Notes under the pieces: model-generated
What the model saw: the letters and a program-made list of their open reading frames with translations, nothing else
The model's database searches: none
Told to the model about the DNA's origin: nothing
Position numbers and translations under genes: made by a program
DNA from: Staphylococcus phage vB_SepS_456
Direction: 5' to 3' (one strand)
Sequence record: MW364973.1
DNA length: 43,266 nt
Part shown: one piece after another, positions 1-43,266 of the stretch
How the letters are laid out: every line of letters begins with the position of its first letter
How positions within the stretch are numbered: position 1 is the first letter of the stretch

Positions 1-170
1 TTAGACGTTGCGCATCCGATTGCTTAACTATCCGTCAGGGTGGCGGGTAGTTTTATTGAATCTTACAACACGGCTTCCGATACGATGATATGAATACTTG
101 ACATGTAATTTTTCTCCTACCTTAATTAGTTATCCGTGAGAACACACGGGTAACTTATTTTTATGTATTG

Positions 171-192
171 ATGTGACATAGAGATGTGACAT
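171..192 (+). promoter_or_regulatory. Two tandem copies of the 9-bp palindrome ATGTgACAT, 13-bp period, upstream of terS; candidate binding site for the late activator
   Basis: atgtgacat agag atgtgacat read directly; position between the RinA-like gene (wraps from window end) and terS. Confidence 0.4.
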
Positions 193-233
193 GAGTACAT
201 AAACTCAAATAAATAACAAAACATAATCATTAG

Positions 234-259
234 GCACTGTTTACGCAGTGTCTTTTTTT
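234..259 (+). terminator. Hairpin (gcactg/cagtgt, 6-nt loop) plus T-run in the leader ~50 nt upstream of terS; terminator or attenuator
   Basis: Stem 234-239/246-251 followed by cttttttta. Confidence 0.4.
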
Positions 260-307
260 ATACGTCAAACAAAGGTGTTTAACCGTGAGAGTAGGTGGTA
301 ATATACG

Positions 308-742
308 ATGACGAAACTGAATCTTAAACAACAAACATTTGTTGATGAGTACATTAAGACAGGCACTGCTTATCAATCGGCAATCAAGGCTGGTTATAGT
401 GAGAAATACGCAAAATCAAGTAGTCATAAATTGTTGGAAAATGTGGGAATAAAAGCAGAGATAGACAAACGAATGGAAAAACTGAAAAAAGATGCAATTG
501 CAGACCAAGACGAAATACTTCAATATCTCACTTCTGTATTACGTGGGGAAATAACAGACCAAGAACTCATACCGATTGGAATTGGTAGAGGAGAAATGGA
601 AGTAGAGTCTTTGGAAAAACGATCAGATACTAACGCTAGAACGAAAGCTGCAGAATTATTAGGTAAACGATATATGATGTGGACAGACAAGCAACAAATT
701 GAAACAACTGCGACGGTACAGTTCAATGACGATATCGATTAA
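308..742 (+). CDS. terS: Terminase small subunit
   Basis: 144 aa, first gene of late operon, overlaps terL, N-terminal HTH-like region typical of Terminase_2 small subunits; RBS aggtgg. Confidence 0.7.
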   Translation: MTKLNLKQQTFVDEYIKTGTAYQSAIKAGYSEKYAKSSSHKLLENVGIKAEIDKRMEKLKKDAIADQDEILQYLTSVLRGEITDQELIPIGIGRGEMEVESLEKRSDTNARTKAAELLGKRYMMWTDKQQIETTATVQFNDDID

Positions 743-1991
743 TCTATCTGAACTGTTACCTAAACACTTTCATAGCTTATGGAAAGCGACTAAAGATAGA
801 GAGAAGTTGAACATAGTAGCTAAAGGTGGACGTGGTAGTGGTAAGTCGTCTGACATATCTATCATCATTACACAGTTAATCATGCGTTATCCTATGAATG
901 CAGTTGTAGTACGTAAGACAGACAATACATTAGCTACATCAGTATTTGAGCAAATTAAGTGGGCGATAGAAGAACAAAAGGTGTCGCACCTGTTCAAAGT
1001 CAAAGTGTCGCCAATGGAAATTACGTATGTTCCTAGAGGGAATCGGATTATCTTTAGAGGGGCGCAGAACCCTGAACGATTAAAGTCGTTAAAAGATAGT
1101 CGATTCCCTTTTTCTATCATGTGGATAGAGGAGTTAGCAGAATTTAAGACAGAGGATGAAGTTACTACAATTACTAACTCTATGTTACGTGGTGAATTAG
1201 ATGACGGATTATTTTACAAGTTTTTCTTTAGTTATAACCCGCCTAAAAGAAAACAATCGTGGGTTAACAAAAAATACGAAACCTCATTCCAACCGGATAA
1301 TACGTTCGTACACCATTCAACGTACTTAGATAACCCTTTTATATCTAAACAGTTTATACAAGAGGCAGAGAGTGCGAGAAAACGTAACGAACAACGTTAT
1401 CGTTGGGAATATATGGGTGAAGCTATTGGTAGTGGTGTCGTACCGTTTAATAACTTGCAAATAGAGAAGATACCTGATGAGTTGTACAAGACATTCGATA
1501 ATATACGTAATGCAGTTGACTTTGGTTACGCAACTGATCCACTAGCATTTGTACGTTGGCACTATGATAAGAAGAAACGTATTATCTATGCAGTTGATGA
1601 ACACTATGGCGTACAGATAAGCAACAGAGAGTTTGCTAACTGGTTAAAACGTAGAGGTTATCAATCTGATGAGATATACGCAGATAGCGCTGAACCGAAG
1701 TCTATTGCAGAGCTGAAACAAGAACACGGTATCAAGAGAATTAAAGGTGTGAAAAAAGGTCCTGACAGTGTAGAACACGGGGAACAATGGCTTGATGATT
1801 TAACTGCTATTGTGATAGATCCTAACAGAACACCTAATATAGCGAGAGAATTTGAGAATATTGACTATGAAACTGACAAAGATGGCAACGTAAAACCGAG
1901 ATTAGAAGATAAAGACAACCATACGATAGACGCCACTAGATACGCCCTAGAGCGTGACATGAGGCAGAATAAACTTAGCATACTTACGTAA
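699..1991 (+). CDS. terL: Terminase large subunit
   Basis: 430 aa; Walker A KGGRGSGKS; ATPase+nuclease architecture; position after terS. Confidence 0.85.
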   Translation: MKQLRRYSSMTISINLSELLPKHFHSLWKATKDREKLNIVAKGGRGSGKSSDISIIITQLIMRYPMNAVVVRKTDNTLATSVFEQIKWAIEEQKVSHLFKVKVSPMEITYVPRGNRIIFRGAQNPERLKSLKDSRFPFSIMWIEELAEFKTEDEVTTITNSMLRGELDDGLFYKFFFSYNPPKRKQSWVNKKYETSFQPDNTFVHHSTYLDNPFISKQFIQEAESARKRNEQRYRWEYMGEAIGSGVVPFNNLQIEKIPDELYKTFDNIRNAVDFGYATDPLAFVRWHYDKKKRIIYAVDEHYGVQISNREFANWLKRRGYQSDEIYADSAEPKSIAELKQEHGIKRIKGVKKGPDSVEHGEQWLDDLTAIVIDPNRTPNIAREFENIDYETDKDGNVKPRLEDKDNHTIDATRYALERDMRQNKLSILT

Positions 1992-1996
1992 ACGAG

Positions 1997-3433
1997 GTGA
2001 TTAGCATTAACTGGCCATGGGATAAACCATATCACGAACAAGTGGTAGAACAAATCAAACCGAAGTATGAAACGCAAGAAGAAATGATATTGCGCTTAGT
2101 TAGAGAGCATAAAGAGAACATAGACAATATTACAATGGGTGAAAGATATTATAATCATCACCCAGATATATTAGACGCTCCTTTCAAAAGAGATGTGAAC
2201 GGCGACTACGACGAAACTAAACCAGACTGGCGCATGTATACTAACTACCATCAAAACTTAGTAGACCAGAAAGTAGCATATGCAGTTGCTAATCCTGTGA
2301 CATTTGGTGTAGATAATGACAAAGCATTAAAACAAATACAACATACACTTAATCACAAGTGGGATGACAAATTAGTGGATATATTAACTGCTGCAAGTAA
2401 TAAAGGTATCGAATGGGTTCAACCTTATGTAGATGAAGAGGGAGAGTTTAAAACGTTTCGTGTACCTGCAGAACAAGCTGTACCTATTTGGACTAATAAA
2501 GAAAGAGATGAACTGCAAGCGTTTATCCGTGTATATGAATTAGACGGAGCAGAACGCGTTGAGTATTGGACTAAAGATGATGTGACATTCTATGAGTTGA
2601 AAGAAGGACAACTTATCCCTGATTTCTACCGTAGTGAAGATCATATACAACCTCATTATTATCAAGGTAATAAATTGATGAGTTGGGGACGTGTTCCTTT
2701 TATTCCGTTCAAGAACAACCCACAAGAAGTATCTGACTTATTCATGTATAAGACAATCATAGATGCGTTAGATAAGCGATTATCAGATACACAAAACACT
2801 TTTGACGAATCAGTAGAGTTAATCTATATCTTAAAAGGTTATGAAGGCGAAGATATGAAAGATTTCATGCATAACCTTAAATACTATAAAGCGATTAGTG
2901 TTGCAGGGGAAAGTGGCTCCGGTGTAGATACTATCAAAGTAGAAGTGCCTATTGACTCTGTTAAGGAATACACGAAGATGTTACGTGATTACATTATAGA
3001 GTTTGGACAAGGTGTAGACTTCCAACAAGATAAGTTTGGTAATAGCCCAAGTGGTATTGCACTTAAATTTATGTACAGTAACTTAGACTTAAAAGCTAAT
3101 AAATTGAAGAACAAAACACTTACTGCATTACAAGAGCTATTGCAGTACATTATCGACTTCTACAGATTAGATGTGAGAGTGCAAGACATCGAGATTACAT
3201 TCAACTTCAATGTAATGGTTAATGAGTTAGAAAACTCTCAAATCGCTATGAATTCTACAGGGTTATTATCTAAAGAAACTATTCTTGGTAATCATTCGTG
3301 GGTACAAGATCCTGTAGCTGAAATGGAAAGAATAGAGCAAGAAAACATAGAACTCAATCAACAACTCCCTGACATTGAGGAGGGATTGAATGACGAACAA
3401 CAAAGACAATCCGAAGATAACCAATCAGAATGA
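1997..3433 (+). CDS. Portal protein (SPP1 gp6-like)
   Basis: 478 aa, immediately after terL, acidic C-terminus, typical siphovirus portal size and position. Confidence 0.8.
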   Translation: MISINWPWDKPYHEQVVEQIKPKYETQEEMILRLVREHKENIDNITMGERYYNHHPDILDAPFKRDVNGDYDETKPDWRMYTNYHQNLVDQKVAYAVANPVTFGVDNDKALKQIQHTLNHKWDDKLVDILTAASNKGIEWVQPYVDEEGEFKTFRVPAEQAVPIWTNKERDELQAFIRVYELDGAERVEYWTKDDVTFYELKEGQLIPDFYRSEDHIQPHYYQGNKLMSWGRVPFIPFKNNPQEVSDLFMYKTIIDALDKRLSDTQNTFDESVELIYILKGYEGEDMKDFMHNLKYYKAISVAGESGSGVDTIKVEVPIDSVKEYTKMLRDYIIEFGQGVDFQQDKFGNSPSGIALKFMYSNLDLKANKLKNKTLTALQELLQYIIDFYRLDVRVQDIEITFNFNVMVNELENSQIAMNSTGLLSKETILGNHSWVQDPVAEMERIEQENIELNQQLPDIEEGLNDEQQRQSEDNQSE

Positions 3434-4343
3434 CATAGATAACTACATCGACAAACTGGTTAATCAAGCAGAGAAAGAAATCGAAATACTATTTGCTAAA
3501 CGTTTGAAAGAAATCAAACAGATTATTGCGAATATGTACGAAAAGTACGATAGAGATGAACCGAAAGTCACATGGACTGAATTTAATAAATACAACAGGC
3601 TCAACAAAGAACTTAATCGTATAGGACAGATGTTATCTCAAGACTACAGAGAAGTCGCTAAGGCTATCAAACAATCACAACAGAACGTCTATATCGAAAA
3701 GTACATGATGAGCCTATTTTTGTATGAAGTAGCAAGTCAAACGTCTATGAACTTTGATATACCTACTTCGCAGACAATACAGACGGCAATTGAACAACCT
3801 ATTGAGTTTATTAAGTTAGTACCTACACTGCAGAAACATCGTGACGATACATTAAAACGTATTCGTACACACATAACACAAGGCATTATGAGTGGTGAGG
3901 GATATTCTAAGATAGCTAAAGCATTAAGAAATGATTTAGGTATGTCAAAAGCTCAATCAGTGCGTGTAGCTAGAACAGAAACAGGGCGTGCATTGTCACA
4001 AGCTGGATTAGATAGCGCAATGGTAGCTAAAGATAATGGACTCGATATGAAGAAACGTTGGTATGCTACTAAAGACACACGCACACGTGATACACATAGA
4101 CACTTAGACGGCACTTCAGTCGATATTGAAGATAACTTTCATTCTAGTGGTTGTGTAGGTCCTGCACCTAAGTTATTTGTAGGTGTAGCTAGTGCAAAAG
4201 AGAACATCAATTGTCGTTGTAAGCTTCTTTATTACATAGACGAAGATGAATTACCTACAACGATGAGAACTAAAGAAGATGGCGTAATACCTTTCACTAA
4301 CTATAGAGAGTGGGAGAAGAATAAACGGAAAGGTAGTGTCTGA
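3390..4343 (+). CDS. Minor head / head morphogenesis protein (Mu F / SPP1 gp7-like)
   Basis: 317 aa after portal; conserved position and C-terminal Cys cluster. Confidence 0.6.
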   Translation: MTNNKDNPKITNQNDIDNYIDKLVNQAEKEIEILFAKRLKEIKQIIANMYEKYDRDEPKVTWTEFNKYNRLNKELNRIGQMLSQDYREVAKAIKQSQQNVYIEKYMMSLFLYEVASQTSMNFDIPTSQTIQTAIEQPIEFIKLVPTLQKHRDDTLKRIRTHITQGIMSGEGYSKIAKALRNDLGMSKAQSVRVARTETGRALSQAGLDSAMVAKDNGLDMKKRWYATKDTRTRDTHRHLDGTSVDIEDNFHSSGCVGPAPKLFVGVASAKENINCRCKLLYYIDEDELPTTMRTKEDGVIPFTNYREWEKNKRKGSV

Positions 4344-4450
4344 TTATGAGCGAAGATAATTTAATTAAGTTATATTTCTTAAAAGATTACATTCTTGTTA
4401 TTCACTCAGACGGTAGTGAAGAAAGAAGAAAGTATAAAGAAGGTGTTTAG

Positions 4451-4657
4451 ATGGAGTTTAACGTAAAGGTTAATATTGACGCTGATGAAGCAATTGAGAA
4501 ATTAGAGCGTATCAAACAACTATATGAAGAAATTAACCGATTAAAGAACGATAGATCAGTTGTAAAGGTAGGAATAAGCAACGAAGCTAACACAGAACAA
4601 ATTAAAAATCACATTAATAAAAGTAATGCTGAAAATGCAAATTTTAACTTATTCTAG
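4451..4657 (+). CDS. Hypothetical small protein
   Basis: 68 aa ORF with RBS aagaagg, between head morphogenesis and scaffold genes. Confidence 0.4.
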   Translation: MEFNVKVNIDADEAIEKLERIKQLYEEINRLKNDRSVVKVGISNEANTEQIKNHINKSNAENANFNLF

Positions 4658-4771
4658 CTAACACTAAAATGTGTTGGCTATTTTTTATGCCCAAAAATGC
4701 TCAAGGCGTTAAAAGGTGCAAACTCATGGTGGATAAGACCACCGTAATAAAAAATGTGAGGAGTAGTAATA

Positions 4772-5296
4772 ATGAAAAGAGAATTTTTACGTGGTTTAGG
4801 TGTCGAAGAAGATGCTATTCAAAAGATTATCGACGAACATCATGAAGGTTTGCAATCATATAAAGAGAAGGCAGAGAAAGTTGATTCACTAAAAGAACAA
4901 TTAGACACTGCTAACGAAGAAATTAAAAATCGTGATAATCAAATTGAAGAACTCAAAAATAATGTTGGTGATAACGATGAACTTAAACAAGAGTTAGAAA
5001 AATATAAAGAGCAAAACGCCAACTACGATCAAAAACTCAAAGACGTTCAGTTAAATAAAGCTATCGAAGTATCTTTAGCTAAAGAAAAAGCAATTAAACC
5101 TGAACAAGTAATCAAACTAATCGATAAAGGTAATTTAGAAGTAGACGACAACGGAAATGTTAAAGGGTTAGATGATTACATGAGTGAGTTTAAAAAAGAG
5201 AATGAGCATTTATTTGAACAATCTAAACCAAGTGGACGCACACCGGATGACGGTGGAACGCCTCAAAAAACAGAGGCATGGACGGAATTTTTATAA
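4772..5296 (+). CDS. Scaffolding protein
   Basis: 174 aa, highly charged E/K-rich coiled-coil, directly upstream of major capsid gene; RBS gaggag. Confidence 0.7.
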   Translation: MKREFLRGLGVEEDAIQKIIDEHHEGLQSYKEKAEKVDSLKEQLDTANEEIKNRDNQIEELKNNVGDNDELKQELEKYKEQNANYDQKLKDVQLNKAIEVSLAKEKAIKPEQVIKLIDKGNLEVDDNGNVKGLDDYMSEFKKENEHLFEQSKPSGRTPDDGGTPQKTEAWTEFL

Positions 5297-5310
5297 CAGG
5301 AGTGAAAACA

Positions 5311-6267
5311 ATGAATAAAGAAATTAAAAATGCTACTGGCAAATTGAAATTAAATTTACAACACTTTGCTAATAAATCAGTAGAACCAGGAGATACTTTA
5401 TTAAAGAACAAGCATGTTGGCATATTAGAAAAAGTTACTGCTGCTAATTCTTATTCAGCACCGGCAGTTATTAGTAATGACGCTATTTTCATGCAAGGGC
5501 GATCTTTCACAGTAATTAAAGGTGATGTAACAGAATTAAAGGACTATAAACGTAATGCAACTAACGAATTTGACCACCCACAAATTCAAGAAACAACATA
5601 CTTCCTAGACCAAGAAAAATATTGGGGACGTTTCGTTGATGCACTAGACAGAAGAGATACAGAAGGAAACATTGATATCAATTATGTCGTTGCTAAACAA
5701 GCTTCAGAAGTAGTTGCGCCTTATTTAGATAATTTGCGTTTCGCTACGTTAGCGCGTAATAAAGCTAAACACCTAACTGTTGGTAGTGGTGCAGATGCTC
5801 AATATGACGCAGTTTTAGACGTTTCTGTGGAATTAGATGAGATTGGTGCTGGAGCAAGCAGAATCCTTTTTGTCACACCTAAATTCTATAAAGGTATTAA
5901 AAAGTTTGTTATCGAATTACCTCAAGGAGATAATAGACAACAAGTTTTAGGTAAGGGCGTGCAAGGCGAACTAGATGGATTTACCATCGTAAAGGTACCA
6001 TCTAAAATGTTACAAGGTGTAGAAGCTATGGCAGTTATCGGGGAAGTTATGGCATCTCCTATTCAAGCTAACGAAGCCAAATTGAATTCTAATGTGCCTG
6101 GAATGTTTGGTACTTTAGCAGAACAAATGTTATATACTGGCGCTTTTGTTCCTGAACACCTACAAAAATATATATTCACTATTGGTGGTAAAGAAGTTGA
6201 AACTAATCGTGATGGTGTAGACGCACATGCAGACGAAACAAACGCATCAGCAGATACAGGTGCATAA
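5311..6267 (+). CDS. Major capsid protein
   Basis: Start moved to ATG 5311 (RBS caggagtg, 6-nt spacer) rather than 5278, which overlaps the scaffold gene; 318 aa; position after scaffold. Confidence 0.75.
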   Translation: MNKEIKNATGKLKLNLQHFANKSVEPGDTLLKNKHVGILEKVTAANSYSAPAVISNDAIFMQGRSFTVIKGDVTELKDYKRNATNEFDHPQIQETTYFLDQEKYWGRFVDALDRRDTEGNIDINYVVAKQASEVVAPYLDNLRFATLARNKAKHLTVGSGADAQYDAVLDVSVELDEIGAGASRILFVTPKFYKGIKKFVIELPQGDNRQQVLGKGVQGELDGFTIVKVPSKMLQGVEAMAVIGEVMASPIQANEAKLNSNVPGMFGTLAEQMLYTGAFVPEHLQKYIFTIGGKEVETNRDGVDAHADETNASADTGA

Positions 6268-6283
6268 AAGGAGGTAGTGACGT

Positions 6284-6574
6284 ATGTATAAAGTAATCGA
6301 ATACTTCACAGACTTACAAGATAACAACTACGAATATAACGTTGGAGATACGTTCCCTCGTAAAGGTTTAAATGTAAGTGATGAACGATTAGTCGAACTA
6401 TCCACAAAAGAGAACCGTCAAAACAAGCCCCTTATTGAGCGTGTAGAGAGTGATAAAGACTTAAAAGGTATGAAAGTATCAGAATTAAGAGAACTCGCTA
6501 AAGAACGTGAAATAGAGGGCTTTTCTAGTATGAAAAAAGATGAACTCATTGAAGCATTAGGAAGTGTTGAGTAA
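6284..6574 (+). CDS. Hypothetical protein with Rho-N/SAP-like C-terminal motif
   Basis: 96 aa; C-terminal ...KVSELRELAKEREIEGFSSMKKDELIEAL resembles Rho termination factor N-terminal domain. Confidence 0.5.
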   Translation: MYKVIEYFTDLQDNNYEYNVGDTFPRKGLNVSDERLVELSTKENRQNKPLIERVESDKDLKGMKVSELRELAKEREIEGFSSMKKDELIEALGSVE

Positions 6575-6888
6575 TGAACGCACAAGACGTTAAATTATTA
6601 AACAATCTCTCACTCGATGATACTTCAAATGATGAAACAATCGAATTACTTATTGAAAAGTATCTGAATGTAGCTGAAGAATATTGTAATCAAACATTCA
6701 ATAGGAAGTCATTACCTAGTAATGTAGAGAAATTCATCGCTAATTGTATTAAACAAGGTACGACTAGTAATATTTCTTCACGTACTATGGGGACTGTGAG
6801 CTACACATTCGTTACTGATCTACCTAAGGAAACATACGGGTACCTTAAACCATTTAGACGCTTACGTTGGACTGGTTATCATGTTTAA
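6574..6888 (+). CDS. Head-tail connector (gp6/gp15-like)
   Basis: 104 aa, position after capsid; overlapping start/stop. Confidence 0.55.
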   Translation: MNAQDVKLLNNLSLDDTSNDETIELLIEKYLNVAEEYCNQTFNRKSLPSNVEKFIANCIKQGTTSNISSRTMGTVSYTFVTDLPKETYGYLKPFRRLRWTGYHV

Positions 6889-7210
6889 TCCATTAAATGA
6901 GTTTCCTCATACAATCGAATTAGGCTCAAGAGAGGTTGTAGGAGAGTATCCACGTGAACGAGAGCGCTTTAAGAGCGAAAAAACAATACAAGGATTTATG
7001 GATACTCCCACTTCATCTGAACAACTCAAGTTTCATCAAATGAACCAATCATACGACAGAAACCTATATACTCCGTACAGCCTGCCAATAACTAACAAAA
7101 ACTTATTCAAATACAACGGTAAAACTTACGAAGTAGTAGGAGAACCTGTCGACCAAGGCGGACAACAAGAAATCAATCTTACTCGGTTGAAAGAGTGTCC
7201 TATTGGCTAA
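6881..7210 (+). CDS. Head closure / head-tail adaptor protein
   Basis: 109 aa in conserved connector position. Confidence 0.5.
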   Translation: MFNPLNEFPHTIELGSREVVGEYPRERERFKSEKTIQGFMDTPTSSEQLKFHQMNQSYDRNLYTPYSLPITNKNLFKYNGKTYEVVGEPVDQGGQQEINLTRLKECPIG

Positions 7211-7616
7211 GGTTAAATATGGCAATTGGGAATTAGTTAAGGAACTTGAGGATTTCGAAAAAGAAACGATTAGATGGGCTAAAAAAGGTATAGCCAAGAC
7301 AACAACAATTATTCACAATTCAATAGTTAGTAACATGCCTGTTGATACCGGTTATCTTAGAGAAAGTGTTTCTATGGACTTTAAGAAGGGCGGATTAACA
7401 GGCGTTATTAATATCGGCAGTGAGTACGCAGTTTACGTCAACTACGGTACAGGGATATACGCAGTCGGTCCGGGTGGTAGTCGTGCAAAGAATATCCCGT
7501 GGTGTTACAAAGACGCAGACGGACATTGGCACACAACTAAAGGGCAACATGCACAACCCTTTTGGGAACCAGCAATTGATGAAGGTAGAGCGTTTTTCAA
7601 CAAGTATTTTTCATAA
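7203..7616 (+). CDS. Tail component (HK97 gp10-like)
   Basis: 137 aa, conserved position. Confidence 0.5.
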   Translation: MAKVKYGNWELVKELEDFEKETIRWAKKGIAKTTTIIHNSIVSNMPVDTGYLRESVSMDFKKGGLTGVINIGSEYAVYVNYGTGIYAVGPGGSRAKNIPWCYKDADGHWHTTKGQHAQPFWEPAIDEGRAFFNKYFS

Positions 7617-7628
7617 GGTGGTTAAGAT

Positions 7629-8066
7629 ATGTGGGTATCAGTAGAACGGTATCTGTTTAACAAGATATATAACAAATTAAAAAGCAACCCTATCATCAAA
7701 AAACAGCTTGGTGGTAGGGTTTTTGATTGCGTTCAAAAAGACGCTGTTTACCCATATATCGTTGTGGGTGAAACAAACGTCACTAACAAAGAGACAACGA
7801 CAAGTATGTTTGAAGATGTAGGCGTTACATTGCATGTTTATAGCCAAGCTAGAAATAGAGATGAAGCCTCACAAATCATCCAATACTTAGGTTTTGTACT
7901 TAACTCTGAAATAGAAATAAATAACTATTCATTTATAAAAAGTCGAATTGATACACAAGAAGTGATAACTGACATTGATCAGTACACGAAGCACGGTATC
8001 ATTCGGCTTATTTTTAAATACAGACACAATACTTTACAAAGGAGTGTAACGAATGGCGCAGAATAA
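7629..8066 (+). CDS. Tail completion protein
   Basis: 145 aa immediately upstream of major tail gene. Confidence 0.5.
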   Translation: MWVSVERYLFNKIYNKLKSNPIIKKQLGGRVFDCVQKDAVYPYIVVGETNVTNKETTTSMFEDVGVTLHVYSQARNRDEASQIIQYLGFVLNSEIEINNYSFIKSRIDTQEVITDIDQYTKHGIIRLIFKYRHNTLQRSVTNGAE

Positions 8067-8592
8067 ATATATTGCAGCGTTACAAATCGCTGACAAAGAT
8101 TTAGCGAGCAAGCTAAAAGAAGAAGATGCTATTCTGTTAGCTAGTTTAGCTGAAGGTGGACACACAATCAGTAATGATTTAGCTGAAATGATTACAGGTG
8201 GCAAAAAAGACTATGGTCGTAACTCTGTAGAAGAAGAAATCAAGTTAACTGTTGACCGTGTTCCTGGCGACAAAGGTCAAGAAGCTTTAAAAGAGTCAGT
8301 TAAAAACTTCAAACAGTTACGTTTATGGATTTGGGAAGTTAAAAAACGTGATGGTAAACATCACGGTACTTTCGCTTATGTAATTGTAGAAGAGCACGAA
8401 TGGTCATTTGATGATGAGGATGACAAAATCGAAATCACTGCAAAAGTTAAATTTAACAGTGCAGACGGTTCTGTTGATTCATTGCCACCAGAATGGCTCA
8501 ATCCTAGTGCTGCCGCTCCTACAGTTGAATGGGAAGATATGGGAGCTTATACAGACTCATACGAAAACCGTACACCTAGTGCTGGCGCATAA
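8053..8592 (+). CDS. Major tail protein
   Basis: 179 aa, followed by strong terminator and then G/GT chaperone genes. Confidence 0.7.
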   Translation: MAQNKYIAALQIADKDLASKLKEEDAILLASLAEGGHTISNDLAEMITGGKKDYGRNSVEEEIKLTVDRVPGDKGQEALKESVKNFKQLRLWIWEVKKRDGKHHGTFAYVIVEEHEWSFDDEDDKIEITAKVKFNSADGSVDSLPPEWLNPSAAAPTVEWEDMGAYTDSYENRTPSAGA

Positions 8593-8599
8593 GTTTTAC

Positions 8600-8625
8600 G
8601 AGGGCATTAAGCCCTCTATTTTTTT
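8600..8625 (+). terminator. Rho-independent terminator (attenuator) after major tail gene
   Basis: gagggc attaa gccctc + tatttttttg. Confidence 0.75.
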
Positions 8626-8654
8626 GTACAAAATAACAGAAAGAGGTTAAAAAA

Positions 8655-9149
8655 ATGACTGAAAATACATTCAATCCTATTACTGAATTAGAAATCAACG
8701 GAGAAGAAGTCGAAGCTAAAGCGACTTTTTTATTCGATAAAGCGGCTAAGAAATTTGCTAAAGATGAGCAAGACGAAAATGGTAAAACAACTAAAGTGTC
8801 TGGTTTTAATGCTATTTATAATGGCATTTTAGAACGTGATCCAATCGCAATTGCTGATTTTTGGGAATGTGCAACAGCTTATCTAGGTAAGAACGCACCT
8901 AAACGTGAAGATATCGAACAAACACTAATGGATATTATCGAAGAAAAACAAGACTCTATCGAATTATTACAAGGTGCATTGCAAGTATTAAATCATAGTG
9001 GTTTTTTCAAGCAGAAATCACGTCTATTCTGGACACAAATGAATTCAGCACCATCTATGGTCAAAGAAGAAGAGAAAGAGTCTACGAAGAACGGTATCGA
9101 GTTCATGAAGAACAACTACAAAGAAATCATGGGCGAGCTACCTTACTAG
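8655..9149 (+). CDS. Tail assembly chaperone (gpG analogue)
   Basis: 164 aa between major tail and tape measure; acidic; contains the slippery site. Confidence 0.7.
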   Translation: MTENTFNPITELEINGEEVEAKATFLFDKAAKKFAKDEQDENGKTTKVSGFNAIYNGILERDPIAIADFWECATAYLGKNAPKREDIEQTLMDIIEEKQDSIELLQGALQVLNHSGFFKQKSRLFWTQMNSAPSMVKEEEKESTKNGIEFMKNNYKEIMGELPY

Positions 9150-9514
9150 ATTATTCAGAAATACGGCAGATAACCAGTCAATACATAGGCTATCTTCCTT
9201 ATGATGAATTAATGAGTTTGACGCCTAATGAATGGAAAGACTGGGTTGTAGGTCGCAGACTGGCGTTACTTGATGAACAAGAAAATTTATTGTTTGGTGC
9301 TCAAGCTAACGGTCTTGTGCAAGCTGGTAAATCACTTAAACGATTACAGAAGCAGTTAGAGCGTGCAAGATACGAAGTACGTGGACAGTCAGAAGAATAC
9401 GAACGTATGAAAGAACGTAAGTTAGCACATAACAAACGCATTAGAAATGTTCAGAAACAAGGTACACGACGCTTTATGAATTCATTACGCAATACTAGTC
9501 AAAAAGGAGGTTAG
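8655..9514 (+). CDS. Tail assembly chaperone GT fusion made by programmed -1 frameshift at T_TTT_TTC (9002-9008)
   Basis: The -1 frame is closed by TAG at 8996-8998 and opens exactly at the heptamer, staying open to 9514, where the annotated 100-aa ORF 9212-9514 lies in the same frame. Confidence 0.7.
9002..9008 (+). other. Slippery heptanucleotide T_TTT_TTC (zero-frame codons UUU UUC)
   Basis: Read directly; G frame ...H S G F F K...; -1 frame continues F F Q A E I T... Confidence 0.7.
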
Positions 9515-9516
9515 CC

Positions 9517-12500
9517 ATGAATAAAAACTTTATGGCTCGTATATCGGCGATCATTACAGATTTCCAACGGAATATCAGAAAAGCTCAACGTATGGCTAAA
9601 ACTGAAATACCTGACGAGATTGAAACACAAGTCGATGCGAATATCAGTAAGTTTAAACGAGCCTTAAACACTGCAAAAGCAATGGCTCAACGTTGGCGAG
9701 AACATACCGTTGATATAGACGGTAACAACAACCCTATCAAACGAGCAATTGCAGTAGTTAAAGAGAAATTACAGCAATTAAGAGATAAAGAAGTAGACAT
9801 AAAAGGTAACAACAACCCCTTAAAACGTTCAGTATTAGGTGCTAAGGCTATGTTGGCAACCTTACATGATAAAACGGTAAAAGTTAACTTTGATACAAGG
9901 GGAATGACAAGAGCTCAAGTATTAACTAGAGCTTTAAGTCAGTCTTTAGATGAATACGGCGACAAAATGGATAGATTAGCTACTCGTATTCGTACATTTG
10001 GTACTGTGTTTGGACAACAAATCAAAGGTGTGCTAATCGCTAGTTTTCAAGGACTTATTCCTATCATAGCTGGATTAGTACCCGCCATCATGGCAGTAGC
10101 TAACGCATTAGGCGTAGTTGCTGGTGGTGCATTAGGTGTAGCTGGTGCATTTGGTATTGCTGCAAGTGGTGCGTTTGCATTTGGTGCTATGGCAGTAAGT
10201 GCAATTAAAATGTTGAATGACGGAACATTACAAGCCACTGCACAAACAAGAAGATATCAAGCGTCTTTAGAACAAGTTAAGTCAACTTGGGAAGGCATTA
10301 TCAAGCAAAATCAAGCACAGATTTTCAACACACTATCTAATGCTTTAGATACAGTTAACGTAGCTTTAGGGCGTATGAAACCATTCTTAGCAGGTATCTC
10401 TAAAGGAATGGAACAAGCGTCACAGAGTGTCTTAAAATGGGCTCAAAACAGTCAAACTGCTAGCAAATTCTTTAACATGATGAATACAACAGGTGTTAAG
10501 ACATTCAACACATTATTAAGTGCTGCAGGACGCTTTGGTGACGGACTTATTAATGTATTCACTCAATTAGGTCCACTATTTTTATGGACTGCTAAAGGCT
10601 TAGATAATCTAGGTAAAAAGTTCCAAAACTGGGCTAACAGTGTAGCAGGTCAAAATGCTATTAAATCTTTTATTGAATACACTAAAACTAATTTACCTAA
10701 AATAGGTCAAATATTTGGCAATGTATTCATGGGTATTGGTAACTTGATGAAAGCATTTGCTCAAAACAGCTCTAATATCTTTGATTGGCTAGTTAAAATG
10801 ACTGCTAAGTTTAGAGAATGGTCTGAACAAGTCGGTAAATCTGAAGGGTTTAAAAAGTTTGTTCAGTATGTGCAAGAGAATGGTCCAGTCATTATGGATC
10901 TAATCGGTAATATCGTAAGAGTTTTGGTTGCATTCGGCACTGCAATGGCGCCAATAGCAAGTGTTATATTAAAAGTAGTAACGGCATTAGCTGGTTTCAT
11001 AGCTAAGTTGTTTGAAACACACCCTGCTATAGCTCGAATGGTTGGTATAGGTATGATACTCGGTGGTATGTTGTGGGCTTTACTAGCACCAATCATTGCA
11101 GTAAGTACATTGCTATCTAATGTGTTCGGTGTAGGTTTAATCCAAACTATCGGTAAAATGTTAGCTTTTGCTAGAAACACTCAAATACTTAGAAGTGCGT
11201 TAAACCTAGTGAAAATCGCATTTAGACTTCTCATGAGCCCTATTAGTACAATTATGCGTATCTTACCTATGTTAAGTGGCGCTTTCCAAGCATTGGGTGT
11301 AGCTATAGGCGCGATTTCATGGCCTGTATTGGCTATCATAGGCGTTATCGTTGCTTTAATAGGTATTATTGTTTGGTTATGGAAAACGAACGAGAATTTC
11401 AGAAAAACTTGTGTTGAAGCTTGGAACACAATTAAAGATACGATAATGAACGCTGTAAAAACAGTGATTAACTGGTTTAATCAGTTCAGAGCGTCTATCG
11501 AACAAACGCTCCAACCAATTATGCCTATCTTACAAATGTTAGGACAAGTTGCAAACCAAGTTCTCGGCTTCTTATTCATCAGCCTCATCAATGGTTTAGT
11601 AACTGCTTTCCAATCTCTTTGGACTGTGATTTCAGTAGTATTCACTGCGATAGGTGGAATACTACAAGCTGCTACGCAATTGATTTTCGGTTTGTTTACT
11701 GCATTAATACAGCTCCTTACCGGAGATTTTTCTGGCGCTTGGCAAACTTTACAAACTACGATTTCTAATGTAATGACTACGATTTGGAATACCATATTGT
11801 CAATTTGGGGCCAAATTTCTAACTTCATATTCAATGTTTTGAACAGAATACTTGGTACTAATATTACAAGTTGGAACCAAATTTGGTCTGCGATTTCAGG
11901 TGCAGTTACTAGAATATGGAATACAGTATCAAGTTGGTTTTCACGTGTAGTTTCAACTGTTGCTCAAAAAATGATGCAAGCATTAAGTCGCATCATTTCT
12001 GGTGGTGCTCGTTGGGTTTCAAGTATCATTTCTGCGATGAGTAGATTTGTTCAAGGCGTGGTTAGTGGTTTTGTTAGAGTTGTATCACAAGTGGCTTCTG
12101 GTATGGGTAGAGCTGTTTCCAAAGTCAGAAGTTTCTTCGGTCGTTTTACAGAAGTAGGGAGATACTTAATGCAAGGACTAGCTAACGGAATCATGAAAGG
12201 TGTTAGTTGGGTAGTTAAAGCAGCTAAAGGTGTAGCAGAACGTGCAGTAAATGCAGCGAAAAGTGCGTTAGGCATTGCATCACCTTCTAAAGTGTTTAGA
12301 GGAATTGGTGAATATGTATCTCAAGGTTTAGGTATTGGTATTATGGAACAAAGCAATAGTGCTATTAATGCCAGTCGTCGTTTAGCGAAAGATGTAACTA
12401 ACGCATTTAGCCCTGATTTAAACACTGATTTAACATCAGACTTAACAGGTGGATTAAATAGCGATGTGAACGCACATATGAGTAAAGACGTACGTCATAG

Positions 12501-12621
12501 CATGCAAGAGAACAATAAACCTATCGTTAATGTGACTGTTCGTAATGAGTCAGATATACCGGCCATTAAATCTTACATTGAAGATTCCAACTCAAAAGAC
12601 GCAAGTTTCGGATTATTTTAA
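9517..12621 (+). CDS. Tail tape measure protein
   Basis: 1034 aa, coiled-coil N-terminus, long hydrophobic Gly/Ala-rich core, position after G/GT; RBS aaaggagg. Confidence 0.9.
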   Translation: MNKNFMARISAIITDFQRNIRKAQRMAKTEIPDEIETQVDANISKFKRALNTAKAMAQRWREHTVDIDGNNNPIKRAIAVVKEKLQQLRDKEVDIKGNNNPLKRSVLGAKAMLATLHDKTVKVNFDTRGMTRAQVLTRALSQSLDEYGDKMDRLATRIRTFGTVFGQQIKGVLIASFQGLIPIIAGLVPAIMAVANALGVVAGGALGVAGAFGIAASGAFAFGAMAVSAIKMLNDGTLQATAQTRRYQASLEQVKSTWEGIIKQNQAQIFNTLSNALDTVNVALGRMKPFLAGISKGMEQASQSVLKWAQNSQTASKFFNMMNTTGVKTFNTLLSAAGRFGDGLINVFTQLGPLFLWTAKGLDNLGKKFQNWANSVAGQNAIKSFIEYTKTNLPKIGQIFGNVFMGIGNLMKAFAQNSSNIFDWLVKMTAKFREWSEQVGKSEGFKKFVQYVQENGPVIMDLIGNIVRVLVAFGTAMAPIASVILKVVTALAGFIAKLFETHPAIARMVGIGMILGGMLWALLAPIIAVSTLLSNVFGVGLIQTIGKMLAFARNTQILRSALNLVKIAFRLLMSPISTIMRILPMLSGAFQALGVAIGAISWPVLAIIGVIVALIGIIVWLWKTNENFRKTCVEAWNTIKDTIMNAVKTVINWFNQFRASIEQTLQPIMPILQMLGQVANQVLGFLFISLINGLVTAFQSLWTVISVVFTAIGGILQAATQLIFGLFTALIQLLTGDFSGAWQTLQTTISNVMTTIWNTILSIWGQISNFIFNVLNRILGTNITSWNQIWSAISGAVTRIWNTVSSWFSRVVSTVAQKMMQALSRIISGGARWVSSIISAMSRFVQGVVSGFVRVVSQVASGMGRAVSKVRSFFGRFTEVGRYLMQGLANGIMKGVSWVVKAAKGVAERAVNAAKSALGIASPSKVFRGIGEYVSQGLGIGIMEQSNSAINASRRLAKDVTNAFSPDLNTDLTSDLTGGLNSDVNAHMSKDVRHSMQENNKPIVNVTVRNESDIPAIKSYIEDSNSKDASFGLF

Positions 12622-12636
12622 AGGAGTGATTGTTAA

Positions 12637-13575
12637 TTGATATTACATGATGTTGAAGTTTACAAAAATAAAGAACGTTTACGTATTAGTAACAATCGCT
12701 TTACTGGTACTGCGTTGAGAGTTGTTTCTTATGATGTAAAAGGAGCAGGGTATGAACGTAAGTTTGACGAAATTGATCGTGTTAACGGTAGATTTCACAA
12801 CGCTACTAAAGAAGAAAAGAAAAGTATATCTATGACTGTTAGGTACGATGTAGAAAAGATAGCTTATGCTTCTCATTTAAAAGCGAACATACAAGCTATG
12901 CTAAGAGGTCATTTTTATCTTAGAGAATTAGCAGCATCCGAAAGTGAAATTAAATTTGAGAATATATTCGAACCTAAGGAACAATCTTTTGAACTAGAAT
13001 ATGTTGACGGTAGGCAGATACTTGTTGGCTTAGTTAATGAAGTGTCATTCGATACTACTAAAACGTCAGGTGAATTCACACTAGATTTCGAAACGATTGA
13101 ATTACCATACTTTGAGAGTATTGGGTATAGTACAGATTTAGAAAAAGAGAGTGGTAATTTGAATAAATGGGGTATTCCAGACAAAAACCCGTTCAACACA
13201 TCTCATAAAGAACGTAGATACACATTCTATGACACTAAAGTTGGCGATGTATATTACGGTGGTACAGCTGAAATTAACCAATTTAACCAAGATAGTGTTG
13301 TAGAAATGACACTTGGAGAAAATGTCAGTAAAAATGATAGCGATGGTTTTAACTTCTATATGACACATAGTGACATTATGAAAATAAGTGGATTAGAATT
13401 GAGAGCCGGTGATGTTATCAAATTTGACGGCATTCATGTATATCGTAATAACTTACGCATTGATGATTACAACAAGACAAAACAACAACCTGTATTAATG
13501 CCTGGTTGGAATACCTTCCATACTACTAAGAAACTTCAAAAAATTACGTTTAAACATAAAAGATATTACTTGTAA
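12637..13575 (+). CDS. Distal tail protein (Dit)
   Basis: 312 aa directly after tape measure; TTG start with RBS aaggagtga. Confidence 0.65.
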   Translation: MILHDVEVYKNKERLRISNNRFTGTALRVVSYDVKGAGYERKFDEIDRVNGRFHNATKEEKKSISMTVRYDVEKIAYASHLKANIQAMLRGHFYLRELAASESEIKFENIFEPKEQSFELEYVDGRQILVGLVNEVSFDTTKTSGEFTLDFETIELPYFESIGYSTDLEKESGNLNKWGIPDKNPFNTSHKERRYTFYDTKVGDVYYGGTAEINQFNQDSVVEMTLGENVSKNDSDGFNFYMTHSDIMKISGLELRAGDVIKFDGIHVYRNNLRIDDYNKTKQQPVLMPGWNTFHTTKKLQKITFKHKRYYL

Positions 13576-13588
13576 GGAGGTTGCTTAA

Positions 13589-15445
13589 TTGCCAATATTA
13601 TTAAAAACGTTACAGGGCATTGGGCAATCCCTACCTGTAGAAACAAAATTAAACGAGAAATTAAATGAAGATGGCTCCTTAGAAATAGAAATGGTAGAAA
13701 ACAAAGCTACATTTGACGCTATAGGGGCTATTACTAAAATGTGGACGATTACAGGTGTTGGTGGTGCTGATGACCTAAACGAATACCGTATCGTTATGTT
13801 AGACAAAACAACTGTAGGTCAAAAGGAAAAGTTAACAATCAAAGCGCGTCCTGTTGAATTAGACGACCTAAACAATTTAAGGGTGTACGAAGTATATAAT
13901 GGTAGTTTTACAGGAAAAAGCTACTTTGATTTAGTTTTTAAAGATACTGGATATAAGTACGAATTACACGCTAAGGTTTCATCTTCTAGGTTTGAAAATC
14001 TAGGTAACCACGACACTAATTTAGAATTATTCAAAAAAGGTTTGGAAAGATATAACTTAGAATATGAATATAACGCCAAAACAAAGACGTTTCATTTATA
14101 TGATATTGTTCAAAGAAAAGCTAACTATTACATTAAAGCAGGTGTCAATGCTAATAATGTAAAAGTTCAAGAAGATGCTTCTAAATGTTACACATACATT
14201 AGAGGGTATGGTGGTTTTGATGAGCAACAAACTTTCAACGAAGCTAGCTTGCAATATGAGTATACACACCCCTTAGCTGACTTAATAGGCAAACGCCATG
14301 CACCACCTGTTATAGATGGACGCATAACTAAAGGGGATACACTGAAAAAAGCTATGGAGTTAGTTATACAAGAAAGTTTAAAAACGTCTGTAACACTAGA
14401 TTTCATTTCTTTGCAAAAACATTTTAAAGAAGCAGTGCCTAGAGTTGGGGATATTGTGAATGTAATTGATGATTTAATAGGTTTAAATGAGTTTGTTAGA
14501 ATTATCGAAATCACTACACAACGAGATATTAACAACAAGATTATAAAACAAGACGTAGTACTTGGGGAATTCAGATTACAAGATAGATATATGAAAGCAG
14601 TAAATACTGCTGCAAATTATGTTAAAGCTATTAAGTCTAACAAATCTGATCCAGCTAAAGACTTAAGGATGATTCAAGCTCAAAACAACGCAAATACTAA
14701 GACTGCACAAGATTTACAGAAGAAAACCGATGAAATAAAAAGAAGATTAGAAAGCGCGCATGCTAAGAGTGTTACAACTGCAAACGGTACTATTGTTCAC
14801 GACTTTACACCTAAATCTAAGATTAGGAAAGTTAAAACAATAGGTACTATTGGAGATTCTGTAGCTAAAGGTTCAGGTGCTAAAACCAACTTTACGCAAA
14901 TGTTAGCTAAGAAGATTAAGGCTAAGTCAACTAACTTAGCTGTTAGTGGTGCGACAATGAGCACAAACAAAGAGAATAGCATATATGAACAAGCGACTAA
15001 AATTAAAGGTGATTTAATCATTGTTCAAGGTACAGATGACGACTGGACAAACGATATTAAGATAGGCACTGATAAAACGGATACTAAAACGTTTTACGGT
15101 GCCTTTTATAGTGCTATCACTAAAATCAAGAGTAATAACCCTAACTCTAAAATAATTGTTATGACACCTACTAAACAATGTTATATAAAAGACGGCAAAA
15201 CCGTAAGAAAAGACACTACTAAGAACGATTTAGGTCATACTTTAGCTGATTATGTAGATGTTCAAATAGACGCTTGTAACGAACTGGATATACCTGTGTA
15301 TGACGCTTATCATTCAACACAATTCAAACCCAATATACCTTCGTACAGAAAATCGAGTATGCCTGACGGGGTACACCCTAATGAAAAAGGGCACGAGGTC
15401 ATTATGTATGAATTGATTAAAAACTTTTATGGTTTTTATGGCTAA
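13589..15445 (+). CDS. Tail-associated protein (Tal) with C-terminal SGNH/GDSL esterase domain
   Basis: 618 aa after Dit; C-terminal IGTIGDSVAKGSGA (GDS block) and DGVHPN block typical of SGNH hydrolases; TTG start with AGGAGG RBS. Confidence 0.65.
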   Translation: MPILLKTLQGIGQSLPVETKLNEKLNEDGSLEIEMVENKATFDAIGAITKMWTITGVGGADDLNEYRIVMLDKTTVGQKEKLTIKARPVELDDLNNLRVYEVYNGSFTGKSYFDLVFKDTGYKYELHAKVSSSRFENLGNHDTNLELFKKGLERYNLEYEYNAKTKTFHLYDIVQRKANYYIKAGVNANNVKVQEDASKCYTYIRGYGGFDEQQTFNEASLQYEYTHPLADLIGKRHAPPVIDGRITKGDTLKKAMELVIQESLKTSVTLDFISLQKHFKEAVPRVGDIVNVIDDLIGLNEFVRIIEITTQRDINNKIIKQDVVLGEFRLQDRYMKAVNTAANYVKAIKSNKSDPAKDLRMIQAQNNANTKTAQDLQKKTDEIKRRLESAHAKSVTTANGTIVHDFTPKSKIRKVKTIGTIGDSVAKGSGAKTNFTQMLAKKIKAKSTNLAVSGATMSTNKENSIYEQATKIKGDLIIVQGTDDDWTNDIKIGTDKTDTKTFYGAFYSAITKIKSNNPNSKIIVMTPTKQCYIKDGKTVRKDTTKNDLGHTLADYVDVQIDACNELDIPVYDAYHSTQFKPNIPSYRKSSMPDGVHPNEKGHEVIMYELIKNFYGFYG

Positions 15446-15459
15446 GGAGGTCAAAAAAT

Positions 15460-18126
15460 TTGAAATTAGATAACTTAATTACGAAACTTCACTCGTACTT
15501 TAGTCAAAAGTTTGTAAGTCAACTTGAGAATAACTTCGAACAAATAAAATACTGGACTAATAAAAGTGATGATAGCTTTAACGAGCATTTAACCACTCAA
15601 AAAAATGCGCATACAACTGATCAAATCAAACACAAAACTACAAAAGGTAAAGATGTTGTATTATCTAATCATGAAAATTATCAAGATGAACTTATTGAAC
15701 ATCTTGTGTTAGGACATAATGGAGATGGAATACAAGAATTAAGAGCAAGTCACACATCAATGGACGCTCAAAGTTTCGATTCTTTACACCAACGTCTATA
15801 TCACGACTTTTTAAGAGAAAGTAACGCTAGAGAAGAACTAAGAGCCGACTTAACCAAGAAAATACAACGTATTGTTAATGTTGATGATTTCGGAGGAGAT
15901 CCAACAGGACAAAAAGACAGTACAAAGGCATTTCAAGACGCATTAGGTAACGGCAATGTACAGGTAACTATGAGTGGCGGTACTTACCTTACAACAGGTA
16001 TTAAAATGCCTAACAACTCTCGTTTGGTAGGACAAGGTAAAGACATTACTACTATTAAGCTAATGGATAAAACACCAGCAGAGAACATAGGTATCACTAA
16101 CTTAAAAATGAGTGGCGGAGCTGAAAACATTTCTTTAGAAAGTTTTTCGTTCAACGGGAATAAGTTTAGACAAAATAAAACACTTAAAGCTACCGGTGGT
16201 TCTCGTTCATCTAACATTAGATTTGCGGGTGTAACTAATGGATATATCTATAACGTTAAATCATATGACGCTTTACTACACTGTATCGATGTAACATATG
16301 CAAATGACAATTATTACTACGAAGGCGATGGAAACAGAGTGCCTTACGCATTAGAAAGTAAGCATATTCATATTGATAATTGTGAGGTATATGGTTGCGG
16401 AGATGATGGTATCACTACCCATCACTCTCGTTACATTACAATTTCTAATTGTTATGCACATACACCAACAGGTGGAAGTAATAACAACGGTGTAGAAATT
16501 GACGATGGCTCACAATATGTGTTCTTATCAAACAACAGAACCAAAGGTAACTTCGGTGGTTTAGAAATCAAAGCACACAGTAACACAAGTGCTGCAAGTG
16601 GCGTATTCGTTAACGGTCACGTATCAATCGAAGATACAAGAGCTTACAACATTCGACACATCGGTCATCATAGAGCTAAAACGGACAATAAAAGTTTGAC
16701 TGCTTATGACGTGGTGCTAAATAATTGCTTAGCTTTAAACCCTAAATACAATGGTGTGTATCCAGGCTCAACACCTAGAGCATTATTAATCAGTGCTTAT
16801 AAAAATGTATCAGTCAATAATTTCACTGCAATTGGTGATGATGATTTCGGAAAATTAGAAGGTGGAAAACTAGATAAAAAACAACCAGCAATAGCCATCC
16901 AATTCATGTCCGAAAACATCTCGCTTAATAATATTAATGTGCGTAACTTTAAAAATGCAGAAGTAGATATTAGATTATTTGGCGGAGATAATAGACCTTC
17001 AAGAGTTATTTTAAACAATATCAATATTTGGAATTCATCTAACAATATCGGTATCGGTGTTGGAAGTAAAATATACGATACTAAAATAACTAATTGTAAC
17101 TTACACGGTAATGGTTCGGGCATAGGATTACGTTTGACAAATAACCACGCTATGATTAGTGGTATCACAGCAAACAATTATTCAACACCTGCATGGATAG
17201 CCGGCGAAAAATACGACACACCTCCTACAGTTGGAAAAGGTGGTGCTAGTATAGCGTCTACAGGAAGTGCAGGCGTAGCTAATGCTAGTGCAGTTATTGC
17301 GTCAACAGGTGGTTCGAAAGCATACAGTAATCGTAGCTTTGTATTAGGTTCTGGTGCTAACTCCAAATCTTATGGATCACGTAGTGGTATTATCAACTCG
17401 TTAAATTCAGAAACAGACAAGTCAGGACACACACAATTAATTCTTAATAGTAATCGTGTTAAGTCACCTGGTAACTATCATGTTGTCGCTGGATATGGTT
17501 CTAGTGGTAATGCTTCTACATCTAACATTAAATTTGATTTAAGCACTTATTCAGGAAACTTAACTTTAGCCGGTCAACTTAAACAAGATAGTGCCGATAT
17601 CGCAGAGTTATTTGAGTCACAAAATGGATTAGCAATCGATTTAGGAACTATCGTTACATTAGACGGCGATAAGATAAGAAAAGCGCAACCTAATGACACA
17701 CCAATTGGCGTTATATCTGGAACTGCTGCATTGGTAGCAAATGAAAAAACATTCCACCATAAAGATAGATTTTTAAAAAATGAGTATGGAGTAACGATTA
17801 CAAACAGAAAACAAGTTGAATTTGTAGACGATGAAGGAAATGTTTCTTTCGAATGGCGTGACATACCAGTAGAAAACCCTGAATATAACGACAAAATCGA
17901 TTATCAATCACGTTCAGAACGACCTGAATGGAATGTAGTCGGATTATTAGGTCAAATCTACACGAACATTGAAAAAGACGTTATACCAGGCGACTATATC
18001 AACGGTAGAGCAGGTGTAGGATATAAAGATAATGTGAATGGTAAAGGTCGTGTCATGAAAATAACTTCTGAATACACTGAAGAACGTGGATGTGCAATAG
18101 CATTAGTATTGTGGGGTGCTAAATAA
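15460..18126 (+). CDS. Tail fibre / receptor-binding or glycan-degrading protein with right-handed beta-helix (pectate-lyase-like)
   Basis: 888 aa; repeats of N/G/T-rich beta-helix rungs (..CGDDGITTHHSRYITISNCYAHTP..); TTG start with RBS aaggagg. Confidence 0.55.
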   Translation: MKLDNLITKLHSYFSQKFVSQLENNFEQIKYWTNKSDDSFNEHLTTQKNAHTTDQIKHKTTKGKDVVLSNHENYQDELIEHLVLGHNGDGIQELRASHTSMDAQSFDSLHQRLYHDFLRESNAREELRADLTKKIQRIVNVDDFGGDPTGQKDSTKAFQDALGNGNVQVTMSGGTYLTTGIKMPNNSRLVGQGKDITTIKLMDKTPAENIGITNLKMSGGAENISLESFSFNGNKFRQNKTLKATGGSRSSNIRFAGVTNGYIYNVKSYDALLHCIDVTYANDNYYYEGDGNRVPYALESKHIHIDNCEVYGCGDDGITTHHSRYITISNCYAHTPTGGSNNNGVEIDDGSQYVFLSNNRTKGNFGGLEIKAHSNTSAASGVFVNGHVSIEDTRAYNIRHIGHHRAKTDNKSLTAYDVVLNNCLALNPKYNGVYPGSTPRALLISAYKNVSVNNFTAIGDDDFGKLEGGKLDKKQPAIAIQFMSENISLNNINVRNFKNAEVDIRLFGGDNRPSRVILNNINIWNSSNNIGIGVGSKIYDTKITNCNLHGNGSGIGLRLTNNHAMISGITANNYSTPAWIAGEKYDTPPTVGKGGASIASTGSAGVANASAVIASTGGSKAYSNRSFVLGSGANSKSYGSRSGIINSLNSETDKSGHTQLILNSNRVKSPGNYHVVAGYGSSGNASTSNIKFDLSTYSGNLTLAGQLKQDSADIAELFESQNGLAIDLGTIVTLDGDKIRKAQPNDTPIGVISGTAALVANEKTFHHKDRFLKNEYGVTITNRKQVEFVDDEGNVSFEWRDIPVENPEYNDKIDYQSRSERPEWNVVGLLGQIYTNIEKDVIPGDYINGRAGVGYKDNVNGKGRVMKITSEYTEERGCAIALVLWGAK

Positions 18127-19658
18127 TGGAATTAGAAAAAGTAGGTAAACTTGATTTAAACGAAGAACCATATTTACAACCGATATCTAATAGAGGTATC
18201 GGTTTTTATAATCTCGATAAAAACACTGCTAAATTTCAATTTGTAGTACAAAAAGACAACAAACCTTTGTTAATCAGCGATAAGAATGTTAAAGGTTATG
18301 CTTTCTTTAAAGCTGCGAACGGAACAGAAGAAAAACGACCTAGTACATCAGGTGTATTAGACGTAGAATTCATTGATCCAATGAAAGGATTAATAGGTGT
18401 TACGGTACCTCAATGGTTTCTGAAAAACGTTGTCGATTCTGAAGTGTTGGGTGAAATTTACTTATCACTCAACGATGTAAACAACGTAGGAAAAGACGAC
18501 ACTGTTGTGTTAGGCACTTTTAAATTCACGGTACGCGACAGTCTTATCAATCAAATCGAAAGTGATATCAAAGTATCTTATATTCGAATGTTTGATGAAT
18601 TGCGTTCGGAATTAGAAAAGAAAGTGCAACAACTTAAGCAAGATATAGGCGATACACAAACGTTGATTGAATCTATTAAGCAAACAGCTGAAGAATACCT
18701 CATTAAAATAAACAAGGCTCAAGCAGACGCTATTGTTTCAATTACAGACGCGTTAATATCGTCTAACCAAAGCATTGACCTAGAGAGAGAAGAAGCTTTA
18801 AGACAAATTGATGCTAAACGTGACGCTATCAAAACGGATTATGATTTAGCTTCAGATACATTCCAAAAAACTTATGATAGCAATGTGGACGCTTTTAATT
18901 CAAATGTTAATCAAGCTAACACAACAATTGATGAAAAGCTACAAATATTTAATGAAACCCTTGAAAGAGATGGCTTTACTACTCCTGAATATGTAGAAAG
19001 TAAGTTTACAGAAAAGGATTGGCAAAAATTTAAATTAACAAATGATGATGGTACTAATTTTTATGATGCCAACCTACAAATAGATTTCGACAATAACGAA
19101 CAATTAATGTCTTTACCGATAGGAACTAGATATGTTGTTCTTACTTTGAACAATCCAGCTGGAACAAATAATAATGGGTGGTTAACAAAGTACAAAAGAA
19201 ATGGAGATGCTGTTCTAATACAATACCAACCTTACAATTCAACTGTAATCTACCAAAAAAGATTTTATAAGAGTTGGAGCAAATGGGAACGTGTTGGTTC
19301 AGATGTTGTAGATACTGGTTGGATTGATTTACAACTAGTGAACAGTGCGTCGCCTCATAACGACTTAGTTTCCAAAGGTGGATTTACTAGTGCGTACAGA
19401 ACAATCACACAGAATGGAGTTACTAAGAAAATGTTACGCATTAATGCTACAACTATCAAACATGGACAGACTATTGCACTTTTACCTAAAGAATTCGTCA
19501 AAAACTTAATGTTTTTCTCAATAAGTGCACCTAGAAACAAAAACAGCGGACGTATTTCGTTGAACACATCAGGAACAGTGAATTTTGACGCTACTGTAGA
19601 TCCATCAGCGTGGACTGATACAGATTATATTTACGGTCAATATGAATGGACGGAGTGA
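18126..19658 (+). CDS. Tail fibre / baseplate protein
   Basis: 510 aa, coiled-coil middle, followed by XkdW/XkdX-like pair. Confidence 0.5.
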   Translation: MELEKVGKLDLNEEPYLQPISNRGIGFYNLDKNTAKFQFVVQKDNKPLLISDKNVKGYAFFKAANGTEEKRPSTSGVLDVEFIDPMKGLIGVTVPQWFLKNVVDSEVLGEIYLSLNDVNNVGKDDTVVLGTFKFTVRDSLINQIESDIKVSYIRMFDELRSELEKKVQQLKQDIGDTQTLIESIKQTAEEYLIKINKAQADAIVSITDALISSNQSIDLEREEALRQIDAKRDAIKTDYDLASDTFQKTYDSNVDAFNSNVNQANTTIDEKLQIFNETLERDGFTTPEYVESKFTEKDWQKFKLTNDDGTNFYDANLQIDFDNNEQLMSLPIGTRYVVLTLNNPAGTNNNGWLTKYKRNGDAVLIQYQPYNSTVIYQKRFYKSWSKWERVGSDVVDTGWIDLQLVNSASPHNDLVSKGGFTSAYRTITQNGVTKKMLRINATTIKHGQTIALLPKEFVKNLMFFSISAPRNKNSGRISLNTSGTVNFDATVDPSAWTDTDYIYGQYEWTE

Positions 19659-20001
19659 TGAAATGAAAGTAGTTTATTTATGGAAAAATGGACAAGCAAT
19701 TATTGTTCACAAAAACGAAGAAGATGAATATGTTTATCCTGATGAAAAATGGACAGAGAACCAACCTCCTCAAGGTATTATCTTACCTTGCTATTATGAC
19801 GGTAAACAATGGGTTGGACAAACCCAAGATGAGCTAGAAAAGATGTTGCCTGAAGTAGAAATTCCTGTTGATGACAAAGATATTGCTATAGCTAAATTAA
19901 CTAGCTTAGTTGTCGATTTACAAGAAGAAGTTATGAGTTTGAAGCAGAACATCGCACTAATAACTGAAGAACAAGCAAATCAAAAATTGGGGGAAGCGTA
20001 A
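19642..20001 (+). CDS. XkdW-like small tail protein (copy 1)
   Basis: 119 aa; shares motif PPxGIxxPCxxDGKQW(V/I)G and a C-terminal coiled coil with ORF 23576-23929. Confidence 0.5.
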   Translation: MNGRSDEMKVVYLWKNGQAIIVHKNEEDEYVYPDEKWTENQPPQGIILPCYYDGKQWVGQTQDELEKMLPEVEIPVDDKDIAIAKLTSLVVDLQEEVMSLKQNIALITEEQANQKLGEA

Positions 20002-20002
20002 T

Positions 20003-20143
20003 ATGGATAAAGTAGTAATCGATTTATATAAGAAAAAATTATACACTGACGAAACTTTCAAAAAGTTTGTTAGAGTTGGTTGGATTACTCCGGAACAATT
20101 TAAAGAAACTACAGGTAAAGATTACGAACCACAAGTTAAATAG
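20003..20143 (+). CDS. XkdX-like mini protein (copy 1)
   Basis: 46 aa ORF not in supplied track; MDKVVIDLYKKKLYTDETFKKFVRVGWITPEQFKETTGKDYEPQVK; paralogue of 23922-24068 (..FVKRGFVTPEEYLELTG..). Confidence 0.5.
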   Translation: MDKVVIDLYKKKLYTDETFKKFVRVGWITPEQFKETTGKDYEPQVK

Positions 20144-20160
20144 CTTGTGGTTTTTATTTT
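20129..20160 (+). terminator. Rho-independent terminator (ccacaag/cttgtgg stem, 8-nt loop containing the stop codon, then tttttatttt)
   Basis: Perfect 7-bp inverted repeat 20129-20135/20144-20150 plus T-run. Confidence 0.65.
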
Positions 20161-20179
20161 AAGTGAAGTAGGTGTTTAT

Positions 20180-20479
20180 ATGACAGAAAGTAGCCAAAGA
20201 GGGGATTACGAAAGACGTATAAAAAGATTGGAAGATAACGACGAAAAAATCTTCAACTCTTTGGAACAGATAAAAGACGGACAACACAATCAAAATTTGA
20301 TTAATCAAAAAATGAATTTCACTTTGGACTCTATCAACAGAGAGAGAGAATTAGAATCTCAAAACAAAAAAGAAAATCAAAAAAACATCAAAGACATTAA
20401 AATGTGGGTTTTAGGATTGGTTGGCACTATAGCTGGTTCTTTAATCGTAGCAGTATTAAGAATGTTTTTCGGTGTTTAA
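20180..20479 (+). CDS. Hypothetical coiled-coil protein with C-terminal transmembrane anchor
   Basis: 99 aa from ATG 20180 (the track's GTG start at 20147 lies inside the terminator); C-terminal MWVLGLVGTIAGSLIVAVLRMFFGV; bracketed by terminators. Confidence 0.5.
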   Translation: MTESSQRGDYERRIKRLEDNDEKIFNSLEQIKDGQHNQNLINQKMNFTLDSINRERELESQNKKENQKNIKDIKMWVLGLVGTIAGSLIVAVLRMFFGV

Positions 20480-20566
20480 AGGAGGTGAGTTACCATGTTC
20501 GGATTATTTTTAGGTGCAAGTTTTTGGGAATGTTTCTGGTTTGGTAAATGTAAATAATTGAGAAAC

Positions 20567-20595
20567 AAAGCCGGCTTTTTAGTCGGCTTTTTATT
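20567..20595 (+). terminator. Terminator-like hairpin (aaagccg/cggcttt) with T-run
   Basis: 20567-20573 pairs with 20584-20590; ttttatt follows. Confidence 0.5.
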
Positions 20596-20617
20596 ATGCC
20601 GGAAATGAGGTGGATAT

Positions 20618-22528
20618 ATGGGATTACCTAGTCCTAAAAGAAGAAAACCTACTGCTTCGGAAGTTGCAGCATGGGCAAAAAGGATGATTGGCAGAAGAGT
20701 TGATGTAGACGGTTATTATGGCGCCCAGTGTTGGGATTTACCAAACTACATTTTCAATAGATATTGGCATTTTAAAACAACAGGAAATGCGATTGCTATG
20801 GCATGGTATAGATATCCTAAAGGCTTCAAATTCTATAGGAACACTAGAAACTTTGTTCCGAAACCTGGTGACATGGCAGTTTGGGGAAAGGGCTCCTTTA
20901 ATAACGGTGTTGGGCATACTGCTGTTGTCATAGGTCCATCTACCAAAAGTTACTTTACTAGTGTGGATCAAAATTGGATTGGTGCAAATAGTTATACAGG
21001 CTCACCTGGTGCGAAAATTAAACATAGTTATAACGGTATAAGTGGGTTCGTCAGACCTCCCTACCACGCAGAAACTAAGAAACCATCGAAACCAAGTAGT
21101 ACACCGTCCAAACCTTCTAATGACAACACTCCTAAAAACACAAAAGAACAAACAAAACCTATAACTAAAGAGATTACCAAAGTTTCCTATACATCATTCG
21201 CATACGATTTAGACGATGATTTGGAATATATTTATCATTACATGGTTGAAGGGCAAAAGTTGATAGGGAAGGTAAAAGGTATATATATCAAAGAGAGTAC
21301 ACATATGCGTTCTGTTGAAGAATTGTATTTACAACGTAATAAATATGTGAATGAAGATGAATACCCTCATGTATATATTGACCGTGAGCGTGTATGGACA
21401 CCTAGACCTGATTCAGAAGAAGCACCAGAACATCCAGGTTGGCTTGTTATGGAAGTTTGCGGAGGACAAACGGATAGCAAACGCCAATTCATGCTCAATC
21501 AAATCAGAGCGTTAATCTACGGCGTTTGGTTGTTAAGTTGGAGTAAGGTGAAACTTTCTGAATCGTCAATCAAAGCAGATCCTAACATATGGCGTTCTAT
21601 GAAAGACTTAATCAATTACGACTTAATCAAAAACGGTATTCCTGATGAAAGTAAATATAAAGAAGTAGAAAAGAAAATAATAGGTTTATATTTAAAAAGA
21701 GATAAATTACTCACAGAAACGATTACCACAACAACTACAAAGACAACCATAAAGATTAAACCTAAAACTTCGGTCGATAACCCTGAACAGAACGACAAAC
21801 CGACAGACAAAAAAAGCAAAACAACAAACAGAACTTCGAATAAACCTCGTGTAGTTGTAGAGAAAAGTAAATATACTTTCCAACAAGCACTGAACGCGCA
21901 AATGGCACATGGTATGCCTCAAAAATCTTACAGTTGGGGTTGGGGCAATGCTTCTAGGTCACAAACAAGTAAGTATATGAACCCTAACACTATATGGAAT
22001 AGTTCAGTACAAAGGTATCAAATGTTGGATTTAGGTAAGTATCAAGGTATACCAGTAAGTAAGTTGAATAAGATACTTAAAGGTAAAGGTACTTTATCCG
22101 GTCAAGGTAAAGCTTTCGCAGACGGTTGTAAGAAATACAACGTAAATGAAATATACTTAATTGCTCACGCATTCTTAGAAAGTGGATATGGCCGTAGTAA
22201 CTTTGCCAGTGGACGTTATGGTATTTACAATTACTTTGGTATTGCAGCATATGACAATAACCCTAATGCTTCCATAGCTTACGCTAGAAGACAAGGTTGG
22301 ACGAGTCCACGTAATGGTATTATAGGTGGGGCTAAGTTCGTTAGAAAACAATTCTTTAATCAAGGTAAGAACACTTTGTACCGAATGCGTTGGAACCCTA
22401 AAAACCCCGGTCGTATGCAATATGCTACTGCGATTGAGTGGTGTAATTTCCAAGCAACAACAATAAACAGTTTATACAAAAAAGTAGGATTAAAAGGTAT
22501 GTATTATATCAGAGATAAATATAGATAA
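20618..22528 (+). CDS. Virion-associated peptidoglycan hydrolase: N-terminal CHAP, C-terminal glucosaminidase (GH73)
   Basis: 636 aa; N-terminal ..DGYYGAQCWD..GHTAVV.. (CHAP Cys/His); S/T/P/K linker; C-terminal ..YLIAHAFLESGYG.. glucosaminidase block; in tail module, not adjacent to holin. Confidence 0.8.
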   Translation: MGLPSPKRRKPTASEVAAWAKRMIGRRVDVDGYYGAQCWDLPNYIFNRYWHFKTTGNAIAMAWYRYPKGFKFYRNTRNFVPKPGDMAVWGKGSFNNGVGHTAVVIGPSTKSYFTSVDQNWIGANSYTGSPGAKIKHSYNGISGFVRPPYHAETKKPSKPSSTPSKPSNDNTPKNTKEQTKPITKEITKVSYTSFAYDLDDDLEYIYHYMVEGQKLIGKVKGIYIKESTHMRSVEELYLQRNKYVNEDEYPHVYIDRERVWTPRPDSEEAPEHPGWLVMEVCGGQTDSKRQFMLNQIRALIYGVWLLSWSKVKLSESSIKADPNIWRSMKDLINYDLIKNGIPDESKYKEVEKKIIGLYLKRDKLLTETITTTTTKTTIKIKPKTSVDNPEQNDKPTDKKSKTTNRTSNKPRVVVEKSKYTFQQALNAQMAHGMPQKSYSWGWGNASRSQTSKYMNPNTIWNSSVQRYQMLDLGKYQGIPVSKLNKILKGKGTLSGQGKAFADGCKKYNVNEIYLIAHAFLESGYGRSNFASGRYGIYNYFGIAAYDNNPNASIAYARRQGWTSPRNGIIGGAKFVRKQFFNQGKNTLYRMRWNPKNPGRMQYATAIEWCNFQATTINSLYKKVGLKGMYYIRDKYR

Positions 22529-22574
22529 AAGGCTACTCACTGACGGTGGGTAGCCTTTAATAATTGAAAGAGGT

Positions 22575-23564
22575 GTGTATATGTTACAAAAACTTACAGA
22601 TGTTGCTACTAATATAAATGTTAGTACAGCTGAGAACGGTTTTATTGGCGCTAATTTTTATACAGAAGATGACGGATCAGCTTATATAAGAATCACTATC
22701 AGAGATAACAACGAAGTGTTAGATTTTAACAAAACTGATATGACTCCTCGTTTAGATTTGTTTAGTTCAGACGGTTCTATATTCACTAATGAACCGTTAG
22801 AGATCATTTTACCTGAATACGGCGTCATTCAATATAAGGTGTCTGACAATGTCATTAAACACGCAGGGAAAGTAGACGCGAAATTATTCTTAGCTAATGA
22901 AAAGGATAGTGTTCACGTCGCTAACTTTTATTTCACTATCACAGATAGTGGAATGACTGGACCGATTGGAAAAGAAATACATGTAGATTCATTACAAGAT
23001 TTAGTTAGAAACGTTATGAAAGAGAATGCTATAGGATTATTAGATGATGATTTCAAAGATAAGTTAGAGAACGATTTGAAAGTATATATGGAAGAAAATG
23101 CTGATACATTCAAAGGAGAACAGGGTATACAAGGTGTTCCTGGAAAAGACGGTAAACCATTCACGTATAACGATTTCACACAAGAACAATTAGACCAGTT
23201 AAAGGCTAAAGGTACTGACACAGGCTGGCAAACACTTCCTCTTGTGAACGGAATTACACAAGCTGGGACACTTAACAAGCCAATGTATAAATTAATCTCT
23301 ATTAATGATACAGAAATGCTATTTATAAAAGGTGCAGTAAGTTCCATTAACAGTAAAGAAATGATTTTTGCGAAACTCCCGAAAAACATCTCGGATAAGG
23401 TGAAAGATTATAAACAATATACAAAAGCGGGCGTTAATTTATCTCAATTAATCATCTACAACGTGACTATAACTCAAAGTGGAGATTTAGAAATAACATT
23501 TGACCCTAAAAGTGAAGCAATGCCTTATGGCGCTTATTACATCGAAGGAATAGTCGTTTTATAG
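22575..23564 (+). CDS. Tail fibre protein with collagen-like Gly-X-Y repeat
   Basis: 329 aa; GEQGIQGVPGKDGKP triplet repeats; followed by second XkdW/XkdX-like pair. Confidence 0.55.
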   Translation: MYMLQKLTDVATNINVSTAENGFIGANFYTEDDGSAYIRITIRDNNEVLDFNKTDMTPRLDLFSSDGSIFTNEPLEIILPEYGVIQYKVSDNVIKHAGKVDAKLFLANEKDSVHVANFYFTITDSGMTGPIGKEIHVDSLQDLVRNVMKENAIGLLDDDFKDKLENDLKVYMEENADTFKGEQGIQGVPGKDGKPFTYNDFTQEQLDQLKAKGTDTGWQTLPLVNGITQAGTLNKPMYKLISINDTEMLFIKGAVSSINSKEMIFAKLPKNISDKVKDYKQYTKAGVNLSQLIIYNVTITQSGDLEITFDPKSEAMPYGAYYIEGIVVL

Positions 23565-23575
23565 GAGGCGGGAAT

Positions 23576-23929
23576 ATGAAGACAAAGCAAATTTATTTTT
23601 ATGATGGCACACCATATTTAGTTATTGAAAATCACAATGGAGAAATGGAATATCCTAAAGGACAATGGACTGATATAGAACCTCCAGAAGGAATATATAC
23701 TCCTTGTCATTTTGATGGTAAACAATGGATTGGCAATACTAAAGAAAATTGGGAAGACTCACAACCGAAAAGCGAAAATGAAGATACGACAAATAAAAAC
23801 AATGAAAAAGAAGATATTATAGCTGACCTATCTTTAGAGTTGTTAAAAACTCAAGAAGAATTAATGGATGTTAGAAAAGATATATCAGATTTAACTATTC
23901 AAATTTTAGGAGGCACAACAAATGCATGA
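23576..23929 (+). CDS. XkdW-like small tail protein (copy 2)
   Basis: 117 aa; PPEGIYTPCHFDGKQWIGN motif shared with 19642-20001. Confidence 0.5.
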   Translation: MKTKQIYFYDGTPYLVIENHNGEMEYPKGQWTDIEPPEGIYTPCHFDGKQWIGNTKENWEDSQPKSENEDTTNKNNEKEDIIADLSLELLKTQEELMDVRKDISDLTIQILGGTTNA

Positions 23930-24068
23930 TATCGGAGTTAAATATTATAAAATGGGTTACTACACTAACGAACAATTTGCTTTATTTGTAAAAAGAGGGT
24001 TTGTAACACCGGAAGAATATTTAGAGTTAACAGGTATTGAATATGATCCAGAAAAAGTGAATGTATAG
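23922..24068 (+). CDS. XkdX-like mini protein (copy 2)
   Basis: 48 aa ORF not in track (MHDIGVKYYKMGYYTNEQFALFVKRGFVTPEEYLELTGIEYDPEKVNV); ATGCATGA overlap with upstream stop; RBS aggagg. Confidence 0.5.
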   Translation: MHDIGVKYYKMGYYTNEQFALFVKRGFVTPEEYLELTGIEYDPEKVNV

Positions 24069-24122
24069 AATAATTGACAGCCGACGTTTTGCGTTGGCTT
24101 TTTAATTTATCTAAAAGGAGAT

Positions 24123-24395
24123 ATGAGTATGAAAACAGATGTAGGTTCAATTGTAAGAACAATCGTATTTATTTTAGCTTGGGTTAACCAATTTTTAGCT
24201 ACGAAACATATTTCACCTATTCCGGTAGACGAAGTGACTATCAGTTCTATTATTACTGGTGCAATTTCTTTGTGGACTTGGTGGAAAAACAATAATTTCT
24301 CTCACGCAGCACAAAAAGGACAACAAAAATTGCATGAAGTTAAAGCAGGTACAGAAAACACAAATGGTAAAGCACCAATTGGAGGTAATGATTAA
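24123..24395 (+). CDS. Holin
   Basis: 90 aa, two hydrophobic helices plus charged C-terminus, immediately upstream of and overlapping (ATGA) the endolysin; RBS aaaggag. Confidence 0.8.
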   Translation: MSMKTDVGSIVRTIVFILAWVNQFLATKHISPIPVDEVTISSIITGAISLWTWWKNNNFSHAAQKGQQKLHEVKAGTENTNGKAPIGGND

Positions 24396-25777
24396 TGACA
24401 AATAAAACTAGAAGTCAAGCGCATGCTTATTTAGACAGGTTAAAAGGTTATTGGTGGGATTTCGACGGTGTTTATGGCGCACAATGTTTTGATTTAGCCA
24501 ATCAATATTGGTACTACGTAACAGGTCATACTTTAAGTGGTATGTACGCTAAAGATATACCTTTTGTTAATGATTTTAACGGATACGCGAATGTTGTAAA
24601 AAATTATAACTCTTATATTCCTAAAAAAGGTACTTTAGTTGTTTTTCCTTACGAATATGGTAACGGATGTGGTCATGTTGCTATTATAGAAAGTGCTACT
24701 CAAAATTATTTCTATAGTTTGGATCAAAATTGGTATGGCGGGGCAAGAAATAATCCGCCAGAGGTTGCTCAAACAATATACCACGAATATCACCCTGATA
24801 TGTATTTTGTAGAACCTCTGTATTCTAAAGAAACAAAAGTAAGTAAAATTAAAGCAAAAACAACTAAACCTAAACCTGTAAAAAAAGTTAAAAAAAGAAA
24901 AGTGATGATCGTTGCTGGTCATGGGTATAATGATCCTGGTGCTATTGGTAATGGTTATAACGAACGTGATTTTATAAGAAAAAACATTGTTGATAATGTA
25001 TCAAAATATTTGAAAGATGCAGGACATACTGTTGGTATATATGGAAAAAAGCAAGATATGTATCAGGATACAGCCTATGGAGTAAGAGTCGGTAATCACA
25101 GAGATTATGGCTTATATTGGGTAAAATCTCAAGGATATGATACTGTTATTGAATTTCATTTAGATAGTGCAGGTCCTAAAGCTACAGGTGGACATACAAT
25201 CATTCCAGCCGGTTATCCTGCTAATATAACGGATAAAAACATCCAAGCAGCACTAAAACAAAGTGTTGGTACTATAAGAGGGATAACTCAACGTAACGAC
25301 TTATTAAACTGTAATGTTGCTAATGATATTGGTATAGACTATAGACTTGTTGAATTGGGGTTCATTACTTCATATAAAGATATGAAGTATATTAATGAAA
25401 ATATAAAACCTTTCACAAAGTCAATAGCAAGCGCTATTAACGGCAAGCCAATTGGAGGTACAAGTGCAGGTAAAGTTAAAAGTGTAAAAAAAACATGGGA
25501 TTGGAAAGGTAGATTTTATCCGAACACAACAATTAAAGTTAGAAAAAAACCCAACGGCGAAATTGTAGAAAAAGGTTCTTGGTTGTACGGAAAAGACGAT
25601 TGGGTAGATATTGTTCAATTATACAAAGACACTAAGAAAAAATTATGGTGGGGTAAATTCAAATATCCAACCAATCCTAGTTCTGGTTATTTTTATTGTG
25701 CTTTAGGTGAAATCACCGACAAACAAGAACGAATAAAAAAAGAAAAGAAATTATATGGAAAGATAAAGTGGCAGTGA
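24395..25777 (+). CDS. Endolysin: CHAP + Amidase_3 (MurNAc-L-Ala amidase) + SH3b
   Basis: 460 aa; N-terminal ..FDGVYGAQCFD..GHVAII.. (CHAP); middle MIVAGHGYNDPGA (Amidase_3 signature); C-terminal SH3b-like W/G/Y-rich region; follows holin. Confidence 0.85.
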   Translation: MTNKTRSQAHAYLDRLKGYWWDFDGVYGAQCFDLANQYWYYVTGHTLSGMYAKDIPFVNDFNGYANVVKNYNSYIPKKGTLVVFPYEYGNGCGHVAIIESATQNYFYSLDQNWYGGARNNPPEVAQTIYHEYHPDMYFVEPLYSKETKVSKIKAKTTKPKPVKKVKKRKVMIVAGHGYNDPGAIGNGYNERDFIRKNIVDNVSKYLKDAGHTVGIYGKKQDMYQDTAYGVRVGNHRDYGLYWVKSQGYDTVIEFHLDSAGPKATGGHTIIPAGYPANITDKNIQAALKQSVGTIRGITQRNDLLNCNVANDIGIDYRLVELGFITSYKDMKYINENIKPFTKSIASAINGKPIGGTSAGKVKSVKKTWDWKGRFYPNTTIKVRKKPNGEIVEKGSWLYGKDDWVDIVQLYKDTKKKLWWGKFKYPTNPSSGYFYCALGEITDKQERIKKEKKLYGKIKWQ

Positions 25778-25785
25778 CTGTATTA

Positions 25786-25807
25786 AGCGGGGGAACCCGC
25801 TTTTTTA
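25786..25807 (+). terminator. Rho-independent terminator ending the late/lysis operon
   Basis: agcggg ggaa cccgct + ttttttt. Confidence 0.8.
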
Positions 25808-25815
25808 CATAAAAA

Positions 25816-25832
25816 GTGGTATACTTACCACA
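25816..25832 (+). promoter_or_regulatory. Extended -10 promoter TGgTATACT for the moron gene, embedded in inverted repeat GTGGTA-tact-TACCAC (candidate operator)
   Basis: TG at 25817-18, TATACT 25820-25825; 6-bp inverted arms 25816-21/25827-32; RBS aaggtga then ATG 25844. Confidence 0.5.
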
Positions 25833-25843
25833 AGGTGATTAAT

Positions 25844-27004
25844 ATGAAAATAATAAATAATAATTTTACATTTCACAAAGGTAAAAATTGGATAAATTTA
25901 AGTGGGCTACCAAGGAAGAAAACAAAAAGAGGCGAACAAATTATTTGGAAAAATTCCATAGGTTATAATGTGAATTATTTTTTTGAAGGTATCAGTGGAG
26001 ATATAAAAATATTAGACTCTTACAGGAAAAATGATGAAAGATATTTAAAAGTGGAAGTAAAAAACGAAACATATGAAATACGTTCATCTAACTTCAAAAA
26101 TTGCGAAATAAAGAAAATTGTGACTGATGGTTATAAACATAATTTAGGATTTATTATAAATGGTTGTAAAGTAATTGGTAAAAGACTTAATCCAAGAAGT
26201 AAAGAAAGAGAATATAAAATGTTGTGTCTAAATACAAACTTGACATTTTATAGAAGAGAATCAAGAATAGATGTCGGTGCGCCAAGTCCATACATTAGCG
26301 GTAAATATGTTTATGAAGGAAATTGGTTATACAACGAAAAAAATGTTTTACCTTTTTTAAAAGATGTTAATGATGCAAAAAAATATACAAAGTTCTCAAG
26401 GAGAGAAATAAATTGCGTTTGCCCTAATTGTAAAACTGAAAAAACAACGCCTGTTAATAACTTGGTCCAACAAGGTTTCTTTTGCCACGTATGTTCTACT
26501 AACATATCATATCCAGAAAAATTAATGATTGCTTTATTAAATGAAAATAGTGTAGTTTTTGAATATCAAAAAATATTCCAAGATCTTAAACCCAAAAGAT
26601 TTGATTTTTACTTACCAGAATATAATTTAGTTATAGAAACCCATGGAAAGCAACATTATAAAGAAAACGAAATTTGGTATAGAAAATCTAAGGAATCTGA
26701 TGTTGTAAAAATGAGTTATTGCAAAAAGAAAAACATAAAATATGTTGAAGTGGATTGCAGTTTATCTGATTACAACTTTATAATGAATAACATTAATAAA
26801 ACTGAATTGAAACATGTACTAAAATTATATGACAAAGAAAATATAATAAAAAGAATAAAAGAATTAGAGCAAATAAAAGATGTGGATGAAATAATTAAAC
26901 TATACAAGAATGGTAGAAACCTTACATATATCAGTCGAAATGTTGGATTAACCAAATGGAAAATAGAGGGGCTATTGAAACGTCTGGGATATATTGCACG
27001 CTAA
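25844..27004 (+). CDS. Accessory (moron) protein: N-terminal beta-rich domain, Zn ribbon (CxCxxC..CxxC), Vsr/DUF559-like endonuclease core (RFDFYLPEYNLVIETHGKQHY), C-terminal HTH
   Basis: 386 aa; visibly more AT-rich than its neighbours; own promoter and flanking terminators; sits in the classic moron slot between endolysin and attP/int; motif match to DUF559 (R.DF......L.IE.DG..H) with D->H substitution is by eye only. Confidence 0.5.
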   Translation: MKIINNNFTFHKGKNWINLSGLPRKKTKRGEQIIWKNSIGYNVNYFFEGISGDIKILDSYRKNDERYLKVEVKNETYEIRSSNFKNCEIKKIVTDGYKHNLGFIINGCKVIGKRLNPRSKEREYKMLCLNTNLTFYRRESRIDVGAPSPYISGKYVYEGNWLYNEKNVLPFLKDVNDAKKYTKFSRREINCVCPNCKTEKTTPVNNLVQQGFFCHVCSTNISYPEKLMIALLNENSVVFEYQKIFQDLKPKRFDFYLPEYNLVIETHGKQHYKENEIWYRKSKESDVVKMSYCKKKNIKYVEVDCSLSDYNFIMNNINKTELKHVLKLYDKENIIKRIKELEQIKDVDEIIKLYKNGRNLTYISRNVGLTKWKIEGLLKRLGYIAR

Positions 27005-27074
27005 TTCATATCGGGTTATAAGTATATTAAATACACTGGAAATGATATAATTGAATTACCACGTCATTATACAA

Positions 27075-27095
27075 GGGTAGTCGCTATGGCTACCC
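27075..27095 (+). terminator. Hairpin downstream of moron gene (gggtagtc/gctaccc); weak terminator
   Basis: 8-bp stem including one G-U, 5-nt loop, poor T-run. Confidence 0.3.
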
Positions 27096-27240
27096 TCTTA
27101 TAAATTATAATTATGTCTATAATATGTAGATGTTAGATTGATATTAAAAAACATAGTTTAACACTACATTGGTTACACGGTCTGTGCTACAATTAAATTA
27201 CATACAATTTAATCTTTTTTACTCCTTTATAAATTTTGCT

Positions 27241-27270
27241 ACCACGTTCTTTATGAGCGTGGTTATTTTT
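27241..27270 (+). terminator. Rho-independent terminator (accacg/cgtggt, 11-nt loop, tattttt)
   Basis: Perfect 6-bp stem 27241-46/27258-63 plus T-run. Confidence 0.5.
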
Positions 27271-27271
27271 A

Positions 27272-27315
27272 CGGAAGTATACACATTAAATATTAATCGA
27301 GTGTCTATACTTCCG
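27272..27315. other. Candidate attP for the serine integrase: 44-bp imperfect inverted repeat (cggaagtata ... tatacttccg) abutting the int 3' end
   Basis: Perfect 10-bp outer arms with further imperfect symmetry inward around an AT-rich centre; serine-integrase attP sites are typically ~40-50 bp quasi-palindromes next to int. Confidence 0.4.
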
Positions 27316-27323
27316 TACATAAG

Positions 27324-28693
27324 TTAATAAAATTCTATATCATTTATTTTGATAGAATGCCTGTTTTTAAGTTTTACATAATCTATGTCAATAGATTTAA
27401 TAGCCATTTTAATAAAATCTGCTTTATCTTCCAACGAGAATATTTTCCATGATTCCAATAATGCATTTTTAAATTTTTTTATCTTATCTATATCTAGTGA
27501 TTTTCTGGGTACTAATTCTTTTTGCTTTTCATATTCTGCTATTGTTTCGTCTGTTTCTTTAATCAATTCAAATAATTCTTCTTCTTGCATTAACCCTTTA
27601 GCATATAATTTATGATACCTTTTACGTTGTTCCATAATCTTGTCTATATCAATAGTAACGACATCGTCTTTTTGTTTTGTCTTTACTTCATATTTATCTA
27701 AGTCTAGTTTAGATAGGTAATCACGAAACACTCTCAATGCTTCATTCTCTGAAAAACCGAAACTTTGTTTTTTAGTTTTACATGTGTTGCAATAATATGT
27801 TTTATAAGTAACATACCCTTTCTTTCTCTTTCTTGTTGCTGTGTTCATTGTTAATGTGCCACCACATCTCGGACAAATAAATTTACCTCTGAACACTGAT
27901 ACGTGACTGACTATTTTAGTATTGATTCGTTCTTCTAGCCTTTCTTTTATTTGTTGATACATTTCTTCGGTAATAATAGGCTCGTGAGAGTTTTCTATAA
28001 ATACATCTCCCCAAGTATAATGACCTCTTGTTATAGGGTTTCTTAGCGCTCTCGTTATTGTTCTATCTTCCCACCTTTTGCCATTAGGAGGTGGTATATC
28101 TGAATCGTTTAATTTTCTAGCTATAGCTTTTGAACTATTACCTTTCATCACTTCGTCATATGCCCATAAAACTACTTTTTTATAATCATTAGGAATGTAA
28201 GTGTTATCTACACGATCATAATAAAAGGGTGGTGGTGTGAGTATCATACCTTGTTTAATCGCTGCGCGTTTACCCATCATAACACGCTCTCTAATGGTTT
28301 CTCTTTCCCACTCTGCCATAGCACCAACTAACGTAACAAACAGTCTACCCATAGCTGTAGATGTATCATAAACTTCAGTAGCACTTCTGAATGCTACGTT
28401 ATTCTGTTCGAATACCTCTAATAAATCAAGTAGATCACGCACATTACGTGTAAGCCTGTCTAACTTATACACTAAAACTAAATCAAACCGTTTAATATCA
28501 TTCATCATACGTTGTAATTCCGGTCTGTCACGCTTAGCGCCAGAGAAACCAGCGTCGATAAATACGTCTGATACACTCCAGTCGTTTATCTCGCAAAATG
28601 ATTTGAGCTTTCTTTCTTGTTCTTCAATAGAATAACCATGTTCTTTTTGTTCTAATGTACTGACCTGACACGAACGTAAATAGCTACGTTCAT
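27324..28693 (-). pseudogene. int: Large serine recombinase (integrase) disrupted by a 5-bp tandem duplication (+ strand CTGAC CTGAC, 28660-28669) just before the catalytic Ser codon
   Basis: Native ATG 28693 (RBS aaggggtg, 7-nt spacer) gives MNVAIYVRV then shifts to RSVH* (stop 28652-54). The body frame (..QVSTLEQKEHGYSIEEQ.., C-terminal CPRCGG..CNTC zinc ribbon) is otherwise intact. Removing one GTCAG copy restores MNVAIYVRVSTLEQ. Confidence 0.75.
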
Positions 28694-28754
28694 AATTCAT
28701 CACCCCTTAAAAAAGTAAAAAAATAATAAGGGTAGGCAAGCTACCCATGAATTA

Positions 28755-29321
28755 TTATATTTTTCCGTCCCACGCCTCATTTGCCACTCCATTTGTAGTT
28801 GAACGTGGTAATGGTTCTTTAAAACTTCTACGATCTACACCTTGATTTTGATTATTTTGCGGTACTTTCTCCATTTGTGACTCATTGTGAGTAGTTGTTT
28901 TCGTTCTATTCCATTCGTCAATTTCTGATTGGGTCATGTAACCATTATTATTTTGCATTTGTTGGTTGTTATTAGCTTGTTGCTGATTGTTTTTTTGTTG
29001 TGTTGCTTGAGCTTGTTTACCTTGTGATCGTTCATTATTACCATTATTACTTTGAGTTTTGCTATTGTCATTTTTAGATGTGCTTTCAGATTTATTGCTA
29101 GTAGTATCATTGTTAATACCATCTGAACTAGATTGTTGTTTATCGTCATTAGTGTTTTTGTTTGATTCATTCTTACTATCTGATTTCTTCGGACCATTCG
29201 ACTTCTTATCTGATTTACTTTCAGACTTCTTATTATCATCTTTATTCGAGTTATCCCCATTTTGTCCACATGCACCTAATACTAATAAGCTTGCAAATAT
29301 TAAAAATAAAACCTTTTTCAT
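28755..29321 (-). CDS. Lipoprotein with long disordered Ser/Asn/Gln/Lys-rich low-complexity region
   Basis: 188 aa; signal peptide plus lipobox LVLGAC at residues 13-18; >120 residues of low complexity; between int and immA-like gene. Confidence 0.7.
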   Translation of the reverse strand: MKKVLFLIFASLLVLGACGQNGDNSNKDDNKKSESKSDKKSNGPKKSDSKNESNKNTNDDKQQSSSDGINNDTTSNKSESTSKNDNSKTQSNNGNNERSQGKQAQATQQKNNQQQANNNQQMQNNNGYMTQSEIDEWNRTKTTTHNESQMEKVPQNNQNQGVDRRSFKEPLPRSTTNGVANEAWDGKI

Positions 29322-29338
29322 TCTACGTTTCTCCTTTT

Positions 29339-29809
29339 TTATATTTCTTTATATTTAAAAACTCTTAACGGATCAAATGTAATTAAGTATTCTCCGTAGT
29401 TAGTTCCAATGCCATATTTGTTTTTGTAATGCTTCAATATTTCTGCTATATACTTTTCGCTTAATTGAACGTATTCAGCTAATTCATATAAGTTACTAAC
29501 ACCATAGTTATGCGCCTCCATAATAATGCGCAAAGGTAGAGCTGCTTCATATCCATAACGCCTAGCGTAGTTTTCAAATTTGCGGTTTATATCTTTAGAT
29601 TGATCTAAGATGTTTCCGTATGTAAGTTTATGATGTGCTAGTTCTTCGTATAATACCTCAGCTTTACGTCTTTCAGACAGGTTTTTATCGATAAGTATTA
29701 CTCCATCTTTATAAAAACCACTATATCCATTAGGTAACGAGTGTGTGTCTTTAATTTTAATGTGTTCATTCTTAGTAAGTAATTCTTCGTAATGTGACAA
29801 TAAAATCAA
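29339..29809 (-). CDS. ImmA/IrrE-like (DUF955-like) protein, possible metallopeptidase with atypical EELAHH in place of HExxH
   Basis: 156 aa directly downstream of cI in the leftward lysogeny operon, which is the usual ImmA position; the motif is not canonical, so activity is uncertain. Confidence 0.4.
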   Translation of the reverse strand: MILLSHYEELLTKNEHIKIKDTHSLPNGYSGFYKDGVILIDKNLSERRKAEVLYEELAHHKLTYGNILDQSKDINRKFENYARRYGYEAALPLRIIMEAHNYGVSNLYELAEYVQLSEKYIAEILKHYKNKYGIGTNYGEYLITFDPLRVFKYKEI

Positions 29810-29814
29810 TCCCT

Positions 29815-30147
29815 TTATTTATCTTCGTTTTTAAATCTATCAATCAAACTTAAAATATAGTCTACATCCTCCTTTTTTAGCTCGCCTTCTAAATGCGCGG
29901 CTAGTGTTTGAGGTTCCTCGATTTTCATTTCTTTTCTTCCACTTAACTCATCCAAAGATACGTTAAAGTAATCCGATAACGCGCTAGCATGTTCCATAGA
30001 AGGGCTAGTAACACCTTTTTCCCATCAATCTATTGATGCTTTTGAAAATTTAACTTCATATTTTGCATTAAGTCTGTCACTCAATTCTTTTAATGATAAG
30101 TCACGTGATTTTCTTAATTTACTAAGGTTGTCTGAGAAATTAGTCAT
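29815..30147 (-). pseudogene. cI: cI-like XRE-family repressor interrupted by an in-frame TGA (+ strand tca at 30025-30027) at codon 41, inside the HTH recognition helix
   Basis: From ATG 30147 (RBS aaggagt): MTNFSDNLSKLRKSRDLSLKELSDRLNAKYEVKFSKASID*WEKGVTSPSMEHASALSDYF...NEDK. HTH consensus ..S.stIs(R/K)wE.G predicts Arg (CGA or AGA) at the stop position. Many genes in the window end in TGA, so TGA is a stop in this code. Confidence 0.75.
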
Positions 30148-30171
30148 GTTTTTACTCCTTGTTTGTTTTTT

Positions 30172-30194
30172 ACAAACTTATTATATAAGTTTGT
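30172..30194. promoter_or_regulatory. Perfect 9-bp-arm palindromic operator ACAAACTTA-ttata-TAAGTTTGT in the cI-cro intergenic region
   Basis: Read directly; related half-sites (acaaattta / aaatttatt) recur downstream at 30215-30250. Confidence 0.6.
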
Positions 30195-30249
30195 TCTCAT
30201 ATTTGCAACACATTTTACAAATTTATTTCTCAAAAATGAAATTTATTCG

Positions 30250-30278
30250 TTGACAACGAAACAGTCGCCTTGTATAGT
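30250..30278 (+). promoter_or_regulatory. Early rightward promoter (PR-like): TTGACA -17 nt- TATAGT
   Basis: ttgaca 30250-55, tatagt 30273-78, exact 17-nt spacer, ~45 nt upstream of cro. Confidence 0.65.
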
Positions 30279-30322
30279 AATTAGTGTAATCTCATAAATG
30301 AGACGAAAGAGGTGATAAAAAC

Positions 30323-30565
30323 ATGAATAAAAAGAGATATCAAGATTTACGAAATTTCATTGATGAGAGTAAGTATTCTCATAAAGATGTCGCTAACATG
30401 ATTGGTATGAATCCTGCACGCTTTAGTCAAAAGATTAATAAAAACAAAAGCAATTTTACTATTGATGAAGCAAGTGCGATTTGCGATGTTTTAGATATTA
30501 GTATGGATGATTATTTTTTTAATCACAATGTCTCAAAAATGAAACGAGAACCACAAACAACTTAA
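30323..30565 (+). CDS. cro: Cro-like XRE-family HTH regulator
   Basis: 80 aa; ..SHKDVANMIGMNPARFSQKINKNKSNFTIDEASAICDVLD.. HTH_3 pattern; divergent from cI; RBS gaggtga. Confidence 0.7.
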   Translation: MNKKRYQDLRNFIDESKYSHKDVANMIGMNPARFSQKINKNKSNFTIDEASAICDVLDISMDDYFFNHNVSKMKREPQTT

Positions 30566-30577
30566 GGAGGAATTCAA

Positions 30578-30742
30578 ATGAAAGAAGAAAAATTAGATGC
30601 GATTTTAAAAATAATAGAAGGCATGCCTAAATACGAGTGGGACAGAATTGCACATGAAGTTAGCAAAGCTTACAGCCATAAGACCGTCAAGGTAGAGCTT
30701 GACAGTCATAGCTGTAAAACAATTAGAAAATCACTTAGTTAA
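30578..30742 (+). CDS. Small early protein (54 aa)
   Basis: ORF not in track; RBS aaggagg with 7-nt spacer; MKEEKLDAILKIIEGMPKYEWDRIAHEVSKAYSHKTVKVELDSHSCKTIRKSLS. Confidence 0.5.
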   Translation: MKEEKLDAILKIIEGMPKYEWDRIAHEVSKAYSHKTVKVELDSHSCKTIRKSLS

Positions 30743-30937
30743 AACTTGAATGAAACTAGGGTGGATTCGGTAATTCACATTATCAATTTTAATGTTGATG
30801 TAGTTGAAATTGAACAAGTTATCGATTTGTTCTTTATACCAAAGATTTATATCTGTATATGCGTTATCAATTACAACATCATTTGATTCAGATAGATTTA
30901 CCCATTCGCCAAGTAAACAAGCATAAATATTTTTCAT
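30731..30937 (-). CDS. Antisense-oriented small protein (68 aa) inside the rightward early operon
   Basis: Strong RBS aaaggaggtga + 4 nt + ATG (30937); MKNIYACLLGEWVNLSESNDVVIDNAYTDINLWYKEQIDNLFNFNYINIKIDNVNYRIHPSFIQVLTK; its 3' end overlaps the + strand ORF 30578-30742 by 12 nt. Confidence 0.5.
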   Translation of the reverse strand: MKNIYACLLGEWVNLSESNDVVIDNAYTDINLWYKEQIDNLFNFNYINIKIDNVNYRIHPSFIQVLTK

Positions 30938-30986
30938 AAAATCACCTCCTTTTATAAGGAGTATAGCAGAAAGGAGCATAAACAAT

Positions 30987-31760
30987 ATGCAAGATTTACA
31001 AGTAATAGAACATAATAACGAATTTTATGTAGACAGTCGAGAAGTAGCAGAAATGGTTGATAAACAACATAAAAATTTAATAAGGGATATAGATAATTAC
31101 AAAAGTGTATTATTACAAAGCTCAAAATTGAGCTCTGAAGATTACTTTGTAGAATCGAGATATTTAGGAGAAAACGGCAGGTATACAAAACATTATCTTT
31201 TAACTAAAAAAGGTTGCGACATGGTAGCAAATAAAATGACTGGTTCAAAAGGTGTTTTATTTACAGCAATGTATGTAGACGCATTCCATAAGATGGACGA
31301 ACATATCAAGCAATCTCAACTGAATGTACCACAAACACCAATGCAAGCATTAGAAATGATGTTCAAAGTACAGAAAGACCAAGAACAATTTAATAAAGAA
31401 ATGAAACGTGAAATCACTGGAATTAGAAATATTGTAGGTATTGAAACTAAGAATTGGCGTAACGATACTAACAAAATGCTAGGTGCAATAGCACAACATT
31501 TAGGTGGTGGAGAGAAACATCAGAAAGTAAGAATTGAGGCTTACAAGTTACTTGAAGAAAAAGGACGTTGCAAGTTAGAACAACGATTAAATAATCGCAA
31601 AGCAAAAATGCTTTCACAAGGTGCGACTAAGTCACAGATTAATAAACTTTCAAAATTAGATGTAATTACTGATGAACCAAGATTGATTGAAATTTATATT
31701 TCAGTGATTAAGAGTATGGCAATCAAATATGGCGTAGACGTAAGTCAATTTGAACTATAA
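30987..31760 (+). CDS. Phage regulatory protein Rha family (antirepressor-like)
   Basis: 257 aa; N-terminal ..NEFYVDSREVAEMVDKQHKNLIRDIDNY.. matches the Rha family signature; RBS gaaaggagc. Confidence 0.7.
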   Translation: MQDLQVIEHNNEFYVDSREVAEMVDKQHKNLIRDIDNYKSVLLQSSKLSSEDYFVESRYLGENGRYTKHYLLTKKGCDMVANKMTGSKGVLFTAMYVDAFHKMDEHIKQSQLNVPQTPMQALEMMFKVQKDQEQFNKEMKREITGIRNIVGIETKNWRNDTNKMLGAIAQHLGGGEKHQKVRIEAYKLLEEKGRCKLEQRLNNRKAKMLSQGATKSQINKLSKLDVITDEPRLIEIYISVIKSMAIKYGVDVSQFEL

Positions 31761-31797
31761 CCCACAATCGAACAAACAACTTAAAGGAGGCTTAGCT

Positions 31798-31959
31798 ATG
31801 CTAAAAAAACTAAAAATAGCACTCCTAATCGTCATCTTGGCGGAGGAGATTAGAAGTGATAGAAAACGAACAGTAAAAGTTAGTGCCAGTATAGACGAAA
31901 AACAATTAACAAAAATTGTAAATGAAGAAAATGCAAAAAATGGATCACTTATTTTCTAA
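31798..31959 (+). CDS. Small membrane protein (53 aa)
   Basis: Start moved to ATG 31798 (RBS aaaggagg); N-terminal hydrophobic helix LKIALLIVILA. Confidence 0.45.
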   Translation: MLKKLKIALLIVILAEEIRSDRKRTVKVSASIDEKQLTKIVNEENAKNGSLIF

Positions 31960-32331
31960 TTATACACGAAAGGAATGGTTTTTATGCCACCACACATTCA
32001 ACAAATGCTATTTGATTTTGCATTAGAAAGAGGTTATATCGAAAAACTTTTAGAAATGAAAGAAGAGTTAGAAATGAAAGAAGAGGATGATAAATGAAAT
32101 ATCTACTAAGCTACATGACGATGTTCATCGCAATGATCATCACATTACTTTTAGGAGGTGGTTTCACAACAGTATTAGGAATTGCAATGTTAACGCTTAT
32201 CTTTAGCACATTCTTCTGGGAACAGTGGTTGAAAACAATAAAAAAGACTGAAAGACGCGCCAACGCCTAACAGTCTAAAATCAAAAATTTATCAAAATAT
32301 ACAACTTAAATATACAAGTGGAGGAGAGAAA

Positions 32332-32607
32332 ATGCAAGAGGTAATTACAGTCAAGTTGACTAGAGAAGAATACTCTCAACTAATCAAAAGCCAAATAGAT
32401 TTAGATTTCTTGCAAAGTGACTACGACTTTTTAAATAAACGTTACGAAGATATGTGCGATAGATATTTTGAACTTAGAAAAGACTTCAGAAAAGCTATAG
32501 AATCGTGCAAAACACAAAGCGAAACAATCAAAGTCATGGATAGAACAATCGACATGCTGCGTAAAGGAGTGATTGGGATTGAAAGAAACAGTGACGTATC
32601 TAATTAA
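32332..32607 (+). CDS. Hypothetical coiled-coil protein
   Basis: 91 aa; RBS ggaggag. Confidence 0.45.
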   Translation: MQEVITVKLTREEYSQLIKSQIDLDFLQSDYDFLNKRYEDMCDRYFELRKDFRKAIESCKTQSETIKVMDRTIDMLRKGVIGIERNSDVSN

Positions 32608-32803
32608 ATTGAAAGACGCTCCTTTCGACCTGTATATCACTAATAAACCTAATAATGAAGAAGATACCTCTTATTCAAGAGATAAACGTAGAGCAAGAGA
32701 ATTTGCAGGACTAGAAGATGTGAGTATCGACATGACAAAGCATACAGCAATTAAAAAGACAGTAACAGAATCAACTGAGTATGAGGAGGTTAAGTATGAC
32801 TGA
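32573..32803 (+). CDS. Hypothetical protein
   Basis: 76 aa ORF overlapping its neighbours. Confidence 0.35.
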   Translation: MGLKETVTYLIKLKDAPFDLYITNKPNNEEDTSYSRDKRRAREFAGLEDVSIDMTKHTAIKKTVTESTEYEEVKYD

Positions 32804-33422
32804 GGAAACACTATTTAATCAATTAAATCAGAAAGATGTAAACGACCATGTAGAAAAGAAAAATGGATTAACCTACCTAGCATGGTCATACGCTCATCAA
32901 GAATTAAAGAAGATAGACAGTAACTACAGTATTAAGACACATGAATTTGTACACCCTGACGTACCACAAGACAACTATTTTGTACCTTATTTAGCTACTC
33001 CTGAGGGCTATTTTGTACAAGTGTCAGTAACTGTGAAAGGACAAACAGAAACAGAGTGGCTTCCAGTATTGGATTTTAGAAACAAATCTTTAGCAAAGGG
33101 TAGCGCGACAACATTCGATATTAATAAAGCTCAAAAACGTTGTTTTGTTAAAGCTGCAGCATTACATGGTCTAGGACTTTATATATATAACGGGGAAGAA
33201 GTTCCGAGCGCTAATGATAATGACATAACAGAATTAGAAGAACGTATTAACCAATTTGTCACTTTATCTCAAGAAAAAGGCAGAGATGCAACACTAGACA
33301 AAACAATGCGTTGGTTAGGTATTCAAAACATTAACAAAGTTACTAAAAAAGATATAGCAAATGCACATCAAAAACTAGATGCAGGACTAAAACAATTAGA
33401 TAAGGAGAATTCGAATGACTAA
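32796..33422 (+). CDS. sak: Single-strand annealing protein, Rad52-like (Sak family)
   Basis: Start at ATG 32796 (RBS gaggagg); motifs GLTYLAWSYAHQEL and HGLGLYIY resemble the Rad52/Sak hallmarks (..YL.W..A...L.. / FGLGRYLY); immediately upstream of SSB. Confidence 0.65.
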   Translation: MTEETLFNQLNQKDVNDHVEKKNGLTYLAWSYAHQELKKIDSNYSIKTHEFVHPDVPQDNYFVPYLATPEGYFVQVSVTVKGQTETEWLPVLDFRNKSLAKGSATTFDINKAQKRCFVKAAALHGLGLYIYNGEEVPSANDNDITELEERINQFVTLSQEKGRDATLDKTMRWLGIQNINKVTKKDIANAHQKLDAGLKQLDKENSND

Positions 33423-33825
33423 TTTAACTATTTTAACAGGACGTATCACTAAAGATTTAGAACTTAAACAAGCAGGACAAACACAAGTAACTAACTTTTC
33501 TATGGCAGTAGACAATCCATTCAAAAAAGATGACACATCATTCTTCGACATCGTAGCGTTCGGTAAAACTGCACAACTATTAAACGACTATTGCGGTAAG
33601 GGAAGCAAAGTTTTAATCGAAGGCAACTTGAAGCAAGACCGTTTCCAAGATAAAGAAGGTAACAATCGTTCAGTAGTACGAGTGATTGCAAATAGAATTG
33701 AATTCTTAGATAGCAAAGGTAGTAATCAATCTAACAACCAATCCCCAAAACGAGGGCAAGCACCAGCAGGCAATAATCCGTTTGCTAACGGCACAGATAT
33801 AGAAAATTCAGAATTACCGTTCTGA
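33415..33825 (+). CDS. ssb: Single-stranded DNA-binding protein
   Basis: 136 aa; OB-fold N-terminus, Gly/Asn/Gln-rich tail ending in the acidic ..DIENSELPF tip. Confidence 0.85.
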   Translation: MTNLTILTGRITKDLELKQAGQTQVTNFSMAVDNPFKKDDTSFFDIVAFGKTAQLLNDYCGKGSKVLIEGNLKQDRFQDKEGNNRSVVRVIANRIEFLDSKGSNQSNNQSPKRGQAPAGNNPFANGTDIENSELPF

Positions 33826-33838
33826 TTGGACTGATTAG

Positions 33839-34504
33839 ATGGTAGTAATAAAAAACTACATTACAGAAGATGACGGTACAACGACTGTAGTCATCAAAGG
33901 AGTAGAACTAGATAACAAAACATCTTTACTTTTAGACAACGGTTACGAAGTAGAAGCAGATGTAAGAGTTGTAGATCCATTCAAGATTACAGATAAGCAG
34001 CGTAGAAAAGTATTTGCTCTCTGTAACGACATAGAAGCTTACACAGGACAACCTCGTGACTATATGAGGTATATGTTCATGGATTACGTAGAAGTCCTAT
34101 ACGGCTACGAAAAACGCCTCTCTTTGAGTGATTGTACTAGAGAACAAGCGAGTCAAGTTATAGAAGTCATTATTGACTGGGTGTTTCATAACAATATCCC
34201 ACTCAACTATAAGACAAGTGACTTACTTAAGAATGATAAGGCGTTTCTTTACTGGTCGACAGTCAATCGTAACTGTGTAATATGCGGTAAACATGGAGAA
34301 CTGGCACATCATAAAGCGATTGGTAGAGGTGCTAATCGTAAGAAAATGGATCATTACGGTTTTGAAGTGCTGTGTCTATGTAGAGAACATCATCAATCGC
34401 AGCATGATATGGGCGTAGAAACCTTTGATAAATTACATCACCTTGAAAATTCGTGGCTTTCAGTAGATGAGCGCTTAAACAAAATGTTGAAAGGAGTTAA
34501 ATAA
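33839..34504 (+). CDS. HNH-like nuclease domain protein (DUF968-like)
   Basis: 221 aa; C-terminal CVICG..HH..C.C..HH metal-binding block. Confidence 0.5.
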   Translation: MVVIKNYITEDDGTTTVVIKGVELDNKTSLLLDNGYEVEADVRVVDPFKITDKQRRKVFALCNDIEAYTGQPRDYMRYMFMDYVEVLYGYEKRLSLSDCTREQASQVIEVIIDWVFHNNIPLNYKTSDLLKNDKAFLYWSTVNRNCVICGKHGELAHHKAIGRGANRKKMDHYGFEVLCLCREHHQSQHDMGVETFDKLHHLENSWLSVDERLNKMLKGVK

Positions 34505-35232
34505 TGGCAGTTTTTAGAGTTTACAAAGAAACTGGGAACTTCGTAACTGTACACAAAAATTTTATTCATGACGATAACCTAAGCTGGAAAGCTAAAGGAA
34601 TATTACTTTACTTATTAAGCCGACCTGATGACTGGCAAATATACGAATCAGAATTAGTTAGACATTCAACTGACGGACTTAGTGGCCTTAAAACTGGCAT
34701 AAAAGAATTGGAGAAAGTTGGTTATATTCAACGAACTAGAAAGCGTGATGATAAAGGTAGGTTGAAAGAATATGAATATGCTGTCTATGAAAAACCTAAC
34801 CACATTCGATTTTCCAACGTAGGAAAAACCTATATAGGAAAAACCTACGTAGGAGAATCGCACACTACTAATAATAATAGTACTAATAATGATTTAACTA
34901 ATAATAAAAACACTAATAATGTGACAGACGAGACATCAAAATCATTTCAATATATTAGTAATAACTTAGAAATCATACAAAGTCCATTAAAAGCACAACA
35001 ACTAGAAGAAGCTATAAAGGATTTTAAAGATAACAAACTAGAAATCGTTATTGTAGCTACTGATTACTGCAGAGAAAATAGCAAAGGTGTTAACTACCTT
35101 ATCAAAGTATTAGAAAACTGGAGTAAAGACGGTGTCGATACTAAAGAGAAAGCAATATCTAAAGTTAAACCTAGAAACAATAAAGAAGATGATTACCTAG
35201 CTAAGAAGAAACAGGAACTATTAGGAGGTTAG
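34504..35232 (+). CDS. Replisome organiser / replication initiator (N-terminal winged-helix, C-terminal DnaD-like domain)
   Basis: 242 aa; N-terminal ..WKAKGILLYLLSRPDDWQI.. typical of the phage replisome organiser N domain; C-terminal DnaD-like; internal iterons. Confidence 0.65.
   Translation: MAVFRVYKETGNFVTVHKNFIHDDNLSWKAKGILLYLLSRPDDWQIYESELVRHSTDGLSGLKTGIKELEKVGYIQRTRKRDDKGRLKEYEYAVYEKPNHIRFSNVGKTYIGKTYVGESHTTNNNSTNNDLTNNKNTNNVTDETSKSFQYISNNLEIIQSPLKAQQLEEAIKDFKDNKLEIVIVATDYCRENSKGVNYLIKVLENWSKDGVDTKEKAISKVKPRNNKEDDYLAKKKQELLGG
34817..34854 (+). repeat. Iteron-like direct repeats TAGGAAAAACCTA x2 flanked by CGTAGG, inside the replisome organiser gene; candidate origin
   Basis: acgTAGGAAAAACCTAtaTAGGAAAAACCTAcgtagg read directly; encodes GKTYIGKTYVGE. 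Confidence 0.55.
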
Positions 35233-35237
35233 ACATT

Positions 35238-35591
35238 ATGTCAATGACTGAACTAGAGGCAATTGAAATATTAGAGTTAATAAATAATGTCTACGATATG
35301 AAATTCAATAAAATTAAGTACAATCTTTGGGTAGAACAACTCACACAATATGGGGATTTCGACAGAACACTACACAAAACAAAGAAATATGTTAGAGAAA
35401 GTCGTTATAAACCTACGATTGCACAAATTATTGATCGCAAACCACCAGAAATGAAAAGCGCAGTGATACCAGAAGAACAGACTGATAAATATAGAATGCA
35501 GCACGATAAAGAGTTTAGAGAGAGAAGGCGACAATTAAGAAAACAATGGCAAAAGATGAAAGAGGATTGGGGGTTAGATGATGAGTATTGA
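35238..35591 (+). CDS. Hypothetical protein
   Basis: 117 aa between replisome organiser and helicase. Confidence 0.45.
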   Translation: MSMTELEAIEILELINNVYDMKFNKIKYNLWVEQLTQYGDFDRTLHKTKKYVRESRYKPTIAQIIDRKPPEMKSAVIPEEQTDKYRMQHDKEFRERRRQLRKQWQKMKEDWGLDDEY

Positions 35592-36828
35592 TGTGTTGAG
35601 TACCGAAGAATCTATTATATCTAACCTCATGCGTAACCCAGAGTTACTAAGTAAATTCAGATTGAAACCTGAAATGTTTACTGATGAAAAATTAAGAGTG
35701 TTCATTGAGTATGCACTAGAGCAAGGGAAAGTCGATGTAAACCAAATCTACTTTAAAAGTCGTGATGATAATGAATTTATATCTACTGACCGATTAGGTC
35801 GTTTATACAACTCAGATGGCACTGACAAGGCATTTTTTATGGACGACCAATTGAACCTATTACAAGAATACGTTTTGTCACAAGCTCGTGAGAAGCTCAC
35901 AGAGTATCAATCAATGCCGAGTAAAGAAAATTTTAATTATTTGGTAGAGGAATTAGAGAAATTAAAAGGTATGACAATAAAAAAAGCAGACGCTACTGAT
36001 AGTTTTCTAGCTGAAGTTGTAGAAAATATTTTATCTGATGAACCAAAACAATTTGTTAAAACTGGTATTGCTTCTATAGATAACAAAATCATTGGTTTTG
36101 AACCAGGTCAGTTGAATGTATTAGGTGCAAGACCTTCGTTAGGTAAAACTTCTCTTGCATTAACGATGATGTGGAATATCGCGCAGCGTGGGTACCCTAC
36201 AACGTTCTTTAGTTTAGAAACTGGAGGTAACAATATCGTTGAGCGGTTAGTCGCAACAATAACAAATATTCCACTATCTAAAATCAAGCAAGGAAACGGA
36301 TTGAATGACGATGAAGTTTCATCGGTAATGTCTGCTATAGATCAAATTAAAAAATGTAATTCTTTAAAGATTGAGGATCAAGCTCAAATGACACCACAAG
36401 ACGTTAGAGAAGTCGCATCTCAAAAAACAGACAAACCTCACGTTATATTTATTGATTATCTTACACTCATGCAATCAGATGTTCCTCAACGTGATAGACG
36501 ATTAGAAGTTGAAAAAATTTCTCGTGATTTAAAAATTATAGCTAAAGAAACAGGTTGTATCATTATCGCGCTATCTCAATTAAGTAGAGGTGTAGAAAGT
36601 CGTAGTGATAAACGTCCGATGATGTCAGATTTAAGAGAAGCAGGAGGAATTGAGCAAGACGCGAATATGATTTTCTTCTTATACCGTGACGATTATTACG
36701 ACCAAGACCAACAAGACAACATTACAGGTAAGTCGGAAATTGAATTCATTATTTCTAAAAATAAAGACGGAGAAACAGGGGTGGCACACCTCGATTTCTA
36801 CAAGAAAACGCAGAGGTTTTATGGATGA
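35578..36828 (+). CDS. Replicative DNA helicase (DnaB-like)
   Basis: 416 aa; Walker A GARPSLGKTSLAL, RecA-like C-terminal domain (..IIIALSQLSRGVESR..). Confidence 0.85.
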   Translation: MMSIDVLSTEESIISNLMRNPELLSKFRLKPEMFTDEKLRVFIEYALEQGKVDVNQIYFKSRDDNEFISTDRLGRLYNSDGTDKAFFMDDQLNLLQEYVLSQAREKLTEYQSMPSKENFNYLVEELEKLKGMTIKKADATDSFLAEVVENILSDEPKQFVKTGIASIDNKIIGFEPGQLNVLGARPSLGKTSLALTMMWNIAQRGYPTTFFSLETGGNNIVERLVATITNIPLSKIKQGNGLNDDEVSSVMSAIDQIKKCNSLKIEDQAQMTPQDVREVASQKTDKPHVIFIDYLTLMQSDVPQRDRRLEVEKISRDLKIIAKETGCIIIALSQLSRGVESRSDKRPMMSDLREAGGIEQDANMIFFLYRDDYYDQDQQDNITGKSEIEFIISKNKDGETGVAHLDFYKKTQRFYG

Positions 36829-37046
36829 AAGTTTATGAGTATCAGAAACTGTTAGGCGTTTTGTATCGAGAGGATTATAAAGAAGATCCAATCATAGCCA
36901 AAATATTAATTGAGTCTGGATGGGCGATTAATAGACTGCTTGACGCCGGAATCATTAAACCTTTCGACGATTACGAAGAAGTGAAAGAGTTAATCATGAA
37001 TGAAACAAAATGGAGGCAACCAGATGGGACTTATCGACGGACTTAA
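36825..37046 (+). CDS. Hypothetical protein
   Basis: 73 aa, overlapping the helicase stop. Confidence 0.4.
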   Translation: MKVYEYQKLLGVLYREDYKEDPIIAKILIESGWAINRLLDAGIIKPFDDYEEVKELIMNETKWRQPDGTYRRT

Positions 37047-37269
37047 AAAGCAATACATGTTGTATCAAATTGATGGTTGGGAGATGTGTAGTGTAACGCC
37101 GTTAGGAGAAGATACATTCAAACTAGGTAACTATGCAGGCATACACTTTAGAAACACATTTTCAGGAATAGTAACGAAAGATGAGCTAGAAAAACTGAAA
37201 CGCAAACACAAGTTGTTCAGAAAAGAAGAACTGCAACAGCAAATGACAATTAACGAATTATTATTTTGA
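37024..37269 (+). CDS. Hypothetical protein
   Basis: Start moved to ATG 37024 (RBS ggagg + 7 nt). Confidence 0.4.
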   Translation: MGLIDGLKKQYMLYQIDGWEMCSVTPLGEDTFKLGNYAGIHFRNTFSGIVTKDELEKLKRKHKLFRKEELQQQMTINELLF

Positions 37270-37278
37270 GGTGGAACT

Positions 37279-37695
37279 TTGAGTAAATACAATTCTAAAA
37301 AAGTTGAATATAAAGGTTTTGTGTTCGATAGCAAAATTGAATGCGACTATTACCAACATTTAGAACGTAACTTAGGTAAGGGATATGATCATATCGAATT
37401 ACAACCTAGATATGAGTTGATACCTAAGTTTGATAACCAACGTAAAACAGAATATATAGCCGACTTTGCATTATGGAAAAATAACAAGCTGCTAGAAGTG
37501 ATAGACGTAAAAGGTATGCCAACAGAAGTAGCGAAGTTGAAAGCGAAGATATTCAGATATCAAAACAGAGAAGTACCACTCACGTGGATATGTAAAGCAC
37601 CTAAATATACAGGTCAAGAGTGGATAACGTATGAAGAATTAATTAAGGTACGCAGAAATCGTAAAAAGGAGAAGATGAAGAATGGTAAAGATTAA
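37279..37695 (+). CDS. DUF1064-like PD-(D/E)xK nuclease
   Basis: 138 aa; ..EYIADF..LLEVIDVKG.. (D..E.D.K arrangement). Confidence 0.5.
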   Translation: MSKYNSKKVEYKGFVFDSKIECDYYQHLERNLGKGYDHIELQPRYELIPKFDNQRKTEYIADFALWKNNKLLEVIDVKGMPTEVAKLKAKIFRYQNREVPLTWICKAPKYTGQEWITYEELIKVRRNRKKEKMKNGKD

Positions 37696-38146
37696 ACGAA
37701 AAGTAGCATTAGAACCTAAAGAATTTTTAAAGTATTTATTAAAAAAAGAAGAAACAACAGTAGAGTTAAACGGTTATACGAGTGATGGTGAAATATTTTC
37801 ATTCGAACCAGAAGTAACTATAAATGAATTTGTGAGTTATTACCCATATGACAATACTTACACGGTAGAAATCGAAGAAGAAGTTACGGAAGAAACAAAA
37901 CTCCCTAAATGTTTAGAAATTTCTTTTGATCGAAAAAGTGGCAGAGACGTGGCGGTCGTTCATGAAAATTGCTCGGTTAAACAATTAACTGATAGAAATC
38001 CTGAACATTCACTAGATATAAGAACTATCCATCTAGTAAACGATGACGGAACGGTTGAACTCATCTGGAAAGATGGCGAAATGGTAGGTGATGAGCAATG
38101 GCTAACAGAGAAGAAACAATTGAAGTTGAAGCGACACTCAAAGTGA
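37682..38146 (+). CDS. Hypothetical protein
   Basis: 154 aa. Confidence 0.4.
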   Translation: MVKIKRKVALEPKEFLKYLLKKEETTVELNGYTSDGEIFSFEPEVTINEFVSYYPYDNTYTVEIEEEVTEETKLPKCLEISFDRKSGRDVAVVHENCSVKQLTDRNPEHSLDIRTIHLVNDDGTVELIWKDGEMVGDEQWLTEKKQLKLKRHSK

Positions 38147-38289
38147 GATGTAAATATCCAGTATGGATAAACAATCATATTACGAGAGATGAAGAAAAAG
38201 AGCGGATTTTAGATTTAATCAGTAAGAACCCTGACAAAGAGTTGATGAGCGAAGATTTTAAACTAGTTGAATTAATAGAGGTGGAATAA
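38098..38289 (+). CDS. Hypothetical protein
   Basis: 63 aa overlapping ORF. Confidence 0.3.
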   Translation: MANREETIEVEATLKVRCKYPVWINNHITRDEEKERILDLISKNPDKELMSEDFKLVELIEVE

Positions 38290-38649
38290 ATGGAAGCAAC
38301 AAAAATGAGAGTTAAAAATAAATACTTCTCTATTACACCTAATGTAGTAGAGAAAATGAAAGAAGCAGATATCAATCCCGATATCTTAAGACAAAGATTA
38401 GCTTCTGGTTGGAAGTTTGAAGATGCAATAGAAGCTCCTTTGGGAGTAAGACGTAGTGAATGGGATAGTTTAAAACCTAAAGAGGACGGAATCGCTAGTT
38501 ATAAAGAGAGAATGGCACAACGTAGATTACAAGAGTTGAAACGTAAGAAACCACATTTATTCACAGTGCCTCAAAAACACCCTCGTGGTGAATGGTGCAA
38601 GCATCTTATGGAGAATGACATATTCCCTAGAAAGGTGGTTAGATCATGA
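38290..38649 (+). CDS. Hypothetical protein
   Basis: 119 aa. Confidence 0.4.
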   Translation: MEATKMRVKNKYFSITPNVVEKMKEADINPDILRQRLASGWKFEDAIEAPLGVRRSEWDSLKPKEDGIASYKERMAQRRLQELKRKKPHLFTVPQKHPRGEWCKHLMENDIFPRKVVRS

Positions 38650-39080
38650 GTGTTGGAGATTTAAGTATAGGAGAATATATAAAATTTTCTGATAGAGACA
38701 ACAAGCAAAGGTACGGGCAAGTATTGAACGTATATCAAGATGTATTTTATTTAAAATACGTCGCGGTAGTAAAAGTTGATGGTATTGGCACTATTAAAAT
38801 AGACGATAACTATGACTTTATTAGCGTACCTAAACCAACTAGCAAAGAAGTGGAAAAGACATTAGATGACAAGGTTAACCACCCGTCACATTATACGTAT
38901 GGAGATATAGAAATAATGGATTTTATAGAGCAGGTCACTAAAGATTATAAACCAGAGTTAGCATTTGCTATTGGTAACGCAATCAAGTATATAAGTCGGG
39001 CTAATCGTAAGAACGGTAAAGAAGATTTAGACAAAGCACGTTGGTATCTAAACAGAGCATTTGAGAAGTGGGAGGGGTAA
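38646..39080 (+). CDS. DUF3310-family protein
   Basis: 144 aa; ..VNHPSHYTYGDIE.. signature. Confidence 0.55.
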   Translation: MSVGDLSIGEYIKFSDRDNKQRYGQVLNVYQDVFYLKYVAVVKVDGIGTIKIDDNYDFISVPKPTSKEVEKTLDDKVNHPSHYTYGDIEIMDFIEQVTKDYKPELAFAIGNAIKYISRANRKNGKEDLDKARWYLNRAFEKWEG

Positions 39081-39082
39081 GC

Positions 39083-39763
39083 ATGGTGTATATGTACGAA
39101 CCATTTAGCCACACAGTGACTAAGACAGACCTATCTCATTTACACAACATTACAGGTATTCCACTAAACACACTGTGGTACCAAAAAGAACGTGGCACAT
39201 ATAACGATAAGCTGAAGTGTTTCTTTACCGACACAATGCCTAGAGTGAATAAGAAACAGGAGTTTAACGAAAGAGTTGTAGCAAAAGATGAAATTTGGAA
39301 GTATAGCGAGAAGTACGATCTATACGTGAGTAACTTAGGCAGAATGAAAAGACCTGATGGTAAATATAAATTCGCGAATGGATGTAACGGTATTTCCACA
39401 GTTATTTATAAAAATAAGAAGTATCGTGCAGCAGATATTGTATATGAAACGTTTATCGGTAACTTGAAAAATGGATTACACGCATATCCGAAAGATAGTA
39501 GATACAACAACTTTATTGCAGATAACCTATTCCAATCTACATTACAGAAATATAGAGTGTATCGCAGAAATAAAGGCGTATCTAAGCCAGTATATCTTGT
39601 CGATAATAACAACCAAATTGTTGAAGAATTCGCAAGTACAGTAGAAGCTCAAAAGGTATTATTCATCGACAGACGCAACATTGCTAGAAAGTGCAACCGT
39701 AGATATGTGAGTGACGGATTAATGTATATGTGGGCGGACGAATACGAGAAGATGAACGCATGA
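39083..39763 (+). CDS. Free-standing HNH homing endonuclease (NUMOD4 + HNH_3-like + C-terminal NUMOD1/IENR-like DNA-binding)
   Basis: NUMOD4-like YDLYVSNLGRMKRPDGKY; HNH_3-like GLHAYPKDSRYNNFIADNLFQST (H..D..NN.I.DNL...T); C-terminal ..IVEEFASTVEAQKVLFIDRRNIARKC.. HTH-like; start moved to ATG 39083 (RBS ggagggg). Confidence 0.6.
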   Translation: MVYMYEPFSHTVTKTDLSHLHNITGIPLNTLWYQKERGTYNDKLKCFFTDTMPRVNKKQEFNERVVAKDEIWKYSEKYDLYVSNLGRMKRPDGKYKFANGCNGISTVIYKNKKYRAADIVYETFIGNLKNGLHAYPKDSRYNNFIADNLFQSTLQKYRVYRRNKGVSKPVYLVDNNNQIVEEFASTVEAQKVLFIDRRNIARKCNRRYVSDGLMYMWADEYEKMNA

Positions 39764-39945
39764 TACTATCCGACACAATCAACCAACGCTATCGCTACAA
39801 CACACAAGGTAAGACGCCTACAGAGATACAACAGGAATTACGCAAGTTAGGTGTCAAAGGCTTTGTGGTTAAGATAGCAGGAAACAGAGTGACGATGAAA
39901 GTTAGTGAAAACGATATTAAAAAGAACAGGGAGTGTTTGAGATAG
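39760..39945 (+). CDS. Hypothetical protein
   Basis: 61 aa from an ATGA-overlapped start. Confidence 0.35.
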   Translation: MILSDTINQRYRYNTQGKTPTEIQQELRKLGVKGFVVKIAGNRVTMKVSENDIKKNRECLR

Positions 39946-40289
39946 ATATAAAAAATCATTTATATACTTTCCAAGCTATATGTACCAATGTAGTTGACGG
40001 TGACACGATAGATATTTTACTGGATTTAGGCTTCAAGACAACTGCAGAACGTAGAGTGAGGTTACTTAATGTAGATACACCTGAAAGAGGTCAAGAGAAC
40101 TATAAAGAAGCTACCGACTTTACTAAATCGTGTGTAGAAAACAAAGATATATACGTTCAGACCTACAAGAGCGATGTGTTCGGTAGATACCTAGCTAATG
40201 TGTGGTACGAGGACGGGAAACGTAGTTTGAATGATGAGTTAAGAAATGCAGGGCTATTGAAAGAGAATTCTAAATGGAATGAGGGATAG
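39933..40289 (+). CDS. Staphylococcal-nuclease-like (SNase/thermonuclease fold) protein
   Basis: 118 aa; ..VVDGDTIDIL..RVRLLNVDTPE.. block typical of the SNc domain; exact start uncertain (GTG). Confidence 0.55.
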   Translation: MFEIDIKNHLYTFQAICTNVVDGDTIDILLDLGFKTTAERRVRLLNVDTPERGQENYKEATDFTKSCVENKDIYVQTYKSDVFGRYLANVWYEDGKRSLNDELRNAGLLKENSKWNEG

Positions 40290-40292
40290 TAA

Positions 40293-40526
40293 ATGAACGC
40301 AGAAGCTAAGTTTGTATCTAGTGTTATGGACGCTAGATTGAAGAAGGTTAAAAGAGAACGTGACAGTTTCCGTAAGCAACGTGATGAACTTATCAATGAT
40401 ATGGCAGAAACGAAAAAGAAAGCGAAGGCGTTTGATGAGATTTTAAACGTTGACTATATAGTAACGCCTGATGATTATGCACATGAAATCACAAAAATTG
40501 TAGATAAATACTGGGAGGAACAATAA
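40293..40526 (+). CDS. Hypothetical coiled-coil protein
   Basis: 77 aa. Confidence 0.4.
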   Translation: MNAEAKFVSSVMDARLKKVKRERDSFRKQRDELINDMAETKKKAKAFDEILNVDYIVTPDDYAHEITKIVDKYWEEQ

Positions 40527-40555
40527 ATGACTATAAAAACAATTGGAGGCTTGCA

Positions 40556-40735
40556 ATGAACAATAGAGAGTTTATTCAACGCTGTATAGTATCTTCTACA
40601 GCTTTTACAGGGCATGACGGGTGTTTACTAATCAAAGAGATTAACGAAGTATATCGTAAGGCGGAGCTGTACGACAAGATTGTTGAAAGTAATTCAAAGA
40701 GTTTAGTAGAAAATGGAGGAACAATAAATGACTAA
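40556..40735 (+). CDS. Small protein (59 aa)
   Basis: Not in track; RBS ggagg + 6 nt; overlaps the dut start. Confidence 0.4.
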   Translation: MNNREFIQRCIVSSTAFTGHDGCLLIKEINEVYRKAELYDKIVESNSKSLVENGGTIND

Positions 40736-41270
40736 AGAACTAGAAATTAAATTATTAACAGAAAATGCGACTATGCCAAAGAGAGATAGGTTAGATGCTG
40801 GGTACGATATCTATTCAGCAGAAACAGTAATACTTGAGCCACAGGAAAAAGCAGTAATTAAAACAGATATAGCAGTAAACATACCTGAAGGATATGTAGG
40901 GTTGTTAACTTCAAGAAGTGGTGTAAGTAGCAAAACGCATTTAGTGATTGAAACTGGCAAGATTGACGCCGGCTATCAAGGTAATTTAGGGATTAATATT
41001 AAGAATGATATGGAACAAGATAACTCCATGAGTATATACGATGATTTAGACGGGCAATTAGATGACGATGTGGTCAGTGTATTGAATATAAAAGGAGACT
41101 TTATTCAAGGAAATAATAGTTTCAATAAAACTGTTTACCAAATCAATAAAGGCGACAAACTAGCACAGTTAGTTATCGTACCTATTTGGACACCAGAGTT
41201 AAAAGAAGTAGAGGGGTTTAGCAGTGAGTCAGAAAGAGGAGAGCGAGGGTTTGGATCAACAGGGTTCTAA
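40728..41270 (+). CDS. dut: Trimeric dUTPase with phage-specific extra motif-VI insertion
   Basis: 180 aa; dUTPase motifs (..RSGVSSK.., ..IDAGYQG.., C-terminal ..GERGFGSTGF) plus ~40-aa insertion DMEQDNSMSIYDDLDGQLDDDVVSVLNIKGDFIQGNN. Confidence 0.85.
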   Translation: MTKELEIKLLTENATMPKRDRLDAGYDIYSAETVILEPQEKAVIKTDIAVNIPEGYVGLLTSRSGVSSKTHLVIETGKIDAGYQGNLGINIKNDMEQDNSMSIYDDLDGQLDDDVVSVLNIKGDFIQGNNSFNKTVYQINKGDKLAQLVIVPIWTPELKEVEGFSSESERGERGFGSTGF

Positions 41271-41306
41271 AGACATATACGAAAGAGTAAAAGAGGTGCT
41301 AGGGAA

Positions 41307-41540
41307 GTGAAATTATTAAGTTTAATTGCAATAGTTTTTTTGACAGTGCTTCTAGGTTGGTTTATTGAATGTAAATTTAAGACCAAATTTTTAAATGCAA
41401 TTAGTGAACTTGCAGGGGTGTTTTTGATTGTCGTGGTATTACTAATCGGACATCATTCCGATAACTCATTGACAGCAACTGTTATGATACTCGCATTATT
41501 CTTATCGATTATAAAAAAACGTGTGATTAATAAGGAGTGA
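41307..41540 (+). CDS. Small membrane protein (3 predicted TM)
   Basis: 77 aa, hydrophobic throughout. Confidence 0.45.
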   Translation: MKLLSLIAIVFLTVLLGWFIECKFKTKFLNAISELAGVFLIVVVLLIGHHSDNSLTATVMILALFLSIIKKRVINKE

Positions 41541-41549
41541 TACCATACA

Positions 41550-41801
41550 ATGCCATTAGATAAAACAAGAGTGTTAATGATGAACGGTATTTATAAAGTT
41601 GACGGAAAAGATAATAATGATGAATTCATTCAATATAATGATTTCCTTAAGCGTAAAACTTTCTTTCAATGTCCCAAATGCAAAAGTTTAAATGTAGAGG
41701 TTGATAATTTATTTGTTGAAAGAATTGCATTTAATAATACTAAACGATGCTTAGACTGCGCTTATTTAGTTGTATCTGATTTTCAAGGAGGAGAAGAATG
41801 A
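41550..41801 (+). CDS. Small Zn-ribbon protein
   Basis: 83 aa; CPKC..(17)..CLDC. Confidence 0.45.
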   Translation: MPLDKTRVLMMNGIYKVDGKDNNDEFIQYNDFLKRKTFFQCPKCKSLNVEVDNLFVERIAFNNTKRCLDCAYLVVSDFQGGEE

Positions 41802-41968
41802 TTAAACACATTTCGAAACTAATATTCATGTTGGCGATGTATGAGTTAGGTAAATGGATTGGTAGAGAGTTGTATTATAAGTTTACTGCATACGATGAGG
41901 TGGAAGTACCTAAAGACTTTGACGAACACGACCACGTTCATTTGAACGGTATATACGGAGGTTATTAA
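41798..41968 (+). CDS. Small membrane protein (56 aa)
   Basis: Not in track; ATGA overlap; RBS aaggaggag; one TM. Confidence 0.4.
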   Translation: MIKHISKLIFMLAMYELGKWIGRELYYKFTAYDEVEVPKDFDEHDHVHLNGIYGGY

Positions 41969-41971
41969 AGT

Positions 41972-42172
41972 ATGGGCGAAATTATAATTATGATTACAAA
42001 TATAACATTGTCTATGGTCTTTATTTTAATGGCGATATTTCTAATATATCTTTTTGTCGAAGGGATTAAAGACAAGGAATATGTAACGATTGGGTTTTCC
42101 GTTACCATGTTTTTACTTTCTATCTTGCTATTTTTACACTTTTTATATTTTGGGATTTTAGGAGGTTATTAA
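41972..42172 (+). CDS. Small membrane protein (2 TM)
   Basis: 66 aa. Confidence 0.45.
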   Translation: MGEIIIMITNITLSMVFILMAIFLIYLFVEGIKDKEYVTIGFSVTMFLLSILLFLHFLYFGILGGY

Positions 42173-42173
42173 T

Positions 42174-42572
42174 GTGATTTGGATAAGTTTTTCATCGGTA
42201 ATAATTGTGTTAGTACTGTGTATTTTTGCTATATATAAGTGGATTAAAGCAGAGAAAAGAGTTAATGAGTTACAGGAAGATAAACATGGATTGCAATTAG
42301 ATAAGTTACATTTAGAAAGAGAGGTATCTTGGTTGAAAAATAAGGATAATAAAAACAACATAGGCAAATACGTGGTTGAGTTAAAAAAAGGAGTATATTT
42401 AGTGAAAAAATATATAGGTAGTTATGGAAACACATGCATAATCACTGACAATGTATTTGAAGCTTTATCTTACGACGATTTATATTCAGCTAAAGAAGAT
42501 GCATGTAGTTTTAACGGACGTGTACTAGAACACAAACCTAATTTAGAGGTGGTCAAACAATGTGGGGCGTAA
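42174..42572 (+). CDS. Membrane-anchored protein (N-terminal TM, coiled coil, C-terminal Cys-containing domain)
   Basis: 132 aa. Confidence 0.45.
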   Translation: MIWISFSSVIIVLVLCIFAIYKWIKAEKRVNELQEDKHGLQLDKLHLEREVSWLKNKDNKNNIGKYVVELKKGVYLVKKYIGSYGNTCIITDNVFEALSYDDLYSAKEDACSFNGRVLEHKPNLEVVKQCGA

Positions 42573-42700
42573 TAGCAATCATTATATTAGTTTTACTACT
42601 ATTTGGCTCTATACTTGAACAGAATGATCTAAAACATCAGTTAGAAGTGAAAGAGTATGAAATTGAAGTGTTAAGAGATAAGTTGGAGAATGGAGGGTAA
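42560..42700 (+). CDS. Small membrane protein (46 aa)
   Basis: Not in track; MWGVIAIIILVLLLFGS.. then amphipathic tail. Confidence 0.35.
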   Translation: MWGVIAIIILVLLLFGSILEQNDLKHQLEVKEYEIEVLRDKLENGG

Positions 42701-42702
42701 GT

Positions 42703-43119
42703 ATGATAACGATTGAACGACACGATATAAAGAAGTTAGAAGATTATATCAAGAACATAGAACGCTACAGACGAGAGTTAAAAGTAAGAGAGTATGAACT
42801 ACTAGAAAATCACGAACCCGAGAATGTAGGAGCAGGTAAGAGTAATATACCAGGTAATCCTATCGAGAGAGAATCAATTAAGAAGTTAAGCGACAATCGT
42901 TATAACAACTTACGTAACATTGTAAAAGGTGTAGATAAGCTCATTTATGAATCAGATGAAGACACACAAGACTTAATGCGCTTGAGATACTGGGAATGTC
43001 CGATAGGTTGTAGTGAGTGGGAAGATATAGCTGAATACTTCGGAACAAGTAAGACGAGTATATTAAGACGACGTGACGCGATGATAAATAGATTGGCAGA
43101 ATTCATAGGTTATGTGTAA
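42703..43119 (+). CDS. Late-gene transcriptional activator, RinA/ArpU-like
   Basis: 138 aa; last gene before terS (circular order); C-terminal HTH-like ..SKTSILRRRDAMINRLAEFIG. Confidence 0.5.
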   Translation: MITIERHDIKKLEDYIKNIERYRRELKVREYELLENHEPENVGAGKSNIPGNPIERESIKKLSDNRYNNLRNIVKGVDKLIYESDEDTQDLMRLRYWECPIGCSEWEDIAEYFGTSKTSILRRRDAMINRLAEFIGYV

Positions 43120-43266
43120 GGTGGACTTTTGAAGTGTGTAAGTCCGTTTATAATCGGTGTATTATGATATTGTAAGAATTACCTCACAAGACATAGTGTT
43201 TATCCTTTCGCACTATGGTGGGGTATTCAATATCGAAGTGATTGGATAAGTGTTTATCGTCCTTGA

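What the first reader, a model, noticed from the sequence alone, without database searches (positions are those of the whole stretch)
25786..27100. AT-rich moron between endolysin and attP encodes a Zn-ribbon + Vsr/DUF559-like nuclease-core + HTH protein under its own operator-controlled promoter
The 386-aa ORF (25844-27004) sits in the slot where staphylococcal prophages carry virulence or defence cargo. It is visibly more AT-rich than its flanks. It follows the lysis-operon terminator, has an extended -10 (TGgTATACT) embedded in a GTGGTA/TACCAC inverted repeat, and is followed by hairpins. The protein combines (i) an N-terminal beta-rich domain, (ii) CVCPNCK...CHVC zinc ribbon, (iii) RFDFYLPEYNLVIETHGKQHY, which fits the DUF559/Vsr restriction-endonuclease-like core (R.DF...IE.DG..H) with an unusual Asp->His change, and (iv) a C-terminal resolvase/sigma-r4-like HTH (GRNLTYISRNVGLTKWKIEGLLKRLG). 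Two readings are possible. It could be a prophage-encoded anti-phage (abortive-infection or DNA-targeting) nuclease. Alternatively it could be a free-standing homing endonuclease of the Vsr-like (EDxHD-related) class, which is rare. I do not recognise this domain combination as a described system.
Basis: partly seen in the sequence, partly recalled or inferred. Interest (0 to 1): 0.85.

Follow-up and report, generated by a model that had tools for sequence, protein, structure and literature searches.

The report
Free-standing Vsr-like homing endonuclease gene
The gene between the endolysin and attP of Staphylococcus epidermidis phage CNPH82 most likely encodes a selfish, site-specific DNA-cutting enzyme (a homing endonuclease of the Vsr-like EDxHD class); it belongs to a very large, already recognised phage family, so it is interesting but ordinary.

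The parts
25785..25806 (+). Intrinsic terminator of the holin-endolysin operon (stem AAGCGGG/CCCGCTT plus T-run). It is part of the upstream flank shared with the alternative allele.
   Evidence: z -4.6. It is 94-97% conserved in phiIPLA7, PH15 and E72.
25817..25825 (+). Extended -10 promoter element TGgTATACT. No -35 at proper spacing. The predicted start is around 25832.
   Evidence: Sequence. It is conserved as a perfect TGgTATAAT upstream of the alternative nuclease allele in phiIPLA7, PH15 and E72. Activity is not tested.
25816..25831 (.). Palindrome GTGGTA-TACT-TACCAC overlapping the -10. It is specific to the CNPH82 allele and does not sequester the RBS.
   Evidence: -8.2 kcal/mol, z -2.2. 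It is absent from the phiIPLA7-type upstream region.
25844..27004 (+). ORF for a 386-aa homing-endonuclease-like protein (RBS AAGGTGA at 25832-25838).
   Evidence: phrog_4538 7e-150, phrog_9084 'homing endonuclease' 1e-34. AF2 pLDDT 90.6.
25844..26278 (+). aa 1-145. N-terminal beta-rich region: SH3/Tudor-like barrels plus a Zn-ribbon-like unit that has lost its cysteines. Distant homologues have CxxC...CxxC here. Presumed DNA-binding.
26291..26503 (+). aa 150-220. DUF4379/CapR-type treble-clef zinc finger (C193, C196, C214, C217). Presumed DNA-binding.
   Evidence: C193, C196 and C217 are invariant. PF14311 is hit by 14 of 27 homologues. Literature on this HEG module.
26504..26761 (+). aa 221-306. 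Vsr-like EDxHD nuclease domain. Catalytic set: E225, D254, E265, H267, H271, D286 (plus K289).
26876..27001 (+). aa 345-386. C-terminal helix-turn-helix (resolvase / sigma region 4 / homeodomain-like).
27029..27045 (+). 17-nt remnant of the 3' end (last 5 codons plus stop) of the alternative, type-B endolysin gene. It marks the right-hand recombination joint of the cassette.
   Evidence: AAATACACTGGAAATGA against AAATAGACTGGAAATGA, which ends the endolysin of the HEG-less phages SepS_48 and BE21.
27074..27096 (+). Hairpin (AGGGUAGUC...GGCUACCCU). It is identical in all relatives. In HEG-less phages it is the lysis-operon terminator directly after the endolysin stop. Here its T-run is degraded.
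27270..27317 (.). attP: 16-nt inverted repeat around a core at 27290-27297, next to the large serine integrase gene (27324-28703, - strand).
   Evidence: I2; attP-R annotation of IME1348_01.

Best explanation
The ORF is a free-standing homing endonuclease gene (HEG) of the Vsr-like EDxHD class.

Proposed mechanism:
1. The protein binds a long DNA target through several small modules: the N-terminal beta-barrels, a treble-clef Zn finger and a C-terminal HTH.
2. It cuts with a Vsr-type active site. D254 and D286 (with E225 and E265) hold Mg2+, and H271 (with H267) acts as general base.
3. Like I-Bth0305I, it probably acts as a dimer and makes a double-strand break.
4. The break would occur when a CNPH82-type genome meets a related Rockefellervirus that lacks the gene, by co-infection or by superinfection or induction in a lysogen. 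The cut would fall at or near the end of the lysis module.
5. Repair from the HEG-carrying genome copies the gene and its linked flanks, including the type-A endolysin end, into the competitor.
6. The carrier genome is protected because the target is disrupted or changed.

Shown here: fold, catalytic residues, modular architecture, family distribution, cassette boundaries.
Inferred: enzymatic activity, dimeric double-strand cleavage, the target site, actual homing.
For: 2. Motif. Against authentic I-Bth0305I (gp29 of phage 0305phi8-36): E225=E170, D254=D196, E265=E206, H267=N208, H271=H213, D286=D222. Against E. coli Vsr: E25, D51, F62 and H64 align. The paper defining EDxHD lists exactly these positions. 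E225, D254, E265, H271 and D286 are invariant in all 27 homologues, and H267 is kept in 26 of 27.
3. HEG-type modules. DUF4379 Zn finger in 14 of 27 homologues, I-HmuI NUMOD-like or NUMOD1 in 7, resolvase/homeodomain HTHs.
4. Selfish-element distribution.
- 294 phage records have homologues, with up to 5 copies per lytic myovirus genome.
- Homologues lie beside portal/protease, helicase and terminase genes.
- In Silviaviruses the gene is present or absent between flanks that are 98-99% identical.
- Homologue P0015 (33% identity, 96% coverage) lies inside a group I intron (RF00028, 53.6 bits, E 3e-12) that splits an endolysin gene. Phage 37 has the intron-less allele.
5. Local cassette behaviour.
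- Two about 37%-identical alleles are swapped between conserved flanks (to 25823 and from 27043).
- The slot is empty or differently filled in other relatives.
- A remnant of the other endolysin's 3' end lies downstream.
- Relatives recur at the lysis module in phages with unrelated integrases.
6. PHROGs, GenBank and UniProt name relatives as homing endonuclease, group I intron protein or VSR endonuclease.
Against: - No cleavage or homing has been shown for this protein or any close relative.
- No empty site with the same type-A endolysin was found. All 17 records with that endolysin carry one of the two alleles. Recent mobility at this exact locus is therefore inferred from allele replacement and the endolysin remnant, not seen as a clean insertion/deletion.
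- Sequence similarity to I-Bth0305I is weak (pairwise E 0.001; hhalign probability 35%). Membership rests mainly on fold plus motif.
- The domain order is reversed relative to I-Bth0305I: DNA-binding modules lie on both sides of the nuclease here, but only N-terminal there.
- The position beside attP, behind a terminator and with its own -10, is also what a lysogeny-expressed moron looks like.
Confidence: 0.75

Rival explanations
1. Prophage-encoded defence or superinfection-exclusion nuclease. The gene, possibly a domesticated HEG, is expressed from the lysogen through its own extended -10 promoter. It cleaves the DNA of incoming competitor phages and so benefits the host and the prophage rather than spreading itself.
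For: - It is the last gene before attP, in the classical moron slot, after a terminator.
- Its extended -10 is conserved in both alleles.
- It is AT-rich relative to its flanks.
- The slot holds variable cargo in relatives.
- There is precedent for HEG-derived nucleases in inter-element conflict, such as ICP1 Odn.
Against: - No significant PADLOC match. The best is mREase_II at E 1.8e-4, over the shared Vsr-like core only.
- No partner or immunity gene.
- The family is mostly found, in several copies, in strictly lytic phages with no lysogen to protect.
- One relative is intron-encoded.
- A 2021 comparative study found no lysogenic-conversion genes here and simply called the gene a putative endonuclease.
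- This reading is not mutually exclusive with homing.
Confidence: 0.15
2. Decayed or domesticated non-catalytic DNA-binding protein. It would be a former HEG that now acts only as a regulator or architectural protein near attP, for example helping the serine integrase as a directionality factor.
For: - It has several DNA-binding modules, including a resolvase-like HTH.
- It lies 285 bp from the attP core and next to a large serine integrase, an enzyme type that needs an accessory factor for excision (general knowledge).
Against: - Every catalytic residue is intact in this protein. All are invariant across 27 homologues down to 25% identity, except H267, which is kept in 26 of 27.
- vB_SepS_48 has a closely related serine integrase (93% identical 3' part) but lacks the gene.
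- Relatives sit next to tyrosine integrases or in lytic phages.
Confidence: 0.05
3. Vsr-type T:G mismatch-repair nickase, or a DUF559-type housekeeping endonuclease, carried by the phage.
For: It shares the fold and the E, D, H, H, D active site with Vsr. There are weak DUF559 and Vsr Pfam hits among homologues.
Against: - This protein hits neither the Vsr nor the DUF559 Pfam model, and homologues hit them only far below threshold.
- No cytosine methyltransferase gene is adjacent.
- The nuclease is fused to Zn-finger, HTH and NUMOD sequence-recognition modules typical of HEGs.
- It has the acidic residue at Vsr F62 that marks the EDxHD lineage.
Confidence: 0.02

Closest known systems
I-Bth0305I (EDxHD family prototype; group I intron of the recA/uvsX gene of Bacillus phage 0305phi8-36; PDB 3R3P)
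   Different: - I-Bth0305I is intron-encoded, 266 aa long, with DNA-binding repeats only N-terminal and the nuclease at the C-terminus.
- The CNPH82 protein is free-standing and 386 aa long. It has beta-barrels and a treble-clef Zn finger N-terminal of the nuclease and an HTH C-terminal of it.
- The 'x' position is His (as in Vsr) rather than Asn.
- The general-base His is one residue closer.
- Identity in the catalytic domain is only about 25%.
CapR/DUF4379/DUF723 Zn-finger + EDxHD/Vsr-like HEGs (the 'large unrecognized outgroup' described in phage group I/II introns, NAR 2025, PMC12350094)
   Same: It has the same combination of a treble-clef Zn-finger DNA-binding domain followed by a roughly 100-aa Vsr-like nuclease. 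It is phage-borne, and most members are annotated as hypothetical.
   Different: - The published examples have three to five Zn-finger units and end with the nuclease.
- This protein has one intact finger, one finger-like unit that has lost its cysteines, SH3-like barrels and an added C-terminal HTH.
- It is free-standing in a temperate phage.
E. coli Vsr (very short patch repair endonuclease; PDB 1VSR/1CW0)
   Different: - Vsr is a stand-alone repair nickase linked to dcm, with a structural Zn site inside the nuclease domain and DNA-intercalating Trp residues.
- The phage protein lacks these. It has Glu at F62 and is fused to sequence-recognition modules.
Free-standing phage HEGs of other classes (T4 Seg/Mob; ICP1 T5orf172 and IPA-HNH HEGs)
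   Same: They are also free-standing between conserved genes, with sporadic distribution. They sit at boundaries of genetic exchange and use CapR/DUF4379-type Zn fingers as DNA-binding modules.
   Different: Their catalytic domains are GIY-YIG/T5orf172 or HNH, not Vsr-like.

Membership tests
EDxHD (I-Bth0305I-type) homing endonucleases | Vsr-like (diverged PD-(D/E)xK) nuclease fold | tested here: met
EDxHD (I-Bth0305I-type) homing endonucleases | Composite motif E...D...x...H...D (Vsr E25, D51, H64 position, H69, D97), plus the acidic residue at Vsr F62 | tested here: met
   E225, D254, E265, H267, H271 and D286 align residue for residue with I-Bth0305I E170, D196, E206, N208, H213 and D222. 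E225, D254, E265 and H267 align with Vsr E25, D51, F62 and H64. All are invariant in 27 homologues except H267, kept in 26 of 27. Definition from PMC3239194.
EDxHD (I-Bth0305I-type) homing endonucleases | Nuclease fused to modular DNA-binding domains (NUMOD/HTH) | tested here: met
   The C-terminal HTH matches resolvase and sigma-4 and an I-Bth0305I repeat. Homologues carry I-HmuI NUMOD-like or NUMOD1 domains. The domain order differs from I-Bth0305I.
EDxHD (I-Bth0305I-type) homing endonucleases | Significant sequence-profile similarity to family members | tested here: inconclusive
   Pairwise BLASTP E 0.001 over 114 aa. hhalign profile against the single sequence gives E 4e-4 but probability only 35%. 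The PDB sequence-profile search did not retrieve 3R3P.
EDxHD (I-Bth0305I-type) homing endonucleases | Encoded in introns or inteins, or free-standing with sporadic distribution typical of selfish elements | tested here: met
   Homologue P0015 lies in a group I intron that splits an endolysin gene. There is a presence/absence polymorphism in Silviaviruses. Lytic phages carry several copies. Alleles are swapped or the slot is empty in Rockefellerviruses.
EDxHD (I-Bth0305I-type) homing endonucleases | Site-specific double-strand cleavage of the HEG-less allele, and homing | not testable with these tools
   This needs biochemistry and phage crosses.
CapR/DUF4379 Zn-finger + EDxHD/Vsr-like HEG outgroup (PMC12350094) | One or more CapR/DUF4379/DUF723-like treble-clef Zn fingers N-terminal to a roughly 100-aa Vsr-like nuclease | tested here: met
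   PF14311 (DUF4379) is hit by 14 of 27 aligned homologues, best E 2.4e-5. The window protein aligns through that region with invariant C193, C196 and C217. On its own it scores only weak Zn-ribbon hits. Description.
Vsr mismatch-repair endonuclease (Pfam PF03852) | Match to the Vsr family model at or above its cut-off | tested here: not met
   The window protein gives no Vsr hit. Only 1 of 22 homologue domains hits it, at E 0.038.
Vsr mismatch-repair endonuclease (Pfam PF03852) | Genetic linkage to a cytosine-5 methyltransferase (dcm) | tested here: not met
   The neighbours are the endolysin and attP/serine integrase. E. coli vsr overlaps dcm.
DUF559 (PF04480) / DUF2726 (PF10881) endonuclease-like proteins | Match to the family model at or above its cut-off | tested here: not met
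Known anti-phage defence systems (PADLOC-DB 2.0) | Significant match to a defence-system protein model | tested here: not met
   The best hit is mREase_II, E 1.8e-4, 18.9 bits, over the shared nuclease core only. DpdF scores E 0.012.

The most novel reading that the evidence does not exclude
The temperate phage has co-opted the homing endonuclease as a weapon expressed in the lysogen. Transcribed from its conserved extended -10 promoter in the prophage state, it would cut the lysis-module/attP junction of superinfecting Rockefellerviruses that carry the alternative (type-B) endolysin. It would then act both as a superinfection-exclusion nuclease and as a driver that converts competitors to the type-A lysis cassette. 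The two diverged alleles (CNPH82-type and phiIPLA7-type) would be specificity variants in an arms race.
Probability: 0.12. Interest if true: 0.55.

Novelty: new member of a known kind. Interest (0 to 1): 0.27.

Why it matters
- It gives a concrete functional assignment to a gene annotated as 'conserved phage protein', 'hypothetical' or 'endonuclease' in the CNPH82/CNPx model phages, which are widely used in S. epidermidis CRISPR and defence work.
- It links a very large, mostly unannotated set of phage proteins (about 44,600 cluster representatives) to the EDxHD/Vsr homing-endonuclease class.
- The staphylococcal clade recurs at the lysis module, either free-standing after the endolysin or inside a group I intron in the endolysin gene. 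This suggests that these elements shape endolysin mosaicism in staphylococcal phages, which matters for endolysin-based therapeutics and for phage engineering.
- If active, the enzyme would be a long-target nuclease with an uncommon scaffold.
- None of this changes current concepts. It extends a known kind.

Tried and rejected
1. Sequence searches of the whole protein, and of full-length and domain-only profiles, against PDB sequences. These returned only HTH matches or weak AbaSI and DUF559 hits and did not retrieve 3R3P or 1VSR. The assignment needed the structure route and direct pairwise comparison.
2. Pfam and NCBIfam on the single protein: nothing above threshold.
3. PADLOC: no defence-system membership.
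4. Rfam on window 24000-29000 at E <= 1: no group I or II intron or other RNA family around the gene. The CNPH82 copy is therefore free-standing, unlike homologue P0015.
5. Rfam at the gathering threshold on L021 with the default filters missed the intron. The permissive search found it at 53.6 bits.
6. 'Operator' reading of the GTGGTA/TACCAC palindrome: rejected, because the palindrome is absent from the otherwise conserved upstream region of the alternative allele.
7. RBS-sequestering hairpin: rejected, because the fold leaves the RBS free.
8. Recombination-directionality-factor idea: rejected, because relatives with the same serine integrase lack the gene.
9. Search for an empty site with the same endolysin: none exists in the phage collection, so a clean insertion/deletion at this locus could not be shown.
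10. The supplement of the I-Bth0305I paper with the family alignment was not held. I fetched the authentic sequence from the phage record instead.
Full report
IDENTITY OF THE WINDOW AND CHECK OF THE OBSERVATION

The window is the temperate Staphylococcus epidermidis siphovirus CNPH82/CNPx (genus Rockefellervirus). Region 25700-27330 is 99.9% identical to both records.

The reported ORF is real. It runs from ATG 25844 to the stop at 27004 on the + strand and encodes 386 aa, with the RBS AAGGTGA five bases upstream. The same CDS is annotated in CNPH82, CNPx, vB_SepS_27 and IME1348_01.

The gene is 26.5% GC. The endolysin is 33.0%, the integrase 32.9% and the whole window 34.7%.

A strong intrinsic terminator (25785-25802 plus T-run) follows the endolysin stop (fold z = -4.6). 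TGgTATACT (25817-25825) lies inside the palindrome GTGGTA-TACT-TACCAC. There is no -35 at proper spacing, and the generic promoter scan finds no excess of sites (12 found, 12.5 expected).

Downstream there is a 9-bp hairpin at 27074-27096 and a terminator-like hairpin at 27241-27263. The attP core maps to 27290-27297, inside a 16-nt inverted repeat. It lies directly before the large serine integrase gene (27324-28703, - strand). The ORF is therefore the last gene before attP.

All the quoted peptide motifs exist.

WHAT THE PROTEIN IS

Single-sequence searches against Pfam, NCBIfam and PDB sequences give nothing significant. PHROGs gives four hits:
- phrog_4538 (unknown function), 7e-150, full length.
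- phrog_9084 'homing endonuclease', 1e-34.
- phrog_559 'HNH endonuclease', 2e-24.
- phrog_7140 'intron encoded nuclease', 1e-15.

An alignment of 27 homologues down to 25% identity shows these invariant residues: C193, C196, C217, Y223, E225, D254, F255, E265, G268, H271, Y272, D286 and K289. H267 is kept in 26 of 27.

An AlphaFold2 model built on this alignment is confident (mean pLDDT 90.6).
- Foldseek independently ranks 3R3P and 1VSR first and second.

RESIDUE-LEVEL TEST

I fetched authentic E. coli Vsr. I also fetched authentic I-Bth0305I, which is gp29 'mobile intron protein' inside the UvsX-like recombinase gene of Bacillus phage 0305phi8-36.

hhalign of the nuclease-domain profile against Vsr gives E 2.7e-5 and 39% identity over 44 columns. 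It aligns PE(225) with IE(25), RFD(254)F with RPD(51)F, and VIE(265)TH(267)G with VIF(62)TH(64)G.

BLASTP against I-Bth0305I aligns the whole domain (25% identity over 114 aa, E 0.001). The register is E225=E170, D254=D196, E265=E206, H267=N208, H271=H213, D286=D222 and K289=K225.

These are exactly the positions that Taylor et al. (PMC3239194) use to define the composite EDxHD motif. [quoted passage not shown]

Two consequences follow.
- The protein carries a complete EDxHD/Vsr active site.
His at this position is the native Vsr state.

The remaining modules:
- The zinc ribbon belongs to the DUF4379/CapR treble-clef class. 14 of 27 homologues hit PF14311.
- Several homologues add I-HmuI-type NUMOD or NUMOD1 domains C-terminally.
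- The C-terminal HTH resembles resolvase and homeodomain HTHs. It also resembles one of the NUMOD/HTH repeats of I-Bth0305I.
- In distant homologues the segment equivalent to aa 120-160 carries a second CxxC...CxxC finger. Those cysteines have been lost in the CNPH82 protein.

EVIDENCE FROM DISTRIBUTION

tblastn finds homologues in 294 phage records. Most are lytic staphylococcal myoviruses (Kayvirus, Silviavirus and others), with up to five copies per genome. Some are annotated as homing endonuclease or group I intron protein.

Their positions are classic for free-standing HEGs:
- between portal and prohead protease in phiRNIID;
- overlapping the helicase gene start in SEP9;
- next to the intron-ridden terminase gene in SPJ2.

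In Silviaviruses the portal-protease copy is present in phiRNIID and DELF3. It is absent from Romulus, KSAP11, RP15, StAP1 and PM93, whose flanks are 98-99% identical.

The homologue P0015 (33% identity, 96% coverage) lies in a S. haemolyticus prophage between a 33-codon ORF and the endolysin body. Rfam places a group I intron (RF00028, 53.6 bits, E 2.8e-12) immediately upstream of it. S. aureus phage 37 has the uninterrupted allele, 1.7 kb shorter. A close structural relative is therefore a bona fide intron-encoded protein in an endolysin gene.

Other relatives:
- P0010 (39% identity) follows a different endolysin and precedes a tyrosine integrase.
- P0003 (77% identity) lies at a prophage end next to chromosomal genes.

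The family recurs at the lysis module whatever the integrase type.

A profile search of 1.84 billion cluster representatives returns 44,593 hits at E <= 1e-3 and 4,073 at E <= 1e-30. The best 150 all match the full-length profile. BFVD gives 162 structural matches, including giant-virus proteins. The family is abundant, not rare.

THE LOCAL CASSETTE

Against phiIPLA7, PH15 and E72 the flanks are conserved up to 25823 (94-97%) and again from 27043 (up to 99.4%). Between them sits a different nuclease gene of about 305 aa. It is about 37% identical in protein, and at DNA level only 60 nt of the catalytic core still align.

The other relatives differ:
- vB_SepS_48 has three small unrelated ORFs in the slot.
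- BE21 and S-CoN_Ph18 have nothing there.

In those HEG-less phages the sequence equivalent to 27029/27043 onward follows the endolysin stop directly. The 27074-27096 hairpin is then the lysis-operon terminator, with an intact T-run.

In CNPH82, 27029-27045 (AAATACACTGGAAATGA) is a remnant of the last five codons and stop of that other (type-B) endolysin. The cassette is therefore bracketed by two 'endolysin end plus terminator' units. This is the footprint expected if the gene arrived together with its left flank by recombination at the end of the endolysin gene.

All 17 phage records with the type-A endolysin 3' end carry one of the two nuclease alleles. No clean empty site exists for this endolysin type. 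That linkage is what co-conversion predicts, but simple vertical linkage would give it too.

PROMOTER AND 'OPERATOR'

The extended -10 is conserved upstream of both alleles, and in the phiIPLA7 type it is a perfect TGgTATAAT. An own promoter is therefore plausible, though untested. The palindrome results from a 6-nt difference specific to the CNPH82 allele and is absent from the other allele. It also does not occlude the RBS. 'Operator-controlled' is not supported.

MECHANISM AND RIVALS

Best explanation (confidence 0.75): a free-standing EDxHD/Vsr-like homing endonuclease. Zn-finger, HTH and barrel modules would position a Vsr-type Mg2+/His active site on a long target. By analogy with I-Bth0305I (homodimer, footprint of about 60 bp, specificity centred on the cleavage site), the enzyme would make a double-strand break. 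The break would fall in HEG-less relatives near the end of the lysis module. Recombinational repair would then copy the gene and its flanks. Fold, motif, architecture, distribution and cassette boundaries are shown here. Activity, target and homing are inferred.

Rivals:
- A lysogen-expressed defence or exclusion nuclease (0.15). The moron-like position and the own -10 speak for it. The absence of any defence-family match, the family's predominance in lytic phages and the intron-encoded relative speak against it. It is not exclusive of homing.
- A decayed DNA-binding or excision factor (0.05). The catalytic residues are intact, and relatives with the same integrase lack the gene.
- A Vsr or DUF559 repair enzyme (0.02). 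There is no dcm gene, the family models are not met, and the nuclease is fused to HEG-type recognition modules.

COMPARISON WITH WHAT IS KNOWN, AND NOVELTY

The EDxHD family, including free-standing members, has been described since 2009-2011. A 2025 paper describes phage HEGs made of CapR/DUF4379/DUF723-like Zn fingers followed by an EDxHD/Vsr-like nuclease. It calls them 'a large unrecognized outgroup' with thousands of unannotated members (PMC12350094). Barth et al. show the same Zn fingers as the standard DNA-binding modules of phage HEGs, and show nuclease genes sitting at recombination boundaries. Fisarova et al. 2021 already noted 'the same putative endonuclease gene' after the lysis genes of phages 27, 456 and 459, and a different one in E72 (PMC8125051).

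The CNPH82 gene is thus a new, uncharacterised member of a known kind. Its particular features are:
- one intact and one degenerate finger;
- SH3-like barrels;
- an added C-terminal HTH;
- a free-standing position beside attP in a temperate phage.

Interest is modest (0.27). The assignment is useful for a much-used model phage. The recurrent association of this clade with staphylococcal lysis modules deserves a look. It does not open a new category.

Noticed in passing
window 27029-27045 (with 27074-27096): There is a 17-nt remnant of the 3' end (K-I-H-W-K-stop) of the alternative, type-B endolysin gene. The terminator hairpin that follows that endolysin in HEG-less phages comes after it. The nuclease cassette is therefore bracketed by two 'endolysin end plus terminator' units.
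   Followed up: yes
window 27043-27051: TGATATAAT is a perfect extended -10 consensus. It is almost fully conserved in all six compared phages, with or without the nuclease gene; only S-CoN_Ph18 has one substitution. It points rightwards into the terminator hairpin and attP. Its function is unknown: it could be a promoter reading out across attP/attR, or a coincidence in AT-rich DNA.
   Followed up: no
window 27270-27317: attP of the large serine integrase. It is a 16-nt inverted repeat (94% complementary) around a 16-nt spacer. The spacer contains the 8-bp core that IME1348_01 annotates as attP-R (27290-27297).
   Followed up: partly
L021 5719-8810 (S. haemolyticus prophage, SRR13773733 contig) and L023 2422-4842 (phage Lacachita): A group I intron interrupts the endolysin gene about 30 codons from its start. 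In L021 the intron carries a homologue of the CNPH82 nuclease. In Lacachita the intron is at the equivalent place and carries an AP2-domain (HNH-type) HEG instead. The roughly 200-nt intron core is 84-89% identical across unrelated Staphylococcus and Bacillus phages.
   Followed up: partly
L008 1-2898 (Staphylococcus phage phiRNIID, LC788703.1 133562-137193): The portal gene of this lytic Silviavirus is annotated in two pieces. A gene for an 'RNA-guided endonuclease TnpB family protein' lies between them. That looks like a TnpB-carrying element or intron inside an essential structural gene, right next to the Vsr-like HEG.
   Followed up: no
window 28755-29321 (- strand): A 188-aa ORF lies just beyond the integrase. 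It has a lipoprotein-type signal (…LGACG) and a long Asn/Gln/Ser/Lys-rich low-complexity body. At the equivalent position vB_SepS_27 and vB_SepS_48 have a DUF5067 protein and phiIPLA7 a hypothetical protein. It may be a lysogeny-expressed surface protein.
   Followed up: no
L002 1-79 (phage PH15 tail-associated cell-wall hydrolase, joined CDS) and PMC8125051: The tail hydrolase (hyd) gene of PH15 is annotated as a two-piece join, and a non-coding intron is reported in the E72 hyd gene. Introns therefore occur elsewhere in Rockefellervirus late genes.
   Followed up: no

What the first reader, a model, noticed from the sequence alone, without database searches (positions are those of the whole stretch)
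27272..30300. Both lysogeny keys (cI and int) are broken while the rest of the ~43-kb genome is intact: a virulent derivative or a locked-in prophage
Two independent lesions, a nonsense codon in cI and a 5-bp duplication in int, fall in the only two genes needed to establish and exit lysogeny. I saw no interruption in any structural, lysis or replication gene. A cI null would be selected during lytic propagation (clear plaque), and int loss is then neutral. This is the pattern expected of a lytic-propagated isolate of a temperate phage, for example a therapy or biocontrol candidate. If the element sits in a chromosome it would instead be a non-excisable prophage, but without cI it would be lethal unless another repressor compensates.
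Basis: inference. Interest (0 to 1): 0.75.

Follow-up and report, generated by a model that had tools for sequence, protein, structure and literature searches.

The report
Broken repressor, unbroken but odd integrase
This is the genome of Staphylococcus epidermidis typing phage 456: its cI repressor really is cut short by a stop codon, but the 5-base "duplication" in its integrase is the normal state of that gene in a whole family of phages that integrate perfectly well, which raises the question of how the gene is read.

Summary
The window is a complete, unintegrated phage genome: Staphylococcus phage 456, about 99.5% identical to CNPH82.

**cI:** the nonsense codon is real. CGA became TGA at 30027-30025 (R41*), and cI is the only gene disrupted relative to CNPH82. 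The same 40-aa and 60-aa fragments are annotated in two independent GenBank records made from two separate stocks, so it is not a sequencing artefact. It parallels the cI nonsense mutation of the strictly lytic phage phiIPLA5.

**int:** the GTCAG-GTCAG repeat (28669-28660, minus strand) is real and derived, but it is not a lesion of this genome.
- All 11 related S. epidermidis phages checked have it, as do 31 of 36 close alleles sampled without reference to the site.
- At least 5 integrase lineages only 41-70% identical share it.
- The window's Int is 100% identical to that of phage 459, which was experimentally shown to integrate. Phage 456 itself was reported to integrate.

So "two independent lesions" fails. 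One key (cI) is broken; int is not.

The residual puzzle is how int is read. The ribosome-binding site serves an ATG that is out of frame with the catalytic serine. A +5 ribosomal hop (GTC, rare AGG, then GTC) would restore the wild-type enzyme. This is inferred, not shown.

The parts
27271..27316 (.). attP. Core ATATTAAT at 27290-27297, flanked by imperfect inverted arms ACGGAAGTATA (27271-27281) and TATACTTCCGT (27306-27316). P and P' arms are contiguous, so this is the unintegrated form.
   Evidence: It matches the attP/attL sequence and overlap published for these phages (PMC8125051) and the attP-L feature of IME1348_01.
27324..28700 (-). int as annotated in GenBank relatives: 458 aa from the upstream ATG at 28700-28698, a large serine recombinase. 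Residues 1-12 (MNYERSYLRSCQ) are an out-of-family N-terminus created by the 5-nt insertion.
   Evidence: Pfam Resolvase at residues 13-151 (profile positions 7-143 only), Recombinase, and a weak Zn_ribbon_recom match. The protein is 100% identical to CNPH82, phiIPLA7, 459 and IME1348_01.
28652..28693 (-). Canonical int start (ATG 28693-28691) and the 13-codon frame it opens: MNVAIYVRVRSVH, then TAG at 28654-28652. The first 9 codons are the true family N-terminus.
   Evidence: Translation. Homologues without the insertion start M[KN]VAIYxRVST.
28660..28669 (-). The 5-nt tandem repeat GTCAG GTCAG. Proposed take-off codon GTC (28669-28667), minor Arg codon AGG (28666-28664), landing codon GTC (28664-28662), followed by AGT ACA = Ser-Thr.
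   Evidence: The landing codon is GTC, GTG or GTT (all Val) in other lineages, while GTC-AGG never varies.
28699..28708 (-). Shine-Dalgarno sequence AAGGGGTGAT. It lies 9 nt from the canonical ATG and overlaps the upstream ATG.
   Evidence: Duplex with the 16S tail: -13.5 kcal/mol with spacing 9 for the canonical ATG, and spacing 3 for the upstream ATG. Of 49 phage genes with a good SD, 45 use 5-10 nt.
28669..28694 (-). Predicted 11-bp leader hairpin. It contains the canonical AUG in its 5' arm, and its 3' arm ends at the first base of the take-off codon.
   Evidence: The whole 106-nt fold has z = -1.17, which is not significant. The role is speculative.
28730..28746 (-). Conserved hairpin GGGTAGCTTGCCTACCC plus T-run upstream of int. 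It is the staphylococcal conserved 40-bp int 5' region, described in S. aureus as a sigma-H-dependent int promoter.
   Evidence: PMC2869324 names CNPH82 and PH15 as carrying the same conserved region.
28755..29321 (-). 188-aa low-complexity putative lipoprotein (cn33 homologue), intact.
   Evidence: Weak lipoprotein signal-like match.
29339..29809 (-). ImmA/IrrE-type metalloprotease (Peptidase_M78), intact, immediately downstream of cI.
30025..30147 (-). cI N-terminal fragment: 40 aa ending at the premature TGA (30027-30025), where CNPH82 and BE20 have CGA.
   Evidence: The exact 40-aa product is annotated in two phage 456 records (QQV93317, QLF86451).
29815..30024 (-). Rest of the cI frame (residues 42-110 of intact cI). 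The 60-aa ORF from Met51 (29997) has no recognisable ribosome-binding site.
   Evidence: The 60-aa product is annotated as QQV93316 and QLF86450.
30180..30208 (-). Promoter-like site for cI (TTGCAA-17-TATAAT). It overlaps the perfect palindrome ACAAACTTAT-ATA-ATAAGTTTGT (30172-30194), a likely operator. It is intact here.
30250..30278 (+). Promoter-like site for cro (TTGACA-17-TATAGT).
30323..30565 (+). cro-like HTH repressor, intact.

Best explanation
The window is the packaged-form genome of S. epidermidis typing phage 456, a CNPH82-like temperate siphovirus (Rockefellervirus).

**cI.** Its immunity repressor carries a genuine, old nonsense mutation (R41*, CGA to TGA) inside the recognition helix of the HTH. 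The phage therefore makes no functional repressor from this gene. It should behave as a clear-plaque, repressor-defective derivative, as expected after decades of serial lytic propagation.

**int.** The integrase is not a second casualty. The 5-nt insertion GTCAG is the normal, widely distributed state of this serine-integrase 5' end, and it is compatible with site-specific integration.

**How active Int is made (inferred).** Ribosomes start at the well-placed canonical ATG and read MNVAIYVRV. They pause with peptidyl-tRNA-Val on GTC and the minor codon AGG in the A site. A fraction then re-pairs 5 nt downstream on the duplicated Val codon and continues S-T-L-E-Q. This yields the wild-type enzyme at a low, attenuated level.

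**Shown:** the lesion in cI, its uniqueness to 456, the ubiquity of the int insertion, and the identity of Int to alleles in integrating phages.

**Inferred:** the loss of stable lysogeny and the hop.
For: **Identity and context**
- Exact cI fragments and the dUTPase match records of phage 456 from two laboratories.
- The stocks came from Hajek (Olomouc) and Donlan (CDC).
- The window is 99.5% identical to CNPH82, with differences clustered in mosaic fashion and circularly permuted by 63 nt. attP is intact.

**cI**
- The single C-to-T change is the only difference from BE20 in the aligned 541-nt cI segment (window 29800-30340).
- cI is the only CDS disrupted, and the HTH_3 match is lost in both fragments.
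- Most homologues in the protein database are full length (110 or 128 aa).
- Precedent: phiIPLA5, TAC to TAA in cI, strictly lytic (PMC3505474).

**int is not broken**
- Same repeat in 11/11 related phages, and Int is 100% identical to 459, phiIPLA7, CNPH82 and IME1348_01.
- In a sample chosen by the Int body alone, 31 of 36 alleles at 95% identity or more have it.
- At least 5 lineages share the cassette.
- Laboratory lysogens of 27, 48, 456, 459 and E72 all integrated at one site (PMC8125051).

**Hop**
- SD spacing is 9 nt for the canonical ATG and 3 nt for the upstream ATG.
- The hop product regains Resolvase profile positions 1-6: 156.8 vs 144.7 bits. It also aligns from residue 2 with TP901-1 integrase.
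- I/L, Y and R at positions S-5, S-4 and S-2 are invariant in 54/54 homologues lacking the insertion. They become R, S and Q in the upstream-ATG product.
- Leader substitutions seen are non-coding, synonymous or family-tolerated (A4G, N2D) in the canonical frame. In the other frame they are all non-synonymous: N/Y/H, E4G, S6R, C11R.
- There is 1 segregating site in positions -10..+36, against 4-10 per 27 nt downstream.
- General precedent for hopping and for AGG as a slow A-site codon comes from PMC5009743.
Against: **cI phenotype**
- PMC8125051 lists 456 among the phages used to lysogenise their propagating strains and says all integrated. PMC10117716 tabulates 456 as temperate.
- If stable, immune 456 lysogens really form, the R41* allele is not null in practice. 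Possible routes are UGA read-through, revertants, or helper immunity in the host.

**Hop**
- There is no direct evidence.
- AGG is a minor but not the rarest codon in the phage: 3.1 per 1000, against 0.9 for CGG.
- Every insertion-bearing allele also keeps the upstream in-frame ATG. GenBank and PGAP annotate that 458-aa product.
- AlphaFold2 can thread YLRSCQV as the first strand, albeit at pLDDT 54-58.
- The low leader diversity could reflect recent gene conversion rather than constraint.
- The predicted hairpin is not statistically supported.
Confidence: 0.72

Rival explanations
1. One reading: cI and int are two independent knock-outs. The phage is a virulent derivative in which int decayed neutrally after cI was lost, or else it is a non-excisable prophage.
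For: The cI stop is real. The 5-nt repeat does put the catalytic Ser out of frame with the canonical ATG. The rest of the genome is intact.
Against: - The int repeat is shared by all relatives that have an intact cI: CNPH82, BE20, phiIPLA7, 459 and others.
- It is also present in about 100 database contigs across at least 5 Int lineages. It therefore predates the cI mutation and cannot be a consequence of it.
- Phages with the identical Int integrate.
- The genome is in unintegrated order with attP intact.
Confidence: 0.04
2. Int is simply translated from the upstream ATG (28700), as annotated. The 458-aa protein, with MNYERSYLRSCQ replacing MNVAIYVR, is the active integrase. No recoding is involved.
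For: - There is a continuous ORF from that ATG.
- The ATG is conserved in every insertion-bearing allele seen. It already existed in insertion-free alleles such as StB20, which could explain why the duplication was tolerated.
- AF2 places residues 7-13 as a strand.
- Only a little integrase is needed.
Against: - The ATG sits 2-3 nt from, and partly inside, the SD helix. Of 49 genes with a good SD in this phage, 45 use 5-10 nt.
- The product lacks the invariant I/L, Y and catalytic-motif R of the first strand (54/54 homologues) and loses profile positions 1-6.
- pLDDT is only 54-58 there.
- All substitutions in that frame are non-synonymous, i.e. there is no sign of purifying selection.
- From my own knowledge, not tested here: the Arg two residues before the nucleophilic Ser is required for catalysis in Tn3 and gamma-delta resolvase.
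Confidence: 0.3
3. The cI stop is functionally suppressed or compensated, and phage 456 remains temperate in practice. Routes would be UGA read as Trp at a low level, revertants in the stock, or a related resident repressor in the propagating strain.
For: Published statements say that 456 was lysogenised and integrated (PMC8125051) and list its lifestyle as 'temperate' (PMC10117716). From my own knowledge: UGA is read through as Trp at a few percent in Bacillus subtilis.
Against: - 'Temperate' in PMC10117716 is a prediction from gene content.
- The readout in PMC8125051 is mer-int junction PCR, which a functional Int would give even without stable repression.
- By alignment with the 434 repressor recognition helix (my own inference), read-through would put Trp at a DNA-contacting position.
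- The same stop survives in two long-separated stocks. That is what relaxed or positive selection for clear plaques predicts.
Confidence: 0.2
4. Either lesion is a sequencing or assembly artefact.
For: None specific. Single-base substitutions and short repeats can be miscalled.
Against: The split cI is in two independent records from two laboratories and stocks. The int repeat is in dozens of independent assemblies.
Confidence: 0.02
5. The 5-nt repeat is a DNA-level switch. It collapses by slippage in a minority of genomes, and only those revertants make Int.
For: Insertion-free alleles with the identical leader exist at 95% Int identity (L121-L123).
Against: - Virion DNA from induced prophages (27, 48, 459, E72, IME1348_01) carries the repeat, although excision needs Int in the same cell.
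- From general knowledge: two copies of a 5-mer are a poor slippage substrate.
- The insertion-free alleles also differ at nearby sites (ACGTTAGAG vs ACATTAGAA), so they are not simple revertants.
Confidence: 0.04

Closest known systems
Staphylococcus phage vB_SepiS-phiIPLA5 (cI nonsense mutant, strictly lytic)
   Same: It is an S. epidermidis siphovirus of the same group. A single base change creates a stop codon in the cI-type repressor, splitting it into two ORFs, with the rest of the lysogeny module present. The authors use this to explain its failure to lysogenise (PMC3505474).
   Different: It has a different cI allele and position (TAC to TAA), and a different, int2-type integrase. For 456 no phenotype has been tied to the mutation, and the papers on it call it temperate.
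Staphylococcus phages CNPH82 and vB_SepS_BE20 (nearest relatives with intact cI ORF)
   Same: The lysogeny module is about 99.4-99.5% identical, with the same Int protein (100% for CNPH82; three substitutions in BE20), ImmA, cro and attP.
   Different: Both have CGA at cI codon 41. CNPH82 additionally has a 13-bp tandem duplication between the -35 and -10 of the cI promoter, which 456 and BE20 lack. Terminase, hydrolase and late-regulatory regions are mosaic.
Large serine recombinases of phages, closest solved example TP901-1 integrase (PDB 3BVP)
   Same: Resolvase catalytic domain, Recombinase domain and zinc-ribbon architecture, with attP adjacent to the gene. The canonical-frame/hop product aligns from residue 2: NVAIYVRVST vs KVAIYTRVST.
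   Different: The coding sequence is interrupted by 5 nt between the codons for Val9 and Ser10. No such interruption is described for TP901-1, phiC31, Bxb1 or A118, as far as I know and in the searched literature.
Translational bypassing/hopping (T4 gene 60; short hops over stop or 'hungry' codons) and Ty1 +1 frameshifting at CUU-AGG-C
   Same: The take-off and landing codons match and are non-overlapping (GUC then GUC/GUG/GUU). A slow AGG lies in the A site and a zero-frame stop follows soon after, so the product is encoded in two frames (PMC5009743).
   Different: The gap is 5 nt rather than 50. No nascent-peptide or stem-loop signals have been established. Efficiency is unknown and nothing has been demonstrated experimentally. 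It would also be in an integrase, where no bypass is known.
'Savior' or compensated indels, e.g. HSV thymidine kinase G-run indel with low-level frameshifting
   Same: A frame-disrupting indel is retained because a low level of ribosomal correction gives enough product (PMC5009743).
   Different: Here the indel is not a recent escape mutation. It is a conserved cassette spread across several gene lineages.

Membership tests
Large serine recombinase (phage integrase) | N-terminal Resolvase catalytic domain followed by a Recombinase domain and zinc ribbon | tested here: met
   PF00239 141 bits and PF07508 78 bits. PF13408 scores 23.6 bits, just under its cut-off of 25.3. The N-terminal domain is a close match to TP901-1 integrase.
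Large serine recombinase (phage integrase) | Y-x-R-x-S active-site motif (nucleophilic Ser with Arg two residues before) in the translated product | tested here: inconclusive
   The motif is present only if translation starts at the canonical ATG and skips 5 nt. The annotated upstream-ATG product has S-C-Q-V-S instead.
Large serine recombinase (phage integrase) | Catalyses attP x attB integration | not testable with these tools
   Literature only. Phages with the identical or near-identical allele, and 456 itself, integrated at ATATTAAT in a FAD-oxidoreductase gene (PMC8125051). The matching attP is present at 27271-27316.
cI/Cro (XRE-HTH) immunity switch with ImmA/IrrE protease | Divergent cI-like and cro-like HTH genes around an intergenic region with two face-to-face promoters and repeated operators | tested here: met
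   HTH_3 in intact cI and HTH_26/HTH_3 in cro. P_cI and P_cro. Palindrome and half-site repeats.
cI/Cro (XRE-HTH) immunity switch with ImmA/IrrE protease | Full-length repressor ORF | tested here: not met
   Stop at codon 41 of 110. Neither fragment matches any Pfam family.
cI/Cro (XRE-HTH) immunity switch with ImmA/IrrE protease | Peptidase_M78 (ImmA/IrrE) gene adjacent to the repressor | tested here: met
   PF06114 33 bits, at 29339-29809.
Repressor-defective (clear-plaque) derivative of a temperate phage | Loss-of-function mutation in the maintenance repressor relative to otherwise near-identical temperate relatives | tested here: met
   CGA to TGA, unique to 456 among CNPH82, BE20 and the wider homologues.
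Repressor-defective (clear-plaque) derivative of a temperate phage | Inability to form stable immune lysogens | not testable with these tools
   No phenotype data specific to 456. A published aggregate statement of lysogenisation points the other way.
Programmed translational bypass (hop) | Matched, non-overlapping take-off and landing codons for the same tRNA | tested here: met
   GTC then GTC, 5 nt apart. The landing codon varies GTC/GTG/GTT (all Val) between lineages.
Programmed translational bypass (hop) | Slow-to-decode or stop codon immediately 3' of the take-off codon | tested here: inconclusive
   AGG occurs at 3.1 per 1000 in phage ORFs, against AGA at 21 and CGT at 13.7. It is minor but not the rarest codon. 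The host tRNA pool was not examined. In two lineages TGA follows AGG directly.
Programmed translational bypass (hop) | Initiation in the upstream frame | tested here: met
   The SD is positioned for the canonical ATG at spacing 9 and -13.5 kcal/mol. This is a prediction, not a measurement.
Programmed translational bypass (hop) | Trans-frame protein product detected | not testable with these tools
   No proteomic data are available.

The most novel reading that the evidence does not exclude
A family of staphylococcal phage serine integrases is decoded by a programmed +5 ribosomal hop.
- A roughly 45-nt leader cassette comprises an SD, the canonical ATG, nine codons, then GTC-AGG-GTN. It places the catalytic Ser out of frame, and only ribosomes that hop from Val codon to Val codon over AG-G make active integrase.
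- The cassette is nearly invariant, with 1 polymorphic site in 47 nt against about 0.25 per nt downstream.
- It has spread by short-patch recombination into at least five integrase lineages only 41-70% identical.
- It is the majority state in S. epidermidis phages. This suggests selection for attenuated or physiologically gated Int synthesis, for example linked to AGG decoding.
Probability: 0.4. Interest if true: 0.8.

Novelty: new variant of a known kind. Interest (0 to 1): 0.55.

Why it matters
**cI.** The result is ordinary. A long-propagated typing phage carries a repressor nonsense mutation, already visible as two cI CDS in GenBank, like phiIPLA5. [quoted passage not shown] It still has a working integrase and transduces plasmids, which matters for safety assessment.

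**int.** The result is unexpected. A frame-disrupting 5-nt insertion sits exactly between the catalytic Arg and Ser codons of a demonstrably functional, very common integrase.
- Annotation pipelines silently 'repair' it by choosing an upstream ATG that is badly placed for initiation.
- If the hop is real, it would be a rare natural case of short translational bypass, and a new layer of control over lysogeny in skin staphylococci.
- If the upstream-ATG protein is the active form, it would show that a serine recombinase tolerates replacement of its first strand and of the conserved Arg.

Either answer is informative, and both can be tested with simple constructs.

Tried and rejected
- **Broken cI alleles in resident prophages.** I looked for them to see whether a cI-less prophage can persist. 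Truncated members exist. The one large contig I could fetch is a long-read assembly with fragmented genes throughout, i.e. indel artefacts. I dropped this line.
- **Species-representative genomes.** A scan for the insertion junction gave a single hit, in a Rheinheimera assembly with 33% GC. This is evidently staphylococcal contamination and says nothing about host range.
- **Known elements.** An Rfam scan of 27-31 kb and a tRNA scan of the whole window found no known recoding element, riboswitch or phage tRNA.
- **RNA fold of the int leader.** A local 11-bp hairpin is predicted, but the overall z-score is -1.17, not significant.
- **AlphaFold2 of the upstream-ATG N-terminal domain.** The first 20 residues have pLDDT 54-58, so it can neither support nor exclude that product.
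- **-1, +1 and +2 frameshifting.** I considered these in the leader. There is no slippery heptamer and no cognate re-pairing codon for tRNA-Val at those offsets (read directly from the sequence). Rejected in favour of the +5 hop.
- **The 13-bp difference at 30189.** I first took it for an operator deletion in the window. It is in fact a duplication private to CNPH82.
- **Literature.** No paper in the searched library describes the int insertion or a bypass in an integrase.

Full report
**What the window is.**
- The 43,266-bp window is a complete staphylococcal siphovirus genome.
- It is 99.3-99.6% identical to S. epidermidis phage CNPH82 over almost its whole length and circularly permuted by 63 nt.
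- The 174 differences in the first 40 kb are clustered at 0-2 kb, 21-22 kb and 39-41 kb. This is the pattern of a mosaic natural relative, not of a laboratory derivative.
- An exact-sequence look-up of four window proteins identifies it. The two cI fragments and the dUTPase are annotated in 'Staphylococcus phage vB_SepS_456' (QQV933xx; MW364973 per PMC8125051) and in 'Staphylococcus phage 456' (QLF864xx, 43,393 bp; MT596497 per PMC10117716).
- The window starts at the same base as the records of phages 27 and 459 from the same authors.
- Phage 456 is an old S. epidermidis typing phage. It was obtained with its propagating strain from V. Hajek by one group (PMC8125051) and from R. Donlan at CDC by the other, after its use against catheter biofilms (PMC10117716).

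**Context: phage, not prophage.**
- The genes run terS...lysis, then the leftward lysogeny module (int, lipoprotein, ImmA, cI), then rightward cro, ant, replication and rinA.
- attP is uninterrupted just downstream of int. The published crossover core ATATTAAT lies at 27290-27297, between the inverted arms ACGGAAGTATA and TATACTTCCGT (PMC8125051; IME1348_01 attP-L).
- There is no bacterial DNA at either end.

**The cI lesion is real and private.**
- The minus-strand frame 30147-29815 reads MTNF...SKASID*WEKGVTSPSMEHAS....
- The stop is TGA at 30027-30025. CNPH82 and the skin isolate BE20 have CGA (Arg41), and this is the only difference from BE20 in the aligned 541-nt cI segment (window 29800-30340).
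- Intact cI is 110 aa with an HTH_3 domain spanning residues 9-68. Neither the 40-aa nor the 60-aa fragment matches any Pfam family.
- By alignment with the 434-type recognition helix, Arg41 sits at a base-contacting position. This is my own inference.
- Most homologues in a 5.8-billion-protein search are full length, at 110 or 128 aa.
- Two laboratories sequencing stocks with separate histories found the same two fragments. The mutation is therefore old and is not a sequencing error.
- It is the only CNPH82 CDS that lacks a full-length counterpart. The exceptions, cn58 and dut, are allelic replacements.
- A direct precedent exists: phiIPLA5 has a TAC-to-TAA change splitting its cI, and its authors use this to explain its strictly lytic behaviour (PMC3505474).

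**The int 'lesion' is real as sequence but is not a lesion of this phage.**
- The minus strand reads ...AAGGGGTG ATG AAT T ATG AAC GTA GCT ATT TAC GTT CGT GTC AG GTC AG T ACA TTA GAA....
- From the second ATG the frame gives MNVAIYVRVRSVH*.
- From the landing GTC the frame gives VSTLEQKEHGYSIEEQ....
- Removing five bases would give MNVAIYVRVSTLEQ. That is exactly the N-terminus of S. capitis phage StB20 and the consensus of all other homologues.
- But the same ten bases are present in all of these:
  - CNPH82, BE20, phiIPLA7 (temperate) and CNPx
  - IME1348_01 and PH15
  - the induced prophages 27, 48, 459 and E72
- They are also in 27 of 27 IMG/VR contigs retrieved by the flanks and in 42 metagenome contigs.
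- In a sample retrieved through the body of the protein, blind to the site, 31 of 36 alleles at 95% identity or more carry the insertion. Three of the five that lack it have the identical leader minus the five bases.
- The window's Int is 100% identical in amino-acid sequence to that of CNPH82, phiIPLA7, 459 and IME1348_01.
- Fisarova et al. report that the genomes of 27, 48, 456, 459 and E72 all integrated into the same FAD-oxidoreductase gene in laboratory lysogens. The attL of the phage 48 lysogen was sequenced (PMC8125051).
- Hence the allele works, and it was already in this state long before cI was hit. 'Two independent lesions in the only two lysogeny genes' is not what is there.

**An unexpected breadth.**
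- The odd N-terminus M[N/Y/H]YERSYLRS[C/R]QVS[T/S] also heads integrases only 70%, 69% and 42% identical to this one. These are clusters of 93, 33 and 824 sequences.
- At the DNA level, about 45 nt from the SD to the repeat are nearly identical in at least five Int lineages. The sequences diverge immediately after the repeat and upstream of the SD.
- Within the main lineage there is a single segregating site between -10 and +36. The following 27-nt windows have 4-10 each.
- The cassette has therefore spread by short-patch recombination, is under nucleotide-level constraint, or both.

**How can the gene work?**
- Annotators use the ATG seven bases upstream (28700), which the insertion happens to put in frame.
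- That ATG lies 2-3 nt from, and partly within, the SD helix. The canonical ATG is 9 nt from it, with a predicted duplex of -13.5 kcal/mol. Of the 49 genes in this phage with a good SD, 45 have spacings of 5-10 nt.
- The upstream-ATG product replaces the first beta strand. In 54 of 54 homologues lacking the insertion, the residues at S-5, S-4 and S-2 are I/L, Y and R. In the six upstream-ATG proteins they are R, S and Q.
- Pfam's Resolvase profile matches that product only from profile position 7 (144.7 bits). A product that skips the five bases matches from position 1 (156.8 bits) and aligns from residue 2 with TP901-1 integrase.
- The few substitutions seen in the leader behave differently in the two frames:
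  - In the canonical frame they are non-coding, synonymous (CGT to CGC) or family-tolerated (A4G, N2D).
  - In the other frame they are all non-synonymous (N/Y/H, E4G, S6R, C11R).
- The duplication itself creates a matched pair of Val codons five bases apart with AGG, a minor Arg codon, between them. AGG occurs at 3.1 per 1000 against 21 for AGA.
- Across lineages the landing codon varies GTC/GTG/GTT, always Val. GTC-AGG never varies.
- I therefore favour initiation at the canonical ATG followed by a +5 hop in a fraction of ribosomes. This would give authentic Int at a low level.
- This is inference. AlphaFold2 can thread the alternative N-terminus as a strand, though at pLDDT 54-58. Every insertion-bearing allele also keeps the upstream ATG, and no protein data exist.
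- No -1, +1 or +2 shift offers cognate re-pairing, and there is no slippery heptamer (sequence).
- No Rfam family or tRNA is involved.
- A predicted 11-bp hairpin holds the canonical AUG and ends at the first base of the take-off codon, but the fold is not statistically distinguished from shuffles.

**What the phage most likely is and does.**
- It is a CNPH82-like temperate phage whose repressor gene was inactivated by R41*. The rest of the switch appears intact: P_cI, P_cro, operators, cro, ImmA and Ant.
- Its integrase and attP are in the same state as in integrating relatives.
- It should therefore infect lytically on non-immune hosts and remain sensitive to immunity from a resident homologous repressor. 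That makes it a c-type mutant, not a vir-type one. It should still be able to recombine attP with attB.
- That last point reconciles the published PCR evidence of 456 integration with a null repressor. The mer-int junction PCR reports Int activity, not stable immunity.
- The conflict is nevertheless real. Both papers temperate, one of them purely from gene content. If stable TGA-bearing lysogens exist, then read-through or compensation must be invoked.

**Novelty and verdict.**
- The cI half of the finding is correct, ordinary and already visible in GenBank as two 'putative CI-like repressor' CDS, although neither paper mentions the split cI in the passages I retrieved (term searches only).
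- The int half is a correct observation with the wrong interpretation.
- What remains is a conserved, frame-breaking 5-nt insertion at the catalytic motif of a working, very common integrase. It is not described in the searched literature and deserves a direct test.
- Overall interest is moderate (0.55). The hop reading has a probability of about 0.4 and would merit about 0.8 if true.

Noticed in passing
window 30189 vs CNPH82 (L001 3692-3704; DQ831957 30121-30133): The CNPH82 reference carries a 13-bp tandem duplication (AAATATGAGAACA x2) between the -35 (TTGCAA) and -10 (TATAAT) of the cI promoter. This stretches the spacer from 17 to 30 nt. Phage 456 and BE20 have one copy. The reference CNPH82 may therefore itself be a repressor-promoter mutant, i.e. 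a different route to the same lytic bias.
   Followed up: partly
window 28652-28708 and loci L042-L047, L139-L143: The roughly 45-nt int leader cassette with the 5-nt insertion is shared by at least 5 serine-integrase lineages (41-70% identical), with divergent sequence on both sides. The landing codon varies GTC/GTG/GTT. In two lineages the change to GTG also creates TGA directly after AGG in the zero frame, plus an SD-like AGGTGA.
   Followed up: yes
window 28669-28694 (minus strand): A predicted 11-bp hairpin sequesters the canonical int AUG, and its 3' arm ends at the first base of the proposed take-off codon. Of the three variable sites, one falls in the loop, one keeps pairing as G-U, and one breaks a terminal pair.
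   Followed up: partly
L048 (NZ_JBHLXP010000009.1, Rheinheimera tilapiae KCTC 23315 assembly): A 79.7-kb contig in a gammaproteobacterial assembly carries the staphylococcal phage int 5' end, with 33% GC in the 8 kb fetched. This is almost certainly S. epidermidis contamination of that assembly.
   Followed up: partly
window 30578-30742 (+): A 54-aa ORF just after cro is intact here and in BE20, and is very common in S. epidermidis (one cluster member is on about 1000 contigs). It is unannotated in CNPH82 because that record lacks one A (window 30595).
   Followed up: partly
window 40290-41270: A mosaic replacement relative to CNPH82. The cn58 acetyltransferase is absent or replaced by a 77-aa ORF. 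The dUTPase is a different 180-aa allele, only 39% identical to cn60, of the type found in phiIPLA5 and many S. epidermidis genomes.
   Followed up: partly
window 15058-15071 and 21807-21815: There is a compensating -1/+1 indel pair 13 nt apart in the tail-lysin gene (cn19 homologue), and an in-frame 9-nt insertion in the cell-wall hydrolase gene, both relative to CNPH82. Both ORFs stay open. The indel pair looks like an error in the 2006 CNPH82 record.
   Followed up: no
window 30168-30227: Candidate operators. There is a perfect palindrome ACAAACTTAT-ATA-ATAAGTTTGT (30172-30194) overlapping the -10 of P_cI, and a repeated half-site TTTTACAAAYTTATT (30168-30182 and 30213-30227).
   Followed up: no
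L091 (ENA ERZ1329869 tig00000018): Apparent truncated cI alleles in public protein clusters can come from long-read assemblies with pervasive indels. Genes are fragmented all along this contig, so they are not evidence for cI-less prophages.
   Followed up: yes

What the first reader, a model, noticed from the sequence alone, without database searches (positions are those of the whole stretch)
28640..28703. Serine integrase inactivated by a 5-bp tandem duplication immediately before the catalytic serine
From the native start (ATG 28693, RBS aaggggtg) the - strand reads MNVAIYVRV. Then GTCAG GTCAG (+ strand CTGAC CTGAC, 28660-28669) shifts the frame to RSVH*. Deleting one copy restores MNVAIYVRVSTLEQKEHGYSIEEQ, the textbook serine-recombinase N-terminus. 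The rest of the 459-aa frame (zinc ribbon CPRCGG...CNTC, coiled coil) is intact, so the lesion is recent. The alternative GTG/ATG start used by the ORF track gives MMNYERSYLRSCQVST, which lacks the beta1 strand and the conserved Arg spacing and has no usable RBS spacing.
Basis: seen in the sequence. Interest (0 to 1): 0.75.

Follow-up and report, generated by a model that had tools for sequence, protein, structure and literature searches.

The report
Working integrase with conserved 5-base frame break
The 5-base duplication just before the integrase's catalytic serine is real, but it is shared by about 87 related staphylococcal phage and prophage sequences that still integrate normally, so the gene works and must be read in an unusual way that nobody has yet explained.

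Summary
On the minus strand, ATG 28693 reads MNVAIYVRVRSVH*. GTCAGGTCAG lies at 28669-28660, and removing one copy restores MNVAIYVRVSTLEQ. Outgroup phages (StB20, StB12, StB27) carry a single copy, so it is a true derived duplication.

The interpretation (inactivated, recent) fails:
- The same insertion is in all 11 related S. epidermidis phages examined and in 87 staphylococcal sequences overall.
- It sits on at least five recombinase bodies, down to 42% identity; 70 of 72 complete bodies are intact.
- Carriers are found integrated at the expected attB.
- Published work shows phages 27, 48, 456, 459 and E72 lysogenise at one site. All four I could check carry the insertion, and the window is probably phage 456.

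How active enzyme is made is unresolved.
- Leading idea (about 0.45): ribosomes start at ATG 28693, which has the proper Shine-Dalgarno spacing. A minority hop +5 nt from GTC to the matching GTC over the host-rare AGG codon, giving the canonical protein.
- Rival (about 0.33): a start at the annotated upstream ATG 28700, giving an odd N-terminus with three extra residues between the catalytic Arg and Ser.

Either answer would be notable. I found no prior report.

The parts
28660..28669 (-). Tandem GTCAG GTCAG. In the frame of ATG 28693 it reads GTC (Val9, 28669-28667, proposed take-off codon), then AGG (28666-28664), overlapping the second GTC (28664-28662, proposed landing codon). The catalytic Ser codon AGT follows at 28661-28659.
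   Evidence: Single copy in StB20, StB27, StB12, L050, L052 and L056. The first copy and the AGG are invariant in 87 carriers; the second copy varies only at the Val wobble position (GTC, GTG, GTT).
28691..28693 (-). ATG2: the ancestral start codon, and probably the real one (MNVAIYVRV...).
   Evidence: It is the start used by the single-copy relatives. It has an 8-bp Shine-Dalgarno match at aligned spacing 9, within the 6-9 nt mode of phage 459 genes. It is retained in 87 of 87 carriers.
28652..28693 (-). Short ORF in the ancestral frame, MNVAIYVRVRSVH plus the TAG stop. It is the default product of ribosomes that start at ATG2 and do not shift frame.
   Evidence: In the GTG variants it ends earlier, as MNVAIYVRVR*.
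28698..28700 (-). ATG1: the upstream start used by every database annotation (MNYERSYLRSCQVSTLEQ..., 458 aa).
   Evidence: CDS of 1377 nt. Its A and T lie inside the Shine-Dalgarno duplex, giving an aligned spacing of 2 nt. It already exists, out of frame, in the single-copy StB20-type leaders.
28699..28706 (-). Shine-Dalgarno sequence GGGGUGAU. Variants in relatives are GGAGUGAU and GGAGGUGAU.
27324..28700 (-). Large serine recombinase (integrase) ORF as annotated: Resolvase, Recombinase and zinc-ribbon domains. TAA stop at 27326-27324. The four invariant zinc-ribbon cysteines have codons between 27875 and 27780.
   Evidence: Pfam. Invariant C276, C279, C304 and C307 in alignment A1. Coordinates. 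dN/dS 0.03-0.09 among carrier alleles.
27270..27316 (.). attP: ACGGAAGTATACACATTAAATATTAATCGAGTGTCTATACTTCCGT. The crossover core ATATTAAT is at 27290-27297, flanked by imperfect inverted repeats. The site ends 7 nt from the int stop codon.
   Evidence: It matches the phage half of the published attL with 1 mismatch (PMC8125051). attL junctions in carrier prophages.
28709..28746 (-). Conserved staphylococcal int-upstream region (GGGTAGCTTGCCTACCCTTATTATTTTTTTACTTTTTT), the counterpart of the sigmaH-dependent int promoter region of S. aureus prophages. It contains a GC hairpin followed by a T run.
   Evidence: for coordinates. Tao et al. 2010 (PMC2869324) list CNPH82 and PH15 as having this region. 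Promoter function in this phage is inferred, not shown.
28669..28694 (-). Predicted 11-bp RNA hairpin (UAUGAACGUAG / loop CUAU / UUACGUUCGUG) that encloses ATG2 and ends at the first base of the take-off codon.
   Evidence: The whole-region z-score of -0.95 is not significant. The same sequence is present in single-copy StB20-type leaders, so the hairpin is not specific to the insertion.

Best explanation
The integrase gene is functional. The 5-nt insertion is a conserved part of a short leader cassette: Shine-Dalgarno sequence, ATG, MNVAIYVRV, then GTCAG GTNAG. Recombination has moved this cassette between staphylococcal phage integrase genes. Proposed mechanism: ribosomes are recruited by the Shine-Dalgarno sequence to the ancestral start, ATG 28693. 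Most of them read MNVAIYVRV-R-S-V-H and stop. With peptidyl-tRNA(Val) on GUC in the P site and the host-rare AGG in the A site, a minority of ribosomes let the tRNA detach. It re-pairs with the identical Val codon 5 nt downstream, which is a +5 hop. Decoding then resumes at AGU, the catalytic Ser, and yields the canonical MNVAIYVRVSTLEQ... enzyme at a low level. The insertion would thus act as a translational attenuator of integrase. What is shown: the duplication exists, is conserved and is portable; carrier phages integrate and occur as integrated prophages; the ORF bodies are intact and constrained. What is inferred: initiation at ATG 28693, the hop itself, and the attenuation role. Confidence that the gene is functional is at least 0.9. 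The confidence given below, 0.45, is for the full statement including the hop.
For: Function:
- All 11 related S. epidermidis phage records, plus the window, carry the insertion.
- 87 carriers fall into 8 leader haplotypes, and 70 of the 72 bodies that reach a stop codon are full length.
- Carrier prophages sit at attL junctions next to the oxidoreductase gene.
- Laboratory lysogens of phages 27, 48, 456, 459 and E72 all integrated at one site (PMC8125051).
- dN/dS among carrier alleles is 0.03-0.09.

Initiation at ATG2:
- The 8-bp Shine-Dalgarno sequence overlaps ATG1 and is at modal spacing from ATG2.
- The same Shine-Dalgarno/ATG2 arrangement serves the single-copy relatives.
- All Shine-Dalgarno variants keep this register.

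The canonical N-terminus is needed:
- Y6, R8, V9 and S10 are invariant in 72 of 72 canonical homologs.
- Tn3 resolvase R8A, R8K, Y6A and Y6F lose at least 5,000-fold in cleavage rate and all in vivo activity (PMC2794168).
- The Pfam profile does not align residues 1-12 of the annotated protein.
- AF2 pLDDT at the N-terminus is 61/51/68 for the annotated protein against 89/77/88 for the canonical control, and beta1 is cut from 8 to 5 residues.

Hop anatomy:
- The tandem repeat starts exactly on a codon boundary of the ATG2 frame, which creates matched take-off and landing codons.
- +5 is the only shift from the Val9 or neighbouring Arg codons that would allow the P-site tRNA to re-pair (read directly from the sequence).
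- AGG occurs at 0.7 per 1000 in 1,516 flanking host codons.
- The short frame stops 1-4 codons after AGG.

Substitution pattern in the leader:
- In the ATG2 frame there is one synonymous change (Arg8, CGT to CGC), A4G (position 4 is A in 43 and G in 29 of the homologs) and N2D (a variable position).
- In the annotated frame all five changes alter the amino acid: N2Y, N2H, E4G, S6R and C11R.
- The synonymous CAG to CAA change in the annotated frame, which would turn AGG into AAG, is never seen, whereas the adjacent Val wobble position has changed at least twice.

Precedent: hops between matched codons across slow-to-decode or stop codons, including +5, are established in E. coli constructs (review PMC5009743).
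Against: - There is no direct evidence for the protein product.
- Spontaneous hops are usually around 1% or less, and it is unknown whether that would supply enough integrase.
- No stimulatory RNA structure was found (z = -0.95).
- AGG is not especially rare in the phage (3.06 per 1000), and the int body itself contains five AGG codons.
- The annotated frame fortuitously keeps Y7-L8-R9, because of the 4-nt quasi-repeat TATTTACGTTCGT, and has an open frame from an upstream ATG. These coincidences would be needed for the rival model and are unexplained under the hop model.
- Leader diversity is very low, with only about 6 substitution events, so the frame-specific substitution argument has little statistical power.
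- The cassette moves by recombination, so body divergence and dN/dS may largely predate its acquisition.
- The tRNA(Val) and tRNA(Arg) repertoires of S. epidermidis were not examined.
Confidence: 0.45

Rival explanations
1. Standard decoding from the annotated upstream ATG 28700. The functional integrase is the 458-aa protein MNYERSYLRSCQVSTLEQ.... Relative to the canonical enzyme it keeps a Tyr-x-Arg (Y7-L8-R9) but has three extra residues (S-C-Q) between that Arg and Val-Ser, and a shortened, polar beta1. The duplication was tolerated because the shifted frame happened to be open from an ATG and to mimic YxR.
For: - It needs no unusual translation, and it is what every annotation assumes.
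- The open frame from ATG1 and the Y-L-R mimic are present in all 87 carriers.
- All five amino-acid changes seen in this frame fall outside Y7-L8-R9 and V13-S14.
- AF2 places S6-S10 as a short beta1, with the catalytic Ser still at the helix N-terminus.
Against: - ATG1 lies inside the Shine-Dalgarno duplex at spacing 2, against a modal spacing of 6-9.
- No carrier has moved the Shine-Dalgarno sequence or lost ATG2.
- The R-x-S and Y-x-R-x-S spacing is invariant in 72 of 72 canonical homologs.
- Even R8K or Y6F abolishes Tn3 resolvase activity.
- Invariant hydrophobic beta1 residues (V3, I5) would be replaced by Glu and Ser, or by Arg in the S6R haplotype. C11R adds a further charge next to the active site.
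- The Pfam profile ignores residues 1-12, and AF2 pLDDT is 51-61 there.
Confidence: 0.33
2. One reading: the integrase is a recently inactivated pseudogene, and this phage cannot integrate.
For: The canonical frame is broken one codon before the catalytic Ser. The annotated N-terminus lacks canonical beta1 and Arg spacing.
Against: - The insertion is fixed in the clade and present on several recombinase bodies.
- 70 of 72 bodies are intact, and dN/dS is 0.03-0.09.
- Carrier prophages sit at the correct attB.
- Carrier phages make site-specific lysogens in the laboratory and were obtained by prophage induction (PMC8125051; GenBank source fields).
Confidence: 0.03
3. DNA-level switching: a small subpopulation of genomes loses one repeat copy by replication slippage, and only those revertants integrate.
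For: Tandem duplications can revert by slippage. Single-copy alleles (L050, L052, L056) are nested within the carrier diversity in the tree.
Against: Integrated prophages in bacterial genomes and induced prophages still carry two copies. That would require the duplication to be regained after each integration. No CNPH82-type body with a single copy was found among the 64 complete 445-codon carrier alleles.
Confidence: 0.04
4. Another route not identified here. Examples are a different recoding event, or integrase activity supplied in trans by a resident element.
For: Neither main model is demonstrated. Both need low-efficiency steps.
Against: No other shift allows tRNA re-pairing (read directly from the sequence). 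Supply in trans would not explain intact, constrained ORFs on five different bodies, or five different host strains being lysogenised at the same site.
Confidence: 0.12
5. Sequencing or assembly artefact: the true sequence has one CTGAC.
For: None specific.
Against: The same 10 bases appear in independent projects spanning 2006 to 2023: Sanger-era CNPH82 and PH15, Illumina phage genomes, isolate genomes and metagenomes.
Confidence: 0.01

Closest known systems
Canonical staphylococcal large serine integrases (phages StB20, StB12, StB27; database clusters P0005 and P0009-P0025)
   Same: Same domain architecture (Resolvase, Recombinase, zinc ribbon) and 67-95% identical bodies. StB20-type genes have the identical Shine-Dalgarno sequence and leader. 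The window's attP lies directly after the gene.
   Different: They have one GTCAG and read straight through as MNVAIY[V/C]RVSTLEQ. Here, five extra bases separate the beta1/Arg8 coding segment from the catalytic Ser and the rest of the gene.
Short-range ribosomal hopping in E. coli constructs (Weiss, Dunn, Atkins and Gesteland 1987: +5 and +6 hops; hungry-codon bypassing), as reviewed in PMC5009743
   Same: Matched take-off and landing codons, a slow-to-decode codon in the A site, no overlap between the old and new P-site codon, and a zero-frame stop close by.
   Different: Those cases are synthetic or arise from over-expression. Here the arrangement is natural, conserved in 87 sequences and sits in an essential part of a working gene. 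No product has been demonstrated.
Phage T4 gene 60 programmed bypass (50 nt)
   Same: A phage gene whose two coding segments would be joined by peptidyl-tRNA take-off and landing on matched codons. The insert is associated with mobility between genes.
   Different: Gene 60 uses a 50-nt gap, a stop codon after take-off, a nascent-peptide signal and mRNA structures, and is highly efficient. Here the gap is 5 nt, the A-site codon is a sense codon, and no stimulators were found.
'Savior' indel with low-level compensatory frameshifting (herpes simplex thymidine kinase G-run; PMC5009743)
   Same: A frame-breaking indel is retained because a low level of non-standard decoding supplies enough product.
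   Different: That is a +/-1 shift in a homopolymer run selected by drug pressure. Here it would be a +5 hop in a phage integrase, with no known selective agent.
IS element transposases made by programmed -1 frameshifting (IS1 and IS3 families; my own knowledge plus PMC5009743)
   Same: A mobile-element recombinase whose level is kept low by requiring a rare recoding event.
   Different: Those use slippery heptamers and fuse two long ORFs. Here the upstream segment is only nine codons and the shift is a hop.

Membership tests
Large serine recombinase (phage integrase) | N-terminal Resolvase catalytic domain (PF00239) | tested here: met
   E = 3.1e-41 for the annotated protein and 6.7e-45 for the repaired protein.
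Large serine recombinase (phage integrase) | Recombinase domain (PF07508) followed by a zinc ribbon with four Cys | tested here: met
   PF07508 at 78.1 bits. PF13408 scores 23.6 bits, just under its 25.3 cut-off, but C276, C279, C304 and C307 are invariant in 61 aligned homologs.
Large serine recombinase (phage integrase) | Contiguously encoded Y-x-R-x-S active-site motif at the end of beta1 | tested here: not met
   In the annotated frame, the residues at -2 and -4 from the Ser are Gln and Ser. The motif is split over two frames by the 5-nt insertion. It is invariant in 72 of 72 canonical homologs. It would be met only in a hop product.
Large serine recombinase (phage integrase) | Cognate attP next to the gene, and site-specific integration into attB | tested here: met
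   attP at 27270-27316. attL junctions in carrier prophages. Laboratory integration is reported for sibling phages (PMC8125051), not for this exact sequence.
Translational hopping / bypassing | Take-off and landing codons cognate to the same peptidyl-tRNA and not overlapping | tested here: met
   GTC at 28669-28667 and GTC at 28664-28662. The landing codon is GTC, GTG or GTT across 87 carriers, always a Val codon.
Translational hopping / bypassing | Slow-to-decode or stop codon in the A site at take-off | tested here: inconclusive
   AGG occurs at 0.7 per 1000 in 1,516 host codons but 3.06 per 1000 in the phage, and five times in the int body. tRNA supply was not examined.
Translational hopping / bypassing | Stimulatory signals (mRNA structure, nascent peptide, Shine-Dalgarno-like element) | tested here: inconclusive
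   The only predicted hairpin lies 5' of the site and would be inside the ribosome at take-off. The region's z-score is -0.95.
Translational hopping / bypassing | Protein product spanning the gap | not testable with these tools
   Needs mass spectrometry, Edman sequencing or frame reporters.
Pseudogene (inactivated integrase) | Relaxed constraint or decay downstream of the lesion | tested here: not met
   dN/dS is 0.03-0.09 with no indels in 10 alleles. 70 of 72 complete bodies are full length. Caveat: the cassette moves by recombination.
Pseudogene (inactivated integrase) | Loss of integration phenotype | tested here: not met
   Literature: carrier phages lysogenise at a defined attB. Carrier prophages are integrated in genomes.

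The most novel reading that the evidence does not exclude
A natural, conserved +5 ribosomal hop (GUC, over AGG, to GUN) joins a nine-codon leader encoding beta1, Tyr6 and Arg8 to the body of a serine integrase beginning at the catalytic Ser. The leader-plus-gap cassette is exchanged by recombination among staphylococcal phage integrases down to 42% identity. It serves as a built-in translational attenuator of integrase, which may stabilise lysogeny.
Probability: 0.45. Interest if true: 0.85.

Novelty: new variant of a known kind. Interest (0 to 1): 0.72.

Why it matters
Either resolution teaches something.

If the hop is real, this would be one of very few natural short-distance translational bypasses in bacteria or their phages. 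It would be the first in a site-specific recombinase, in a genetically tractable system where lysogeny gives an easy read-out. It would also be a new way for a temperate phage to set integrase dosage.

If the annotated protein is the active enzyme, a serine recombinase works with three residues inserted between the catalytic Arg and Ser and with a largely replaced beta1. That contradicts what mutagenesis of resolvases predicts, and it would matter to people who engineer serine integrases.

There are practical consequences too. More than a thousand database entries (cluster P0001 alone has 1,065 member sequences) probably carry a wrong or at least unverified N-terminus. Anyone synthesising this integrase from its annotation as a genome-engineering tool may obtain an inactive enzyme.

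Tried and rejected
- **RNA structure as a bypass stimulator.** The fold of 28600-28725 gives z = -0.95. The single good hairpin lies 5' of the site and is also present in single-copy relatives, so there is no support.
- **Dating the duplication from divergence among carrier alleles.** I abandoned this. Single-copy alleles nest inside the carrier tree, and the same cassette sits on bodies 42-70% identical, so the cassette moves by recombination.
- **Similar arrangements outside Staphylococcus.** The high-GC metagenome hits reading QVSTLEQ are short, unrelated ORFs. Thirteen of the 14 species-representative genome hits are chance, and the other is a probable contaminant.
- **Structure prediction.** The annotated N-terminus has low confidence compared with a canonical control. 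This is weak evidence, because the alignment is dominated by canonical sequences. No fold search was run, since the fold is not in question.
- **Other frameshifts (-1, +1, +2) from the Val9 or neighbouring Arg codons of the short ORF.** None allows the P-site tRNA to re-pair. Termination-reinitiation would lose the catalytic Ser or beta1.
- **Literature searches for a prior report.** Searches on CNPH82 plus integrase, serine integrase plus frameshift, serine recombinase plus bypassing or recoding, and Rockefellervirus plus integrase found nothing on this feature.
- **Confirming the window as vB_SepS_456.** MW364973 is not in the searchable collection and the paper's main text gives no genome length, so the identification stays probable.
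Full report
**1. What is in the sequence**

On the minus strand the region reads ...AAGGGGTGATGAATTATGAACGTAGCTATTTACGTTCGTGTCAGGTCAGTACATTAGAACAA....
- From ATG 28693-28691 the frame gives MNVAIYVRVRSVH and then TAG at 28654-28652.
- GTCAGGTCAG occupies 28669-28660.
- Removing one copy gives a 454-aa protein beginning MNVAIYVRVSTLEQKEHGYSIEEQ.
- The long ORF reported by the ORF tool starts at GTG 28703. ATG 28700 is in the same frame and gives MNYERSYLRSCQVSTLEQ....

A 5-bp tandem repeat alone is unremarkable, since the window holds 29 of them. Its meaning comes from comparison.

**2. It is a real, derived duplication, but not a private or recent one**

The window is a Staphylococcus epidermidis siphovirus of the genus Rockefellervirus, 99.8% identical to CNPH82 across this region.

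It is probably vB_SepS_456:
- MW364973 is the only one of the five phages of Fisarova et al. that is missing from the collection.
- The window begins at the same base as the records for phages 459 and 27, which come from the same authors.

I aligned the 5' ends of all retrieved relatives.
- Phages StB20 (S. capitis), StB27 and StB12 (S. hominis) have a single GTCAG and read MNVAIY[V/C]RVSTLEQ.
- CNPH82, CNPx, PH15, phiIPLA7, IME1348_01, BE20, PG-2021_93, HOB 14.1.R1, 27, 48, 459 and E72 all have GTCAGGTCAG.
- Every annotated record calls a 1377-nt CDS from the upstream ATG.

**3. How widespread it is**

- Pattern scans of IMG/VR and the metagenome collection, together with the phage records and protein-derived contigs, gave 87 staphylococcal carrier sequences in total. 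They fall into 8 leader haplotypes.
- Of the 72 bodies that reach a stop codon, 70 are full length (445 or 452 codons after the Ser).
- The protein database holds a 458-aa cluster (P0001) with 1,065 member sequences from S. epidermidis.
- The same leader and insertion sit on much more distant recombinase bodies: P0002 and P0003 (84% and 81% identity), P0007 (70%), P0008 (69%) and P0044 (42% identity, 824 members).
- In P0008 and P0044 similarity to the window ends at the catalytic Ser codon. P0007 looks like a roughly 45-nt patch in an otherwise StB12-like context.
- A neighbour-joining tree of 60 unique 445-codon bodies puts the three single-copy alleles (L050, L052, L056) inside the carrier diversity.

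So the leader plus insertion behaves as a cassette that recombination moves between integrase genes. For that reason I do not date the duplication from body divergence.

**4. The gene works**

- Among ten distinct carrier alleles from the phage records, pairwise dS reaches 0.35 while dN/dS is 0.03-0.09, with no indel or stop in 445 codons. The recombination caveat applies.
- The window has an intact attP ending 7 nt from the stop codon, at 27270-27316. Its core ATATTAAT is at 27290-27297, flanked by imperfect inverted repeats.
- Carrier prophages L018, L019, L025 and L035 show the junction ...GATTAATAT|CGGATGTATACC.ACTA, which is the reverse complement of the published attL.
- L132, a 152-kb S. 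epidermidis contig, shows the same junction, and its int abuts a Pyr_redox_2 oxidoreductase gene.

Most directly, Fisarova et al. 2021 (PMC8125051) lysogenised strains SE27, SE48, SE456, SE459 and 1457 with phages 27, 48, 456, 459 and E72.
[quoted passage not shown] The attL of the phage 48 lysogen is given.
- Phages 27, 48, 459 and E72 carry the insertion, and their GenBank source field reads 'induced prophage'.

The reading 'inactivated, recent lesion' is therefore not tenable.

**5. How is active enzyme made?**

*Initiation signals.* The Shine-Dalgarno sequence GGGGUGAU (variants GGAGUGAU and GGAGGUGAU in relatives) pairs through ...GUGAU, so it includes the A and U of the upstream ATG.
- Its aligned spacing is 2 nt to ATG 28700 and 9 nt to ATG 28693.
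- Genes of phage 459 with a clear Shine-Dalgarno sequence have a mode of 6-9 nt.
- The same Shine-Dalgarno/ATG2 arrangement serves the single-copy StB20-type genes, where ATG2 must be the start.

Most ribosomes should therefore begin at ATG 28693 and make the 13-residue peptide.

*Enzymology.* Y6, R8, V9 and S10 are invariant in 72 of 72 canonical homolog representatives.
- In Tn3 resolvase, R8A, R8K, Y6A and Y6F abolish recombination in vivo and reduce cleavage at least 5,000-fold (PMC2794168, Table 2).
- In the annotated protein, the residues at -2 and -4 from the Ser are Gln and Ser.
- The Pfam Resolvase profile aligns it only from residue 13, at profile position 7.
- AlphaFold2 gives pLDDT of 61, 51 and 68 for the first three 10-residue blocks and a 5-residue beta1. 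A canonical control gives 89, 77 and 88 and an 8-residue beta1.

*Routes to a canonical protein.* The frame of ATG2 is +1 relative to the main frame, so a -1, +2 or +5 movement is needed. Only +5 lets the P-site tRNA re-pair.
- The repeat starts exactly on the Val9 codon, so GUC at 28669-28667 is matched by GUC at 28664-28662.
- The codon waiting in the A site is AGG. It occurs once in 1,516 flanking host codons, or 0.7 per 1000.
- After such a hop the next codon is AGU, the catalytic Ser, and the product is exactly MNVAIYVRVSTLEQ....

Hops between matched codons across slow-to-decode or stop codons, including +5, are documented for E. coli constructs. Natural short-distance cases are very scarce (PMC5009743).

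**6. Comparative evidence on which frame is read**

Leader variation is small but leans one way.

| Change | In the ATG2 frame | In the annotated frame |
|---|---|---|
| A to T and A to C at one site | in the Shine-Dalgarno-to-ATG2 spacer | N2Y, N2H |
| A to G | N2D (a variable position in the family) | E4G |
| C to G | A4G (position 4 is A in 43 and G in 29 homologs, nothing else) | S6R |
| T to C | synonymous for Arg8 | C11R |

- The landing codon is GTC, GTG or GTT, always Val.
- The first copy and the AGG never vary. The annotated-frame synonymous change CAG to CAA would turn AGG into AAG, and it is never seen, although CAA is the preferred Gln codon (host 47:10, int body 11:1).
- With about six events in total, this is suggestive only.

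**7. Evidence for the rival**

The annotated frame is open from an ATG and, because of the 4-nt quasi-repeat TATTTACGTTCGT, fortuitously reads Y7-L8-R9. The annotated protein therefore equals the canonical one with a replaced, more polar beta1 start and a three-residue insertion (S-C-Q) between Arg and Val-Ser.
- These coincidences would be required if the upstream start is used, and they have no role in the hop model.
- All observed amino-acid changes in that frame avoid Y7-L8-R9 and V13-S14.
- The hop model also has weaknesses: no stimulator was found, AGG occurs five more times in the int body, and typical hop efficiencies are low.

I put the models at:
- hop: about 0.45
- upstream start: about 0.33
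- an unidentified route: about 0.12
- DNA-level reversion: about 0.04, because integrated and induced prophages still have two copies
- pseudogene: about 0.03
- artefact: about 0.01

**8. Likely consequence**

Under either main model, only a small fraction of ribosomes makes integrase, so the insertion should strongly attenuate integrase synthesis. No single-copy revertant appears among the CNPH82-type bodies, and the cassette has spread to other bodies. This suggests the low-expression state is at least not selected against, and it may stabilise lysogeny. This is inference.

**9. Novelty**

Searches of the paper library found no description of this feature. The genome papers call the protein a serine-type integrase without comment. 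I class it as a new variant of a known kind: either a natural short-range translational hop or an atypical serine recombinase N-terminus. Simple experiments would decide between them.

Noticed in passing
window 28709-28746 (- strand): The 38-nt stretch GGGTAGCTTGCCTACCCTTATTATTTTTTTACTTTTTT directly upstream of the int Shine-Dalgarno sequence is the counterpart of the conserved 40-bp sigmaH-dependent int promoter region of S. aureus prophages (PMC2869324 names CNPH82 and PH15). It also looks like an intrinsic terminator (GC hairpin plus T run) for the upstream ORF.
   Followed up: partly
window 28669-28694 (- strand): A predicted 11-bp hairpin encloses the ATG2 start codon (UAUGAACGUAG/CUAU/UUACGUUCGUG). 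It is also present in single-copy StB20-type leaders, so it may be a general damper of int translation or may be chance.
   Followed up: partly
window 28755-29321 (- strand): A 188-aa ORF directly upstream of int has a lipoprotein-type signal peptide and lipobox (MKKVLFLIFASLLVLGAC), followed by an N/Q/S/K-rich low-complexity region. Relatives carry a different gene here, either a DUF5067 protein or a 160-aa hypothetical protein. This is a variable slot in the lysogeny module, possibly for superinfection exclusion.
   Followed up: no
window 25835-27004 (+ strand): A 389-aa ORF lies between the lysis genes and attP, where lysogenic-conversion genes usually sit. In phages 27 and 459 it is annotated 'endonuclease'. 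Other relatives have unrelated small genes in this position.
   Followed up: no
L135 (NZ_JBHLXP010000009.1, 'Rheinheimera tilapiae') and protein P0002 (labelled Pseudomonas aeruginosa): The exact staphylococcal int leader and insertion occur in assemblies labelled as Gammaproteobacteria. This is most likely Staphylococcus contamination of those assemblies.
   Followed up: partly
L011 (StB20, JN700521.1 97-1401): The StB20 integrase body is 425 codons instead of 445 and has a different C-terminal tail (...SLRWPLSLST), which suggests a frame change near the 3' end of that record. Its metagenomic look-alikes L050, L052 and L056 have the full 445 codons.
   Followed up: no
two carrier loci counted (bodies of 314 and 301 codons): Two of the 72 complete carrier genes have premature stops. 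They are either true decaying copies or assembly errors, and I did not identify them individually.
   Followed up: no
L045-L047 (P0007 allele): A patch of roughly 45 nt of CNPH82-type leader plus insertion is embedded between an StB12-like upstream region and an StB27/StB12-like integrase body. This looks like a very short gene-conversion tract whose 3' end lies just past the catalytic Ser codon.
   Followed up: partly
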